The notes under the pieces: model-generated
Databases searched by the model: none
The model's input: the letters and a program-made list of their open reading frames with translations, nothing else
Told to the model about the DNA's origin: nothing
From: Fidelibacterota bacterium
GTDB taxonomy: Bacteria; Fidelibacterota; Fidelibacteria; Fidelibacterales; DSDE01
DNA length: 64,000 nt
Direction of reading: 5' to 3'
Assembly (NCBI GenBank): GCA_046735395.1
Contig: JBJKQR010000062.1
Location: 4,800 to 68,799, forward strand
Translations under genes and position numbers: made by a program
Part shown: one piece after another, positions 1 to 64,000 of the stretch
Layout of the letters: each line of letters opens with the position of its first letter
Numbering within the stretch: position 1 is the stretch's first letter

Positions 1-1870
1 TTTCGATTTCATCGAAGAGCACGACGGAATAGGGCCGTTTCCGGACTTTTTCCGTGAGCATTCCCCCTTCCTCATAGCCCACATATCCGGGAGGGGCACC
101 GATCAGCCGGCTGACAGTGAATTTTTCGGAAAATTCGGACATATCCAGCTTGATGAGGGCATTGATATCATCAAAAATCACCCGGGCCAGGACTTTTGCC
201 AGCTCCGTCTTGCCCACACCGGTGGGGCCGAGAAAGAGAAAGGAACCGATGGGACGATGGGGATTTTTCAGCCCTGCCCGCGTGCGGCGAATGGATTTGG
301 ACAATTCCCGGATGGCTTCCTCCTGTCCCACAATGTGGCGCAGCAGTTCATCTTCCATGTTCAGATACTTGTCCCCTTCGTTGCGCATCACCTTTTTCAC
401 AGGGATGCCTGTCATCATCTTGACAATGTCCGCAACCACTTCCTCATCCACCAGCGGATAATTCTTCTCCTTGTTCTCCGTCAGGGTCTTTTCCGTCTCC
501 TGCAGCTCCAGGCTCACCTGCTTTTCCATATCGCGGATTTCGGCTGCCTTCTCGAAATCCTGAAGCCGGATGGCTTCATTCTTTTCCCGGGTCATCTCAT
601 CCTTGCGGGCATACAGCTCCAGAAGCTCCCGGGGAATATCAAAATTTTTCAGCGACACATGAGCGCCGGCTTCATCCAGCAGGTCAAAGGCCTTGTCCGG
701 AAGAAATTTATCCGTAATATATTTCTCACTGTAGCGGATGCAGGCCTCAATGGCCTCCTCGGTATATCTCACATTATGATGTTCCTCATAGCGGTTCTTC
801 AGAGAATGGAGGATGGTCCGCGTCTGTTCCATGGACGGCGGATTGACCGTCACCTTCTGAAAACGCCGTTCCAGGGCACCGTCTTTTTCAATGTATTTCT
901 TGTATTCGTCGAAGGTCGTGGCTCCGATGCAGTGAATCTCTCCTCTCGCCAGCGCAGGTTTGAAGAGATTGGCCGCATCCAGTGATCCCTGAGCAGATCC
1001 GGCGCCGACCAGCACATGAAGCTCATCGATAAAAATAATGATATCCTTATTCTGCAGCAGTTCATCCATGAGGCTCTTGATGCGTTCCTCAAACTGGCCG
1101 CGGAACTTGGTGCCGGAAATGAGATTTCCCAGATCAATATTGACAATCCGCTTATTCAGGAGCGAATGGGGTACATCATTCTGAATGATCTTGTTGGCCA
1201 GTCCTTCCACAATGGCGGTCTTGCCCACACCCGGCTCCCCGATGAGGACGGGATTGTTCTTTTTTCGGCGGGACAGGATCTGGGCGACCCGCATAATCTC
1301 TTCATCCCGGCCGATCACCGGATCCAGACGGTTTTCCTGGGCCAATTTCGTAAAATCCTGCCCGAAATTATCCAGAACGGGTGTAGCGGACTTGCTCTGC
1401 GTCTCCTTAACCTCAGAGACTTCAAAACTGCTCTCATAGTTCTGGCGGTTCAGCATTTCCGCCCGAACCTGTTCATAGGAAATATCACTCATGAGCAGAA
1501 TATCCGATGACAGTTCCTCCGCTTCCTTCATGATGGCCAGAAGCAGATGTCCCGAATTCAGATGGGTATAATTGAGCTTTCGGCTTTCCAGATAGGTCAT
1601 TTTCAGAACCCGTTCCGCCCGTTTTGTCAGCGGGATGGTGCCGTAATTTGCGACGGCGTGCATCAGTCGCAGCCGGTTTTCCAGCAGCTGCTGCATCCGT
1701 TCCGGGTTCATCCCCAGCTTGAGCAGGATGTCGTAGGCGGTACACTCGGGGTTTTTCAGAATTCCCAGGAACAGATGTTCCGTATTGATGTAATTCTGCC
1801 CGAGGGCAATGGCGTCATTCCTGGCGTTTTCAATTATTTTCTGCAGATTTTTCGAGTAGTTGTAGGACAT
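1..1870 (-). CDS. clpC: ClpC-type AAA+ Clp protease ATP-binding subunit. Partial: the 3' end runs off the left edge, so it is absent from the ORF track.
   Basis: Own minus-strand translation from the ATG at 1870-1868 gives [38 protein letters not shown] (Clp_N). Walker A-1 is [16 protein letters not shown] (about 1201-1260). A UVR-like [12 protein letters not shown] is present. Walker A-2 is [16 protein letters not shown] (about 181-240). [17 protein letters not shown]...[10 protein letters not shown] lies at 1-120. The segments I translated contain no in-frame stop. Confidence 0.9.
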
Positions 1871-1927
1871 CTGGATTTTCCTCAGATTTATCTTAATTTA
1901 AGGAAAGGCGGCGGGAGAAACAGCCTC

Positions 1928-2626
1928 TTATTTCAGACAGTGGAGGCGCCCGCCCTTCAATTCGCAGACCCGTTTCATGGGTTCCATCAGTACGGCGTCG
2001 TGGCTGACCATGAGAATGGTCTGCCGGAATTCGTCATTAATCCGGGCAAAGAGCTCCATCACCTGCAGTGCATTTTCCCGGTCCAGATTTCCCGTGGGTT
2101 CATCAGCCAGCAGAACGGCCGGCGTATTGATGAGAGCCCTGGCAATGGATACGCGCTGTTTTTCACCGCCCGAGAGTTCAGCAGGATAATGATGCGCCCG
2201 GTCTGCGACATGTAAAAACTCCAGCAGTTCCAGAGCCGCGGCCTGCGCGTCCTTTCTGCTCCGGCCTGCAATCATGGCAGGTATGGCCGCATTTTCCACA
2301 GCTGTGAATTCCGGGAGCAGATAGTGGAACTGAAAAATGAACCCCACCTGCTGCTGACGGAAGGCCGTAAAATCCTTTTCACTTTTTCCGCTGAACGAAA
2401 AACCGTTCAGGATAATTTCCCCGCTGTCCGCGCTGTCCATGCTCCCCAGAATATTCAGAAAGGTGGATTTTCCGGATCCGGAGGTTCCCAGCAACCCGAC
2501 CATGTCCCCCTTCTCCGCACTGAACTCCAGATCATCCAGAACCTGGAGCCGCTGACTGCCGCTGCTGTAACTTTTACTCAGATGCCGGACTTCAATAAAC
2601 ATAGTGCCTTCCTTAATTTTTTTCAC
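1928..2626 (-). CDS. lolD: Lipoprotein-releasing ABC transporter ATP-binding protein (LolD-type)
   Basis: Walker A GTSGSGKST, ABC signature LSGGEKQRVSIARAL, Walker B LLADEPTGNLD, H-loop VSHD. It lies directly downstream of two LolC/E-type permease genes. The true start may be the internal MFIEV (2602), which would avoid the 14-nt overlap. Confidence 0.85.
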   Translation of the reverse strand: MKKIKEGTMFIEVRHLSKSYSSGSQRLQVLDDLEFSAEKGDMVGLLGTSGSGKSTFLNILGSMDSADSGEIILNGFSFSGKSEKDFTAFRQQQVGFIFQFHYLLPEFTAVENAAIPAMIAGRSRKDAQAAALELLEFLHVADRAHHYPAELSGGEKQRVSIARALINTPAVLLADEPTGNLDRENALQVMELFARINDEFRQTILMVSHDAVLMEPMKRVCELKGGRLHCLK

Positions 2627-3821
2627 GGATTGCCTGAAGCGGTTTCTGGCGATTCACACGAAATGCCGGGATCAGACTGGACAGAGAAATGATGACAGAG
2701 AGGGACAAAACGGTAACGAGGATATCTGAAAGCTGAACCTGCACCGGAAGCCAGGGTATGAAATATACATCCTGCGGGAGCGGAATAAAGGGAAAATACT
2801 CCTGAATCAGGAGCAGCGGAAGCGCGACGAGCAGCCCGGCTGCCAGCCCCAGTCCGCCATTGATCCACCCCAGGTAAAAATAGCTTTTCATCGCGTCACC
2901 GGGCCCCATACCCATTGCCTTCAGAATTCCCGTCTCCCAGCGCTTTTCCAGAAGCAGGAGCATGAGGCTGGCCACCAGATTGAACCCGGCGAGCAGGACA
3001 ATGAGATTCAGAACGAGAAAGGATCCGGCTTTTTCAATCTGCATGGCCGCAAACAGTTCCCGGTGATCATCCTGCCAGTAACGAAGGCGAGGCCTCAAGG
3101 ATTCAGGAAATTTTCCGGGGGCACAGGATCGGGCGGTCCCGGCCGATACAGCCAAATAGTCCCGGCCCGGATCATCCAGCAGATAGCGCATATCATCAAT
3201 ATGCAGATAGGCATACTGCAGGTCGTAATCGAAGATATCAACCTGAAAAATATCGGCGATGCGGCAGTCCAGAGTCGGAGGCAGGCCCTTGTCGCTTCCC
3301 ATGATATCCAGAATACTCAGTGTATCGCCGCTGTGAAGGCCCAGCTGGTTGGCGATGCCCACACCGATGACAATCTCAGGCATCTCCGTCTGAGACAGAT
3401 CATCCGTTAAAAAATGATGATTGAAGAGATAGGGCTGCAGATTTACAAGTCTGCCGTAGGCCCGGGGACTGACACCCCTCACCAGCACGGCCCGATTTTC
3501 CCCGCCGCTGTGTATCAGCAGCTTTCGTTCGAGAACGGGAGACCAGAGGAATTGCGAATCCTGTGCCGCCAGGAAGTCCGCATCCTTCTGTGCGTCCTCT
3601 TCCGTCCGATGCCGTTCATCAATGCGGACCTGAGCCTCCATATCGGTGGCGCGGTTGAAGATGACATTCTGAAATCCATTCAGAATACTGAGAGAAACGA
3701 GAATGGCAAAGGTGCCCAGAAATACACCGATCACCGTGATCAGAGAGGTCAGTGAAATGACACCGTTTTTCTTCCGGGTACGAAAATAACGGAAGGCTGT
3801 ATAGAGCGGAAGTTTATTCAT
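2613..3821 (-). CDS. LolC/LolE-family lipoprotein-release permease (FtsX/MacB-type)
   Basis: 402 aa. It has an N-terminal TM helix, a periplasmic insert of about 220 aa, and a C-terminal FtsX-like 3-TM bundle (LKAMGMGPGDAMKSYFYLGW...). It overlaps its upstream paralog by 8 nt and precedes lolD. Confidence 0.85.
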   Translation of the reverse strand: MNKLPLYTAFRYFRTRKKNGVISLTSLITVIGVFLGTFAILVSLSILNGFQNVIFNRATDMEAQVRIDERHRTEEDAQKDADFLAAQDSQFLWSPVLERKLLIHSGGENRAVLVRGVSPRAYGRLVNLQPYLFNHHFLTDDLSQTEMPEIVIGVGIANQLGLHSGDTLSILDIMGSDKGLPPTLDCRIADIFQVDIFDYDLQYAYLHIDDMRYLLDDPGRDYLAVSAGTARSCAPGKFPESLRPRLRYWQDDHRELFAAMQIEKAGSFLVLNLIVLLAGFNLVASLMLLLLEKRWETGILKAMGMGPGDAMKSYFYLGWINGGLGLAAGLLVALPLLLIQEYFPFIPLPQDVYFIPWLPVQVQLSDILVTVLSLSVIISLSSLIPAFRVNRQKPLQAIREKN

Positions 3822-5022
3822 ATCTCAGCAGCTCATAGGGTTTTACGGCAGCCGCCCGGGAGGCGGGATAGAGTGAAGCGGCCAGAGATACGGCCAGGCC
3901 GACGGCCGTCACGAGGGCGATGATGGAAAAATTGATTTCGATGGGAATCCGGTCCACAAAATACACGTCGGATGAAATACTGATCCAGGCATATTTCATC
4001 TGGCCCCACTCGATGAATTTTGCCAGGGCGATCCCGATGCTGAGGCCGACAGAGGACATAATGAGCCCGTCCAGAAAGAACAGGGCCCGGATCCGGGCTC
4101 CGGAAAGTCCCATGGCTTTCAGAATGGCAATTTCCTTCTCCTTCACAATCACAATCATCACCAGTGTGGAGATAATATTGACAATGGCGACGAGCGCGAT
4201 GAGTCCGAATATGAGCATGATGGGCAGCTGCTGCGTTTCCAGCCAGCGGAACAGGGTATAGTGCCGTTCCTTCCAGGTCAGAAAATAGAAGGGGTAGGTC
4301 ACACGGGCATCGAACCACTGGGACAGAAAGGGCAGATTCTGCGGATCGCGCACAAGGATCTGGTAGCCGGATATCCTGTCGCCGGCATGAAAAATGTCAC
4401 GAAACGTTTCCAGGCTCATATAAGCCAGTGTCTTGTCATATTCGCTCATCCCGGTCGAAAAGATTCCTGATACGGTACAGCTGTGCCGTTCAAAACCCCG
4501 GTACAGCGAATAATCCCCATTAATCCGGATCAGATCAATCGTATCACCCGCAGCCACATTCAGCGCTTCGGCAGCGCCCTTGCCCAGGAGTATTGCTCCC
4601 GGCTTCAGGTCCAGGCTTCCGGCGATGATTTCTTTGGACGAGGCGTGAATCGTCTGAAACGCCGATGGATCGAGCGCCTCGATCAGTACACCTTCATTGC
4701 CGTCCCGGCTTTTCAGAATGCCTTCGCCGCTGCAGAAGGGCGCATACACCGTGACAAAGGAGGCCGAATCCAGTTCCGCTTCCAGAGTACGGTCCCGGTC
4801 CAGCATCCGGTCCGGCAGATTTACCACTCGCACATGGGCGTCAAAACCGGTGATTTTTCGTATCAGATTGGTTTCGAATCCCCGGAGAATCCCGGCAGTC
4901 AGCGTCAGGGCAACCGTTCCCAGCACCAGGCCTATCACCGCAAGACTGCGGATAAAGGGCAGAAACTGCACTGTCCGGTTCCGGACAGCCATTTTCCCGG
5001 CCAGGAAGAGTTCGAAAATCAT
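3814..5022 (-). CDS. LolC/LolE-family lipoprotein-release permease, paralog of 2613..3821
   Basis: 402 aa with the same architecture (ILKAMGLSGARIRALFFLDGL; C-terminal 3-TM bundle). It sits 10 nt downstream of lysS. Confidence 0.85.
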   Translation of the reverse strand: MIFELFLAGKMAVRNRTVQFLPFIRSLAVIGLVLGTVALTLTAGILRGFETNLIRKITGFDAHVRVVNLPDRMLDRDRTLEAELDSASFVTVYAPFCSGEGILKSRDGNEGVLIEALDPSAFQTIHASSKEIIAGSLDLKPGAILLGKGAAEALNVAAGDTIDLIRINGDYSLYRGFERHSCTVSGIFSTGMSEYDKTLAYMSLETFRDIFHAGDRISGYQILVRDPQNLPFLSQWFDARVTYPFYFLTWKERHYTLFRWLETQQLPIMLIFGLIALVAIVNIISTLVMIVIVKEKEIAILKAMGLSGARIRALFFLDGLIMSSVGLSIGIALAKFIEWGQMKYAWISISSDVYFVDRIPIEINFSIIALVTAVGLAVSLAASLYPASRAAAVKPYELLRYE

Positions 5023-5031
5023 ATTTATCCG

Positions 5032-6531
5032 TTATTCAGGTTTCATTGCAGGAAACAGGATTACATCCTTGATGGAGGTCTGCCCCGTGAAGAGCATCAC
5101 CAGCCGGTCAATCCCGATACCGCAGCCACCGGTAGGCGGCATTCCGGTTTCAATAGCCTGGATAAAATCCTCATCGAAGGTCTGGGCCTCCTTGTCACCG
5201 GCAGCCCGCAGCGCAGCCTGGGATTCGAGACGTTCCCGCTGATCCACGGGATCATTCAGTTCGGAAAAGGCATTCGCATATTCGGTGCCGCAGATAAAGA
5301 GTTCGAAGCGTTCCACAAACTTGCTGTCGCCGTCCCGTTTCATTTTTGCCAGGGGACTGATTTCCTTGGGATAATCTATCACGAAGGTGGGCTGGATCAG
5401 ATTCGGCTCCACAAATTCCCCGAAGAGTTCGTCGATAATATTTCCGTAGTTCCAGCTGCTGTCCACCTTCAATCCTTTTTTGACGGCGAGCTCCGCCAGT
5501 TCGTCCCGTCCTGCATTGCGGATATCGGTGCCGACATATTCCTGAAAGAGATCAAACATGGCCCTGCGGGCAAAGGGTTCATTCAGACGGATAGTCTGGT
5601 CACGATAGGTCAGCTCCTCGACGGACAGCATGTCCGCAATGCTGCGGAAGACGCCTTCCACCCGGTCCATCATGGTAAAATAGTCCACATAGGCTTCGTA
5701 AAATTCGATGGCGGTGAATTCGGGATTGTGATTCCGGTCCATTCCCTCATTCCGGAAATTCTTGGCAATTTCATAGACCTTGTCAAAACCACCGACGATG
5801 AGCCGTTTCAGATACAGTTCATCGGCAATGCGTAAAAATAATTCCATATCGAGGGTATTGTGGTGGGTCTTGAAAGGCCGCGCGCTGGCACCGCCGTAAA
5901 GAGGCTGAAGCACGGGTGTCTCCACTTCCAGAAAACCCAGTCCGTCAAAATAATCCCGGATCGCCCGCAGAATACGGCTGCGGGTGCGAAAGGCCTCCCG
6001 GACCTCCGGATTCACTATCAGGTCCAGATAGCGTTTCCGATAGCGGAGTTCCTTGTCGCTGAAGGCATCATGAACCACGCCGTCCTTTTCCTTCACAATG
6101 GGCAGGGGACGGATATTCTTCGACAGCAGCCGGATTTCGGAGGCCATCACCGTAATTTCGCCGGTTCGCGTCTTCATCACCGAACCCGTAACACCGAGAA
6201 TATCGCCTATATCCAGCATTTTAAACATTTTATAGCTGTCCTCACCCACATCGTTGCGGGAAACATAAATCTGTATGCGCCCTTCCGAATCCTGAAGATG
6301 GGCAAAACTGGCCTTCCCCATGATCCGCACCGCCATCATGCGACCGGCAATACTCACCGACTGTTCTTCCAGCGCTTCAAAATTTCCGGTAATCCCGGCG
6401 CTGCTCTGTGTCACATTGAAACTGTAGGGATAGGGCTCCACACCCATCTCACGCAGCTGAGTCAATTTCTGTTTTCTCTGACGCAGTATTTCGTCGAGCG
6501 TGGAATGACTTTCTTGATTCTGTTCGGACAT
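5032..6531 (-). CDS. lysS: Lysine--tRNA ligase (class II)
   Basis: 499 aa. OB-fold anticodon domain (VSIAGRMMAVRIMGKASFAHLQDSEGRIQIY), FRNEGMDRNHNPEFT, and motif 3 GGCGIGIDRLVMLF. The conserved prfB-lysS gene pair is present. Confidence 0.95.
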   Translation of the reverse strand: MSEQNQESHSTLDEILRQRKQKLTQLREMGVEPYPYSFNVTQSSAGITGNFEALEEQSVSIAGRMMAVRIMGKASFAHLQDSEGRIQIYVSRNDVGEDSYKMFKMLDIGDILGVTGSVMKTRTGEITVMASEIRLLSKNIRPLPIVKEKDGVVHDAFSDKELRYRKRYLDLIVNPEVREAFRTRSRILRAIRDYFDGLGFLEVETPVLQPLYGGASARPFKTHHNTLDMELFLRIADELYLKRLIVGGFDKVYEIAKNFRNEGMDRNHNPEFTAIEFYEAYVDYFTMMDRVEGVFRSIADMLSVEELTYRDQTIRLNEPFARRAMFDLFQEYVGTDIRNAGRDELAELAVKKGLKVDSSWNYGNIIDELFGEFVEPNLIQPTFVIDYPKEISPLAKMKRDGDSKFVERFELFICGTEYANAFSELNDPVDQRERLESQAALRAAGDKEAQTFDEDFIQAIETGMPPTGGCGIGIDRLVMLFTGQTSIKDVILFPAMKPE

Positions 6532-6551
6532 GCTTTCTCCTCTATCCTCTG

Positions 6552-7670
6552 TTATTCCTCAGTTTCGTTCATTTTACGGTACTTCCAGGCCAGAAAGGCA
6601 TGGATGAAGGGATTGAGATTCCCATCCATCACGGCCTGAATATTTCCGGTTTCATAACCGCTGCGCGTATCCTTCACCATGGTATAGGGCTGAAAGACAT
6701 AGCTTCGGATCTGACTGCCCCAGGCAATATCCATCTTGCTCTTGTCCAGCTCGTTCCGCCGGGCCTTTTCCTCCTCAGACTGCCTCTGATACAGACGGGA
6801 ATAGAGGATTTTCATGGCTACATCCTTGTTTTTATGCTGGGACCGTTCATTCTGGCAGCTGACAACGATTCCCGTGGGAAGATGGGTAATCCGGACGGCC
6901 GAATCGGTCTTGTTCACATGCTGGCCTCCGGCCCCGCTGGCCCGAAAGGTATCGATGCGCAGGTCCACCGGATTGATTTCGATATCGGGCACTTCATCAA
7001 AAACCGGGTAGGCAAAAACCGAGGCAAAGGACGTATGTCTGCGGGCGTTGCTGTCGAAGGGGGAAATTCTCACCAGGCGGTGAACTCCGCTCTCCGCATT
7101 CACATAGCCATAGGCATAATTGCCCTTGACCTCAATGACAACTTCCTTGATTCCGGCGATTTCACCGGGCAGATAATTCAGGACCCGATACTCAAATCCC
7201 CGGTCATCCAGCCAGCGTGTATACATGCGAAAAAGCATGCTGGCCCAGTCCATGGACTCCGTTCCCCCGGCTCCGGGCCGGATTTCCAATATCGCATCCC
7301 GCCGGTCGTGCTCACCGCTCAGAAGCTTTTCACTCTCAATATCATCCAGATTCTTTTCCAGTGCGGCCAGCAGCGACTTGAATTCATCCAGAACATCATT
7401 GTCCTCTTCCATCATCATGACGTAGAGATCAATATCTTCGGTCTGCTGCTGTACCTTTTTCCAGCGTTCCTGCTCAAATTCGATCCCGGCAAGTTCCCGG
7501 TTGACGGCCTGGGCACGGTCCTGATCCTGCCAGAAGCCGTCCTCGGTCGTCATGTCCCGGAGTTCGGCCAGGCGCTCGGACTTGGCATCCACATCCATGT
7601 ATTTTTTTACATCGGCTGTCTTGCGCTTAAGTTTTTCGCTCATATCGAGAATGCTGTCAGGAATCTGCAT
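6552..7670 (-). CDS. prfB: Peptide chain release factor 2, one uninterrupted ORF with no programmed +1 frameshift
   Basis: 372 aa. RF2-specific SPF (RISPFDS) and the GGQ motif (SGAGGQHVNKTDSAVRITH). The N-terminus ...KKYMDVDAKSERL aligns with the E. coli frameshift region (GYL-UGA-DYDAKKERL) without a stop. Confidence 0.95.
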   Translation of the reverse strand: MQIPDSILDMSEKLKRKTADVKKYMDVDAKSERLAELRDMTTEDGFWQDQDRAQAVNRELAGIEFEQERWKKVQQQTEDIDLYVMMMEEDNDVLDEFKSLLAALEKNLDDIESEKLLSGEHDRRDAILEIRPGAGGTESMDWASMLFRMYTRWLDDRGFEYRVLNYLPGEIAGIKEVVIEVKGNYAYGYVNAESGVHRLVRISPFDSNARRHTSFASVFAYPVFDEVPDIEINPVDLRIDTFRASGAGGQHVNKTDSAVRITHLPTGIVVSCQNERSQHKNKDVAMKILYSRLYQRQSEEEKARRNELDKSKMDIAWGSQIRSYVFQPYTMVKDTRSGYETGNIQAVMDGNLNPFIHAFLAWKYRKMNETEE

Positions 7671-7802
7671 ATCTTCCCTTTATGCTTTTAGGTCTGCCCT
7701 TGAGGCAGTCAGTATTTTTTGGATTTGGAATATGTGACAGGCTTGGTATTCACGGCCGGAATTTACGTAAAAACAGGCGGGGATAAAAGGGGATTGCACA
7801 GG

Positions 7803-10800
7803 TCAGGCATGATTTCCGCCCGACTTATCCTCTTTCAGAGAGGACAAGACCTTTTTCAGTTTCCCGAAGGACAGCGGTTTTTCCAGAAACTGTATATGAT
7901 CCCGGCCCAGTTCAGATTTAATTTCATCCAGATTAAAATAACCTGAAATCAGAATCATTTCCTGGCCCGGCCTGAGTTCTCGGATTTTCCTGACCAGGTC
8001 AATCCCGCTGACGCCGGGCATGCGGACATCGCTGATAACCACGCGATACCGATCCGGGTTTGTTGAGAACAGATCAAAGGCCCGGTGGCCATCCTCTGCC
8101 GTCTCAACCATGAAACCCAATTCGCGAAGGACACGGCTGGTGACCATCAGGACATCGGAATCATTTTCCACCAGCAGAATCCGGGCTACGGCCCTTTCCT
8201 CCAGGGGCAGATAAACATGAAATACCGCACCGCCGCCTACCGGAGACTCGGCAAAGACAACGCCGTCATACTGGCTGACGATACCATAGACCTGCGACAG
8301 CCCCAGTCCGGTTCCCTTGCCCACTTCCTTGGTCGTGAAAAAGGGCTCGAAGATTCGGCGGATATATTCTTCCGGGATACCCGGGCCGTCATCTGCGACG
8401 GTCAGATGCAGGCAGGTGCCCACGATCGGGCGATCCATACCCGGACGATCCAGATCATGCTCCTTCAGAATCACTTTTTCCATCGTAACACGAATTTCGC
8501 CCCCATCCTCCATCGCATCCCGGGCATTGAAAATCAGGTTCAGAAGCACCTGTTCAATCTGCGTGGCATCAGCCTTCAGGCTGCAGTCATCACAGTTTTC
8601 CACTGAAACGAGTAATGTCGTATTCTCGGGAAGGCTGGCCTGAATCATCACGAGGGCATCCTGAATCAGCCTGGAGATGGAATGCACTTCCATGATCCGC
8701 ACGGTCCGGCGCCCGAAATCCGTAATCTGCCGCACCAGCTGGGCCGCCCGCTCACTGGTTCTGGTAATAAAACTTACGAACTCACTCTGCCGCTGCGAAA
8801 TGCCCTTTTCCATCTTCATCAGTTCGGCCGTACCCAGAATCCCGGTGAGGAGATTATTGAAATTATGTGAAAAACCGGCTGCAAGCTGCCCCACAGCGGC
8901 CAGGCGTTCCTGTCTGACCAGAATGGACTGGGTTCTCTCCAGTTCTTCGACAGCTGTTTTCAGTTCCTCGTTGGACTCGCGGAGTCGGATTTCCGCCTTC
9001 CGACGGTCGGTCACATCCCGCTGAATCCCGAAATTTCCGGTAATCCGGCCCTGATCATCGTACAGACAGATATAGTCGCCCTCCACATACATCTGACTGC
9101 CGTCCTTGCGGCGCTCATCCGTCTCAACGTGGATATGCCCTTCGTCAAAAAGTTCCTTCCACAGCGCACGTCCCATCTCAATATCATGAGCATAAAAATC
9201 CAGGGGCCGGAGATTCAGCATTTCATCCTGTTTATACCCGTACTGATCCAGCAGGGCTTTGTTGATCCGGGTCATACGCTGATGTTCAAAAACATAATCC
9301 AGCGTCTTCTCCCGGTCAATGGTCGAATTCCAGGCAACTGGTTCATCCAGCATGAGAAAGAAAAAACCATCCAGAGACTGGCTGAAAAACAGTTCCAGTT
9401 CCATCTCCTTTTCCTTCAGGGCGATTTCCGCCTGTTGGAGACGGGTCAGATCTACGAAGGATGACAGGAGGTAGGATTCCATCTGATTTTTAAAGGTTAT
9501 ACCCGAATACAGGCCCAGTCCGGGTTCGCCGGCTTTGTTACGAAAATTCACACGTTCGTTCCGGACTTCACCCTGTTCCGCAAATTTTTCCGCGAACTGT
9601 TTCCAGAGTTTGCCATCCGTCCAGAGATGCAGATCTCTCGAAGTTCGTCCCAGCACCTCTTCCTCCGTATACCCGGTGACATCGAGAAATGCCTGATTGA
9701 CCAGTGTCAGTTTCCGGGAAGGAATCCGGCTCAGGGCCAGCGCGATGGGACTTTCATGGAATATTTTCTCAAACCTGTCCTTGGCTTCCTGCAGCAGGCT
9801 CAGGTCCTTGCTCAGAGCCAGCAGGGCCGGCTGCTTATTCCAGTAGCCTTTCCGCACCTTGCTTTCAACCGGCACGAAATGACCGTCCGTGGCCTGCAGC
9901 GGCAGAGGACAGACGTCCCTCTTCCCCGAAACCATTTCGGAATAATTCTTCTTCGCCTCATCCCTCAGTTCATCCGAATAGAGGTCATAGACGGATCTGC
10001 CCAGAAGCTTCTTCCGGCTGTAGCCCAACTTCTGCGAGACTGCCGGATTCATTTCCTGAATACATCCCTCTTCATCCAGAATAAAGACCAGATCATCCAG
10101 GCTTTCAAAAAAGGTTTTCAGATTATTTTCACTGTTCTCGATCTTCAGTTCCTGTTCCTTGCGTTCACTGATATCGAGATGGACACCATACATTTTCAGG
10201 ACATTCCCCTGCTCATCGCGCTCCATTACCTTACCGCGGTCATTGATCCACATGAAATGGCCATCCTTGTGGCGGATACGGCATTCGACGCTGTACTCGG
10301 GAATTTCACCCCGAAAATGCTTCTCAAGAATCTGATTGGACAGGTCCAGATCATCAGGATGGGCGACCCGGGCCCAGGTATCAAAGGTCACCGGTTCCAG
10401 TTCTTCCCGCGTATAGCCCAGCATTTCAATCCAGCGGTCATTAACGGTAATTTCCTGACTCTGCACGTTCCATTCCCAGGTTCCGGCGGATGTACCCCGG
10501 ATAATACTGTCCAGACGGTTTCGCTGTTCCTCCGCCTCTTCATGCTGCCGGATACGCTCGCTGATGTCGGTTCGGATATTCAGACAGGCAGAGAGTCCGC
10601 CCTCATCATCAAAAATCCCCTGTATACGGCTTTCGCACATGAAGGTCCCGCCGTCAGCACGATGATTTTCCACATTCCGGATGATCATTTTTCCATCATG
10701 CAGCGCCTGAATATCCTTCTTAGTCAGCGTCTCCCTGTCAAAATCACTGCAGAATTGACCGAGACTGCTGCCGATGATATTTGCATCCTTTGTGATATAC

Positions 10801-11429
10801 AGCCTGCGTGCCGCATCATTCAGGTACAGTATTTTTAAATGATTATCCGCCACAATCAGCGCATTCTGCGACTGTTCGGCAATCCGTGAAAACAGATTTC
10901 GTTCCCGGAGCTGCCGGTCTGCCTGCCGCCGCAGCGAAAGAATTTCCAGCATATCTGAAAGGATTTCAACTCGCTCCTGACACGAATCCGAGTCCTTCGG
11001 ATCCATTCCCACCAGAGCATGCAGCTGGTGAGAACCCGCCTTCAACAGCAGTCCCTGTGACGCTGCACTTTTTCCCAGATAGGGCAGAAATGCTTCGGCT
11101 CCGCTTCCCTGTATTGCTTCAGGATCAAGTATTTTCCAGGCACCGTCCGGCGGTAAAATTTTCATGAAATCCGGGCACTCAATCGAAGTCGGAACACCCC
11201 GGCTGCGGTTAACCCGGATTTTTCCGTCCTCCTCCTCCAGAAGGAGCACCTGTTTCCAGCCCAGATCCGAACCGCAGAGCGAAAAAAACAGGTCGAACAC
11301 ACGTCCCATATCCGTCATCGTCATGGATTCACGCAGAAAACGGCGTCCGGCCAGCATGGGCCGATTATCAGACTGCGGTGCTTCCTTGACGGGCCCGTCC
11401 GGCATATCGTGATTGCTTGACTGTTTCAT
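7803..11429 (-). CDS. Cytoplasmic hybrid sensor histidine kinase / response regulator with multiple PAS/PAC domains
   Basis: 1208 aa with no TM segment. Several PAS-like repeats (e.g. [27 protein letters not shown]..., [41 protein letters not shown]). H-box [17 protein letters not shown]. HATPase N/G boxes [27 protein letters not shown]-terminal receiver [10 protein letters not shown]...[12 protein letters not shown]. Confidence 0.9.
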
Positions 11430-11702
11430 TTCACTTCCCGCTTCCGATTAAATACGACACTCCATACCAGAGATTATCCGTAATTTATGACCATAAGCTG
11501 CCGATTGCCAAAAGCATAATCCATATAAAAAAATATTTGACCGCAGTCACATGTGTAATCGATATCCGTAACAGACAAAGATAATGGCGAAATTTTTGCT
11601 GACGGCGGTGATCCGAATAAAAACTTTTGTCTGGAAAAAAAATATTGTAACATCGTTGCGATACCAGATAAGGAATCGCTAAACAGGAAGGAAAACAGCG
11701 GC

Positions 11703-12980
11703 ATGGCAATGATAATAAGATTCAGGAACTTCATCCCCGTACTCGGATTGATCTGCGCTTCATTTCTCGGCGCGCAGGACAAGGCGGAATGGATTCCTCA
11801 CCGCAATTATACGATTCTCGATTCACTGGACAAGGTGACAGAGCAGCGTGAAGCGGCGGCTGACTCGCTGACCAAGTCCATCCGGGACCGGCAGGATGCC
11901 GAAAAAAAAGCCCGCAAGGATAAACGTAAATCCTTTGTGGCAAATTTTAAAAATGTAAAAAAGCCCTCCGGCCCGAGTGAATTCATGCGGCAGTTTGCCT
12001 TTCCCCCCGTTGCCCAGTACGAATCGGGAATGTGCTGGTGCTTTTCCATGACCTCCTTCATCGAATCGGAGATGTACCGCCTGCATGGCGACAAGATCAA
12101 ACTGTCGGAGCTGCACACGGTCTACTGGGAATATGTGGAAAAGGCGCGGCGCTATATCCGCGAACGCGGTGAGTCGGCCTTCGGAGAAGGATCGGAGAGC
12201 AATGCCGTTCTCCGCATCATGGCCCTGCACGGAGCCGCACCGGCCTCCGCCTATACCGGATTGCTGGCGCCTGACACCTGCCATAACCACGTCATGCTGT
12301 TCAATGAACTGGAATCCTACCTGCACTATTGCCGGGACACCGATATATGGGACGAAAATACCGCCATCACCGGCGTGAAAAGCATTCTCAACAAGTATCT
12401 GGGCACACCGCCGGAACACTTCGAATTTCAGAATAAAAGCTATACGCCTCAGGAATTTTTTACATCGGTCGTGAAACTGAGTTCCGATGATTATATCGAC
12501 GTCATGTCCTCCACTTCCCTGCCCTTCTACAAGTTCGGGCTCTTCGATGTCCCGGACAACTGGTGGCGCGACTCCAGCTATTACAATATTCCCCTGGACG
12601 AATGGGTCAGCCTGCTGCAGCGTCTCTGCAAGAATGGTGTGACCACCTGCATCGGCGGAGACGTGTCCGAACCCGGGTATTACGGGGAGGAAGATGCGGC
12701 CTTTATTCCGGATTTTGATATTCCGTCCCCGCTCATCTCCCAGGACGCACGGGAATACCGCATCCGGAACGGCAGCACGGAGGACGACCACGGGATCCAC
12801 CTCATCGGCAGCTGCCGCAAGGCCGGCCACGACTGGTACCTCATCAAGGACAGCTCCCAGGCCGGCAGGCTCGGAAAATTCACGGGATACCTCATGTATC
12901 GCGATGACTATGTCAAACTCAAAATGCTGTCCTACTCTGTTCCCCGCGACATGATGAAGGATCTGCTGAAAAAACAGTGA
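11703..12980 (+). CDS. Secreted papain-fold (C1B, aminopeptidase C / bleomycin-hydrolase-like) cysteine peptidase
   Basis: 425 aa with a signal-like N-terminus (FIPVLGLICASFLGAQ). Catalytic Cys context QYESGMCWCFSMTSF, His context DDHGIHLIG, then WYLIKDSSQAG (compare ENSWG in PepC). The family call is from motif memory only. Confidence 0.65.
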   Translation: MAMIIRFRNFIPVLGLICASFLGAQDKAEWIPHRNYTILDSLDKVTEQREAAADSLTKSIRDRQDAEKKARKDKRKSFVANFKNVKKPSGPSEFMRQFAFPPVAQYESGMCWCFSMTSFIESEMYRLHGDKIKLSELHTVYWEYVEKARRYIRERGESAFGEGSESNAVLRIMALHGAAPASAYTGLLAPDTCHNHVMLFNELESYLHYCRDTDIWDENTAITGVKSILNKYLGTPPEHFEFQNKSYTPQEFFTSVVKLSSDDYIDVMSSTSLPFYKFGLFDVPDNWWRDSSYYNIPLDEWVSLLQRLCKNGVTTCIGGDVSEPGYYGEEDAAFIPDFDIPSPLISQDAREYRIRNGSTEDDHGIHLIGSCRKAGHDWYLIKDSSQAGRLGKFTGYLMYRDDYVKLKMLSYSVPRDMMKDLLKKQ

Positions 12981-13040
12981 TTATAATAACCCGGACTTTT
13001 CGGTTCTGCGGAAAGATCTGCCTGGGGAAATTGTTGGCGG

Positions 13041-13465
13041 GTTAGTGCGTTAAAGCGTTAATGCGTTAATGCGTTGATGAGTTGACGAGTTGACGAGTAG
13101 ACGAGTAGATGGGGAAGAAGCGGAACTCTCCGCGTCCATAGAATTTCGCCACTCGTAAACCAGATTGCGCTGCGGATCAGGTCCGCAGTGACAGTCCACA
13201 ATGACAGAAGGACACGCGCAGGGAGGCGAAGGCGAAGGCTAAGGTTGAGGTTGAGGAAGAAACGAGAAATTGCCCTGCTGTAAAAGCCGGCGATCCCGGG
13301 AATATCAACTTGTAATCTTGTGGGGCTGTTTCAGGAGCCGGGAACCGGCGCAAGCTTCAAACTTCCGGCTTCCAGCTTCATGCTTGCTGCGTCGAAGACG
13401 GGCTACTCGATACTCGATACTCATTACTGTCGAAGCGAAACGAAGACGGGCTACTCGCTACTGGC
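13041..13465. repeat. Cluster of four short degenerate ('drifting') tandem arrays in a 500-nt non-coding gap between convergent genes
   Basis: Period 8, 13041-13112: GTTAGTGC GTTAAAGC GTTAATGC GTTAATGC GTTGATGA GTTGACGA GTTGACGA GTAGACGA GTAGATGG. Period 6, 13225-13260: GGCGAA GGCGAA GGCTAA GGTTGA GGTTGA GGAAGA. Period 7, 13354-13388: GCTTCAA ACTTCCG GCTTCCA GCTTCAT GCTTGCT. Period 7, 13403-13430: CTACTCG ATACTCG ATACTCA TTACTGT. There is also a perfect 17-bp direct repeat CGAAGACGGGCTACTCG at 13393-13409 and 13441-13457, and a hairpin CTGCGGA-TCAGG-TCCGCAG at about 13170-13188. Confidence 0.8.
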
Positions 13466-13480
13466 GTAGCTTCAGCCTTC

Positions 13481-14242
13481 CTATCCGTCCTCCCCGAAAA
13501 GGGATATCTGGGTCACAGGCGTATCGGGCTCGTCCGGCACTGCGTTATACAGTTTTCCGTCCAGCAGACGTCCGTTCTCATGTTTTTCCCGCCAGATGCC
13601 GTCGGGCCCCCGGCTTCCCCACTGCCGGAAAGTGAATGCGATGCCGTCCCGTTCACAGAGATCCCGGATATTCAGCACCCAATCCTTTTTCATCCTCCGG
13701 GCTTTCGGGCCGCTTTCGCCGCCGACCAGAACCCAGTGAATCCCGGTCAGATCCGGAGTTCCTATATCCTCCAGCAGCGGTTCCACCGACAGGAAGCGGA
13801 CAGTCGCCGCCACCTGACGAAGCTCATCAATGCGCGGCAGTCCATGGCGGATATTCTCGACAGTAACGCCCAGCCAGAGATTCCTCGGAATCTCCCGGGT
13901 TTTGAAATAGTCCTTCATTCGGGATGCACGTTTGGTCAGCATCTGGAACAGGTGCCGGGGCGTACGCCGGATAACATCCAGAATTTCATCTAAAAAGGCA
14001 TCGGGCATGGCCTCATGAAATACATCGCTCATGGATGACACAAAATACCAGGTCGGGCTTTTCCGTTTCAGCGGAAGCTGCAGGCGATCCGGATGCAGGG
14101 AGAATTCAAACCCATTTTCGTAGCCCGGGGCGCCCATTTTCTTCAGCCTGAGCGCAAAGCCTTCAGCATAACAGTTCCGGCAGCCTTCGGAAATTTTGCT
14201 GCATCCGGTCACCGGGTTCCAGGATTCAAATTTTCGCTGCAT
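13481..14242 (-). CDS. DUF5131 / phage Gp37-Gp68 family protein
   Basis: 253 aa. N-terminal three-Cys cluster WNPVTGCSKISEGCRNCYAE, then FVSSMSDVFHE, WLGVTVEN, FLSVEPLLEDI and WVLVGGESGPKARRM. This layout is typical of PF07505 as I recall it. Confidence 0.8.
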   Translation of the reverse strand: MQRKFESWNPVTGCSKISEGCRNCYAEGFALRLKKMGAPGYENGFEFSLHPDRLQLPLKRKSPTWYFVSSMSDVFHEAMPDAFLDEILDVIRRTPRHLFQMLTKRASRMKDYFKTREIPRNLWLGVTVENIRHGLPRIDELRQVAATVRFLSVEPLLEDIGTPDLTGIHWVLVGGESGPKARRMKKDWVLNIRDLCERDGIAFTFRQWGSRGPDGIWREKHENGRLLDGKLYNAVPDEPDTPVTQISLFGEDG

Positions 14243-14289
14243 GGTTCAGGTCACCGGATTTGCGATAAACACGACAAAGTCAGAAATTT

Positions 14290-14859
14290 CTATTCCATCG
14301 CCTTGCGGATATAACGTTTTATATACTCAAAATGATTCCCCACTTCCGTATCCAGATTCGGTGTGGGATCGAAGAGATCCAGATTCAGAATGAATTTCAC
14401 CTTCTGATCGGGGCCGATGATATACAGATCCCTCTGAACAGCATGCCAGGCGATGGCCTGATTCACACCCGGCGCAGGATTCAGCACGGGCAGCGTCATC
14501 CCTTCACGGTCAAAGGGAGCATTGCGGTAGGGATGCACTTCAATATCGATCATGTTCACATTCCGGAAAGCTTCATCCTTCCCGAGAAGCGTATGAATTT
14601 CGTTGAGAGCGCCGAACCGGCGCAGACACTTGCCTCAACCAAGCGATCCGAAATAGACCAGCAGGACCTGGCCCTTATATTGTTCCAGGGTCAGCGTATC
14701 GCCGAAGCTCCCGGAATTCTTGTTGATATTTTTCATTGCAAACGTGGGCAGCGCCGACTTGCGCAGTTCCGGATTAATCATTTTCTGGAAATGGTCAAAA
14801 GCCGGAAGTGCCGACACCAGCATCAGCAGGACGAGTCCCATTTTTCGGATTCGAGTCAT
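14290..14859 (-). CDS. Predicted selenoprotein: secreted thioredoxin-fold (TlpA/AhpC-TSA-like) thiol-disulfide oxidoreductase with a U-G-K-C redox motif. The TGA at 14637-14635 is read as selenocysteine.
   Basis: Track ORFs 14635..14859 and 14290..14559 share one frame (start-to-start offset 300 nt). My read-through is ...EQYKGQVLLVYFGSLG[TGA]GKCLRRFGALNEIHTLLGKDEAFRNVNMIDIEV... with no other stop. The TGA occupies the first-Cys position of the CxxC motif after the beta1 strand. There is a signal peptide (MGLVLLMLVSALPAF), an AGGAG Shine-Dalgarno about 9 nt upstream of the ATG at 14859, and a SECIS-like hairpin downstream. Confidence 0.75.
14602..14639 (-). promoter_or_regulatory. Candidate bacterial SECIS element
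   Basis: mRNA: GUUGAG-GCAAGUGUCU-GCGCCG-GUU-CGGCGC-U-CUCAAC. The lower 6-bp stem (14639-14634 with 14607-14602) contains the UGA. The upper stem is an all-GC 6-bp helix (14623-14618 with 14614-14609) and starts 11 nt after the UGA. The apical loop is G/U-only. Confidence 0.6.
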
Positions 14860-14871
14860 TATTCATTACTC

Positions 14872-15783
14872 CTATATAAGTCCGTATTTCTGTAGATAAG
14901 ACCGGATCAGCGCCAGCAGGGCCGATTCATAAGTCCCGTAGCTCGCAGCGCCCACAACCCATGTACCCGGATCATTGGACAACAGGCCATTGTCAGCATC
15001 AATGCGGTCACAGTGCTGCTGCGCCAGATCGAAAAGTCCCTTGTTATAGCAGGCCAGCGCCAGAATCGTCCGCAGGCGTTCGGGATAAATAATATCCGGA
15101 ATCACCGTACTACCGTAGGCCGAGTCCGCCTTGAAAAGCCTGTTCAGATCATCCAGGCATCCGTCATAATTTTCCGATTGGAGAAAGTAGAGAGCTCTCC
15201 CGGCCAGTGCGTCATAATTATTCCGGTTTATGGCCAGGGCCTGATCCAGCGCATCATAGGCATCTGCAGGATAGAGGTCCAGCAGCAGTCCGGACCAACC
15301 CAGACCGCAGAGCGCGTCATCCGAATATTTCCGCAGGGCAGCGGCAGCAAAAAAAGCGTCGTAGGCGGACCAGTAATCACTGCCATTCAGAGCTGACCAG
15401 CCACGGGACAGGTAATCCTCAAAGGAAAATAATTTCTGATAATTCTGGGGTGTCCGGAATTCGTAGATCGCCGAGCTCACTTTCCCTGAATAGAATTCGG
15501 ACGCGCTGCTGACCCGATAATACCACAGCGTATCGGCGCTCAGATAATTGAGCGGCACCTCATGAAGCTGCCGTTCCTCCGCCAGCACCGTGTCCCGCCA
15601 GGTCTTCTGATCCTGAGAATACAGAACCCGCGAATTTGCCGGAACATTCGTCTCCCAGACAATGGTCACATGAGCCAGTTCATCAATACTCACATCCGGC
15701 CCGGAACTGATCCTCACATCCGGAATCTTCGGCTGACAGCCCAGCAGAAAAAGACTCATGAAAAGGGGAAGATATGCTTTCAT
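14872..15783 (-). CDS. Lipoprotein with an N-terminal FN3/PAP-N-like beta domain and a C-terminal TPR-like helical domain
   Basis: 303 aa. Lipobox LFLLGC. The beta-sandwich-like segment is HVTIVWETNVPANSRVLYSQ...LWYYRVSS...YEFRTP. The alpha-helical half is rich in Y/A/L/D repeats. Its ATG overlaps the upstream stop (ATGA at 15783-15780). Confidence 0.7.
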   Translation of the reverse strand: MKAYLPLFMSLFLLGCQPKIPDVRISSGPDVSIDELAHVTIVWETNVPANSRVLYSQDQKTWRDTVLAEERQLHEVPLNYLSADTLWYYRVSSASEFYSGKVSSAIYEFRTPQNYQKLFSFEDYLSRGWSALNGSDYWSAYDAFFAAAALRKYSDDALCGLGWSGLLLDLYPADAYDALDQALAINRNNYDALAGRALYFLQSENYDGCLDDLNRLFKADSAYGSTVIPDIIYPERLRTILALACYNKGLFDLAQQHCDRIDADNGLLSNDPGTWVVGAASYGTYESALLALIRSYLQKYGLI

Positions 15784-18700
15784 TTGAGTACCATGATTTT
15801 ACGGGAGCTGACGCTGCCCTCGTTTTGCAGTTGCAGAAAATATATGCCCGACGAAACATTTTCACCATTCAGGCTTCGGGCATCCCAGGCCGCCCGGTAA
15901 ATGCCCGCTTCCATCATCGTATCACGCAGAATGGCCACCCTTCGGCCCAGAATATCATAGACAATGATCTTCACATGGCCGGGATGGGCAACTGTGAAGC
16001 TGAACTCGGTGCGTCCGTTGAAAGGATTGGGATAATTGGGATTGAGAATGGATTTGTCAGGCAGGATCTGTTTTCCGGATTTGGACAACCGGAAGCTGTA
16101 ATTTCCGCTGCGCTCCACCGGTGCCGAGAGTGTATTTTCTTTCGAATGGTACCGGGTGGGAAGCTCGACCCATCCGCTGTCCGTTTCCTGGATGAAGACA
16201 AAATGATTCAGAATCTCCGGGGGCAGTCCCAGTCTGTCGGCACTGGTCTGAATCGTCAGAAAATCCGCCGTCTTCATCCCGTAGGGTTGAATGGAATAAA
16301 CCCGGTTCAGATCCTGTCGAACCGGTGCACTGCGCTGATTTTCACCAAGGCTGAGCAGCAGATTTTCGGGGGCATTGTTATAAATAAGGTCAATGCGTCC
16401 ATCCGCACTGTTCAGGCTTCCGGCCGTATTGGCGGCTATCTGCAGACTCTGGACGACACAGCTGTCACGACGGATATTCTCGCTGAGATCCACACCCTGA
16501 AATATGATTTCATCAATGGATTTCATGCCCATGGACAGACGCGTCCTGTACACATTATAGAGGCGGTCGGCCAGATCCAGACTGAAGGATTTGCCATTAA
16601 TGCGGGCATACATGTTCTCCATGATTTCTCCGGGAAAGACATAGAGATCACAGGCATTTTTCCTGAATGGTACCGGCATGAGGGCATAATGAAAATCGGA
16701 AACGGACGAATCCTTCACCGTTTCCACGCTCAGGCTGTAGGAATTCTGCCGGTCGGTGGATACAGTCGTTTCGAGAATCGGATCCGAACGGAGATCGGAG
16801 GCCAGCACATCGCCGGCGCTGTTCCGGACGGAGATGCGGATATTCCCGGGAAAGGCGCTGGGGTTTTTCAGCTGCAGTTTCCATGTCCGCGATGGAATGC
16901 CCCGGTTCCAGATCGTAAACTTCCAGTCCCGGACGCTGAGGTCAGAATTTTTCAGGTCGTAATTGAGTTTATACCCGGGTGTATCGAAGTAGAGGGCGAC
17001 GAATTTATCCCGGTTCGGTTCAAAATACAGCGCATCGCGCGTATCGTATCCGCCACGGGCGGCCTCATCAATTCCGAAACGGTTGTTCTCCGTCGTGTAG
17101 CGCATATCCGGCGACGAGACACTGAGAAGCCCGACCCAGCGATTTGTCAGTGAAATGGTTTCATTCCGGCTGTAGCTGCCCAGCGTCTCACCGCTGGGCG
17201 AAATTTTCGGAATGGCGGCCGAAACCTGTTTGCCGAAGGCTTCCCTGTCATATATTAGTTTGATGGGCAGAGAGGAATGATTCACCACCCAGTATCCCTC
17301 CCAGGTGGAAATGGTGTCCCGGTCATACCAGGAATCCACAACCGGGTCTACCGGATAGTAGGCGGATTTTTCCGATTCCCAGACATAGGCATAGGAATTC
17401 ACCCAGCCGGCCGCGGCCGCTTCGGCAATGGACAGGGTATCACCGCTCTGAGCCACTCTCACATTATTCCAGCGGATCATGCTTTCGAAGGGATTGGCCA
17501 CAAGATTCATGGACGAGCTCAAACCCGGCTGAGGCAGTTCCAGAGGATATCCGAAGGGCGTGATCACCGCCGAGCCACGGAATTTCAGGGTGACACTGGG
17601 CTGCAGATGCTGGGCAATGATGAAGCCCCGGCCCGGTTCAAAGGGCTGAAATCCGGCCGGATCCTCGCTGAAATAATTATAGCTGGAATCGATGGCGTTA
17701 TAATTGATGAGATTCCAGGTATAGGAGGTATCACTGGGAACCTGGCCGTCAATATCATCTCCCACCACGGACATGGGGCTGCCGTCGGCAGCGACAGCCG
17801 GGATGCCGATGAGCTTCCAGATATCCTTCGGCAGGGACGTGGAGGCCGATACCGTATCTCCCGAACAGGCGGAGCAGTATGACAGCGTATCCTTGTATAT
17901 GTCCTCCACATGGTCGATGATCAGGGCGGATGAATACAGCGCCACATTGTCCATGTAGCCGGTAAAATGATTGGAATAGCTGGAGCTCCCGGTCTGCAGG
18001 GCACCCAGAATGACAGGATTGCTGTTGGGAAGAATTGTCTCGCTGATGGGATTATTATTGGCGGCGTAGAGGCCATTCACGTACAGGTAGCGTTTCAGCG
18101 GATCCGTATTGTAGGTCACCACGATATGATTCCAGGTATTCTCATTCAGAATAATATTCGTATCCCAGGGCTGGTCATTCACCTGCCACAGAACAGAATT
18201 GTCACTGTCTACGGAAAGAATGAAACCCGTATCGGCCGGATAGCCCTTGGAAACCAGAGTCCGGACCGTATTCCCCGGAGAGATGTAAACCCACAGGGCA
18301 ATGCTCATGGAATTCTGAAAATTCAGGAGTGTATTATCGGGAATGACGATATCATCGTCCCCTTCGAACTGCGCAGATCTGCAGATTTTATTCACGGCCA
18401 GCTGGGGCTGAACATTGACCGAATAACCATCCAGATAATTGATGGTATAATCCTTCACTTCATCCACGCTGCCGTCGTAGCTGCAGCGGTCAAAGCGCCA
18501 GTCGGCCGTTTTCGGGGGAAGAGCCGCCGAACCGCAGACGGGACACAGGCCCAGCACATCCTGATAGATATCGAGAATCTGGTTATCCGTCAGCGCCGAA
18601 CCGTAGATCCTCATATCATCCAGAGAACCCCAGAAGAAGGAATTTTCATCCGTATCCGTGATCCGGCTCCGGCCGATGATCAGGCGTTCATCCCAGTACG

Positions 18701-21700
18701 GAAGATAAGGAATATCATTATTGGCGTTCAGGTTCACGCCCGGTACGCGCTGGCCGTCAATATAGATGGCAAGAATATTACTTTCGTGCTCATCATAAAC
18801 CGCTGATATGTGATACCACTTGCCTGTCTGTGCCTTCCAGTGGGGATAGCTGTATTTCTTGATATAGGCATCGTCCCGGTAAACCCAGAACTGCAGACTC
18901 GAATCAGCCGCCACATATTTCAGGTCAAAGACATGATTGGTATTTTCCTGGGCATCATCATCATAATGAAATTGCCGCACAATGTGGCCATCCCGGTCCA
19001 GCCGGTCAAAATTGATCCAGGCGGCAACCGTCAGCTCATTCTTTCCGCCTAAAAAATTAGACGGCTCAGTCTGCATATAATCCAGATTCCCGTCGAAAAC
19101 GGCCCGGCGGCAGACTTTTCCCGTATCCAGATAGCAGTCAGACAGGTTACCGATGGACGCGTGAAGATTTACCACATCCGCATTGTCCTTCACCTCTCCA
19201 TCCTGATGTATGTAATTGCATTCATCGAATTTGTAATAGACCAGCAGTTCAATATTGCCGCAGTCCTCGGTGCAGGGATGAACATCGGTGACCAGCGCGT
19301 CAATCTCATTTTGAGTGAGGGCGTAATCATATATTCGGACCTCGTCCATCCCGCCCTTGAGATAACGGTGAATCGACGGCCGGTATCTGCCCATGAAAAT
19401 ACGACCGGCCCTGTCGCGGAGATGAGTAAAGGTTCCGGTTGATTTGACGGGAGCCTGTTTTTGGATTCCATCCAGAAAAACCTGAATTTTTTCCGTCCGG
19501 TACTTGTAAAAGGTGATGGCGATATGATACCATTCGCCGGGGTTGGGAACCCAGCGGAAATTGGCGTTGTAATAATTCTGATCATCGGAATAGACATAGG
19601 TGCGCAGCTCATTATTGATATAATCAATCATAAAGGTTGGCTGAATGGTCTCCGTCGTGTCTCCCATGACCATGACGGTCTGGTTGCCGCTGACACCCAG
19701 CGAATCGAAGCGGATAAAAAAGCTGGTGCTCATGGCATCCTTGCCGGCCAGGATGGTCGTGGGATCCGTAAACAGCCAGTCGTTCACACCATCAAACTTT
19801 GCCGCGTTACAGACCTGTCCCGACCAGGTGGTCATATCATGAAGAGCCGTCGCATTCAGGGAAATACTGGCTTCATTCTGAGCCTGTTTCGTCGGAGGGG
19901 AAAACCAGTGACATTCATCCATTTTCCAGTAGGAAGACGGTGAGCAGTCATTATAAAAGCGATAGGTACCGGTAAAATTCTTTCCGGCCACGAAATTATT
20001 ATACATCTGGCTGATGGACAGTTCATCCAGCAGAGAGGAAAAAACAATGCCTTCATCCATACTGCCCACGAAGGGATTGGTCCCGGCCGTATTATCGGCC
20101 TTCCCGAAGATCAGTGAGGAAATATTGACCAGCTGCGGCGAGCGGTCGTTATAGGTATCTCCGCTGATCTGCCCGTCCACATAACAGTAATGAAAGGTTC
20201 TGCGCCGACGGGTATCATAGTTCCGGGCCCAGACAACCTGATGCCACTGATCCAGGCTCAGCGCGCCCACCGGGAACTGAAAATCCTTTATGACAGTCCG
20301 TTCACCATCGAAATAGGTCCGGATGGTCCGTGTATCCAGCAGGCTCATGACCATCTGATCCGTGCTGCCGTTATTCCCGCAGAAAATCACATTGTTATTG
20401 GCTTCCGATGGCTTGATCCAGATGGTGAAGGTATAATCGTAGACGCCATTCAGCGTATCAAAATTATCAATACTCACATAGTCGCCCGCAGAGAAGGACA
20501 GGGCACGGTTCAGGACCGCATTCCCCGCCGCGTCAGCCGTATCAAGCTGAACCGTACCGAAGCCGGTGCCATAGAAGCGATGACTGGTCGTTTTCGTCAC
20601 CTGATTGACAGCTTCATCGGGACGGTTGTCCCAGCCGCATTCGTCAAAACGCCAGTTGGACACGATACCGCAGTAGCCGCAGTCTCTCTGGGTCCCGTCA
20701 TAATTCTGTCCGTTCAGTGAATTCTGGTACATCTGCATGACTTTTTCATCGGTGATGGGAAAATTCCAGAGAGCCACTTCATCCATCAGCCCGTCATAGA
20801 GGCCGTAACCGACGGAGCCACCGGTCGTCCCCAGATACATATTGATATTCGAGACCTGATGGATTCGGGATCCGAAATCCTTCTCCGCCACCTTGACACC
20901 ATCCATATAGATTCGTTTATAATTGGCATCTGAGGAAAAGACCATGTAATGCCATTCGTTCAGGGTGGCCGGATAGGTCGGCAGATTCGGGTTTGACTGG
21001 GCATCCGGACAGTCGGGTGTCGGATCCCACTCGTCATTGGTGGTCTGAAATACCCATTGCCCGTTATGCAGGGCAATTTCATAACACATCATGGAGAAAG
21101 GCCCGGCCGGGTCATTACAGTTGAGAAAGGCTTCATTCAGTGAGAGGAGCCAGCTTTTCACCGCATCCCGCGGATTCACCCACATGGAAATGGCGATCTG
21201 GTCATACACCATGTTGAAACGGTCATCGAAGGGAATACTGATATAGGGCGCGGCGGTAAAATCCGCCCCCTTGCACAGCGCCCCGTCATCACCGGGCTGA
21301 ATGTTGTTTATGGGCGTCCCGTTCAGGCCATTGGGGCCCGAGTCCTTCACATCCGGGGATCCGCTGGTCCACTGACATTCATCAAATCGCCATTCGGCCA
21401 GAGGCGGACAGTCGACACAGATCCGGGGAGACCCGTCGTAATTCTTATTCTGAATCTCATACCCATATATTTTCGAGATCTGGCTTTCCGAAAGCGGAGC
21501 CTTGAAAACCATGATATCATCGATTTTCCCATTGAAATCATTGATGAAGGATGTTCCGCTCTTTTCAGAGCCCACATAGAGATTTTCACCGGTCTGATCA
21601 AGGGGATCGGTGTTGTAGATGGCAATGCTGTCCAGCAGTCCGTTGATAAAAACTCGCTTGTAGTATCCGTCATAGGTCACGGCCACATGGGTCCAGACAT

Positions 21701-28368: not shown

Positions 28369-28638
28369 ATGACTCTGAGAGATCTGAATGAAGGGGATTC
28401 GGCAATTATCGTTGATCTCAGCGGCAACAATGATTTTGTTAACCGGCTTTCAGAAATGGGGTTTACCAGCGGAACCCCTGTTTTCATAGAAAAATTTGCT
28501 CCGTTGCGTGACCCCATGGAAATCGTAATCCGGGGTTATCACCTCACCCTGCGACGTCAGGATGCGGAGGCTGTGACCGTTATTCCTGTTCAAGACAGAG
28601 GGCGGGGACGACGGCGACGGAAACGGCATCATGTCTGA
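28369..28638 (+). CDS. feoA: Ferrous iron transport protein A (FeoA) with an Arg-rich C-terminal tail
   Basis: 89 aa. SH3-like FeoA pattern LRDLNEGDSAIIVDLSGNNDFVNRLSEMGFTSGTPVFIEK...IRGYHLTLRRQDA. It overlaps feoB by 8 nt. The tail is QDRGRGRRRRKRHHV. Confidence 0.85.
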   Translation: MTLRDLNEGDSAIIVDLSGNNDFVNRLSEMGFTSGTPVFIEKFAPLRDPMEIVIRGYHLTLRRQDAEAVTVIPVQDRGRGRRRRKRHHV

Positions 28639-30778
28639 TACGCCGTCTCTGCTGAAATGCGCCCTGGCCGGCAATCCCAACAGCGGTAAAAGTTCGGTAT
28701 TCAACGCTCTCACGGGCGCCCGGCAAAAGATCGGGAACTGGCCCGGCGTAACAGTGGAAAAAAAGGAAAGCATCATTCCGACACGCAGGGGACAGATCCA
28801 TCTCACGGATCTGCCCGGCATCTATTCACTGACGCCCCGCAGCATTGAGGAAAACATCGCCTTTCGTCATATTCTCGAGGATAAACCGGATCTTATCATT
28901 AATGTGGTGGATGCAAAGAATCTGGACAGGAATCTCTATCTGACTGCACAGCTTCTGGAAACCGGCATACCCTTACTTCTGATACTGAATATGATAGACC
29001 GGGCTGAAGCAGCCGAAGTCAACATCGACATTCCCGCACTCAGCCTCCTTCTGGGCGTTCCTGTGATCGCCAGCAGCGCCAGGTCCGGCCGTGGCATTTC
29101 CGATATTGAATTCTGGCTGACCGAGGCGATATCTTCACCAGCCATGCTTTCACGACGACAGATTGACATCCCTTACAGCCGTGATATAGAGGCCGCGCTG
29201 ACAAGCCTCACGGCACTCATATCGGATGGAGAGTTCCCCCTGACACAACGCTGGACCGCCATACAGCTTCTGGAGGACAACGACACGGCCCGCAAATATC
29301 TTCCCGCCGACAGCCCTTTGCTCGATGCAGCCTCCGGACAGAGAAAACACCTTATGGCGCATCAGCAACAGGAACCGGGCCGTCAATTTACAGCCGGCCG
29401 CTATGCCTTCATCGCCGGACTTATCACCGAGACAGTCCGTCAGAAAAACACCCAAAACCTGAGCAGCAGCCAGAAACTTGATCGAATTCTTACACATAAA
29501 TATCTGGGCATCCCCATCTTTCTGCTGTTACTCTGGCTGACATTCAAGCTCACTTTTGAGGGCGGCCAGTGGCCGATGCAGCTAATAGACATGGGCTTTC
29601 ACAAGCTGTCAGGCCTGGCCTCAGCACTGCTTCCGGCCGGGACTTTCCGCGAATTGATCACCGATGGCCTTATCACCGGTATCGGCAGTATCGCCGTCTT
29701 TATCCCGAACATTTTTATCCTGTTCTTCCTTATTTCATTCATGGAAGATAGTGGCTACATGGCTCGCGGCGCATTCATCATGGACCGCGTCATGCACAGC
29801 ATCGGCCTCCATGGAAAAGCCTTCATCCCCATGATCATGGGCTTCGGCTGCAATGTCCCTGCAATTATCGGCACTCGGATTCTTGAGTCGGAACGGGATC
29901 GACGCCTCAGCATTCTCATCAATCCGCTGATTTCCTGTTCGGCCCGACTCCCGGTATATATCCTGCTGACCGGAGCCTTTTTTCCCCGACACGGTGCAGC
30001 CGTCATCCTTTCAATCTATGTAATCAGTATTTCCCTGGCCGTTCTCATCGGACGCCTGTTCAGCCGAACCCTTTTCAAAGGCGATTCGCTCCCCTTTGTC
30101 ATGGAACTTCCGCCCTATCTACCTCCGTCCCCTTCCCTGCTTCTCCGCCACACCTGGGAGCGTGTCTCTCTCTTTATCCGGAAGATGGGCACGGTCATCC
30201 TGGCGGGATCCGTTATTATCTGGGCCCTGTCCGCGTTTCCCCGCCATGTCCCGGCACAGCAGGAACTGGATGCACACCTTCAGACGCTGAAGCAGTCAGG
30301 CGCGAAAAATATTTCAGATACGGCCGACAGCCCAAATGCTGCCGAACTTGAAAAAGAATACCGTCCGCAGATCGTCGAACAACGTTTTCTCGGCAGAATC
30401 GGAAAAAGTCTTGAACCGGTCATGGCCCCCATCAGTCTGGACTGGCGAGAATCTGTATCGCTCCTGGTCGGCTTCGTAGCCAAAGAATTTGTGGTTTCAA
30501 CCTTTGCCATTCTCTATGGTCATGAAGACGACGGCAAGGGGCAGAATACGGGGCTGGTCAGCCGGCTTCAGCAGGGTGCGCTCACACCGCTGAGAGCCTT
30601 TGTGTTCATGATATTTACTCTGATCTACACGCCCTGCCTTGCCACGGTCGCTGCCATCCGCCAGGAAACCGGAAGCTGGAAATGGGCGGGGTTTTCCATT
30701 GCCTACAGCCTGATTCTTGCCTGGCTGCTATCTTTTGTCATTTACCAGACCGGCCTGTTTTTCATAGGGAGGATATGA
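28631..30778 (+). CDS. feoB: Ferrous iron transporter FeoB
   Basis: 715 aa. G-domain motifs G1 GNPNSGKSS, G3 DLPG, G4 NMID. These are followed by a polytopic membrane domain with gate motifs. Confidence 0.95.
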   Translation: MSDTPSLLKCALAGNPNSGKSSVFNALTGARQKIGNWPGVTVEKKESIIPTRRGQIHLTDLPGIYSLTPRSIEENIAFRHILEDKPDLIINVVDAKNLDRNLYLTAQLLETGIPLLLILNMIDRAEAAEVNIDIPALSLLLGVPVIASSARSGRGISDIEFWLTEAISSPAMLSRRQIDIPYSRDIEAALTSLTALISDGEFPLTQRWTAIQLLEDNDTARKYLPADSPLLDAASGQRKHLMAHQQQEPGRQFTAGRYAFIAGLITETVRQKNTQNLSSSQKLDRILTHKYLGIPIFLLLLWLTFKLTFEGGQWPMQLIDMGFHKLSGLASALLPAGTFRELITDGLITGIGSIAVFIPNIFILFFLISFMEDSGYMARGAFIMDRVMHSIGLHGKAFIPMIMGFGCNVPAIIGTRILESERDRRLSILINPLISCSARLPVYILLTGAFFPRHGAAVILSIYVISISLAVLIGRLFSRTLFKGDSLPFVMELPPYLPPSPSLLLRHTWERVSLFIRKMGTVILAGSVIIWALSAFPRHVPAQQELDAHLQTLKQSGAKNISDTADSPNAAELEKEYRPQIVEQRFLGRIGKSLEPVMAPISLDWRESVSLLVGFVAKEFVVSTFAILYGHEDDGKGQNTGLVSRLQQGALTPLRAFVFMIFTLIYTPCLATVAAIRQETGSWKWAGFSIAYSLILAWLLSFVIYQTGLFFIGRI

Positions 30779-30781
30779 TTC

Positions 30782-30985
30782 ATGTTTGATTTCATCGCAA
30801 CGGGGATCGTTCTGATCACAGCCCTGCTCTATATGAAACGCTTTCTGAAGCGCGAACTATCCGCCGGAGCAGGTTGCCATGACTGCCCCCTTTCCACCGG
30901 CTGCAACAGATCCGGCCCGGCATGCAGCCCGCCAGCTCAACACCTTTGTACAACAGGGCCCGATACGGACCCCAAAATAAAATAA
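30782..30985 (+). CDS. FeoB-associated Cys-rich small membrane protein
   Basis: 67 aa. One N-terminal TM helix (FIATGIVLITALLYM), a basic stretch, then the Cys cluster GCHDCPLSTGC...C. It starts 4 nt after feoB. Confidence 0.6.
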   Translation: MFDFIATGIVLITALLYMKRFLKRELSAGAGCHDCPLSTGCNRSGPACSPPAQHLCTTGPDTDPKIK

Positions 30986-31007
30986 TTTGATAATTCAAAA
31001 ATAATTT

Positions 31008-31424
31008 ATGTATATTTGCTTCATGAGACTGAGAACTCTTTTTTTTATGCTTGCTCTTTTTTTCGCATTCGCTAATGCCGAGAACGCGGTTAATCAGTTC
31101 CATGCCTACAAACAGAGCGGAAAGATCGTCCTGGAATGGAATTCCGGAGACGAACAGCCAATAAGCTATTTCATTGTTCAGCGGAGTATGGACAATGGCC
31201 AGTCCTGGTTTGATCTGAGCCGCATCTCTCCGTATGGAAATGGGTCCGCATATCTTTATATTGACGACAGGGTATTCGGGGGAAAAGGTGATCTCGTCTA
31301 CTATTATCGCCTGAAAATATTTTACAGGGACGGCAGTGTTCAGTTCACGGCTCCTGTCAATGTCACGCTGGATGTTTCTTCGGTCCAGATGACCTGGGGC
31401 AGCATCAAGGCCATGTTCAGATAA
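31008..31424 (+). CDS. Small secreted protein with a single FN3-like beta-sandwich. The likely true start is the ATG at 31023.
   Basis: Signal peptide MRLRTLFFMLALFFAFANA. FN3-like segment KIVLEWNSGDEQPISYFIVQRSMDNGQSW...YYYRLKIFYRDGS. It ends ...MTWGSIKAMFR and is followed by a terminator. Confidence 0.55.
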   Translation: MYICFMRLRTLFFMLALFFAFANAENAVNQFHAYKQSGKIVLEWNSGDEQPISYFIVQRSMDNGQSWFDLSRISPYGNGSAYLYIDDRVFGGKGDLVYYYRLKIFYRDGSVQFTAPVNVTLDVSSVQMTWGSIKAMFR

Positions 31425-31453
31425 TTTTCCAATTTCAGATAATTGAAAAAGAG

Positions 31454-31476
31454 CCGGATATTGATCCGGTTTTTTT
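31454..31476 (+). terminator. Rho-independent terminator
   Basis: CCGGAT-ATTG-ATCCGG followed by TTTTTTT. It lies 30 nt after the stop at 31424. Confidence 0.6.
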
Positions 31477-31652
31477 GTATCCCCATTGTTTTCCGAACAG
31501 AAAAGCTGCTGAAAAACCGGGATTTGCGGCAAGTTTGGGAAATTTTTCCGCCAATCTGTCACATTGTGGCAAGATTTCCGGATCTATCTGTAATTTTTTA
31601 ATGCACTGCTCAAGGATAAAAGCTAAATTCCGGCAACAAATAACACGGGGAT

Positions 31653-32276
31653 ATGAAGAAAAATATCGCTGTCTTTGCGTCAGGTACAGGATCGAATTTC
31701 ACGTATATACACGATTCTCTGAAGAGTAACGAATCGGCGGGGCGTATTGCCCTCTGTGTTTCCAATGTGGATCAGGCCGCAGTTCTCACCCGCGCAGCAG
31801 ATTACGGCATTCCCGTGAGAGTATTTCACCGAAATCAGTTCGCAACGTATGCTGAGTACGCCCGGGACATTCTGCAGACGCTGCAGGAGCATGCAATCGA
31901 CATTATCGTTCTGGCCGGATATCTGGTAAAAGTTCCGTCACTGGTAACGGATCAATATGCGGGCCGGGTCATCAATATTCACCCGGCATTGCTCCCGTCC
32001 TTCGGAGGCAAGGGCTTTTTCGGCCGGCATGTGCATGAAGCGGTCATTAATGCGGGAGTCCGGGTCAGCGGCATTACCATTCATTTTGCAGACGGGGATT
32101 ACGATCGGGGAGGCATTATTCTCCAGAAGGCTCTCGCCGTTCATCCCGATGACAGCGCCGAATCACTGGCTGCACGGGTACTGAAATTGGAACATCTCTG
32201 GTATCCGCGGATTGTCAGGGATTTGTGTGAAGGAAAAATTCAACGACGAAACGGGAAAATTATAATCAATGAGTGA
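31653..32276 (+). CDS. purN: Phosphoribosylglycinamide formyltransferase
   Basis: 207 aa. IAVFASGTGSNF, INIHPALLPSFGG, and the conserved Asp region GITIHFADGDYDRGGII. Confidence 0.9.
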   Translation: MKKNIAVFASGTGSNFTYIHDSLKSNESAGRIALCVSNVDQAAVLTRAADYGIPVRVFHRNQFATYAEYARDILQTLQEHAIDIIVLAGYLVKVPSLVTDQYAGRVINIHPALLPSFGGKGFFGRHVHEAVINAGVRVSGITIHFADGDYDRGGIILQKALAVHPDDSAESLAARVLKLEHLWYPRIVRDLCEGKIQRRNGKIIINE

Positions 32277-33810
32277 ACGAGTTCTTTTTTCGGTTACCGA
32301 CAAAAGCGGAGTGGTGGAATTTGCACAGGGCTTGCATAAACGGGGCCTGGAAATTGTAGCCAGCGGCGGAACGGCCGCCGCAATCAGCGCTGCCGGCATT
32401 CCTGTAATCTCCGTTGAGGCCATCACCTCCTACCCGTCCATTCTGGACGGAAGAGTGAAGACCCTTCATCCGCTCATCTTCGGCGGCATCCTGGGCGATA
32501 TACATAATGACAAACATCTGACAGAGATGAAGCACTACGATATCCGGCCCTTTGCGCTGGTCGTCTGCAATTTCTATGACTTTTCCTCAGCGCTGCGGAG
32601 CGGAGACGGCAAACCGGAGACCATGATTGAGAAAATCGACGTGGGAGGACCGAGTATGTTGCGTGCCGCGGCAAAAAATCATGCCGCCTGCATTCCGGTT
32701 TTTTCATCCGGCCAATATGATGATCTCCTGTCACAGATAGACAGGTTCGGATCCCTGTCCGCAATCCCCGATGATCTGCGGCTTCGCTACAGCGCTCTCG
32801 CCTTCCGTTACTCTGCAGACTACGAAGCAGCTATCAGCGAATTCTTTGAGACCTTCCTTACACCGGAGGACGGACTTCCCGACCGTCTGAATCTTCGGCT
32901 GGTCAAAGCCACCGATATGCGCTACGGAGAGAATCCCTTTCAAAAAGCCGCCCTCTACCGCAGAGGCGGGGAAACGACCTGGGAGCAGCTGCACGGCAAG
33001 GAACTCAGCTACAATAATTATGCGGATATACAGAGCGCCCGGGAAATCGTATTAACTTACGATGAACCGGCCGTATCCATTATCAAGCACAGCAATCCCT
33101 GCGGCTTCGGCCTCGCGGACTCGGCAGACAATGCCTATCTGAAGGCCGTCACCACGGATCCGGTTTCCTATTACGGCGGAATCGTGGGATTCAACCGGGA
33201 AGTGGACGATCGCTGCGCAGGCGAACTGGCCAAAAGTTTTCTGGAATGCATCATCGCTCCGTCCTACAGTGCGGGCGCATTGGAAATTCTTCAGAAAAAG
33301 AAGAATCTTCGCCTCCTTCGCTATGCGGACTCGGAAATCCGGCCCGGACTGGAGTACAAGGCGCTGGATGTAGGTATTCTCGTTCAGGAACGGGATACGG
33401 GCATGGGCAGCGAATCCGGCTTGGAATGTGTCACAGCCATCCGGCCTGATGAGTCGGACCTCCCGGCGCTGCGCATCGGCTGGGATCTGGTTCGGCATGT
33501 CAAGTCCAACGCCATAGTCTTTGCCTCGGCAGACCGCTTACTTGGCGTGGGAGCCGGACAGATGTCCAGAGTTGATTCCGTCAAGATTGCCATCCGGAAA
33601 AGCAAGGAAGCCGGCCTGGACCTGAAAGGCAGCATCCTCGCCTCCGATGCATTCTTTCCCTTCCCCGATGTCGTGGATCTCATCCGGGAACTGGGTGTCC
33701 GCGGCATCATTCAACCGGGAGGAAGCATCCGGGATCAGGAAGTCATCGACGCCTGCAACGAACACAAACTTTTTATGTTATTCACCCATCACAGACATTT
33801 CAGACATTAA
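32269..33810 (+). CDS. purH: Bifunctional AICAR transformylase / IMP cyclohydrolase
   Basis: 513 aa. MGS-like N-terminus (LFSVTDKSGVVEFAQGL, ASGGTA, GRVKTLHP) and AICARFT domain (IIKHSNPCG, GAGQMSRVDS, QPGGSIRD). Confidence 0.95.
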   Translation: MSERVLFSVTDKSGVVEFAQGLHKRGLEIVASGGTAAAISAAGIPVISVEAITSYPSILDGRVKTLHPLIFGGILGDIHNDKHLTEMKHYDIRPFALVVCNFYDFSSALRSGDGKPETMIEKIDVGGPSMLRAAAKNHAACIPVFSSGQYDDLLSQIDRFGSLSAIPDDLRLRYSALAFRYSADYEAAISEFFETFLTPEDGLPDRLNLRLVKATDMRYGENPFQKAALYRRGGETTWEQLHGKELSYNNYADIQSAREIVLTYDEPAVSIIKHSNPCGFGLADSADNAYLKAVTTDPVSYYGGIVGFNREVDDRCAGELAKSFLECIIAPSYSAGALEILQKKKNLRLLRYADSEIRPGLEYKALDVGILVQERDTGMGSESGLECVTAIRPDESDLPALRIGWDLVRHVKSNAIVFASADRLLGVGAGQMSRVDSVKIAIRKSKEAGLDLKGSILASDAFFPFPDVVDLIRELGVRGIIQPGGSIRDQEVIDACNEHKLFMLFTHHRHFRH

Positions 33811-33822
33811 AGGAATAAAATT

Positions 33823-34836
33823 ATGAAGTTACCATTTTTCAACAGACTTTCCGGTGATATCGCCATCGATCTTGGCACGGCTAATACTCTCATTTATCTG
33901 AAGGGACGGGGCATTGTCATCAATGAACCCAGTATCGTCGCCTACTCGTCCAGCCTGAGAAAAGTGATTGCCGTGGGCCGGGAAGCCAAGGAAATGCTTG
34001 GTAAGACCCATCCGGATATTTCCATTATCAGACCGCTGAAAGATGGCGTCATTGCAAACTTTGAAATGACGGACGGCATGATTCAGGGTTTTATAAAAAA
34101 AATCAATATCAGCAGATTTGCCCGGCCGCGCATGGCTGTCTGTGTCCCCTCCGGTATTACGGAAGTGGAAAAGAGAGCCGTCAAGGACAGCGCTGAAAGG
34201 GCGAATGCCAGAGAGGTTCATCTCATTGAGGAACCGGTTGCAGCGGCGATTGGTATTGATATCGATATTTCCAAACCGATCGGCAGCATGATTGTGGATA
34301 TCGGCGGCGGAACGACCGAAATTGCTGTCATCGCCTTGAACGGTGTGGTGACCAAGGAGTCCATCCGGGTGGCCGGTGATAAAATGGATGATGCCATTAT
34401 TCAGTATTTCCGGCGTGAGCATAACCTCCTGATCGGCGAGAGAACAGCGGAAACCATTAAAATGACGGTCGGATCGGCCTTCCCGGGCAATGATCAGATC
34501 ATTCAGGTCAAGGGACGCAACCTGGTTGCCGGTATTCCCCGCACCATCGAAATCAATTCCTCCGAAATCCGCGAATGCCTCCGGGAAACGGTGGACATCA
34601 TTGTGGACGGCATTAAACGGACTCTGGAAAGCACACCGCCCGAACTGTCCTCCGATATTCTGGACCGGGGTATCATTCTCACCGGTGGCGGCGGGATGCT
34701 GAGAGGACTGGACCAGCGAATCATCGCCGAAACCGAACTGCCTGTCAATGTAGCTGAAGAACCTCTGCTGTCCGTTATCCGCGGGACCGGCAAGGCGCTT
34801 GACAATCTGGAAAAATATGCGGACGTGCTGACGTGA
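33823..34836 (+). CDS. mreB: Rod shape-determining actin homolog MreB
   Basis: 337 aa. IAIDLGTANTLIY, EPVAAAIG, DIGGGTTEIAV, ILTGGGGMLRGLD. Confidence 0.95.
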   Translation: MKLPFFNRLSGDIAIDLGTANTLIYLKGRGIVINEPSIVAYSSSLRKVIAVGREAKEMLGKTHPDISIIRPLKDGVIANFEMTDGMIQGFIKKINISRFARPRMAVCVPSGITEVEKRAVKDSAERANAREVHLIEEPVAAAIGIDIDISKPIGSMIVDIGGGTTEIAVIALNGVVTKESIRVAGDKMDDAIIQYFRREHNLLIGERTAETIKMTVGSAFPGNDQIIQVKGRNLVAGIPRTIEINSSEIRECLRETVDIIVDGIKRTLESTPPELSSDILDRGIILTGGGGMLRGLDQRIIAETELPVNVAEEPLLSVIRGTGKALDNLEKYADVLT

Positions 34837-34837
34837 A

Positions 34838-35656
34838 ATGATTAAGCGATTTTATGATTTCCTAATTCAGAAGAGTGTTCAGGTATCTGCCTTTCTTCTG
34901 ATTATCCTGTCGCTTTTTATATTCATACAGAATGATCACCCGAGCATCCGGCGTATGCAGGGCGGCTTGGCCAATCTGTTGATTCCTGTGAAGGAACCGG
35001 CCATCTGGTTTGATCGGCAGATCAAGGCCCATGATGAAAATATCGTACTCACCCGCCGTATCATCACACTGAGTTCGGAAGCCAGCCGCTTCAGCATTCT
35101 GGCAGATGAAAACAAGCGTCTGCGCCGGCTTCTTGATTTCAGGAACAGTGTGAATATGGATATGATCCCCGCTCTCATCATCTCATCCGGGTCGCAGGGA
35201 AATCTGAGCGGCCTTCTGCTCAACCGCGGCCTGGCCGATTCCATCCATGTGAATGATGCCATTCTCAATATGGACGGAATTGTGGGAAAGATCTATTTCG
35301 TCGGCCAGAATTCCAGCCTTGGCCAGATTCTGGCTGAGCCGAATTCCCGAATCTCCGTCAGCATCCGGCCGTCAAATGCCAAGGGCATTCTCCAGTGGTA
35401 CGGCGGCAATCGCTTCGTCGTCAAGGATATCCCCAACACCATGCAGATCAACAAGGACAATCTTGTCGTCTCCTCCGGCTATTCCGATATCTATCCGCCG
35501 GATCTCCCGGTGGGTATCGTGGAGAATTCAGTTCCTGCTGCCGACGGTTTCACCATTACGGTGTACGGACGCCTGCTCGTGGATTTCAACCGTCTGGAGG
35601 AAGTCATGATTCTCAGAAAGAATCCCAACAGGCCGGAATTTATCTCTCAGCCCTGA
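34838..35656 (+). CDS. mreC: Rod shape-determining protein MreC
   Basis: 272 aa. N-terminal TM helix, coiled-coil (ENKRLRRLLDF), beta domains (GIVGKIYFVGQNSS...). It lies between mreB and mreD. Confidence 0.85.
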   Translation: MIKRFYDFLIQKSVQVSAFLLIILSLFIFIQNDHPSIRRMQGGLANLLIPVKEPAIWFDRQIKAHDENIVLTRRIITLSSEASRFSILADENKRLRRLLDFRNSVNMDMIPALIISSGSQGNLSGLLLNRGLADSIHVNDAILNMDGIVGKIYFVGQNSSLGQILAEPNSRISVSIRPSNAKGILQWYGGNRFVVKDIPNTMQINKDNLVVSSGYSDIYPPDLPVGIVENSVPAADGFTITVYGRLLVDFNRLEEVMILRKNPNRPEFISQP

Positions 35657-35672
35657 AAGGAGCATCTTCCCG

Positions 35673-36149
35673 GTGCTAAAGTTTTTAAAATTTCTCGTTT
35701 TCACTGCCGTGATCTTTGTCTTCCAGTTCATGTTCAATACCATTCTGGATGTTCGCGGTATTTTTCCTGATCTCATCCTGATCTATATGGCCTATCTCGC
35801 GTTTCGGCTTCCGCCCCTCTGGCTGGTGTGGGCGGCCTTTCTGCTTGGCATCTCCCAGGATATTTTCTTCAATATCGGCCTCATCGGCCTCAATCCCCTC
35901 GTCAAGGTCATTACCGCTCTGGGGCTGATCAAGATCGTGGAGTACGAACGAAATTTCAATAATATTGTCAATATCCTCCTCATCGCCTTTCTCTTCCTTA
36001 TCGCCATCAATTTCTACGATTCTCTCTTTTTCTTCGGACTGCGCGACCGGGGATATTCACTGGTTCTGAAATACAGCCTGCCCAAAACACTCTATACCAT
36101 TTCGCTGCTCTTTCTTATTAACTTTTATTTTCCGGTCAGACGCAGCTGA
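35673..36149 (+). CDS. mreD: Rod shape-determining protein MreD (GTG start)
   Basis: 158 aa, polytopic and very hydrophobic. It occupies the canonical position between mreC and mrdA. Confidence 0.7.
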   Translation: MLKFLKFLVFTAVIFVFQFMFNTILDVRGIFPDLILIYMAYLAFRLPPLWLVWAAFLLGISQDIFFNIGLIGLNPLVKVITALGLIKIVEYERNFNNIVNILLIAFLFLIAINFYDSLFFFGLRDRGYSLVLKYSLPKTLYTISLLFLINFYFPVRRS

Positions 36150-36152
36150 ACC

Positions 36153-37925
36153 ATGGCCAGACATCCCAAAGATTACAGTAGCCTCCGATTTTATTTTTTC
36201 ATTTTAGTGGATTTTCTTCTTTTCGGAATTCTGATCAGCCGGGTCTATACCCTGCAGATCGAACGTTTTTCGGATCTCAGCACAGAAGCCGTCAATAATA
36301 TGTACCGTGAATATGATATTCAGGCTCCGCGGGGTATCATCTACGACCGCTACGAACATCCTGTCGTCTACAACACCATTAACTATGATCTCGCCGTATA
36401 TCCCCTCGATTTCACCCTGAATCCTGAAAACTGGAAACGGCTGGCCGATATTACAGGTATTGACGTCAAAACGCTGCAATACCGTGAAAAGAAGAATTAT
36501 CTCTCTCCTTATACTCCGGTCAAGATCTTATCCAGCATCGATTTTACACTCCTGAGCCGAATCCAGGAACACCTGACCGATATTCCCGGAATTCTTCTGG
36601 TATCGAAACCTGTCCGGAACGTGGCAGATGGAGCGACCGCGGCTCACCTGCTCGGATACACCAATGAAATAAACCAGTCCAGCATGGAAAAATTCGCCCG
36701 TTATGGATACAAGTCCGGAGACATCATCGGCATCAAGGGCATCGAGCGAAGTTATGAAAATATTCTGAAGGGCCGGAAAGGCGAACGTTTCATCCGCGTC
36801 AACGCCCTGGGGAAGGATTTCGGTGAAGACTTCAGCAAGACCATCGAACCGCTGCGCGGCAATGACCTTTACCTGACCATCGACTGGAAGCTGCAAACCT
36901 ATGTTGAATCCCTTTTCAGGGATATTTCAGGCTGCGCCATCACCCTGAATTACAAAACCGGAGAAATCCTGGCTTTTGTATCCAAACCGGATTACGATAC
37001 GGACATATTCAGCGGTGTTCTACGGGAAGAGGACTGGGAAAGTATTTCTACGGATACCTTAAAACCCTTATTCAATCGTCTGGTTCAGGCCCAGTATCCG
37101 CCGGGATCCGTATTTAAGATTATCAGCGCCATTGCCGGGCTTGAGGAAGGCCTGATCACACCCGATATGACCTTTCATTGCAGCGGCTACTATCGTCTGG
37201 GGCACCGCGCATTCAAATGCTGGAAAGGGGACGGCCACGGAGATGTGAATGTCGTCCAGGCCCTCGAAGGTTCCTGTAATATTTTCTTCTACAATCTGAT
37301 TCAGAAAATCGGCCTGGAAACCTGGCTCAAATATGCCGAGATGTTCGGGTTCGGCCAGCTCAGCGGCATTGATATTCCGGAAGAGAGTCCGGGCCTGCTT
37401 CCGGATCGGAATTACATGAATGCCCGCTACGGAAAATCGGGCTGGGGAACGGGTAATCTGTTGAACCTCAGTATCGGGCAGGGAGAAATACTGGTGACAC
37501 CTGTTCAGCTTGCCACCTATATTTCCGCCATTGCCGGAGCCGGTTCATATATTCGCCCGCATCTTGTCCAGGCCTACTGGGATCAGGAAAAAAGCAAACT
37601 GGTTCATCTCGATGTGGTGCAAAAGAATCTTCCCGACATCAGTGAATCAACCTGGGCCATCATCCACCAGGGAATGCACGATGTGGTACAGGGAAAAAAC
37701 GGTACGGCAAAGGCAGCCAATATTCCAGGCATGAATATTCATGGAAAAACGGGGACAGCACAGAATCCCCACGGAAAAAGCCATGCATGGTTCATCGGAT
37801 TTTCGAAGGCGCCGGCCTATCCGGTCGCCCAGGTGGTATTTGTCGAGTATGGCGGATCCGGCAGCGGTGCCGCGGCTCCCCTGGCCCGGGAAATATTTGA
37901 ATATTACCGAAAACAGCACGATTAA
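36153..37925 (+). CDS. mrdA: Penicillin-binding protein 2 (elongasome transpeptidase)
   Basis: 590 aa. N-terminal TM helix. Transpeptidase motifs SxxK (GSVFKI), SxN (GSCN) and KTG (HGKTGTAQ). Confidence 0.9.
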   Translation: MARHPKDYSSLRFYFFILVDFLLFGILISRVYTLQIERFSDLSTEAVNNMYREYDIQAPRGIIYDRYEHPVVYNTINYDLAVYPLDFTLNPENWKRLADITGIDVKTLQYREKKNYLSPYTPVKILSSIDFTLLSRIQEHLTDIPGILLVSKPVRNVADGATAAHLLGYTNEINQSSMEKFARYGYKSGDIIGIKGIERSYENILKGRKGERFIRVNALGKDFGEDFSKTIEPLRGNDLYLTIDWKLQTYVESLFRDISGCAITLNYKTGEILAFVSKPDYDTDIFSGVLREEDWESISTDTLKPLFNRLVQAQYPPGSVFKIISAIAGLEEGLITPDMTFHCSGYYRLGHRAFKCWKGDGHGDVNVVQALEGSCNIFFYNLIQKIGLETWLKYAEMFGFGQLSGIDIPEESPGLLPDRNYMNARYGKSGWGTGNLLNLSIGQGEILVTPVQLATYISAIAGAGSYIRPHLVQAYWDQEKSKLVHLDVVQKNLPDISESTWAIIHQGMHDVVQGKNGTAKAANIPGMNIHGKTGTAQNPHGKSHAWFIGFSKAPAYPVAQVVFVEYGGSGSGAAAPLAREIFEYYRKQHD

Positions 37926-37957
37926 GAAACCGTCCTTGTGCAGGGAAAGCGACCATC

Positions 37958-39217
37958 ATGTTTTACAAAAATAAAATAATCAGCAACAAACTGGGGGATC
38001 TGGATATCATTTCCCTCTTTCTGGTCCTGATCCTGACGGCCATCGGGCTGACAGGAATTTTCAGCGCCACCAGCTATGTGGACTCCCAGATTCGCGTTTC
38101 CCATCCCTTCATCAAGCAGGTTATTACCCTGGGAATCGCTCTGGTCTTCTTTTTCGTTCTCTTTTCCATCAGAAAGAGCTTCCTGAAAAACATAGCTCTG
38201 ACCCTCTACATCATCGGCCTTCTGCTGGTCATCGCAACCTTTTTTATTTCGAACGATGCCACCAACACAAACCGCTGGCTTGATCTGGGCTTTTTCCGTT
38301 TCCAGCCCTCGGAATTCATGAAATTCTTTCTCATCATCATTCTGGCAAAATTCTTTTCCGATACGAAAATTCCCCGCAATTCCCTTTATTATACGCTGGT
38401 TCCCCTGGGCCTCACACTCCTTCCCACTTTTTTTGTATTTCTGCAGCCGGATCTGGGAACATCCCTGGTTTATATCGCGATTTTCGCCGGAATTCTCTTT
38501 GCCAGCGGCACCCGGCTCTATCATATTTTCCTCATTACCGCGCCCATCGTCACCATTCTTGCGGCCTTCAATATCACCACATTTTTCATCTGGGGCATCA
38601 TTACCGGAATCATCGTTTTATTCAATAATGAAAATATCTGGAAAATGGTTCTCGTTTTCGTGGGCAATATTACCGTAGGCCTCGTCACACCCATTGTATG
38701 GAATGGCCTCAAATCCTACCAGAAACAGCGAATCATGACACTGTTCAATTCCAGTCTGGATCCTCAGGGTGCCGGATATCAGGTTCTCCAGTCTCAGATT
38801 GCCATCGGCTCCGGAGGACTCCGGGGCAAAGGTTTCATGAACGGCACCCAGACCCATCTCCGTTTCCTGCCGGAACAGCATACGGACTTTATTTTCTCTG
38901 TGATCGCCGAGGAATTCGGATTTGTCATGGTCGCCGTCATTTTCTTCATCTTTCTCTTCCTCTTCATCAAATGGCAGCGCATGGCCTTTTCCGTGCGGGA
39001 CCGTTTCGGAGCCACGCTCATCATCGGCGCCTCCACTGCCCTCCTCTTTCACGTCTTCATCAATGTGGGCATGACCATCGGCATCATGCCGGTCACCGGC
39101 AAGCCACTGCCCTTTATCAGCTATGGCGGATCCTTTCTGCTCACCTGTTACGGCCTGCTCGCTCTCATCCTCAACGGCAATACGGAACAAATACCTCAAA
39201 AAGATTTATATTCATAG
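37958..39217 (+). CDS. rodA: SEDS-family peptidoglycan polymerase RodA
   Basis: 419 aa, polytopic. FQPSEFMKF, GLRGKGF, PEQHTDFIFSVIAEEFG, PVTGKPLPFISYGGS. Confidence 0.9.
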   Translation: MFYKNKIISNKLGDLDIISLFLVLILTAIGLTGIFSATSYVDSQIRVSHPFIKQVITLGIALVFFFVLFSIRKSFLKNIALTLYIIGLLLVIATFFISNDATNTNRWLDLGFFRFQPSEFMKFFLIIILAKFFSDTKIPRNSLYYTLVPLGLTLLPTFFVFLQPDLGTSLVYIAIFAGILFASGTRLYHIFLITAPIVTILAAFNITTFFIWGIITGIIVLFNNENIWKMVLVFVGNITVGLVTPIVWNGLKSYQKQRIMTLFNSSLDPQGAGYQVLQSQIAIGSGGLRGKGFMNGTQTHLRFLPEQHTDFIFSVIAEEFGFVMVAVIFFIFLFLFIKWQRMAFSVRDRFGATLIIGASTALLFHVFINVGMTIGIMPVTGKPLPFISYGGSFLLTCYGLLALILNGNTEQIPQKDLYS

Positions 39218-39238
39218 AAAGCCTGTCTAAATTTAGCG

Positions 39239-39685
39239 ATGGAAAAATTGATTGTAAAAAACCGCAAGGCCTTCCATGAGTACGCCATGCTGGAAACATT
39301 TGAAGCCGGTCTCAGCCTGCTGGGAACAGAAGTGAAGGCGATCCGGGAAGTAAAGGTAAATTTAGTGGACAGCTACTGCCGCATCGAGGATAATGAGGTT
39401 TTTCTCGTGGATGCCCACATTTCCCAGTACAGCCACCATGGCTACAGCCCACATGATCCGCGGCGTGAACGAAAACTGCTGCTTCACCGGCAGGAAATCC
39501 GAAAAATAAAAAAAAAACTCGATACCCAGGGACTGACTCTCATTCCCATTCGGCTTTATTGGAAGAATAACCACATCAAGGCTGAAATCGCTCTGGCCAA
39601 GGGAAAAAAACTCCATGACAAACGGGAGGATCTGGCCAAAAAAGATGCCCAACGGCACATCGAACAGCAATTAAAACGGAGATAG
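39239..39685 (+). CDS. smpB: SsrA(tmRNA)-binding protein
   Basis: 148 aa. KNRKAFHEYAMLETFEAGLSLLGTEVKAIR, RERKLLLHRQEI, and a basic C-terminal tail. Confidence 0.95.
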   Translation: MEKLIVKNRKAFHEYAMLETFEAGLSLLGTEVKAIREVKVNLVDSYCRIEDNEVFLVDAHISQYSHHGYSPHDPRRERKLLLHRQEIRKIKKKLDTQGLTLIPIRLYWKNNHIKAEIALAKGKKLHDKREDLAKKDAQRHIEQQLKRR

Positions 39686-39691
39686 GAACTG

Positions 39692-40906
39692 ATGACGACA
39701 TTCGCCCCCATCAATGAACAGATGGATCTCATCCGGAAAGGGTGTGAAGAAATAACCCCCGAAGAGGAACTGGTAAAGAAGCTGGAATTTTCTAAAAAAA
39801 GCGGAAAGCCGCTGCGCATAAAGCTGGGCGCTGATCCCAGCCGTCCCGACCTCCACCTGGGACATGCGGTGGTGCTGAACAAGCTGCGGACCTTCCAGGA
39901 TCTGGGCCATACAGCAGTACTCATCATCGGGGATTTCACGGCGATGATCGGTGATCCCACCGGCCGGAACAAAACCCGTCCCTCCCTCACTCTGGAGGAC
40001 ACACGGGCCAATGCCGCCAGCTATTTTGACCAGGCCGGCATCATCCTGCAGAATGATCGTCTGGAAATTCATTATAATTCTGAGTGGCTGGATAAAATGT
40101 CCTTCAGTGACGTCATATCACTGGCCGCCCGCTATACGGTGGCACGCATGCTGGAGCGGGATGATTTCTCGAACCGCTATAAAAACGGCCAGCCTATTTC
40201 GGTTCATGAACTGCTCTACCCTCTTGCTCAGGCTTACGACTCCGTGGCCATCAAGGCGGATGTGGAACTGGGCGGTACGGACCAGAAATTCAATCTACTG
40301 GTCGGCCGGGATATTCAGCGTGAATTCGGCCTGGAACCCCAGGTTATTCTCACCATGCCCATTCTTGAGGGCCTGGACGGCGTGGAAAAAATGTCCAAAT
40401 CACTGGACAATTATATCGGCATTACGGAGAGTGCAGCCGATATGTACGGGAAGACCCTGAGCATTTCCGATGATCTCATTATGCGCTACTTCACGCTGAC
40501 CACGGATCTGACACCTGAAGACCTGAATAAAATTCAGTCTCGTCTCAACTCCGGTGAAAATCCCCGGGATATCAAGCATGACCTGGCCTGGCATATAGCC
40601 CGGCGCTACCACGATGCAGCGGCAGCCGACGCTGCCAGGGCCCATTTTGAACAGGTTTTCGTCAACAAGGGGATCCCGGATGATATTGAAGAATTTACAA
40701 TTCCTGAGAACCCATATTTTATTTCTAAGGTTTTATTTGAAAGTGGTTCCGTGGCTAGTGCAAGTGAAGCAAAACGTCTTTTAAAACAGGGGGCCATTTC
40801 AATAGATGGTGAAAAAGTCAACTCCGATGCAGGAGCAATCAACTTTTCAGATGGAAATATAATCAAAGCAGGAAAACGGAAATTTCTGAAAATCCGCATA
40901 AACTGA
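39692..40906 (+). CDS. tyrS: Tyrosine--tRNA ligase (type 2, with C-terminal S4 domain)
   Basis: 404 aa. HIGH motif (PDLHLGHAVV), KMSKS motif (EKMSKSLDN), C-terminal S4-like SASEAKRLLKQGAISIDGEKV. Confidence 0.95.
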   Translation: MTTFAPINEQMDLIRKGCEEITPEEELVKKLEFSKKSGKPLRIKLGADPSRPDLHLGHAVVLNKLRTFQDLGHTAVLIIGDFTAMIGDPTGRNKTRPSLTLEDTRANAASYFDQAGIILQNDRLEIHYNSEWLDKMSFSDVISLAARYTVARMLERDDFSNRYKNGQPISVHELLYPLAQAYDSVAIKADVELGGTDQKFNLLVGRDIQREFGLEPQVILTMPILEGLDGVEKMSKSLDNYIGITESAADMYGKTLSISDDLIMRYFTLTTDLTPEDLNKIQSRLNSGENPRDIKHDLAWHIARRYHDAAAADAARAHFEQVFVNKGIPDDIEEFTIPENPYFISKVLFESGSVASASEAKRLLKQGAISIDGEKVNSDAGAINFSDGNIIKAGKRKFLKIRIN

Positions 40907-40927
40907 AAAACTGGGGTTTTCGCTGAT

Positions 40928-42031
40928 ATGCTGAAAATCCTGTATATTTCTCCGGAAAATACCGTCGGTACACTGAATCTGTGGAAGTCCTACCATGAAT
41001 CACGTGGAAATATCTGCCGCACCGTGACATTCTATCCTTCATCAGCCGGGTATCCGGAAGACATCTGCCTGCATCTGCCACTGATCAGCACTGGTAAAGG
41101 ATACCGCAGCTTCCGGCATCGCCTCCAGAAGCGATGGTACGGACAGGATCCTCAGACAGCAAAAGCCGGAAAGCCCCCCGTCTGGACTCCTTCGGGAACT
41201 GCTGAAGCGCTGTGGTTTCGAGTCCGTGACTTTATCTGGTCCTTCAGTGTGGAACAGGCAATTGAGCGTTACCATCTCGATGAATTTGACATTTACCATT
41301 TCGAATGGGGCCTGGACTTCTATCGCGACTGCCGTTTTGCCGCCCGGATGAAGGAAGCGGGGAAAACCATCATCAATACCTATCATGGCCAGGATATGCG
41401 AAATCGCGGCGTCCTGCCGGTCATGGACGAGCTTGCAGACCTGAGACTCAGTTCAGAGCTTGATCTGCTGGATCTGCATCCCAAGCTGAAATATCTCTTC
41501 CTTCCCTTTCGAACCGCTGCCTTTTCCCATCCGGACAAGGCGGTTCACAAGCCCCTGAAAGTCTGTCATGCCACGACCAACCGCTATTTCAAAGGTTCCG
41601 ATCATATCATCAGAGTTTGCAGGGAACTCGAAGCAGACGGTCTGATTGAATTTGTATTAATCGAGAATCGTCCTCACGAAGAGGCGCTTGAACTGAAATC
41701 AGGCTGTGATGTAAATATTGACCAGCTGACCGATCTGGGAGGCTGGGGCTATGGCATGAATTCGGTGGAAAGCCTCAGTATGGGCATCTGTACTCTGGCC
41801 TTCCTCAATCCCACCTATGAAAAATTTATCCCGGACCACCCTTTCGTAAATACCCACCCGGAAACTCTGAGAGATAATCTGCTGCAGCTGATAAAAGATC
41901 CGGATTCTGTGGCGGAAAGAGGGCGCAGCGGACGGGAATGGGTGCGCACGCATCATGACATCTCAGCGGTGGGAAAGCAGCTCTATGCCTATTATGAGGA
42001 TTTGAGAGGAGATGGCCGCCTTGTCTCCTGA
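40928..42031 (+). CDS. GT-B fold (GT1/GT4-like) glycosyltransferase
   Basis: 367 aa. N-terminus LKILYISPE. The C-terminal half resembles a GT4 nucleotide-sugar-binding domain (KVCHATTNRYFKGSDHII..., GGWGYGMNSVESLSMGICTL). No strong named motif, so confidence is moderate. Confidence 0.55.
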   Translation: MLKILYISPENTVGTLNLWKSYHESRGNICRTVTFYPSSAGYPEDICLHLPLISTGKGYRSFRHRLQKRWYGQDPQTAKAGKPPVWTPSGTAEALWFRVRDFIWSFSVEQAIERYHLDEFDIYHFEWGLDFYRDCRFAARMKEAGKTIINTYHGQDMRNRGVLPVMDELADLRLSSELDLLDLHPKLKYLFLPFRTAAFSHPDKAVHKPLKVCHATTNRYFKGSDHIIRVCRELEADGLIEFVLIENRPHEEALELKSGCDVNIDQLTDLGGWGYGMNSVESLSMGICTLAFLNPTYEKFIPDHPFVNTHPETLRDNLLQLIKDPDSVAERGRSGREWVRTHHDISAVGKQLYAYYEDLRGDGRLVS

Positions 42032-42932
42032 ATCTTTTTTTATCCCGATTTCCATTATTATCCCCAGTTATCAGCGACGGGAGTTGCTTGAACAAACTTT
42101 GAATTCCGTAATGGCGGCAGATTATCCCGTGGCGAAGCGACAGATCATCATCGTGGACGATGGCAGCAGTGACGGCACCGAAGAATACTGCCGGAGTCTG
42201 TCCGGCATTGATTATATCCGCCATGATCAGAACCGGGGACGGGCGGAAACCCGGAATTCAGGACTTCGGGCAGCTGCCGGAAGAATCTGTTTTTTCCTGG
42301 ATGATGACCAGGTCATTCCCGCTCATTTTTTCACAGCGCATCTCGAACGCTATCATCGGTTTCCGGACTGTGTCGGCACCGTCGGCCAATACCGGACGCC
42401 TGAAAAGGATCAGCACGTCTGGGGGAAATATCTGGAAAGCCGCGGAGCCATCAAGCTTCCGCCGGACACAGCTCTGCCTGCCAAGTATTTTCAGGGCGGA
42501 AACATCAGCATCCGCTCTGATATTCTGTCAAAAATCGGAGGATTTGATCCGCTTTTTGACAGCTATGGCGGCGAAGACAGCGATATGGGGCAACGGCTCT
42601 CGGAGTATGGCCCCATCTATTTTACGGCTCATGGATACAGCTACCACCACGGAATCCCTTCTCTGTCCCATCAGCTGGACCGTCTGGAGGACTTCGGCAG
42701 GAAATCCCTGAAGGATCTCCTTGCCAAGCATCCCGATCTGGAAAGCACCTACAATATCAGATATTTCAAATTCCCGTGGAATATGGCCTGGTCCCCCCTT
42801 CTCTATCGGCTGGCCCTTGCCTGCTACAGGCGGGTACCCCGGTCCGCAGCCTTCACGATGTTATCCTATCTGCAGGCATACAGGGTATATCGCGGATACA
42901 GGTATAAGGCCACGCATCCCGGAAGCTCGTAA
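42012..42932 (+). CDS. Family 2 glycosyltransferase
   Basis: 306 aa. ISIIIPSYQRRELLEQTLNSV, IIIVDDGSSDGT, DxD (FFLDDDQV). Confidence 0.85.
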   Translation: MAALSPESFFIPISIIIPSYQRRELLEQTLNSVMAADYPVAKRQIIIVDDGSSDGTEEYCRSLSGIDYIRHDQNRGRAETRNSGLRAAAGRICFFLDDDQVIPAHFFTAHLERYHRFPDCVGTVGQYRTPEKDQHVWGKYLESRGAIKLPPDTALPAKYFQGGNISIRSDILSKIGGFDPLFDSYGGEDSDMGQRLSEYGPIYFTAHGYSYHHGIPSLSHQLDRLEDFGRKSLKDLLAKHPDLESTYNIRYFKFPWNMAWSPLLYRLALACYRRVPRSAAFTMLSYLQAYRVYRGYRYKATHPGSS

Positions 42933-43043
42933 TCCGAACGGTTTATTCAGACAATTCGTAAATCAATTTCAATAGCATCATATCGATCGAATGGCGTTCT
43001 GACCACTTCACTGTCTGACATTTGATCCTGAAAAATTCAGTGT

Positions 43044-43075
43044 AAAAAAAAAAGGCTCCGCAAGGGAGCCTTTTT
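43044..43075. terminator. Bidirectional rho-independent terminator between the convergent GT2 gene and groEL
   Basis: A10-GGCTCC-GCAAG-GGAGCC-T5. On the minus strand the stem is followed by a 10-nt U-tract. It lies 20 nt after the groEL stop. Confidence 0.75.
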
Positions 43076-43095
43076 CTATTATGAGAGTCAATATG

Positions 43096-44814
<1,719 letters not shown>

Positions 44815-44900
44815 TCAAAATTTCCTGTATCCTTTTCGGATGATTCATGTGCCGTGCTGCCGGAAAGTTACAGCGATTTGACAGGCCATTTTTCCGCATC

Positions 44901-44927
44901 TTAGCACTCTCCTCATCTGAGTGCTAA
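44901..44927 (-). promoter_or_regulatory. CIRCE operator (HrcA binding site)
   Basis: Perfect TTAGCACTC-N9-GAGTGCTAA (44901-44909 and 44919-44927). It lies 117 nt upstream of the groEL ATG. Confidence 0.9.
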
Positions 44928-44955
44928 TTTTAAGGAGATTTACCAATTATTTCAA
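44927..44955 (-). promoter_or_regulatory. Sigma70-type promoter of groEL
   Basis: Minus strand: TTGAAA (44955-44950), a 17-nt spacer, then TAAAAT (44932-44927). The -10 element abuts or overlaps the first base of CIRCE, the usual arrangement for HrcA-repressed promoters. Confidence 0.55.
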
Positions 44956-45024
44956 CAGATTTTCTCCTCCTGAAAATCCGAAATTCAGTAAATGCCCATC
45001 CGGATCTATAAATAATTCAGATAA

Positions 45025-46092
45025 TTAAAAAGGCGGCTCATTCTGTGTTTCGCGGCCGGTCCCCAGGCTGTCCCCATTCTCGAAGTACAGGCTATCCGGC
45101 TGACGCAGGCTGTCCTGAAGACCCAGGCTGTCCGGCAGAACTTCCGGAACAGGCGGGTCACTGTAATGAAAATCACGGTTGAATTTTTCCGGATAATAAT
45201 AATCGAGAGAATCAGCGGTTTCCGAATTCTGACGCAGCCAGGCCGTGATATGAATTCCGTCTTCGGCGGAAATCATTTTATACAGGTTGCCTGCTCCATC
45301 CACGTAAAATTCCCGGATTATCTCCGACCAGGCCAGGCGGGGAATATGGAAACGTGCCTGCACGCCCTGAGCTTCATCAACCAGAAGGACAGATCTTTTT
45401 ACTCTCTGAGGATCATTTTCTGAATATTCCTCCACATACACAAAGAGCTGACCATCCGGGCTGAGGCCAACGAAGCGGCTCACCGCCAGCCGTTCAAAAG
45501 GCAGAATTTCCTCAGATCCATCCGGAAATTGCAGCTCACATTCCTGAAAACTTTTTCGAGTTACCCGGACTGTACTGCCATTCCCATCAACAGGAATTCC
45601 CTTGAAGAGCATATACCGTCCCTTTGCATTAATATCCGGGTTCAGCCAGGTACTGTAATTAATAATGGGAAGAACGCGCTTTTCTATCGGGTCCCAGCGC
45701 ATATCCGTAATGCGATGTCTCGGATTGCTCACCGTCATTTTATCTTCAATATTGCCATGGGTCAGTGTATAGATCACATTATCCTGCAGAAGATAAACCG
45801 AATTATCATGGAGCAAAAAATCCTCTGCATTCGTCAGCGGAATATGCTGTGCATAATCAAACAGGCTGTCCTGATAAAATTTAAGGGCCTCGTTCACCCG
45901 GTCCAGAACAGCAATCCGATTTCCCTCCACGCTGAAAGCTGAGGGGCCGAGTACTGTCGCGGGAACCTCCCAGCGGGCAACATCACCCGGCCGATCGCCC
46001 CAGGGCAGGAACAGCAGATCCCGAAATTCATATTCAACTGCTGCCAGAGGCAGCGCTGCAATGAGCAACAATAGTAAGATTTTCTGTTTCAT
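45025..46092 (-). CDS. Secreted hypothetical protein. Start reassigned to MKQKILLL...; the track ORF extends to 46251.
   Basis: Signal peptide MKQKILLLLLIAALPLAAVE, preceded by AGGAG (caaAGGAGtcaaATG at 46092). The body is beta-rich. The C-terminal tail carries a short DSL repeat (PDSLGLQDSLRQPDSLYFENGDSLG). I recognised no family. Confidence 0.65.
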   Translation of the reverse strand: MKQKILLLLLIAALPLAAVEYEFRDLLFLPWGDRPGDVARWEVPATVLGPSAFSVEGNRIAVLDRVNEALKFYQDSLFDYAQHIPLTNAEDFLLHDNSVYLLQDNVIYTLTHGNIEDKMTVSNPRHRITDMRWDPIEKRVLPIINYSTWLNPDINAKGRYMLFKGIPVDGNGSTVRVTRKSFQECELQFPDGSEEILPFERLAVSRFVGLSPDGQLFVYVEEYSENDPQRVKRSVLLVDEAQGVQARFHIPRLAWSEIIREFYVDGAGNLYKMISAEDGIHITAWLRQNSETADSLDYYYPEKFNRDFHYSDPPVPEVLPDSLGLQDSLRQPDSLYFENGDSLGTGRETQNEPPF

Positions 46093-46292
46093 TTGACTCC
46101 TTTGCAACCGATGTGTCCTGATGATCCGCCCCCCCTTTCCGGCCTGGGTTATAGCTGCCGGTTCCAGTCTGCCGTCCGTCAGAACCCGAATTTTCATTCC
46201 GTCGGAAAATACGCATTCAGAGTCAGATTTATTATAAAAAAAACCACCCAATCCGCCTGCTGCTCATCCTGACGAGGAAATATTACCAATAT

Positions 46293-46321
46293 AAAAAAGC
46301 CGGACAGGAATCCGGCTTTTT
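46293..46321 (-). terminator. Rho-independent terminator ending the korAB-fumarase operon
   Basis: Minus strand: GCCGGA-TTCCTG-TCCGGC followed by TTTTTT. It lies about 20 nt after the stop at 46342. Confidence 0.65.
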
Positions 46322-46341
46322 CGGAAATAGCTATTCGAATA

Positions 46342-46923
46342 TTATTCCAGTCCGACCAGCTCTTTGTAAACCTTTTCCGAGCGGTCGCGGATATCCTTAT
46401 GCAGACTGTTTCCATGTGAATCCATGGTTACAACTGCCTGAAAGTCCTTCACCTCAATGACCCACATCGCCTCCGGCACTCCGAATTCCTCCAGCTTGAT
46501 AACCTTGTGAACCCGGGTCACCGATTTAGCGAGAAGAGTCGCCGCACCCCCAATGGCATGCAGATACACGGCACCGTGCTCCTTCAGGGCCTGAAGGGTT
46601 TTTGCACCCATTCCCCCTTTTCCGATGGCAGCGCGAAGTCCGTATTCCTTGAGGACATCTCCCTGATAGGGTTCCTCTCGAATGGAGGTCGTCGGCCCGG
46701 CCGCAACAAAATGCCATTCTCCATCCTTTTTTTCAACGACAGGGCCACAATGATAAATCATGGAATCCTTGAGAATATCCCGAATTTCATCAGGCCGTTC
46801 CTCCACCATCCAGGCATGAGCCGCATCCCGGCCGGTTACCATGATTCCGCTGATAGCCACTTCATCACCGACTTTCAGCTCGCGAATGGCTTCTTCACTG
46901 ATCGGAAGCTGCAGCTTAATCAT
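46342..46923 (-). CDS. Class I (Fe-S) fumarate hydratase / tartrate dehydratase, beta (C-terminal domain) subunit
   Basis: 193 aa. GDEVAISGIMVTGRDAAHAWM, AAGPTTSIREEPY, IGKGGMG. Confidence 0.85.
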   Translation of the reverse strand: MIKLQLPISEEAIRELKVGDEVAISGIMVTGRDAAHAWMVEERPDEIRDILKDSMIYHCGPVVEKKDGEWHFVAAGPTTSIREEPYQGDVLKEYGLRAAIGKGGMGAKTLQALKEHGAVYLHAIGGAATLLAKSVTRVHKVIKLEEFGVPEAMWVIEVKDFQAVVTMDSHGNSLHKDIRDRSEKVYKELVGLE

Positions 46924-47821
46924 ATATCACCTCCGATTCCTTAAACAGCATGGTATGACGTCTGTCAGCCCAGCACATGTAGGCCAGGCTCACGAAAAAG
47001 GACGCAGGAAGACGGTGCAGCTTGCCGATTTTCACAGCGAGAGCAGTAGTCCTGCCGCCGAATCCCATGGGTCCGACACCCAACTTGTTCAGGTCTTCCA
47101 GAAGCCGTCCTTCCAGGCCGGCCAGATCCCGATCCGGATTTGTGTCATCCAGTTTCCGGAACAGCTGTTTCTTGGCCATGATCATGGAAGAGGCCCGGTC
47201 ACCACCGATACCGATTCCCATGATTCCCGGAGCACAGCCCTGACCCTGAGCATTGAATACGAGATCAACGATGCACTTGTACACACCGTCCAGATTCCGT
47301 CCGGCTTTCAGGCGCGTATCCGGCAGTTTATACTGACCGGAGACATTTTCCGATCCGCCGCCCTTCAGGGCAAGGCGCACCTGAATGGCATCCTCATCCC
47401 ATTCATCGAAATGGAAGTAGGGCGCCATGATTCCTGTATTGTCTCCGGAATTCTTCCCGGATACGCTGTCGACGGCATTGGGGCGCAGATAGGCCTTCGC
47501 CGTGGCCATGCGCGTGGCTTCCGCGATGGCCGCTTCCACCTTTCGCATGGATACGCCCACCGGTATGGTGATATAGTGGATATTGGTTCCCGTGTCCTGG
47601 CAGATAGGCGTACTGCCGTCACGTGCTTCGTTGATATTCCGCAGAATAGCACTGAGAACAGATTTGGCGGCAGATCCATCGTCTTCCGCATCCCGGGCCT
47701 TCTCAAGCACCCGGACAACATCGGGCGCCATATCGGTACTGGCACGGCGAATCAGCTCCAGCGTCGCATCGCGAAACTTGTCATGATTGAATTCAAAACT
47801 CATAACTTCACTCCAATCCAT
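46916..47821 (-). CDS. Class I (Fe-S) fumarate hydratase / tartrate dehydratase, alpha (N-terminal domain) subunit
   Basis: 301 aa. ICQDTGT, GGGSEN, CAPGIMGIGIGG. It overlaps the beta subunit gene by 8 nt. Confidence 0.85.
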   Translation of the reverse strand: MDWSEVMSFEFNHDKFRDATLELIRRASTDMAPDVVRVLEKARDAEDDGSAAKSVLSAILRNINEARDGSTPICQDTGTNIHYITIPVGVSMRKVEAAIAEATRMATAKAYLRPNAVDSVSGKNSGDNTGIMAPYFHFDEWDEDAIQVRLALKGGGSENVSGQYKLPDTRLKAGRNLDGVYKCIVDLVFNAQGQGCAPGIMGIGIGGDRASSMIMAKKQLFRKLDDTNPDRDLAGLEGRLLEDLNKLGVGPMGFGGRTTALAVKIGKLHRLPASFFVSLAYMCWADRRHTMLFKESEVIYD

Positions 47822-47824
47822 TGA

Positions 47825-48697
47825 TCAGGGTTCGAACATTTTCAGCAGGTCCATTTTGGGCGGAACCGGCTTGCCTCCCTTTGCATTGTCCTGAATCTGA
47901 TGAACCAGATCCGTATAGGTCGGACGGTTCTTATGATAGATGATACCCAGTTTCAGATGGTCGTCGCTGTTGGCAATATCAAAGGCGGCAACTTCATCGG
48001 ACGGATCATGACTGTCATCAATGAAGGAGCTCTGTTCCTTGATCATCGTGAATTGATCACGTCCCATGAAGGTCGGGCAGGGGCTCAGGAATTCGACGAA
48101 TGAGAACCCCTTGTGAGCAATGGCATGCGAGAGAATTTCAGCTGATTCCTTCGGATACCCGCTGAAGGCGCGGGCAACGAAGGAGGTATTATAGGAGATC
48201 ATCATTCTTACGGGGTTGATGGGTGCTTCCATGTTTCCGTAGGCCGTGGTCTTGGTTTTGAGACCGAGGGGCGAAGTCGGTGAGGCCTGTCCCTTGGTGA
48301 GTCCGTAAATGGAGTTATTCATGACGATATAGGTAATATCAATGTTTTTACGGGCTGCATGAGGAATATGTCCGGATCCGATGGAAAATCCGTCCCCGTC
48401 ACCGCCGACGGCAATAACGGTCGTGTCCAGATTTGCCATCTTTGCACCCGTCGCGACAGGCAGAACACGTCCATGAACACTGTTGAAGCCATAGGTTTTC
48501 ATATAGCCGGGCAGCCGGCTGGAGCAGCCGATACCGCTGATAACCGCAAGCTGATGCGTGGGAATCTGCAGTTTGGCCAGAGCCTGGTACAGCGCGTTCA
48601 GCACGCCGTAGTCACCGCAACCCGGACACCAGATCGGTTTCAGGTCGCTTTTATAGTCTTTTGCTGTAAGATTTTGTATTTCCATTATTTTCCACAT
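47825..48697 (-). CDS. korB: 2-oxoglutarate/2-oxoacid:ferredoxin oxidoreductase beta (TPP-binding) subunit
   Basis: 290 aa. WCPGCGDYGVL, GIGCSSR, TPP motif GGDGDGFSIG...NNSIYGLTKGQ. Confidence 0.9.
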   Translation of the reverse strand: MWKIMEIQNLTAKDYKSDLKPIWCPGCGDYGVLNALYQALAKLQIPTHQLAVISGIGCSSRLPGYMKTYGFNSVHGRVLPVATGAKMANLDTTVIAVGGDGDGFSIGSGHIPHAARKNIDITYIVMNNSIYGLTKGQASPTSPLGLKTKTTAYGNMEAPINPVRMMISYNTSFVARAFSGYPKESAEILSHAIAHKGFSFVEFLSPCPTFMGRDQFTMIKEQSSFIDDSHDPSDEVAAFDIANSDDHLKLGIIYHKNRPTYTDLVHQIQDNAKGGKPVPPKMDLLKMFEP

Positions 48698-50475
48698 CCT
48701 TCTGATTTACATATTTCAACGAGTTTATCATAAATCTGTTCCACCGTAAAGGGAGACCCGCCGCTGATGGAGTAGGGCGTGATCTTGGTCCCGTAGTCAC
48801 CGAAACGGATAAAACCGCGCAGATAACGTCTGAACGGACCAGCATAGGCAACTTCAGCGATGAGAACATGTTTTTTAGTCTTCATGAATTTCTCAAAAGG
48901 TTTGGTGAGGAAGGGGAGAATGAGCTGGGGCACGATAGCGGCCACATTGTAGCCATTTGCATTGGCCTTCTCCACGGCTTCCTTGACGGCACCCTTGCTG
49001 GATCCCCAGGCAATCACTCCGATGGGTGCGTCATCCGGCCCGTATGTTCTGACGAACTCGAATTCTTCCTTGATGAGATCGTGCTTGGCAAAGCGTTTCA
49101 CATTCATCTTCTCATGAATGTCCACGTCAGAGGTCGGCCAGCCGATTTCCGAATGTTCAATTCCGGCCGCCTGGTATTCACCGCCCTCGATACCGGGTTT
49201 GGTGATAGGTGAAATTCCGCTTTCGCTGTAACGGAAGCGCTTGTATTCCTTCAGTTCCTCGGCGGTGGGAAGCAGTCTTTCATTCACCTTCTTGAAACCG
49301 TATTCAAGGTTTTTGAACCGGTCCGGATTGATGGATTCCTTCCGCTGCCCGATAAAACTGTCGGACAGGAGGATAACCGGGATCTGGTATTTCTCGGCAA
49401 TGTAGAAACTCAGAACGGTTGTATCGAAGCAATCCTCCACGTCGGAGGGAGCGATGACGACTCTCGGTGAATCACCATGGCTTCCCCAAATTGCCTGCAT
49501 CAGGTCGGCCTGTTCGGTCTTCGTGGGAATTCCGGTGGAAGGCCCCACACGCTGAACATTCACAACGACGATGGGCAGTTCGGCAATGGAAGCCAGGCCG
49601 ATACTTTCGTTCATCAGGGAAATTCCCGGTCCCGACGTTGCGGTCATCGCCTTGGCACCCCCGAAGGATGCACCGACGATGGCGTTGATGGAAGCCAGTT
49701 CGTCCTCCATCTGCATGAAGACGCCGCCGTACTTGGGCATTTCCTTGGACAGCCACTGCATGACTTCCGAAGACGGTGTGATGGGATAGCCGGCAAAGTA
49801 ATTGATCCCGGAATAGAGCGCCCCGAAGGCGATGGCCTCATTTCCTTCCATGATCAGCTGAGCTTTGGCTTTCTTGTATTCGAAGGTAATATGATCCGTC
49901 TTTTTCAGATTATCGCGTACATAATCCGCACCGGCATGCACGGCCGTCAGATTGCTCTCTATGACTTCCGATTTCTTGGATGCGAAGCGTTTCTTGATGG
50001 ATTTGGCAAGCGCGTCATCCGGCAGTTTGAAAAGTTCGGATACAGCTCCCAGCATGACGATATTCTTTGCGAGAAGCGATCCGGCACTGTTCTTGGCGAT
50101 TTCACCAAAGGGAATTTTATACCAGGCTTCCACATTCTTCATATCCAGCGGGATATCCTCTTCAGGAAATTTATCTTCAGAATCACTGACGATCACCAGA
50201 TTCTTCTTGAACATCATTTCGCCCTGGAAACGCAGAAAATCCTTCCAGCTCAGTACGACGAGCACATCAATTCTGTCACCCTGTGTCGCAATGGGGTTCT
50301 GGCTGATTCGCGTACGAACCGAACTTTCCCCGCCCCGGATCTGTGGACCGAAACTTTTCAGCATAAAGGTAAAAAGTCCGTCACTTGCCGCAGCATTGAT
50401 TAAAATTTCCCCGGCCGAGATGATCCCGTCACCTCCGGAGCCGGCGATACCGATTACGATGTCATTTTGTCCCAT
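48685..50475 (-). CDS. korA: 2-oxoglutarate/2-oxoacid:ferredoxin oxidoreductase alpha subunit (fused gamma-alpha type)
   Basis: 596 aa. N-terminal gamma-like IGIAGSGGDGIISAG...GPQIRGGES, then the alpha domain GYPITPSSE and TSGPGISLM. It overlaps korB by 13 nt. Confidence 0.9.
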   Translation of the reverse strand: MGQNDIVIGIAGSGGDGIISAGEILINAAASDGLFTFMLKSFGPQIRGGESSVRTRISQNPIATQGDRIDVLVVLSWKDFLRFQGEMMFKKNLVIVSDSEDKFPEEDIPLDMKNVEAWYKIPFGEIAKNSAGSLLAKNIVMLGAVSELFKLPDDALAKSIKKRFASKKSEVIESNLTAVHAGADYVRDNLKKTDHITFEYKKAKAQLIMEGNEAIAFGALYSGINYFAGYPITPSSEVMQWLSKEMPKYGGVFMQMEDELASINAIVGASFGGAKAMTATSGPGISLMNESIGLASIAELPIVVVNVQRVGPSTGIPTKTEQADLMQAIWGSHGDSPRVVIAPSDVEDCFDTTVLSFYIAEKYQIPVILLSDSFIGQRKESINPDRFKNLEYGFKKVNERLLPTAEELKEYKRFRYSESGISPITKPGIEGGEYQAAGIEHSEIGWPTSDVDIHEKMNVKRFAKHDLIKEEFEFVRTYGPDDAPIGVIAWGSSKGAVKEAVEKANANGYNVAAIVPQLILPFLTKPFEKFMKTKKHVLIAEVAYAGPFRRYLRGFIRFGDYGTKITPYSISGGSPFTVEQIYDKLVEICKSEGCGK

Positions 50476-50715
50476 TGAAATAATTCCTCCCGGGATGGTT
50501 TAATTATGTTATATGAATTAAGGGTTAAACGGTCATTATAGGTATATTAATTAGTCTAACAAAAGCAAGAATCGTGATACGAATTAAAGAGATATTTCGG
50601 AAGCAGTTCACGGCCTGCGGCCCTTTTATTAATAGCATGAAGTTACCAGAATGAAAACTCTATGTCAACATCTTATAGCCCCGGTGTGAGATTTCCAGCT
50701 CAATATTTAGGGGGT

Positions 50716-50747
50716 AAAAAAAACGGCAACTATTGGAAGCTGCCGTT
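50716..50747 (-). terminator. Rho-independent terminator after tonB
   Basis: Minus strand: AAACGGCAGC-TTCCAATA-GTTGCCGTTT (10 bp including one G-U pair) followed by a U-tract. The terminal TTT of the stem merges with five more T to give a run of eight. It lies about 25 nt after the stop at 50773. Confidence 0.65.
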
Positions 50748-50772
50748 TGAGTATTCTTATTTTCAGAGTGCA

Positions 50773-51423
50773 TTACTTGAGTTTAAAAACGATGGGGATA
50801 GCAATCCAGACCCCCACGCTGCGGTCTCTCTGCTTGGCCGGTTTGAATTTCGTTTTCCGGATGGCATTGATCGCGGCTTCATCAAGTCCCGTATTTGCCA
50901 TACCTTTCATAACCACCCAGTCCGTTACCACGCCACTTTCATTAACGAACGCCTGAACGATGACTGTTCCCTCAATCTGCGCTTCGCGGGCGATATCAGG
51001 ATATACCACGTTTTTCATAATGGCTGCATTTCCGCCGATAGGCTGGGGAGCCTCATCATAGGGAATGAATTTCACCCGGGGGCCGCTGTTATCATCCTTT
51101 TCAGGAGGAGGCGGCGCATCGGCAGCTGTATAGGTATCAAATTCAAAACCTTCCCATTCCACATCGTCCGCAACTTCCTCGCTTTCGGACATGACCGGAA
51201 CGGTGGGGCGCTGGGGTGGGGCAGCCTGCTGTACTTTTTCGGTAACCGGAACGTCGACGGTTTCCACCATAATGTCCGGGCCCTGAAGTTCAGTGGCTTT
51301 AAACTGAATTTTCGGCACAAAATACAGAGTGGCAACGATAATCAGCATCACCAGTACCGATGATACTTCAGCCACAAAGGGAGATCGTTTTTTCAACTGG
51401 TCATATTTACTGAGTTGCGTCAT
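50773..51423 (-). CDS. tonB: TonB-family energy transducer
   Basis: 216 aa. N-terminal TM anchor, Pro/Glu-rich linker, and C-terminal TonB_C (YPDIAREAQIEGTVIVQAFVNESGVV...AINAIRKTKFKPAKQRDRSVGVWIAIPIVFK). Confidence 0.8.
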   Translation of the reverse strand: MTQLSKYDQLKKRSPFVAEVSSVLVMLIIVATLYFVPKIQFKATELQGPDIMVETVDVPVTEKVQQAAPPQRPTVPVMSESEEVADDVEWEGFEFDTYTAADAPPPPEKDDNSGPRVKFIPYDEAPQPIGGNAAIMKNVVYPDIAREAQIEGTVIVQAFVNESGVVTDWVVMKGMANTGLDEAAINAIRKTKFKPAKQRDRSVGVWIAIPIVFKLK

Positions 51424-51432
51424 AATCCCTCC

Positions 51433-51843
51433 TTAGTTCACGGCTGTCGTGGCTGAATAGTTCAGCTTCAATGCATCCGCTTCGCGCAGTTCATTATGCA
51501 GTGAATTGATCACTTTCATGGCCACATTCTTATCAGCTCTCAGAGAAATAACAAGCTGGGGATCTGCAGCTCTCAATCCGTAGGCAACATCTCTGACTTT
51601 ATTCACCGGAACCATTTTGTCCTGAATGGACACAACGCCGTCCTTACTGACCCACAGAAAGGCAACGTGCCGCTTCGTATCGACCTTGGAGATTTCCTTT
51701 GCCGACGGCAACGTAACGTCCAGTCCATCGTATTGTCTCAATACCGTTGTCATCATGAAAAAGATGAGCAGCATGAAAATGATATCAGGCATGGATGCGG
51801 TGGAAATACCGCCCTGAACTTTATTTTTTCTCTCAAGTTTCAT
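51433..51843 (-). CDS. exbD: ExbD/TolR biopolymer transport protein
   Basis: 136 aa. MPDIIFMLLIFFMMT, followed by a periplasmic domain. Confidence 0.85.
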   Translation of the reverse strand: MKLERKNKVQGGISTASMPDIIFMLLIFFMMTTVLRQYDGLDVTLPSAKEISKVDTKRHVAFLWVSKDGVVSIQDKMVPVNKVRDVAYGLRAADPQLVISLRADKNVAMKVINSLHNELREADALKLNYSATTAVN

Positions 51844-51854
51844 CTATCTCACCT

Positions 51855-52259
51855 CTATTCCCCGGTTGCAACGGATGTTCGCTGCAGGGCATTGGCTTTC
51901 TTCAGCTGATCAATGACTGAAACATAGACCTGATATTTGGTCTGATTATCCGTCTGCACCGAGAAGATCATTTTATCATTCTGCTGAAGCAGCTGTTTCG
52001 CCCGGCGGGACACATCACTGACGGGAATGACTTCATCATTGAAGAGAACGCGTCCGGCAGCATCTACAAGCACGTTGGTAATCTTGTCCTTGCTCACCGT
52101 AAAATCGCTGCCCTTTCCGGGAAGCACCAATCCGATTCCCTTATCCTGATCAACCGTACTCACAAGCAGAAAGAAGACCAGCAGAAGAAAGGCGATATCA
52201 GACATCGATCCTGAATTGATTTCAGGTGTCGGTCTCCGTTTCTTTTTTCCTAAAAGCAT
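51855..52259 (-). CDS. exbD: ExbD/TolR biopolymer transport protein (second copy)
   Basis: 134 aa. MSDIAFLLLVFFLLVST, followed by a periplasmic domain. Confidence 0.85.
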   Translation of the reverse strand: MLLGKKKRRPTPEINSGSMSDIAFLLLVFFLLVSTVDQDKGIGLVLPGKGSDFTVSKDKITNVLVDAAGRVLFNDEVIPVSDVSRRAKQLLQQNDKMIFSVQTDNQTKYQVYVSVIDQLKKANALQRTSVATGE

Positions 52260-52273
52260 AGCTACCCTGCTGG

Positions 52274-52885
52274 TTATTTCACTTTTTGACTGAGGATATC
52301 AATCAGTTCTACAGAAGATTCTTCCATCGATACGATAATCTTGTCAATTCTGTCCATGAACCAGTTCTGGAACAGGGTCATCATAATGGCCACAACCAGA
52401 CCGAACAGTGTGGTGAGAAGGGCTTCGGAAATACCGCTGGCAACAATGGCCGGCGTCATATCGTTGGCGGCCGCAATGTCATTGAAGGCGGACACCATAC
52501 CGGACACCGTTCCGGTGAATCCGAGCATGGGAGCAACGCTGATGACCGTTGACAGCCAGATCTGATTTTTTTCCAGAAACGCCATTTCGAGAGAACCGGC
52601 GGACTGAATGGATTTTTCAACCTTTTCCATACCCTGATCCACGCGGCTCAGCGCTTCGTGGTAGACGGAAGCGACCGGTGAACTGCTGCTGGCAGTAAAT
52701 TCCTTGGCTGCAGCAACACCCTCATCCTTCAGGATATTATTGACGCTTTTCAGAAACGTGCGCGTCTGAAGCTCAGCTGTCGTAAGAGAGTAGAAACGTT
52801 CGAATACAATTATCAGTCCCAGGACAAATACACCCAGGATCGGCCACATGAACGGACCACCCTTTAAAAATAAATCAATTAACAT
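52274..52885 (-). CDS. exbB: MotA/TolQ/ExbB proton-channel protein
   Basis: 203 aa with three TM helices. Conserved APMLGFTGTVSGM and SGISEALLTTLFGLVVAI. Confidence 0.85.
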   Translation of the reverse strand: MLIDLFLKGGPFMWPILGVFVLGLIIVFERFYSLTTAELQTRTFLKSVNNILKDEGVAAAKEFTASSSSPVASVYHEALSRVDQGMEKVEKSIQSAGSLEMAFLEKNQIWLSTVISVAPMLGFTGTVSGMVSAFNDIAAANDMTPAIVASGISEALLTTLFGLVVAIMMTLFQNWFMDRIDKIIVSMEESSVELIDILSQKVK

Positions 52886-52964
52886 GGATGAGAACCTCCG
52901 ATTTTTTTATTCACTCTTTTATTTTTTTCCATTGCAAAGATTTTAGGTATTATCCGCAAAAAAG

Positions 52965-54608
52965 TCAATCATTTTGATTGCTATTTTGATGGTACATGGC
53001 CACCAGTTCATGAGCGTTTTTAAGCGCATCCAGAGCCGCCTGAAACTGGTTGTCATCCGTCAGTCTGGCCATGTAAAAGGCATCGTTTCCCCAGAGGGAT
53101 TTTGCGATTTCGGAGCGTACCGACATGAGGATATCCGTCTGGTTCTCCTTCAGCTCTTCCAGCTTCAGCTCCGGTTCATATTCCAGGCTGTACTGGTAAA
53201 TCTGCTCCATGATATCCTCAGGAAAATGGTAATCCATCACAAAGTCCCGGGCCTCCGAAAATTTCGGCAGAGTCTCATTGATGTACTTCTGGGCGAATTT
53301 GAAGAAGATCCGGTTGGGGTTGCGATACAGCAGCCGGCTGCTTTCACTCAGGTCGAAGTCCCGTTTAACGATCACATCCGGCGTGATGCCGCCGCCGCCA
53401 TAGACGGTCCGGCCGGCCTTGGTCTTGAATTCGGGACGGTTCTCTTTATCACCGGCTCCGGCAGCAGCGCTGTCCGACTCCGTGTAGATTTCATTGTAAT
53501 ATTCCTCGGTACCCTTGTCGTAAGGCCTCTGGATGAGACGTCCGGACGGTGTGTAATACCGTGCAACGGTCACTCTCACAGCAGATCCGTCCTTGAGCGG
53601 CCACTGACGCTGTACCAGTCCCTTCCCGAAGGAGGTTTCACCGACAATCATACCCCGATCCAGATCCTGAATGGCTCCGCTCACGATTTCGGAGGCGCTG
53701 GCGCTTCCCCGGTTGATGAGCACCACAATGGGCAGGTTCTTGTACAGGCCCTTGCCGGTGGCGTGATAGGATTCATTTGAATTTTTTACGCGGCCTTTCG
53801 TGTAAACGATCATATCACCCTTGTCCAGAAATTCATCCAGCATTTCCACGGCCTGGTTCAGATAGCCGCCGCTGTTGAAACGCAGGTCAATGATCAGCGA
53901 TTTCATGCCCTGGGCCTTCAGCTCGGAAAGCGCAGTACTGAATTCTTCCGCTGTCGTTTCGGAAAAGCGGTTGACCAGAACATATCCGGCATCGTCATTT
54001 ACCATGAATTTGGCAAGAACGGAGTAGATGGGAATATCGTCGCGAATGATATCCACTTTGAAGGGTTTGGGAACTCCGGCCCGTTTCACGGTCAGCACCA
54101 CCTTCGATCCTTTTTTCCCACGGAGACGCTTGAAGGTCTGCTCCCGCGTGATGTCCTTGGCGCTGCTGTCATCAATCGCGATAAACTTGTCTCCCGTATG
54201 CAGCCCGGCCCGTTCCGAAGGTGTTCCCACGATGGGAGAGATAACGGTGATGTATCCGTCAATGATATCGAATTCGATCCCGATTCCCTGAAAATTTCCC
54301 TGAAATTCCTCAGTAATATTTTTCAGCTGATCCTTGTCGATGTAAATGGAGTGAGGATCCAGTTCGCCCAGAAATCCACGATACAGGCCAGCCATGGCCT
54401 TGTCCCAATCCACATCATCCACATAATATTCATTCACGATGGAAATCATGTCATTCAGAACCGCCAGTTTCAGATAGAGGTCATTGCCCTTCTCGTCCGT
54501 TCCGGAGGATATTTTGGGAGAAATTACGATGGCTGCCACCACCGCAAGTAACAGGAAGGCGGTAAGTATTTTATGTTTTTTCATTATCATTCCTATCTTC
54601 GTTTTCAT
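52965..54608 (-). CDS. Carboxyl-terminal processing (S41A, tail-specific) protease
   Basis: 547 aa. N-terminal anchor, PDZ domain (GIGIEFDIIDGYITVISPIVGTPSERAGLHTGDKFIAIDD), catalytic Ser region RGSASASEIVSGAIQD, and Lys region GETSFGKGLVQ. Confidence 0.9.
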   Translation of the reverse strand: MKTKIGMIMKKHKILTAFLLLAVVAAIVISPKISSGTDEKGNDLYLKLAVLNDMISIVNEYYVDDVDWDKAMAGLYRGFLGELDPHSIYIDKDQLKNITEEFQGNFQGIGIEFDIIDGYITVISPIVGTPSERAGLHTGDKFIAIDDSSAKDITREQTFKRLRGKKGSKVVLTVKRAGVPKPFKVDIIRDDIPIYSVLAKFMVNDDAGYVLVNRFSETTAEEFSTALSELKAQGMKSLIIDLRFNSGGYLNQAVEMLDEFLDKGDMIVYTKGRVKNSNESYHATGKGLYKNLPIVVLINRGSASASEIVSGAIQDLDRGMIVGETSFGKGLVQRQWPLKDGSAVRVTVARYYTPSGRLIQRPYDKGTEEYYNEIYTESDSAAAGAGDKENRPEFKTKAGRTVYGGGGITPDVIVKRDFDLSESSRLLYRNPNRIFFKFAQKYINETLPKFSEARDFVMDYHFPEDIMEQIYQYSLEYEPELKLEELKENQTDILMSVRSEIAKSLWGNDAFYMARLTDDNQFQAALDALKNAHELVAMYHQNSNQND

Positions 54609-54801
54609 TTACCGGGTCACCACCACGCTTTTATTCAGTAAAATTACGATTTAATTCAATAAAAGTTCAAAGATTTCTTTCCGGTCGGGCCGCGCCGCAT
54701 CATAATCCGGGAACCGAAGTCGCACAAGCATTGAAAATACTCAGATAATACTGCAATGATGAAATGATGATGCAGGGCTTATATTCTGAAATGATTGCGT
54801 C

Positions 54802-55509
54802 TCAGAGACCGAAATATATGAATACCTGCGCAAAGGGTGAAACGAGGGTCATGAGTCCGCCGCCAGGCGAATTTGAGACCGTATAATAGTCATCGACCTT
54901 CCAGGCTGTGGGCGGAATCAGGGCAATATGAGCACCGGCATTGAAGCGCAGTCCGCCCCGGCGCATGAACTGCCATAACCAGGAAATTTCCGGCAGAAAG
55001 GTCGGCGCGCTTTTCGCTGTAAGCCGCGCCCCGAATTCGGGTTTTGCAAAAATGGCGGCCCAGTCATTATTATGGCGGTTTCTCAGATATTTATAGCTGT
55101 AATTGGAAATTCCCGCACTTAGATTCAGCGCGAACTGGCCGTGGGCGGATACGGGGAACACATATTCCACAAAGAGCAGTGACGATGACAGGGACATCTG
55201 CGAATACATGACTGAATCCGTGGAGGCAATATTTTCCGAACGCTGTTTTTTCCCGGCCAGAACCGAAGCCCCAAGTCGCCAGTGGTCACTGATGGTACCC
55301 CAGCCCTGCACGCCGTGCAGATAGGTATTTCCGCTGAAGTCAATTCCTTCCGGAGTCTGGGGCAGATCAATCGAAGGAAGCGAAACCCATGTGGGCGTAT
55401 ATCCGATGCCGCCCCCGTAGAAGGCATCAAAATAATCCGTCTGCATCTGTGCAGCCACCGGCAGCGCCGCCAGGCAAAGGCCGAAGAGTATTCGTTTCAA
55501 AAGGCGCAA
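54802..55509 (-). CDS. Small outer-membrane beta-barrel-like protein (hypothetical)
   Basis: 235 aa. Signal peptide (LFGLCLAALPVAAQ), alternating hydrophobic beta-strand pattern, and C-terminus ...VFIYFGL. It is a paralog of 55538..56263. Confidence 0.55.
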   Translation of the reverse strand: MRLLKRILFGLCLAALPVAAQMQTDYFDAFYGGGIGYTPTWVSLPSIDLPQTPEGIDFSGNTYLHGVQGWGTISDHWRLGASVLAGKKQRSENIASTDSVMYSQMSLSSSLLFVEYVFPVSAHGQFALNLSAGISNYSYKYLRNRHNNDWAAIFAKPEFGARLTAKSAPTFLPEISWLWQFMRRGGLRFNAGAHIALIPPTAWKVDDYYTVSNSPGGGLMTLVSPFAQVFIYFGL

Positions 55510-55537
55510 GGAAACCTCCGCTGTTTCAGGGTATTAC

Positions 55538-56263
55538 TCAGAAGCCCAGCATCACCGACGCATTCAGATAGGGTGAAATCAGACGTATATCATCCGGCGC
55601 GGCAACGGGAATGAATCCATTGACCGTCCACGCGGATTGAGACAGCTGGCTGAAATGAAAGCCACTGACAAGCCTGACCTGAAAACGGTCCAGAATCTGC
55701 AGCTGCATGGACAGGCTCAGTCTCATAAAAAACTGCGGGGCTGATAACAGACTGTTCTGTGTCATGACCGTGTTCCGTCCGTCCAGAAACGCGTCCCAAT
55801 CAGGACTTTTCACGATCTTCATATATTCGACCTTGTAGGAGTTCAGGCCGAATGTAGTTCCGAAACCGATAGTCATATTGTAGTCGACCGGCGCCGCATA
55901 TTCAATCGTCAGGCCGGTGGAGGCCATCACCGTCGCGGCCATGAGATTCGTATCCTGCAGAGACTCATTCACTTCATACCGTCCGCTCTGAAAATTTGCG
56001 CCCAGGCGCCAGGTATCACTGAAATGAACATAGCCTTCCATACCCTGCAGAACCAGCGGTTCATAATACAGATCCCGGGGATCGCTGCCGTAATCCAGCC
56101 GGATCTCAGGCATGGCGTCCCAGGTACTGTTGGTGAAATACATCATCAGCGCACTGTATCCCACGCCCCCCCGGGCAGTGTCAGAAGCCTGTCCGCGGAG
56201 ACTCGCGGCTGCCATACTGATGATGATGAAAAAGAGGGTTGAATAATTCCTAAAACGCTGCAT
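55538..56263 (-). CDS. Small outer-membrane beta-barrel-like protein (hypothetical), tandem paralog
   Basis: 241 aa. Signal peptide (FFIIISMAAASLRGQ) and C-terminal ...ASVMLGF. Blocks shared with the neighbour: TWRLGANFQSGR / HWRLGASVLAGK, PDWDAFL / NDWAAIF, SAWTVNG / TAWKVDD. Confidence 0.55.
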   Translation of the reverse strand: MQRFRNYSTLFFIIISMAAASLRGQASDTARGGVGYSALMMYFTNSTWDAMPEIRLDYGSDPRDLYYEPLVLQGMEGYVHFSDTWRLGANFQSGRYEVNESLQDTNLMAATVMASTGLTIEYAAPVDYNMTIGFGTTFGLNSYKVEYMKIVKSPDWDAFLDGRNTVMTQNSLLSAPQFFMRLSLSMQLQILDRFQVRLVSGFHFSQLSQSAWTVNGFIPVAAPDDIRLISPYLNASVMLGF

Positions 56264-56362
56264 AACTATTGCTTATCGACGATCTTTTAATTCATTACTT
56301 TAAATATACCCGCTAAATTCCTTTAATACAACAGCATTTTTGCTTCGGAACTTGCTTTTTCC

Positions 56363-56391
56363 TTGATTTTCACTGTCCGTAAATCTAAATT
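56363..56391 (+). promoter_or_regulatory. Candidate sigma70-type promoter for the Ig-repeat protein gene
   Basis: TTGATT (56363-56368), a 17-nt spacer, then TAAATT (56386-56391). It lies 29 nt upstream of the ATG at 56421. Sequence match only. Confidence 0.3.
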
Positions 56392-56420
56392 CAAAAAACT
56401 TGAATCGGCAGGAAAATTTT

Positions 56421-59400
56421 ATGATCCCAGGTAAACATGTATTCCGATTTTTTACGAGACTTGTAATGATTGCGGGCCTGACGATCAGCCTGTGCGGGCC
56501 GACGGCTCAGGCAGCCACGGAATGGCAGCTGGAATCAGGCAATTTTTCCATGACAAAATGGGCTTATCTGCCCCGCATCAGTTCGGAAAAGACGCATTAT
56601 ATCGTGACGCTGCGGGCTTCGCTTCGGGACGGCGGCCCCCAGGCACTTACTGTCTACGCTCTGCATGAAGACGGCACACGGATTGAAACCCTCTGGAACT
56701 ATTCCGCTCAGGAAGGGACCCGTACCGTGATCAGTGATTTCTGCATCAGCGATCTGGATGCAGACGGACGCCCCGAAATCAGCGCCATCTTCAATATTGA
56801 CGGCGACAAGCAGCCGACCTGGCTGAGACTATTCGAATGGAACGGAAAAACTTTCAGCACGAATCCGGTGAGCAGCAGCAACATCATCGTGGACAGCCGA
56901 AGTCAGGATCGTCCCGGGCAGATTTTTTTCGATACCTTTGAGAATGGAAAGAGCGCCCAGCTGGCCATCCTGTTCAGAGGCAGCCAGCGCCGGGCCTATA
57001 CGCTCTCCTACGAAGGCAGCCTGGAGGGCGCGGTCTGGAGGACGGACAAGGAATTCGTCTCGCCCAAATTCACCAGCGGCAACAGCATCCTTTTCTGTCA
57101 GCCCATCCGCCTGCCGCAGGGACGCTCGTCTCAGATCATGTTCTATGCAGAGGACAATGCCACCACGCTTTTCAGTCTCATGGCCCTTGATCGCAGCGGT
57201 AAATCCCAGGAACTCGCCTCTCTGCTGGCAGAAGGAAAAACCGGCGGTGTCCCGACAATGGTGTCCCGTACCTCAGAATTCGGCCCTGCACAGGATCGTC
57301 TTTTTTTCTCCACGGACCGAAAATCCCTGGCCATGATTGCCTACACTCAGAAAAGCGGCCTGCAGCTTGAGGCTCTGGATATTCAGAGCGATTTTGCCCC
57401 CGAATCCATTATTCAGTACATTCCCACTGCGCAGGACACTTTTTTGCTTCTGGGATATAATAACACTTTCGCGTATACCGTATATCGGCTTGCAGACAAT
57501 ACATGGAACCTTTGGGAAAACGGACGCACCCAGAGCAGCGGCACTCGTCTCTACGGAACAGCCTTTTCCAATGAATCCGGCGATCATCTCCTCACCGCAA
57601 CCGCTTCCCGCAACCGCATTTTTCTGGAAGTGGGCGATCTGCGCCTGACGGAAACAGCTCCGGAAAAACCGGCAGAGAACACGGCCGATGCGGTGAAAAT
57701 TGATTCGGATCTGGATACTCTGGCCGTACTTGACAAGAAGGAAGCGGATATCATTCCGACAGCTCCGCAAACCGAAGCTGAAGCCGCAGCGATTCCCGCA
57801 CCCGCCCCCACCCTGATGCAGGATCTGAAATATAAAGTATCCCAGTATGATTATGTTTTCACACCTGCTGACACCTTTCGTCAGAATGTCAACGTCGGCC
57901 AGATGGACCCGGGCAATATGCAGATCGATTGGAAAGCTCCGGAAGGCGCTACCTTCAATATCAAAACCGGTGATATCACCTGGGATATCCGAGAGGATCA
58001 GCTGAATCAGCAGATTTTCGACCTGAAGATCGGAAACAAGGGCGATACCTCCGCATACTACTGGAATATTTACATCAACGATGTGCCCAGACTTCTGAAC
58101 AAGGAGAAGGAATTCACCATCAGTCTTCACCAGCCCTTTTCACTGCAGCTGCAGGTACAGGATCGTAATACAGATCCGGAGCAGCATTTCGTACTGAAGG
58201 ATCTCGCCGGCGCCACCATCAGCGACAGCGGGCTCATTGAATGGATTCCGGATGAAAACCAGCTTGATGTGAATATCTTCAGCGTTCTCATTTCGGACGG
58301 ATTCAGCGTAACCGAGGAAAAATTCATGGTTTACGTGAATGACCCCGTGCGCATTGTATCCCGTCCGTCGACGCTTGTTCTCAGGGTGAACCAGCCCTGG
58401 CAGTATCAGCTGCAGGTCGAAGACCGCAATGAACCCGAACTCTTTCAGATCAGCTTCACATCCGAAGCCGTGCTGACTCCCTTCATTGAAAAAATTAAAA
58501 AATTTCTGGTCGCTGATAAAATATCGGTGGAGCAGGAAGGACGGAAACGCAGCTATATTGATGTGCGCAGCAATGTCAAATCCATACAGATTTATGACAA
58601 CAAGCTCTACCTGACACTCGCCCGGAATAATGCGGATATTAAATTCAGCGAATATCTCAGCGGAATACTGGACATTGACTACAAATACATTCCCCGCTAT
58701 GCGGTGCGGCAACTCAAGCAGACCCAATTCGACATGAGTCAGACCGTGGCAGGAATGGAAATCAACAGCAGTGGGGCCGTAACCTGGAAGCCGACTGCGG
58801 ATGATCTCAATTATCAGAGCGTCACGCTTCGCGTTTCCGATGTACTCAGCGAAGATACACAGACTCTGAAACTCTATGTGAACAGCCCTCCCCGGATCAC
58901 ATCGCCCAGTAAGGCGGTAGTGCTGAATCCGGGACAGCTGCTGAGTTACAAATGCCAGGTTGAGGATCTGAATGAAAACCCGAAAATCAGCTACCGTCTC
59001 AGCAAGGACTCCCCGCCTGCTGAACTGGATTACACCGGTCAGCTCGTGTGGCGCGTCAAACCGGGCCAGTACGATTACAGCCAGCTCCGGATTATTGTCA
59101 GTGACGGCTATGATGAGGACGAGGTTCTCCTGATGATGTATGTGAATGACCCGGTGAAGATTGTTCCCTTTCAGCCGCTTTCAGCCGAAGTTGAAAAGGT
59201 CTGGAAACAGGATGTGAAGGTTCAGGATCGAAACAAGAGCACCCTGTATCGGATCGTGGTTGAGGATCAGTCGGTATTTTCCAATATCCGGGCGCAGATG
59301 GCCCTTTTCCTCAGCCGTCAGGCCGTTCCGGTAACCCATCCCGAATCCGCAGATGGCAAAGGCCGCGAAATCGATGTGCGGCCGGCAGTAAAAGCACTCT

Positions 59401-60311
59401 TTTCCTATGGCCCCATCCTCTTTGTGGAAAAGGATCCGGACTACAGCGGGGACGCGGATCTGAGCGACATTTTCGCCGGAATTCTGGAGCGGGACTATAA
59501 TCACCTTCCCCGGCACAAGAAATTTCATGATAAAAATATCAAATTCCGTGGCCTGAGCATGCCGAACGGTATGACTATCTCAGACGAGGGCAGCATGACC
59601 TGGGTTCCCACGGATACACAGATCGACACATTCCGAATCGTCATTGAGGCCAGCGATGCCATGAGTGCAGATACCCTGAGCTTCAATCTCTTTTCCAATT
59701 CACCGCCCACGATCGTCTCCACGGCACCGTCACTGGTGAATATCGGAGACAGCTGGACCTACCCCATTGAAGTACATGATCTGAACAAGAATCAGGCTTA
59801 TCATATCAATATCGTGGATGCACCGGATGGTGTGATACTGAAGAAGAGCACTCTGATCTGGAAACCCACAGATCGGCAGAAAGGGGATAATACCATTTCC
59901 TTCATCGTCAGCGACGGCCACCAGAATACAGCACAGACCTTCAATGTCTACGCGAATTCCGCGCCGGAAATTCTGTCAAAACCGGTTATTGTGGCTCTCA
60001 CCGGATTCGATTACAGTTATCAGATCAATGCGGATGATCCCAATGGCGATGAACTGCGTTACACGGCCGTGGATATCCCCAGATATGCAAACCTGGACAC
60101 GAAAACGGGGCTGGTCACCTGGCAACCCCGCAGCAGTGAACGGGGCATTAACCGTTTCGTTATTGATATTACAGATTCCCATAATAAGACAGTACGCCAT
60201 GCCTACGATGTGCAGGTTTATGAAGATCCTGCAGCAAAGAAATTCAGCCTCGCTGTTTTTCCCGTAATGGTTACTGTTGTCGGTGTCATCCTGATGGCGG
60301 CTCTGCTCTGA
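56421..60311 (+). CDS. Large surface protein: N-terminal FG-GAP/VCBS-like region, seven Ig-like (He_PIG/cadherin-like) modules, and a C-terminal TM tail anchor. ATG at 56421 is preferred over the track's TTG at 56400.
   Basis: Signal peptide FFTRLVMIAGLTISLCGPTAQA. CISDLDADGRPEISAIF. Seven module cores: ITWDIREDQL, IEWIPDENQL, VTWKPTADDL, LVWRVKPGQY, MTWVPTDTQI, LIWKPTDRQK, VTWQPRSSER. Modules mostly end ...Y(V/I/A)N(D/S)xP. The C-terminus is KKFSLAVFPVMVTVVGVILMAALL-stop. Confidence 0.85.
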   Translation: MIPGKHVFRFFTRLVMIAGLTISLCGPTAQAATEWQLESGNFSMTKWAYLPRISSEKTHYIVTLRASLRDGGPQALTVYALHEDGTRIETLWNYSAQEGTRTVISDFCISDLDADGRPEISAIFNIDGDKQPTWLRLFEWNGKTFSTNPVSSSNIIVDSRSQDRPGQIFFDTFENGKSAQLAILFRGSQRRAYTLSYEGSLEGAVWRTDKEFVSPKFTSGNSILFCQPIRLPQGRSSQIMFYAEDNATTLFSLMALDRSGKSQELASLLAEGKTGGVPTMVSRTSEFGPAQDRLFFSTDRKSLAMIAYTQKSGLQLEALDIQSDFAPESIIQYIPTAQDTFLLLGYNNTFAYTVYRLADNTWNLWENGRTQSSGTRLYGTAFSNESGDHLLTATASRNRIFLEVGDLRLTETAPEKPAENTADAVKIDSDLDTLAVLDKKEADIIPTAPQTEAEAAAIPAPAPTLMQDLKYKVSQYDYVFTPADTFRQNVNVGQMDPGNMQIDWKAPEGATFNIKTGDITWDIREDQLNQQIFDLKIGNKGDTSAYYWNIYINDVPRLLNKEKEFTISLHQPFSLQLQVQDRNTDPEQHFVLKDLAGATISDSGLIEWIPDENQLDVNIFSVLISDGFSVTEEKFMVYVNDPVRIVSRPSTLVLRVNQPWQYQLQVEDRNEPELFQISFTSEAVLTPFIEKIKKFLVADKISVEQEGRKRSYIDVRSNVKSIQIYDNKLYLTLARNNADIKFSEYLSGILDIDYKYIPRYAVRQLKQTQFDMSQTVAGMEINSSGAVTWKPTADDLNYQSVTLRVSDVLSEDTQTLKLYVNSPPRITSPSKAVVLNPGQLLSYKCQVEDLNENPKISYRLSKDSPPAELDYTGQLVWRVKPGQYDYSQLRIIVSDGYDEDEVLLMMYVNDPVKIVPFQPLSAEVEKVWKQDVKVQDRNKSTLYRIVVEDQSVFSNIRAQMALFLSRQAVPVTHPESADGKGREIDVRPAVKALFSYGPILFVEKDPDYSGDADLSDIFAGILERDYNHLPRHKKFHDKNIKFRGLSMPNGMTISDEGSMTWVPTDTQIDTFRIVIEASDAMSADTLSFNLFSNSPPTIVSTAPSLVNIGDSWTYPIEVHDLNKNQAYHINIVDAPDGVILKKSTLIWKPTDRQKGDNTISFIVSDGHQNTAQTFNVYANSAPEILSKPVIVALTGFDYSYQINADDPNGDELRYTAVDIPRYANLDTKTGLVTWQPRSSERGINRFVIDITDSHNKTVRHAYDVQVYEDPAAKKFSLAVFPVMVTVVGVILMAALL

Positions 60312-60323
60312 CAGGACGCCTGA

Positions 60324-61508
60324 ATGGAATCTGACAGAATTCGTCAAATCATCGAGGGATTGTGTTCCCTCCCCCATCGTGGTGCCGGCACAGCAAATGA
60401 ACTCAGGGCTGCAGAATTTCTGCGGAGTCAGATAGAAACTCCGGACCTGAATGTACACGTTGAGGAATTCCGTACAACCCGAAGTTATATCTTCGAACTG
60501 GGGTGGTTCCTGCTCCTTCTCATTGCCGTTTTCCTCTTTTTCCCCGGTCAGACCTACTTTTTCGGTGTACTGGGAATATTCCTTGTCGTCACGCTGCTGC
60601 GCTTTCTTGACTGGCATCCGGGTTTTCCGGGACATCTGCCGCCTCAGATCCGATCGCGGAACATCTATGCTCATAAGCGGCTGCATGATGACCATCCCGG
60701 CACTCTGCGTCTTCTGATCATGGCTCATTATGACAGCGCTCCCGTATCCCGTCTCTACCTTCCGGGGCAGGTCGAGCATTTTCATCTGTCCCTCCGGCTC
60801 AATGCCCTCGTCCTGCTGGCATCAGGCCTGTATCTGACAGGCATGATGGTCTTTGCTCATCATTTTCCCGTCCAGTGGTGGCACCTCCTGTTTCCTCTCT
60901 ACTTCCTGATTCAGATCATCCTCCTGTCCGTCGATTATATCCGTTTCGGATACACGAACGGAGCCGCGGATAATGCCAGCGGATGCGCCGCCGCCATTGA
61001 AACGGCCCGTGATCTGTGGAAAAATCCCATTGAGGGCGTCAGCACGGAATTATTATTGACCGGAGCCGAGGAAGCAGGCATGAAAGGCGCCTTTGCCTGG
61101 ATACAGAGACATAAGAATGAACTGAAGAAATGTGATTATTTAGTTCTGAATTTTGACAATGTGGGATCCGGAACCTGCAGATTCATTACAGAAACCGGCG
61201 CTCTGAGCCGGATCGAATATACCAGTATTCTCGTACGGGCAGCGATGGAAGTGGCCGACAGCCACAGTGAGTTTTCCCACATCGGCCCCGGCAGCTGGCA
61301 TACCGGAGATTTCGACACACTCCCCTTTTACCGTCAGGGTGTTCCCTGCCTGACGCTGTCTGCCCAGGATGAGGCCGGCCTCATCCCCCATCTCCACAGG
61401 CCGGATGATATCCCGGACAACGTGGATTATCATGTTCCCCTTCAGGCCAAGGAATTTGCGGTTCACCTGCTGCGACATCTCTTCATCAGCGATTCGGCAT
61501 CAGAATGA
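60324..61508 (+). CDS. M28-family metallopeptidase with predicted TM hairpins inserted in the catalytic domain
   Basis: 394 aa. M28 motifs HRGAGTANELRAAEFL, IMAHYDS (His/Asp ligands), NGAADNASG (bridging Asp), TGAEEAGMKG (Glu-Glu), LNFDNVG, HTGDFD, HLHRPDD. Hydrophobic inserts lie at aa 55-93 and 157-203. Confidence 0.8.
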   Translation: MESDRIRQIIEGLCSLPHRGAGTANELRAAEFLRSQIETPDLNVHVEEFRTTRSYIFELGWFLLLLIAVFLFFPGQTYFFGVLGIFLVVTLLRFLDWHPGFPGHLPPQIRSRNIYAHKRLHDDHPGTLRLLIMAHYDSAPVSRLYLPGQVEHFHLSLRLNALVLLASGLYLTGMMVFAHHFPVQWWHLLFPLYFLIQIILLSVDYIRFGYTNGAADNASGCAAAIETARDLWKNPIEGVSTELLLTGAEEAGMKGAFAWIQRHKNELKKCDYLVLNFDNVGSGTCRFITETGALSRIEYTSILVRAAMEVADSHSEFSHIGPGSWHTGDFDTLPFYRQGVPCLTLSAQDEAGLIPHLHRPDDIPDNVDYHVPLQAKEFAVHLLRHLFISDSASE

Positions 61509-62125
61509 CGACACTCGGAAACCACTCGCATACCCGAATTTTAGCCATCGATTTTGAGACAACCGGGAAAGTGGATAACTATCCGGATGAACCCTGGCAA
61601 TTAGGCCTGGTTTCGATGGAAAACGGGAAAATTCAGGCAGAAAATGCCCGGGAATATTATTTTCATATCGGCGAACGTCCCTTTAACCGTTATGCTCCGG
61701 GACGGCATGCGGAACTCCGTCCTCTGCTCCGGAAATCGGAAGCTTTTACCCGATCCTGGCCTCATTTCCGGGAATCCCTGACGGATACGCTTCTCTGTGC
61801 CCACAATGCCTCCACCGAGAGGCGGATTCTGAAAACCTATTTTCCCATTCATGATTTCGGTCCCTGGATCGACACTCTGAAACTCTCCCGCCTCGTATTT
61901 CCCGGTCTGCCGAATTATAAACTTGAAACTGTCGTGAGATCTATCGGAGCAGAAGCGAGGCTGCACAGCCTCTTTCCCGATCGGGACTTCCATGATGCGC
62001 TGTTTGATGCGGCCGCCTCGGCACTGATTCTGGAAAAATTGTTTCATGATTTCCCGGACATGAGCACTGAAGCGCTCATTTCCCCGGATATGCTGCCCTA
62101 TGTCATAAGGAGACGAAAATTATGA
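61505..62125 (+). CDS. DEDDh 3'-5' exonuclease (DnaQ/epsilon-like)
   Basis: 206 aa. Exo I ILAIDFETTG, Exo II LLCAHNASTERRIL, Exo III HDALFDAAASALIL. It overlaps both neighbours by 4 nt. Confidence 0.8.
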   Translation: MTTLGNHSHTRILAIDFETTGKVDNYPDEPWQLGLVSMENGKIQAENAREYYFHIGERPFNRYAPGRHAELRPLLRKSEAFTRSWPHFRESLTDTLLCAHNASTERRILKTYFPIHDFGPWIDTLKLSRLVFPGLPNYKLETVVRSIGAEARLHSLFPDRDFHDALFDAAASALILEKLFHDFPDMSTEALISPDMLPYVIRRRKL

Positions 62126-63093
62126 TGTCACCCCGGTCCTATTTCGGCGGGCCCAGCCCGCTGCAGAAGCTTGACAGAATATCCGCCCCCTTCCCCGATC
62201 TGAATCTGTGGATCAAGCGGGACGATCTGAGCCTGGCCGGCCTGGGCGGGAACAAGCTGAGAAAACTTGAGTATCTCGTCGCGGATGCCCTGAATAAAGG
62301 ATGTGACACCCTGATCACCGCGGGTGCACCCCAGAGCAATCACTGCCGTCAGACCGCAGCGGCTGCCACCATGGAAGGCCTGGACTGTCACCTGGTACTC
62401 GGCGGTGAATCACCGGCGCTGCCGACCGGCAATATTCTGCTGGATAACCTGCTCGGGGCACAGATCACCTTTACGGAAAAGCACCTGCGCGGTGATACGA
62501 TGCAGAATGTAGCGGCCGAACTTGAAAATCAGGGACGGAAGCCTTACATCATACCCATCGGGGGCAGCAACGGAATCGGCGCACAGGGTTATGTCCGGGC
62601 GGCGGAAGAGCTCGTGACACAGTTCGGTGAGAACCATATTCAGAAAGCCCGGATCATCCTCGCCAGCTCATCCGGAGGCACTCACGCCGGACTGGAATAT
62701 GGATTCCGGCGTCTGAAGGCTCCCATCACCGTGGAAGGCATCCGCATCGACAAGGATGACGGCAGATCCCTCAGCTATGAATCCGATCTGGCAAATATCT
62801 GCAGAGAGCTGGATTCCATCACCGGTCGTTCTCTACAGCTGCAGGCCACCGATTTCACAGTGAATTACAGCTGCAGCAGCCGGGACTATGGCCAGCTCGG
62901 GGCGGAAGAAAAAGATGCCATTTCTCTGCTTGCCCGGGAAGAAGGTGTTCTGCTTGATCCGGTTTATACAGGCAGAGCTTTTGCCGGTTTGCTGACAAAA
63001 CTGAAATCCGGACAGTACACAAAAGATGAACATATCGTATTTCTGCATACCGGCGGAACGCCCGCACTGTTTGCCTATGCGGATCAGTTCTGA
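62122..63093 (+). CDS. PLP-dependent D-cysteine desulfhydrase / ACC deaminase family enzyme
   Basis: 323 aa. KRDDLSLAGLGGNKLRKLEYLVADALNKGCDTLITAGAPQSNHCRQTAAAA closely parallels the DcyD N-terminus, including the PLP Lys in GGNKLRKLE. GGSNGIG and HTGGTPALF are also present. Confidence 0.85.
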   Translation: MMSPRSYFGGPSPLQKLDRISAPFPDLNLWIKRDDLSLAGLGGNKLRKLEYLVADALNKGCDTLITAGAPQSNHCRQTAAAATMEGLDCHLVLGGESPALPTGNILLDNLLGAQITFTEKHLRGDTMQNVAAELENQGRKPYIIPIGGSNGIGAQGYVRAAEELVTQFGENHIQKARIILASSSGGTHAGLEYGFRRLKAPITVEGIRIDKDDGRSLSYESDLANICRELDSITGRSLQLQATDFTVNYSCSSRDYGQLGAEEKDAISLLAREEGVLLDPVYTGRAFAGLLTKLKSGQYTKDEHIVFLHTGGTPALFAYADQF

Positions 63094-63176
63094 TTATGTC
63101 CCGACACTGAGCAACAATTTAGTCAAAATGTTGGCCCTTGCGAATGCGTCAGAAATTCCACATATTCTCATTGTCT

Positions 63177-64000
63177 ATGAATGAAAAGAAGAGAACGGAG
63201 AGTCGGGCTTCCATGACGGGCATGATGATTTTTGGGCTATTTCTGAGTCTGCTCTGCCCGCGACCGGCAAAAGCCGGCATTCTGGATAAACTGAAGGATT
63301 TCAACCCTGATATATTCATCACCGATACACTTGACCTGAGCGCATCGGATACCCTGGCCTGCAATTTCCGGTCCCGCATCACGGTTCTGGACCGGAGGCC
63401 CCTGAGCGGCAATATTCTGGATATTCATCAGATCAATCGGTATAAATACATCCCGGTTGATGAACTCATTTTGGTTCATCCGGCAGTAGATACACTCATC
63501 CGCTGCAGCCTTCCCGACGACAGCACTCTGACCGGAACGCTGTCCCTCGGGCATCTGCGGATCTGGTACGATGGGAAACCCTGGTTCGACAAAGGCTATA
63601 AACTGAATGCCTACACCATTTACCGGTCTGCGAACGGAGACACAGCAAGGGACTGGCTCTGGGAAATTCCGGTTCATTTCAGGAAAAAGGAAGCCAAGGC
63701 CTCCGCCTTTCGCCGGGCCGTTGATCAGTTTACCGATAATCAGGGAAAAGCGCTGGAGTCCCTGACTGTTATCCCGCTCTACCCATTTCCCTACCGGCGC
63801 CAGCTTCAGTCCTGGGCTGAATACGGCTTTTTCGGGGATGGTTACAGCCTCAATGCCCATTTTACACTGGATTATCCGACGGATGATATGCATAATTATC
63901 GCCGCGGTTCACCCGGAGTGTTCTACCGGAAAAGCCGGCGCGCGGAAAGTATCAGCATCGGCGGCAGGCACCAGAGCTGGAATACACGGCTTTCTGATGC
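63177..64000 (+). CDS. Hypothetical secreted protein. Partial: it runs off the right edge, so it is absent from the ORF track.
   Basis: Own translation from the ATG at 63177 gives MNEKKRTESRASMTGMMIFGLFLSLLCPRPAKAGILDKLKDFNPDIFITD...WYDGKPWFDKGYKLNAYTIYRSANGD...GFFGDGYSLNAHFTLDYPTDD... and is open to position 64000. It has a signal peptide and a balanced composition. The listed minus ORF 63237..63893 is its codon-aligned shadow. Confidence 0.6.
   Translation, partial: MNEKKRTESRASMTGMMIFGLFLSLLCPRPAKAGILDKLKDFNPDIFITDTLDLSASDTLACNFRSRITVLDRRPLSGNILDIHQINRYKYIPVDELILVHPAVDTLIRCSLPDDSTLTGTLSLGHLRIWYDGKPWFDKGYKLNAYTIYRSANGDTARDWLWEIPVHFRKKEAKASAFRRAVDQFTDNQGKALESLTVIPLYPFPYRRQLQSWAEYGFFGDGYSLNAHFTLDYPTDDMHNYRRGSPGVFYRKSRRAESISIGGRHQSWNTRLSD

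What the first reader, a model, noticed from the sequence alone, without database searches (positions are those of the whole stretch)
14290..14859. Hidden selenoprotein: a thioredoxin-fold redoxin split by an in-frame TGA at the CxxC position, with a SECIS-like hairpin
Seen in sequence:
- The 74-aa and 89-aa track ORFs are in one minus-strand frame (their starts are 300 nt apart).
- The 75-nt gap translates without further stops: ...TLEQYKGQVLLVYFGSLG-[TGA]-GKCLRRFGALNEIHTLLGKDEAFRNVNMIDIEVHPY....
- The TGA (14637-14635) falls where TlpA/ResA/AhpC-TSA-type thioredoxin-fold proteins carry the nucleophilic Cys. That position is the hydrophobic beta1 strand, then W-C-x-x-C, then the alpha1 helix. 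Reading it as Sec gives U-G-K-C.
- The mRNA folds as GUUGAG(UGA inside)-10 nt-GCGCCG-GUU-CGGCGC-U-CUCAAC. This is an all-GC apical stem starting 11 nt after the UGA with a G/U loop.
- There is a signal peptide and a good AGGAG ribosome-binding site at the upstream ATG.

Established knowledge: bacterial SECIS elements are hairpins immediately 3' of the UGA, and UxxC/CxxU thioredoxin-fold selenoproteins are a recurrent class.

Inference: this is one 189-aa periplasmic Sec-containing oxidoreductase that automated annotation would report as two fragments or a pseudogene.
Basis: partly seen in the sequence, partly recalled or inferred. Interest (0 to 1): 0.8.

Follow-up and report, generated by a model that had tools for sequence, protein, structure and literature searches.

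The report
Hidden selenocysteine redoxin gene, confirmed
Two short 'genes' on the minus strand are really one 189-codon gene for an exported thioredoxin-fold enzyme whose in-frame TGA almost certainly encodes selenocysteine. It is a real but fairly ordinary kind of selenoprotein that automatic annotation splits in two.

Summary
Window 14859..14290 (-) is one 189-codon frame with a single in-frame TGA at 14637-14635.

Main evidence:
- Four further distinct orthologues from unrelated metagenome assemblies (38-52% identical to the window protein and to most of each other) all carry TGA at the same column, LLVYFGS[VL]G-TGA-GKC.
- Protein conservation is equal on both sides of the TGA.
- No Cys-form or uninterrupted homologue was found.
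- All five have a 6-bp apical hairpin 11 nt after UGA with a GUU or GUA loop. It meets the published bacterial SECIS rules. One pair occurs as G-C, U-A and G·U. Synonymous sites next to the UGA are frozen.
- The protein is homologous (E 1e-19 to 1e-24) to NCBIfam NF053656, 'TUGYCR motif thioredoxin fold (seleno)protein', but scores below its cut-off. Substitution tests place the TGA on that family's Sec column.
- Profile alignment places it on the first Cys of the TlpA CxxC.
- RF2 is encoded in the window and TGA is the commonest stop, so this is local recoding, not a changed genetic code.

Not shown: selA, selB, selC and selD, which are absent from the 64 kb and could not be looked for elsewhere, and any selenium chemistry.

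Verdict: interpretation supported. This is a new member of a known kind, probably from Fidelibacterota (Marinimicrobia). Interest is moderate to low.

The parts
14290..14859 (-). Complete selenoprotein gene: 189 codons (ATG 14859-14857, Sec-TGA at codon 75, stop TAG 14292-14290). It encodes an exported thioredoxin-fold redoxin.
   Evidence: Searches give the frame. Searches give NF053656 hits at E 5e-19 to 1e-23 that span residues 38-166, on both sides of the TGA. Searches show five orthologues with the same structure.
14869..14873 (-). AGGAG Shine-Dalgarno-like site, 9 nt upstream of the ATG. It overlaps the TAG stop (14874-14872) of the upstream 303-aa gene.
   Evidence: Read directly. Function is inferred.
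14800..14859 (-). Predicted N-terminal signal peptide (MTRIRKMGLVLLMLVSALPA). The cleavage site is approximate.
   Evidence: Read from the sequence. All four full-length orthologues have a basic then hydrophobic N-terminus with low sequence identity. No signal-peptide predictor was available, so this is inferred.
14635..14637 (-). In-frame TGA, read as the selenocysteine codon (residue 75).
   Evidence: TGA sits at the same alignment column in all five distinct orthologues. It aligns to the first Cys of CxxC in TlpA-like proteins. It aligns to the Sec/Cys column of NF053656: replacing it with Ala or Trp costs 7-8 bits.
14626..14637 (-). Redox motif U-G-K-C (Sec75, Cys78), invariant in the family.
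   Evidence: Searches show the invariant columns G74, U75, G76, K77, C78. In one search, C78A costs 7 bits against NF053656.
14609..14623 (-). Conserved apical SECIS-like hairpin GCGCCG-GUU-CGGCGC. It starts 11 nt after the UGA, and the UGA-to-loop spacing is 17 nt.
   Evidence: It is 100% paired in all five orthologues, and the third pair occurs as G-C, U-A and G·U. Hairpin energy is -8.8 to -10.7 kcal/mol, and all consensus rules are met. Background rate is 0.5-1.9% of TGA triplets.
14602..14639 (-). The lower stem is window-specific.
   Evidence: One search gives the fold. One search shows the lower helix 80% paired, with two of six positions broken in most orthologues.

Best explanation
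Window 14859..14290 (-) is one gene for a roughly 165-residue mature, Sec-pathway-exported thioredoxin-fold oxidoreductase. Its active site is Sec75-Gly-Lys-Cys78.

Proposed mechanism: during translation, the apical hairpin 11 nt downstream of UGA75 (14623-14609) is bound by SelB·GTP·Sec-tRNA(Sec). This outcompetes RF2 and inserts selenocysteine. After export, Sec75 acts as the attacking nucleophile and Cys78 as the resolving residue, cycling through a selenenylsulfide. This corresponds to the CxxC of TlpA/ResA-type periplasmic reductases, or to the peroxidatic Sec of GPx/Prx-like enzymes.

Shown here:
- It is a single conserved reading frame.
- The TGA is conserved.
- The hairpin is conserved, with a compensatory change.
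- The protein is homologous to a curated (seleno)protein family, with Sec in register.
- UGA is an ordinary stop elsewhere in this genome.

Inferred:
- Actual Sec insertion, because the decoding machinery was not seen.
- Export.
- The substrate. My preferred guess is thiol-disulfide reduction or isomerisation of envelope or secreted proteins. In two of four lineages the gene lies directly downstream of a giant Cys-rich T9SS cargo gene.
For: 1. **One frame.** One frame with a single TGA.
2. **Conserved TGA.** Five distinct orthologues carry TGA at the identical column: window, L003, L001, L004, and L005 (L006-L008 carry the same gene sequence as L005). The window protein is 38-45% identical to each, and most other pairs are 43-53% identical (L003/L001 are 80%).
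3. **Both sides conserved.** Identity is 51-62% upstream (residues 38-74) and 41-53% downstream.
4. **Only fragments in databases.** Database searches return only fragments that end at ...VYFGSVG or begin at varied, non-homologous starts after the TGA. No Cys form was found.
5. **Homology to a (seleno)protein family.** NF053656 redoxin_TUGYCR matches at E 5e-19 to 1e-23 across the TGA.
6. **Sec in register.** Making the site TCGYCR raises the NF053656 score from 68.6 to 77.4 bits. U75A, C78A and U75W lower it to 61.6, 61.6 and 60.6 bits.
7. **TlpA alignment.** hhalign against a TlpA-family protein gives 98.2% probability over 133 columns, with U on the first Cys of CGPC. The PDB alignments agree.
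8. **SECIS rules met.** The hairpin meets the published bSECIS rules in all five orthologues (rules from PMC13188914; test). One stem pair shows G-C, U-A and G·U.
9. **Frozen synonymous sites.** Four of five invariant-residue codons at -1..+6 are codon-identical, against 2 of 36 elsewhere (Fisher p = 7e-4).
10. **Standard genetic code.** RF2 is encoded at 6552-7670 (502.9 bits against a cut-off of 370). TGA ends 27 of 47 long ORFs.
11. **Independent assembly.** It also has the TGA.
Against: - No selA, selB, selD or tRNA-Sec is present in the 64-kb window or in any fetched locus. The rest of the genome could not be reached.
- There are only four or five lineages, so the covariation statistics are weak (52 of 500 shuffles reach the observed score).
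- The hairpin overlaps conserved codons (C-L-R-R-F-G-A), so part of its conservation is protein-driven.
- Fold energy is not better than shuffles.
- No Rfam model matches.
- No literature was found documenting Sec use in Marinimicrobia/Fidelibacterota.
- There is no direct chemical evidence.
Confidence: 0.9

Rival explanations
1. Pseudogene: an ordinary CxxC redoxin gene inactivated by a TGC/TGT-to-TGA nonsense mutation.
For: A single-base change converts a Cys codon to TGA. Gene callers report two fragments.
Against: The same TGA is kept in five orthologues that are mostly 38-53% identical, with no other stop or frameshift. Protein conservation downstream of the TGA is undiminished. No Cys-form parent was found in 5.8 billion clusters or 1.84 billion representatives.
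Confidence: 0.02
2. Sequencing or assembly error: the true codon is TGC or TGT.
For: None specific. It is a generic possibility for a metagenome-assembled sequence.
Against: A Logan assembly of run SRR31309758 is 100% identical over 5172 bp, including the TGA. Four other lineages from different samples and assemblers have TGA at the same site.
Confidence: 0.01
3. Two separate small genes: a 74-aa exported peptide and an independent 87-114-aa protein.
For: Both pieces are called as genes in public data.
Against: A single thioredoxin-fold profile match spans the junction: NF053656 covers residues 38-166 and AhpC-TSA covers 37-156. The called starts of the second piece differ between orthologues: GTG at V79, ATG at M103, and another in L005. 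There is therefore no conserved start. Neither half alone would form a thioredoxin fold.
Confidence: 0.02
4. The UGA is read through, but not as Sec. Options are a tRNA(Sec)-like tRNA charged with Cys, near-cognate Trp read-through, or a reassigned genetic code.
For: The Sec machinery was not observed. Cys at this position would be chemically equivalent to the CxxC of homologues.
Against: Reassignment is excluded: RF2 is present and TGA is the main stop codon. Trp at position 75 lowers the family profile score by 8 bits and removes the nucleophile. The conserved SelB-type hairpin at canonical spacing and membership of a superfamily curated as '(seleno)protein' favour Sec. A Cys-charged SelC-like tRNA is known only as a rarity (my own knowledge, not checked here).
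Confidence: 0.04

Closest known systems
NCBIfam NF053656 'redoxin_TUGYCR': TUGYCR motif thioredoxin fold (seleno)protein
   Same: There is clear homology over about 130 residues (E 5e-19 for the window protein, down to 1e-23 for orthologues). The U-G-x-C redox motif is the same, with Sec and Cys in the same profile columns.
   Different: All four full-length members score 69-84 bits, below the curated 100-bit cut-off. The motif is G-U-G-K-C-[LV] rather than T-U-G-Y-C-R. This clade was seen only in Sec form. It is a sister clade, not a member by the curators' threshold.
TlpA/ResA/Etrx-type extracytoplasmic thiol-disulfide oxidoreductases (cd02966 TlpA-like). These include the catalogued selenoprotein subfamilies 'Thiol-disulfide isomerase-like protein (UxxC)' and 'Redoxin family protein (UxxC)' in PMC13188914.
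   Same: Both have an exported thioredoxin fold, with the nucleophile at the N-terminus of helix alpha-1 after a hydrophobic beta-strand. Sec aligns to the first Cys of CxxC. hhalign probability is 98.2%. UxxC Sec forms of this superfamily are already catalogued.
   Different: Gly replaces the usual Trp before the nucleophile. In the hhalign alignment, the invariant QRDLYI segment lies where TlpA has its Pro-Thr (cis-Pro) element. Pfam domains are all below gathering thresholds. The best PDB E-value is only 0.004.
Glutathione peroxidase and peroxiredoxin-like selenoproteins (GPx UxxT; Prx-like thiol:disulfide oxidoreductase UxxC, PF00578)
   Same: The active-site loop S-x-G-U-G-K-C resembles the GPx4-type loop A-S-Q-(U/C)-G-K-T in the alignments. 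AhpC-TSA is the best Pfam hit. An invariant Arg precedes the beta-strand (QRDLYI), as in Prx (my reading, not tested).
   Different: All of these matches are statistically weak: AhpC-TSA 21 bits against a gathering score of 26, and GPx chains at E 0.16-1. The GPx Gln/Trp/Asn tetrad and the Prx PxxxT motif were not demonstrated.
E. coli fdhF-type bacterial SECIS
   Same: The hairpin lies inside the coding region. Its minimal upper stem-loop starts 11 nt after UGA and has G then U at the start of a small apical loop. It fits the consensus rules quoted in PMC13188914 section 5.
   Different: The loop has 3 nt (GUU or GUA) and the perfect 6-bp stem has no bulged U. There is no sequence similarity to fdhF, and no Rfam family matches. 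SelB binding is untested.

Membership tests
Bacterial selenoprotein gene (Sec-UGA plus bSECIS) | In-frame UGA conserved at the same position in orthologues, with protein conservation on both sides | tested here: met
   Five distinct orthologues all carry TGA at one column. Identity is 51-62% upstream and 41-53% downstream.
Bacterial selenoprotein gene (Sec-UGA plus bSECIS) | UGA aligns with Cys (or Sec) in homologues | tested here: met
   It aligns to the first Cys of CxxC or CxxxC in TlpA-family, ResA, Sco and GPx chains. It aligns to the Sec/Cys column of NF053656.
Bacterial selenoprotein gene (Sec-UGA plus bSECIS) | Downstream stem-loop meeting the bSECIS consensus: loop of 3-9 nt, upper stem of 4-16 bp, G in the first two loop positions, 16-37 nt from UGA to loop, and energy of -7.5 kcal/mol or lower | tested here: met
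   The rules come from PMC13188914. All five orthologues have loop GUU or GUA, a 6-bp stem, spacing of 17 nt, and hairpin energy of -8.8 to -10.7 kcal/mol. One pair shows three pair types. The dedicated bSECISearch program was not available.
Bacterial selenoprotein gene (Sec-UGA plus bSECIS) | Genome encodes selA, selB, selC (tRNA-Sec) and selD | not testable with these tools
   None is present in the 64-kb window: no tRNA at all and no sel domains in the 20 largest ORFs. None is present in the related loci. The remaining part of the 167-kb source contig and the rest of the bin could not be fetched.
Bacterial selenoprotein gene (Sec-UGA plus bSECIS) | Selenium actually incorporated (75Se labelling or mass spectrometry) | not testable with these tools
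   This needs an experiment.
NCBIfam NF053656 redoxin_TUGYCR | Score at or above the curated cut-off (100 bits) | tested here: not met
   Scores are 68.6 bits (window) and 83.9, 74.8 and 80.0 bits (orthologues).
NCBIfam NF053656 redoxin_TUGYCR | T-U-G-Y-C-R motif | tested here: not met
   The family motif here is G-U-G-K-C-[LV]. Only U, G and C are shared. Converting it to TCGYCR raises the score by 8.8 bits, which shows the register is the same.
NCBIfam NF053656 redoxin_TUGYCR | Homologous thioredoxin-fold domain | tested here: met
   E-values run from 5e-19 to 1e-23 over profile positions 1-133 of 146.
TlpA/ResA-like periplasmic thiol-disulfide oxidoreductases | Thioredoxin fold with a dithiol (here selenol-thiol) xCxxC motif at the start of helix alpha-1 | tested here: met
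   hhalign gives 98.2% probability and E 4e-14. YFGSVG-U-GKC aligns to HFWATH-C-GPC.
TlpA/ResA-like periplasmic thiol-disulfide oxidoreductases | Pfam/CDD family thresholds (AhpC-TSA, Redoxin, Thioredoxin_8) | tested here: not met
   AhpC-TSA scores 21 bits against 26, Thioredoxin_8 13.1 against 27, and SCO1-SenC 14.2 against 22.8.
TlpA/ResA-like periplasmic thiol-disulfide oxidoreductases | Trp preceding the first Cys, and a cis-Pro loop opposite the active site | tested here: not met
   Gly74 precedes Sec. In one search the TlpA 'alPTtyiigpdg' segment aligns to 'QRDLYIigpd', with no Pro. This rests on the alignment only, so it is provisional.
TlpA/ResA-like periplasmic thiol-disulfide oxidoreductases | Export signal or membrane anchor | tested here: inconclusive
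   All four full-length orthologues have basic then hydrophobic N-termini of about 20 residues. No signal-peptide predictor was available.

The most novel reading that the evidence does not exclude
This may be a Sec-only exported redoxin clade, with no Cys-form relatives, confined to Fidelibacterota (Marinimicrobia)-like bacteria. Its active-site loop is GPx-like (S-x-G-U-G-K-C) and an invariant QRD replaces the TlpA cis-Pro. Its role could be periplasmic selenoperoxidase or dedicated disulfide handler for the giant Cys-rich LamG/T9SS surface protein encoded just upstream in two lineages. That would also be the first documented Sec use in this phylum.
Probability: 0.15. Interest if true: 0.5.

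Novelty: new member of a known kind. Interest (0 to 1): 0.35.

Why it matters
**Annotation.** The gene is reported in public data as two hypothetical fragments in every lineage found. It should be joined and flagged as a selenoprotein.

**Biology.**
- It implies that this Fidelibacterota/Marinimicrobia-like organism maintains the Sec-decoding machinery and depends on selenium. I found no paper in the searchable library that documents this for the phylum.
- It adds an apparently Sec-obligate sister clade to a very recently curated (seleno)protein family (NF053656).

**What it does not change.** It does not alter the picture of how Sec is decoded or what selenoproteins look like. Exported UxxC thioredoxin-fold proteins are the most typical bacterial selenoproteins.

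Tried and rejected
- **Word-indexed protein search** with the joined protein (U written as C) found nothing. Profile searches with 3 and 5 sequences found only fragments of the same four lineages plus two distant TlpA proteins.
- **Representative-library search.** Of its three hits, P0003 is a spurious match to a repeat protein (40% identity over about 30 residues, four stretches) and was discarded.
- **Genome collection.** Two scans found nothing. One of the two patterns in the second scan contained my artificial Cys at the Sec position and could not match a TGA, so that scan was partly wasted. The window's own genome is evidently not in that collection.
- **Rfam.** There was no match at gathering thresholds over the whole window. 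A permissive scan around the site gave only chance hits: Rhodo-rpoB, sR38 and NRON.
- **Other split selenoprotein genes.** A scan of the window for TGA-joined ORF pairs gave mostly antisense noise and no convincing second case.
- **Antisense ORF.** The 187-aa plus-strand ORF at 14332-14895 was considered as the 'real' gene and rejected. It has no family match, and no counterpart of 60 aa or more exists in L005, whereas the minus-strand product has E 5e-19 homology.
- **Literature.** Searches for TUGYCR and for Sec in Marinimicrobia/SAR406 found nothing relevant.
- **tRNA scans** of the window and all loci found no tRNA.
Full report
**1. The observation**

- On the minus strand, 14859..14290 reads as 189 sense codons. 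There is one internal stop, TGA at 14637-14635 (codon 75), and a terminal TAG.
They are 14635..14859 (74 aa) and 14290..14559 (89 aa, GTG start), in one frame and separated by 75 stop-free nucleotides.
- AGGAG lies 9 nt before the ATG and overlaps the stop of the upstream 303-aa gene.
- The predicted fold is exactly the one described: GUUGAG..10 nt..GCGCCG-GUU-CGGCGC-U-CUCAAC, -18.2 kcal/mol. It is no more stable than dinucleotide shuffles (z = -1.05), so the fold alone proves nothing.

**2. One protein, not two**

- With Cys written for the TGA, the product matches NCBIfam NF053656, 'TUGYCR motif thioredoxin fold (seleno)protein'. The match is E 5e-19 and 68.6 bits over residues 38-166, which lie on both sides of the TGA.
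- Pfam gives only sub-threshold AhpC-TSA, SCO1-SenC and Thioredoxin_8 hits over the same span.
- The 187-aa plus-strand ORF that overlaps the region (14332-14895) has no match and is not conserved in L005. It is a shadow ORF.

**3. Relatives**

- A word-indexed search with the joined protein found nothing.
- A full HMMER scan of 1.84 billion representatives with the C-terminal fragment found the window's own fragment, one 114-aa relative, and one spurious repeat protein.
- I then fetched the encoding contigs, scanned the metagenome collection, and ran two profile searches. This gave four further distinct orthologues:

| Locus | Source | Notes |
|---|---|---|
| L001 | ENA | partial gene |
| L003 | JGI, 30-kb contig | full-length |
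| L004 | Logan | full-length |
| L005-L008 | ENA and Logan | same sequence, from four contigs |

- L002 is a Logan contig 100% identical to the window over 5172 bp. It includes the TGA.
- Every database protein from these loci is a fragment. The N-terminal pieces all end in ...LLVYFGSVG.
- Read through, every gene has exactly one internal stop, always TGA, at the same alignment column: LLVYFGS[VL]G-TGA-GKC[LV][RL]R[FY]GAL.
- The window protein is 38-45% identical to each orthologue. The other pairs are 43-53% identical, except L001/L003 at 80%.
- Conservation is as high upstream of the TGA (51-62% for residues 38-74) as downstream (41-53%).
- The gene callers' starts for the downstream piece differ between lineages, so there is no conserved internal start.
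- No uninterrupted or Cys-containing member was found.
- This pattern excludes a pseudogene, an assembly error and a two-gene arrangement.

**4. The TGA column is the catalytic Cys/Sec column**

- PDB searches with phmmer and with the family profile align it to the first Cys of CxxC or CxxxC. The hits are Etrx1 (2yp6), TlpA (1jfu), ResA and ScoI (4wbr), plus the active-site Cys/Sec loop of GPx-type chains. All have weak E-values of 0.004 or worse.
- hhalign of the five-sequence family against a TlpA-family protein gives 98.2% probability and E 4e-14 over 133 columns. YFGSVG-U-GKC lies over HFWATH-C-GPC.
- To register the site against NF053656, whose alignment the tool does not print, I scored variants of the window protein:

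| Variant | NF053656 score (bits) |
|---|---|
| U75C (baseline) | 68.6 |
| G74T/K77Y/L79R (makes TCGYCR) | 77.4 |
| U75A | 61.6 |
| C78A | 61.6 |
| U75W | 60.6 |

- The window's Sec and Cys78 therefore occupy that family's U and C columns.
- All four full-length orthologues hit NF053656 at 69-84 bits, below its 100-bit cut-off. This is a sister clade, not a member by the curated threshold.

**5. The recoding signal**

- A 2026 review gives the bacterial SECIS consensus (PMC13188914, section 5):
  - an apical loop of 3-9 nt and an upper stem of 4-16 bp;
  - a G, usually followed by G or U, in the first two loop positions;
  - 16-37 nt between UGA and loop;
  - energy of -7.5 kcal/mol or lower.
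- All five orthologues have a 6-bp stem starting 11 nt after UGA, a GUU or GUA loop, 17-nt spacing, and hairpin-only energy of -8.8 to -10.7 kcal/mol.
- The stem is paired in 100% of cells. Its third pair is G-C in the window, U-A in L001 and L003, and G·U in L004 and L005. The U-A form combines a non-synonymous change (Arg to Leu) with a synonymous one (GGC to GGA).
- The variable third base of the Ala84 codon falls on the unpaired nucleotide after the stem.
- Among codons for invariant residues, four of five at positions -1..+6 relative to UGA are identical in all five sequences: GGT, GGC, TGT and CGG. Elsewhere only 2 of 36 are (Fisher p = 7e-4).
- In a simplified scan of all 2835 TGA triplets in the window, 1.9% have any hairpin meeting the rules and 0.5% have one as stable.
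- With only five sequences the shuffle control is not significant (52 of 500).
- Rfam has no matching model.

**6. Genetic code and organism**

- TGA terminates 27 of 47 long ORFs.
- The window encodes RF2 at 6552-7670 (-), scoring 502.9 bits against a cut-off of 370. UGA is therefore a normal stop, and its reading at codon 75 must be local recoding.
- The window is chromosomal. It carries lysS, tyrS, groEL, mreB, purH, PBP2, rodA, POR and feoB.
- Its MreB falls in a cluster at 90% identity or more with proteins that NCBI labels Candidatus Marinimicrobia or Neomarinimicrobiota. These names resolve to phylum Fidelibacterota in the FCB group.
- L005 and L006 share the purN-purH-mreB, feoB and 789-aa-gene neighbourhood with the window. 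The orthologues therefore come from related organisms.

**7. Context and function**

- In the window and in L003 the gene is the third in a co-directional row:
  1. a giant protein (2628 or 2657 aa) with eight Laminin_G_3 domains and a T9SS Por_Secre_tail;
  2. a 303- or 307-aa protein (42% identical between the two loci);
  3. the redoxin.
- In L004 and L005 the redoxin follows the 789-aa gene directly and precedes a metallo-beta-lactamase-fold gene.
- The downstream neighbours differ between loci: DUF5131 in the window, a lytic transglycosylase in L003, and Lactamase_B_2 in L005. No partner is universally conserved.
- Given the signal-like N-termini and the TlpA-like alignment, the most likely function is an exported selenol/thiol oxidoreductase.
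- The loop S-x-G-U-G-K-C and the invariant QRDLYI leave a GPx/Prx-like peroxidase role open. I could not test this.

**8. What is missing**

- No selA, selB, selD or tRNA-Sec lies in the window or in any locus. The rest of the genome was out of reach.
- The joined protein could not be submitted for structure prediction.
- I found no paper on Sec use in this phylum.
- The 2026 catalogue of 119 prokaryotic selenoprotein families lists several UxxC thioredoxin-fold families. It does not list NF053656 or this clade.

**9. Verdict**

- The evidence matches the standard used in the field for selenoproteins 'predicted with high confidence'.
- This is a new member of a well-known kind. It is useful for annotation and implies selenium dependence in a Fidelibacterota-like lineage, but it is not surprising to a specialist.

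Noticed in passing
window 6552-7670 (-): The release factor 2 gene (prfB, 502.9 bits) is a single uninterrupted 372-aa ORF that matches profile positions 2-352. It apparently lacks the programmed +1 frameshift common in bacterial prfB.
   Followed up: partly
window 15780-23666 (-); L003 1013-8986 (+): A giant 2628-aa secreted protein has eight Laminin_G_3 domains and a T9SS C-terminal sorting domain. Paired-Cys linkers recur between the repeats (for example CSNC, CYDC, CVDC, CGYC). It lies in conserved synteny with the 303-aa gene and the Sec-redoxin in two lineages. It may be a substrate of the redoxin, but this is speculation.
   Followed up: partly
window 14872-15783 (-): A 303-aa protein has a lipoprotein-like N-terminus (LFLLGC) and only a weak Pur_ac_phosph_N-like hit. 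It is 42% identical to its L003 counterpart, and its stop overlaps the redoxin's ribosome-binding site. Function unknown.
   Followed up: partly
window 13481-14242 (-): A DUF5131 gene (phage Gp37/Gp68-type; weakly 'radical SAM mobile pair protein A'-like) lies 45 nt downstream of the redoxin. It is not conserved at this position in the other loci.
   Followed up: partly
window 12981-13480: A 500-bp stretch without a convincing gene contains short tandem repeats: the 8-nt unit GTTAATGC x5.4 and a 16-nt unit x2.4, at 13041-13111.
   Followed up: no
window 14332-14895 (+): A 187-aa ORF lies antisense to the whole selenoprotein gene. It has no family match and no counterpart of 60 aa or more in L005. 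It is a shadow ORF that an annotator could wrongly call instead of the split gene.
   Followed up: yes
window 1016-2215 (+): ORF 1016..1510 ends in TGA and is followed in the same frame by ORF 1547..2215. The latter competes with minus-strand ORFs at 1485-1745 and 1928-2626. I did not examine whether this is another read-through or simply adjacent or spurious ORFs.
   Followed up: no
window 25812-28178 (-); L005 7465-9834 (+): A 788/789-aa protein has no Pfam hit but has a sub-threshold 'glucosamine-6-phosphate deaminase-like' region in NCBIfam. It is the neighbour of the redoxin locus shared by the window and the L005-L007 lineage (L004 and L008 begin too close to the gene to tell, and L003's upstream was not examined).
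   Followed up: no
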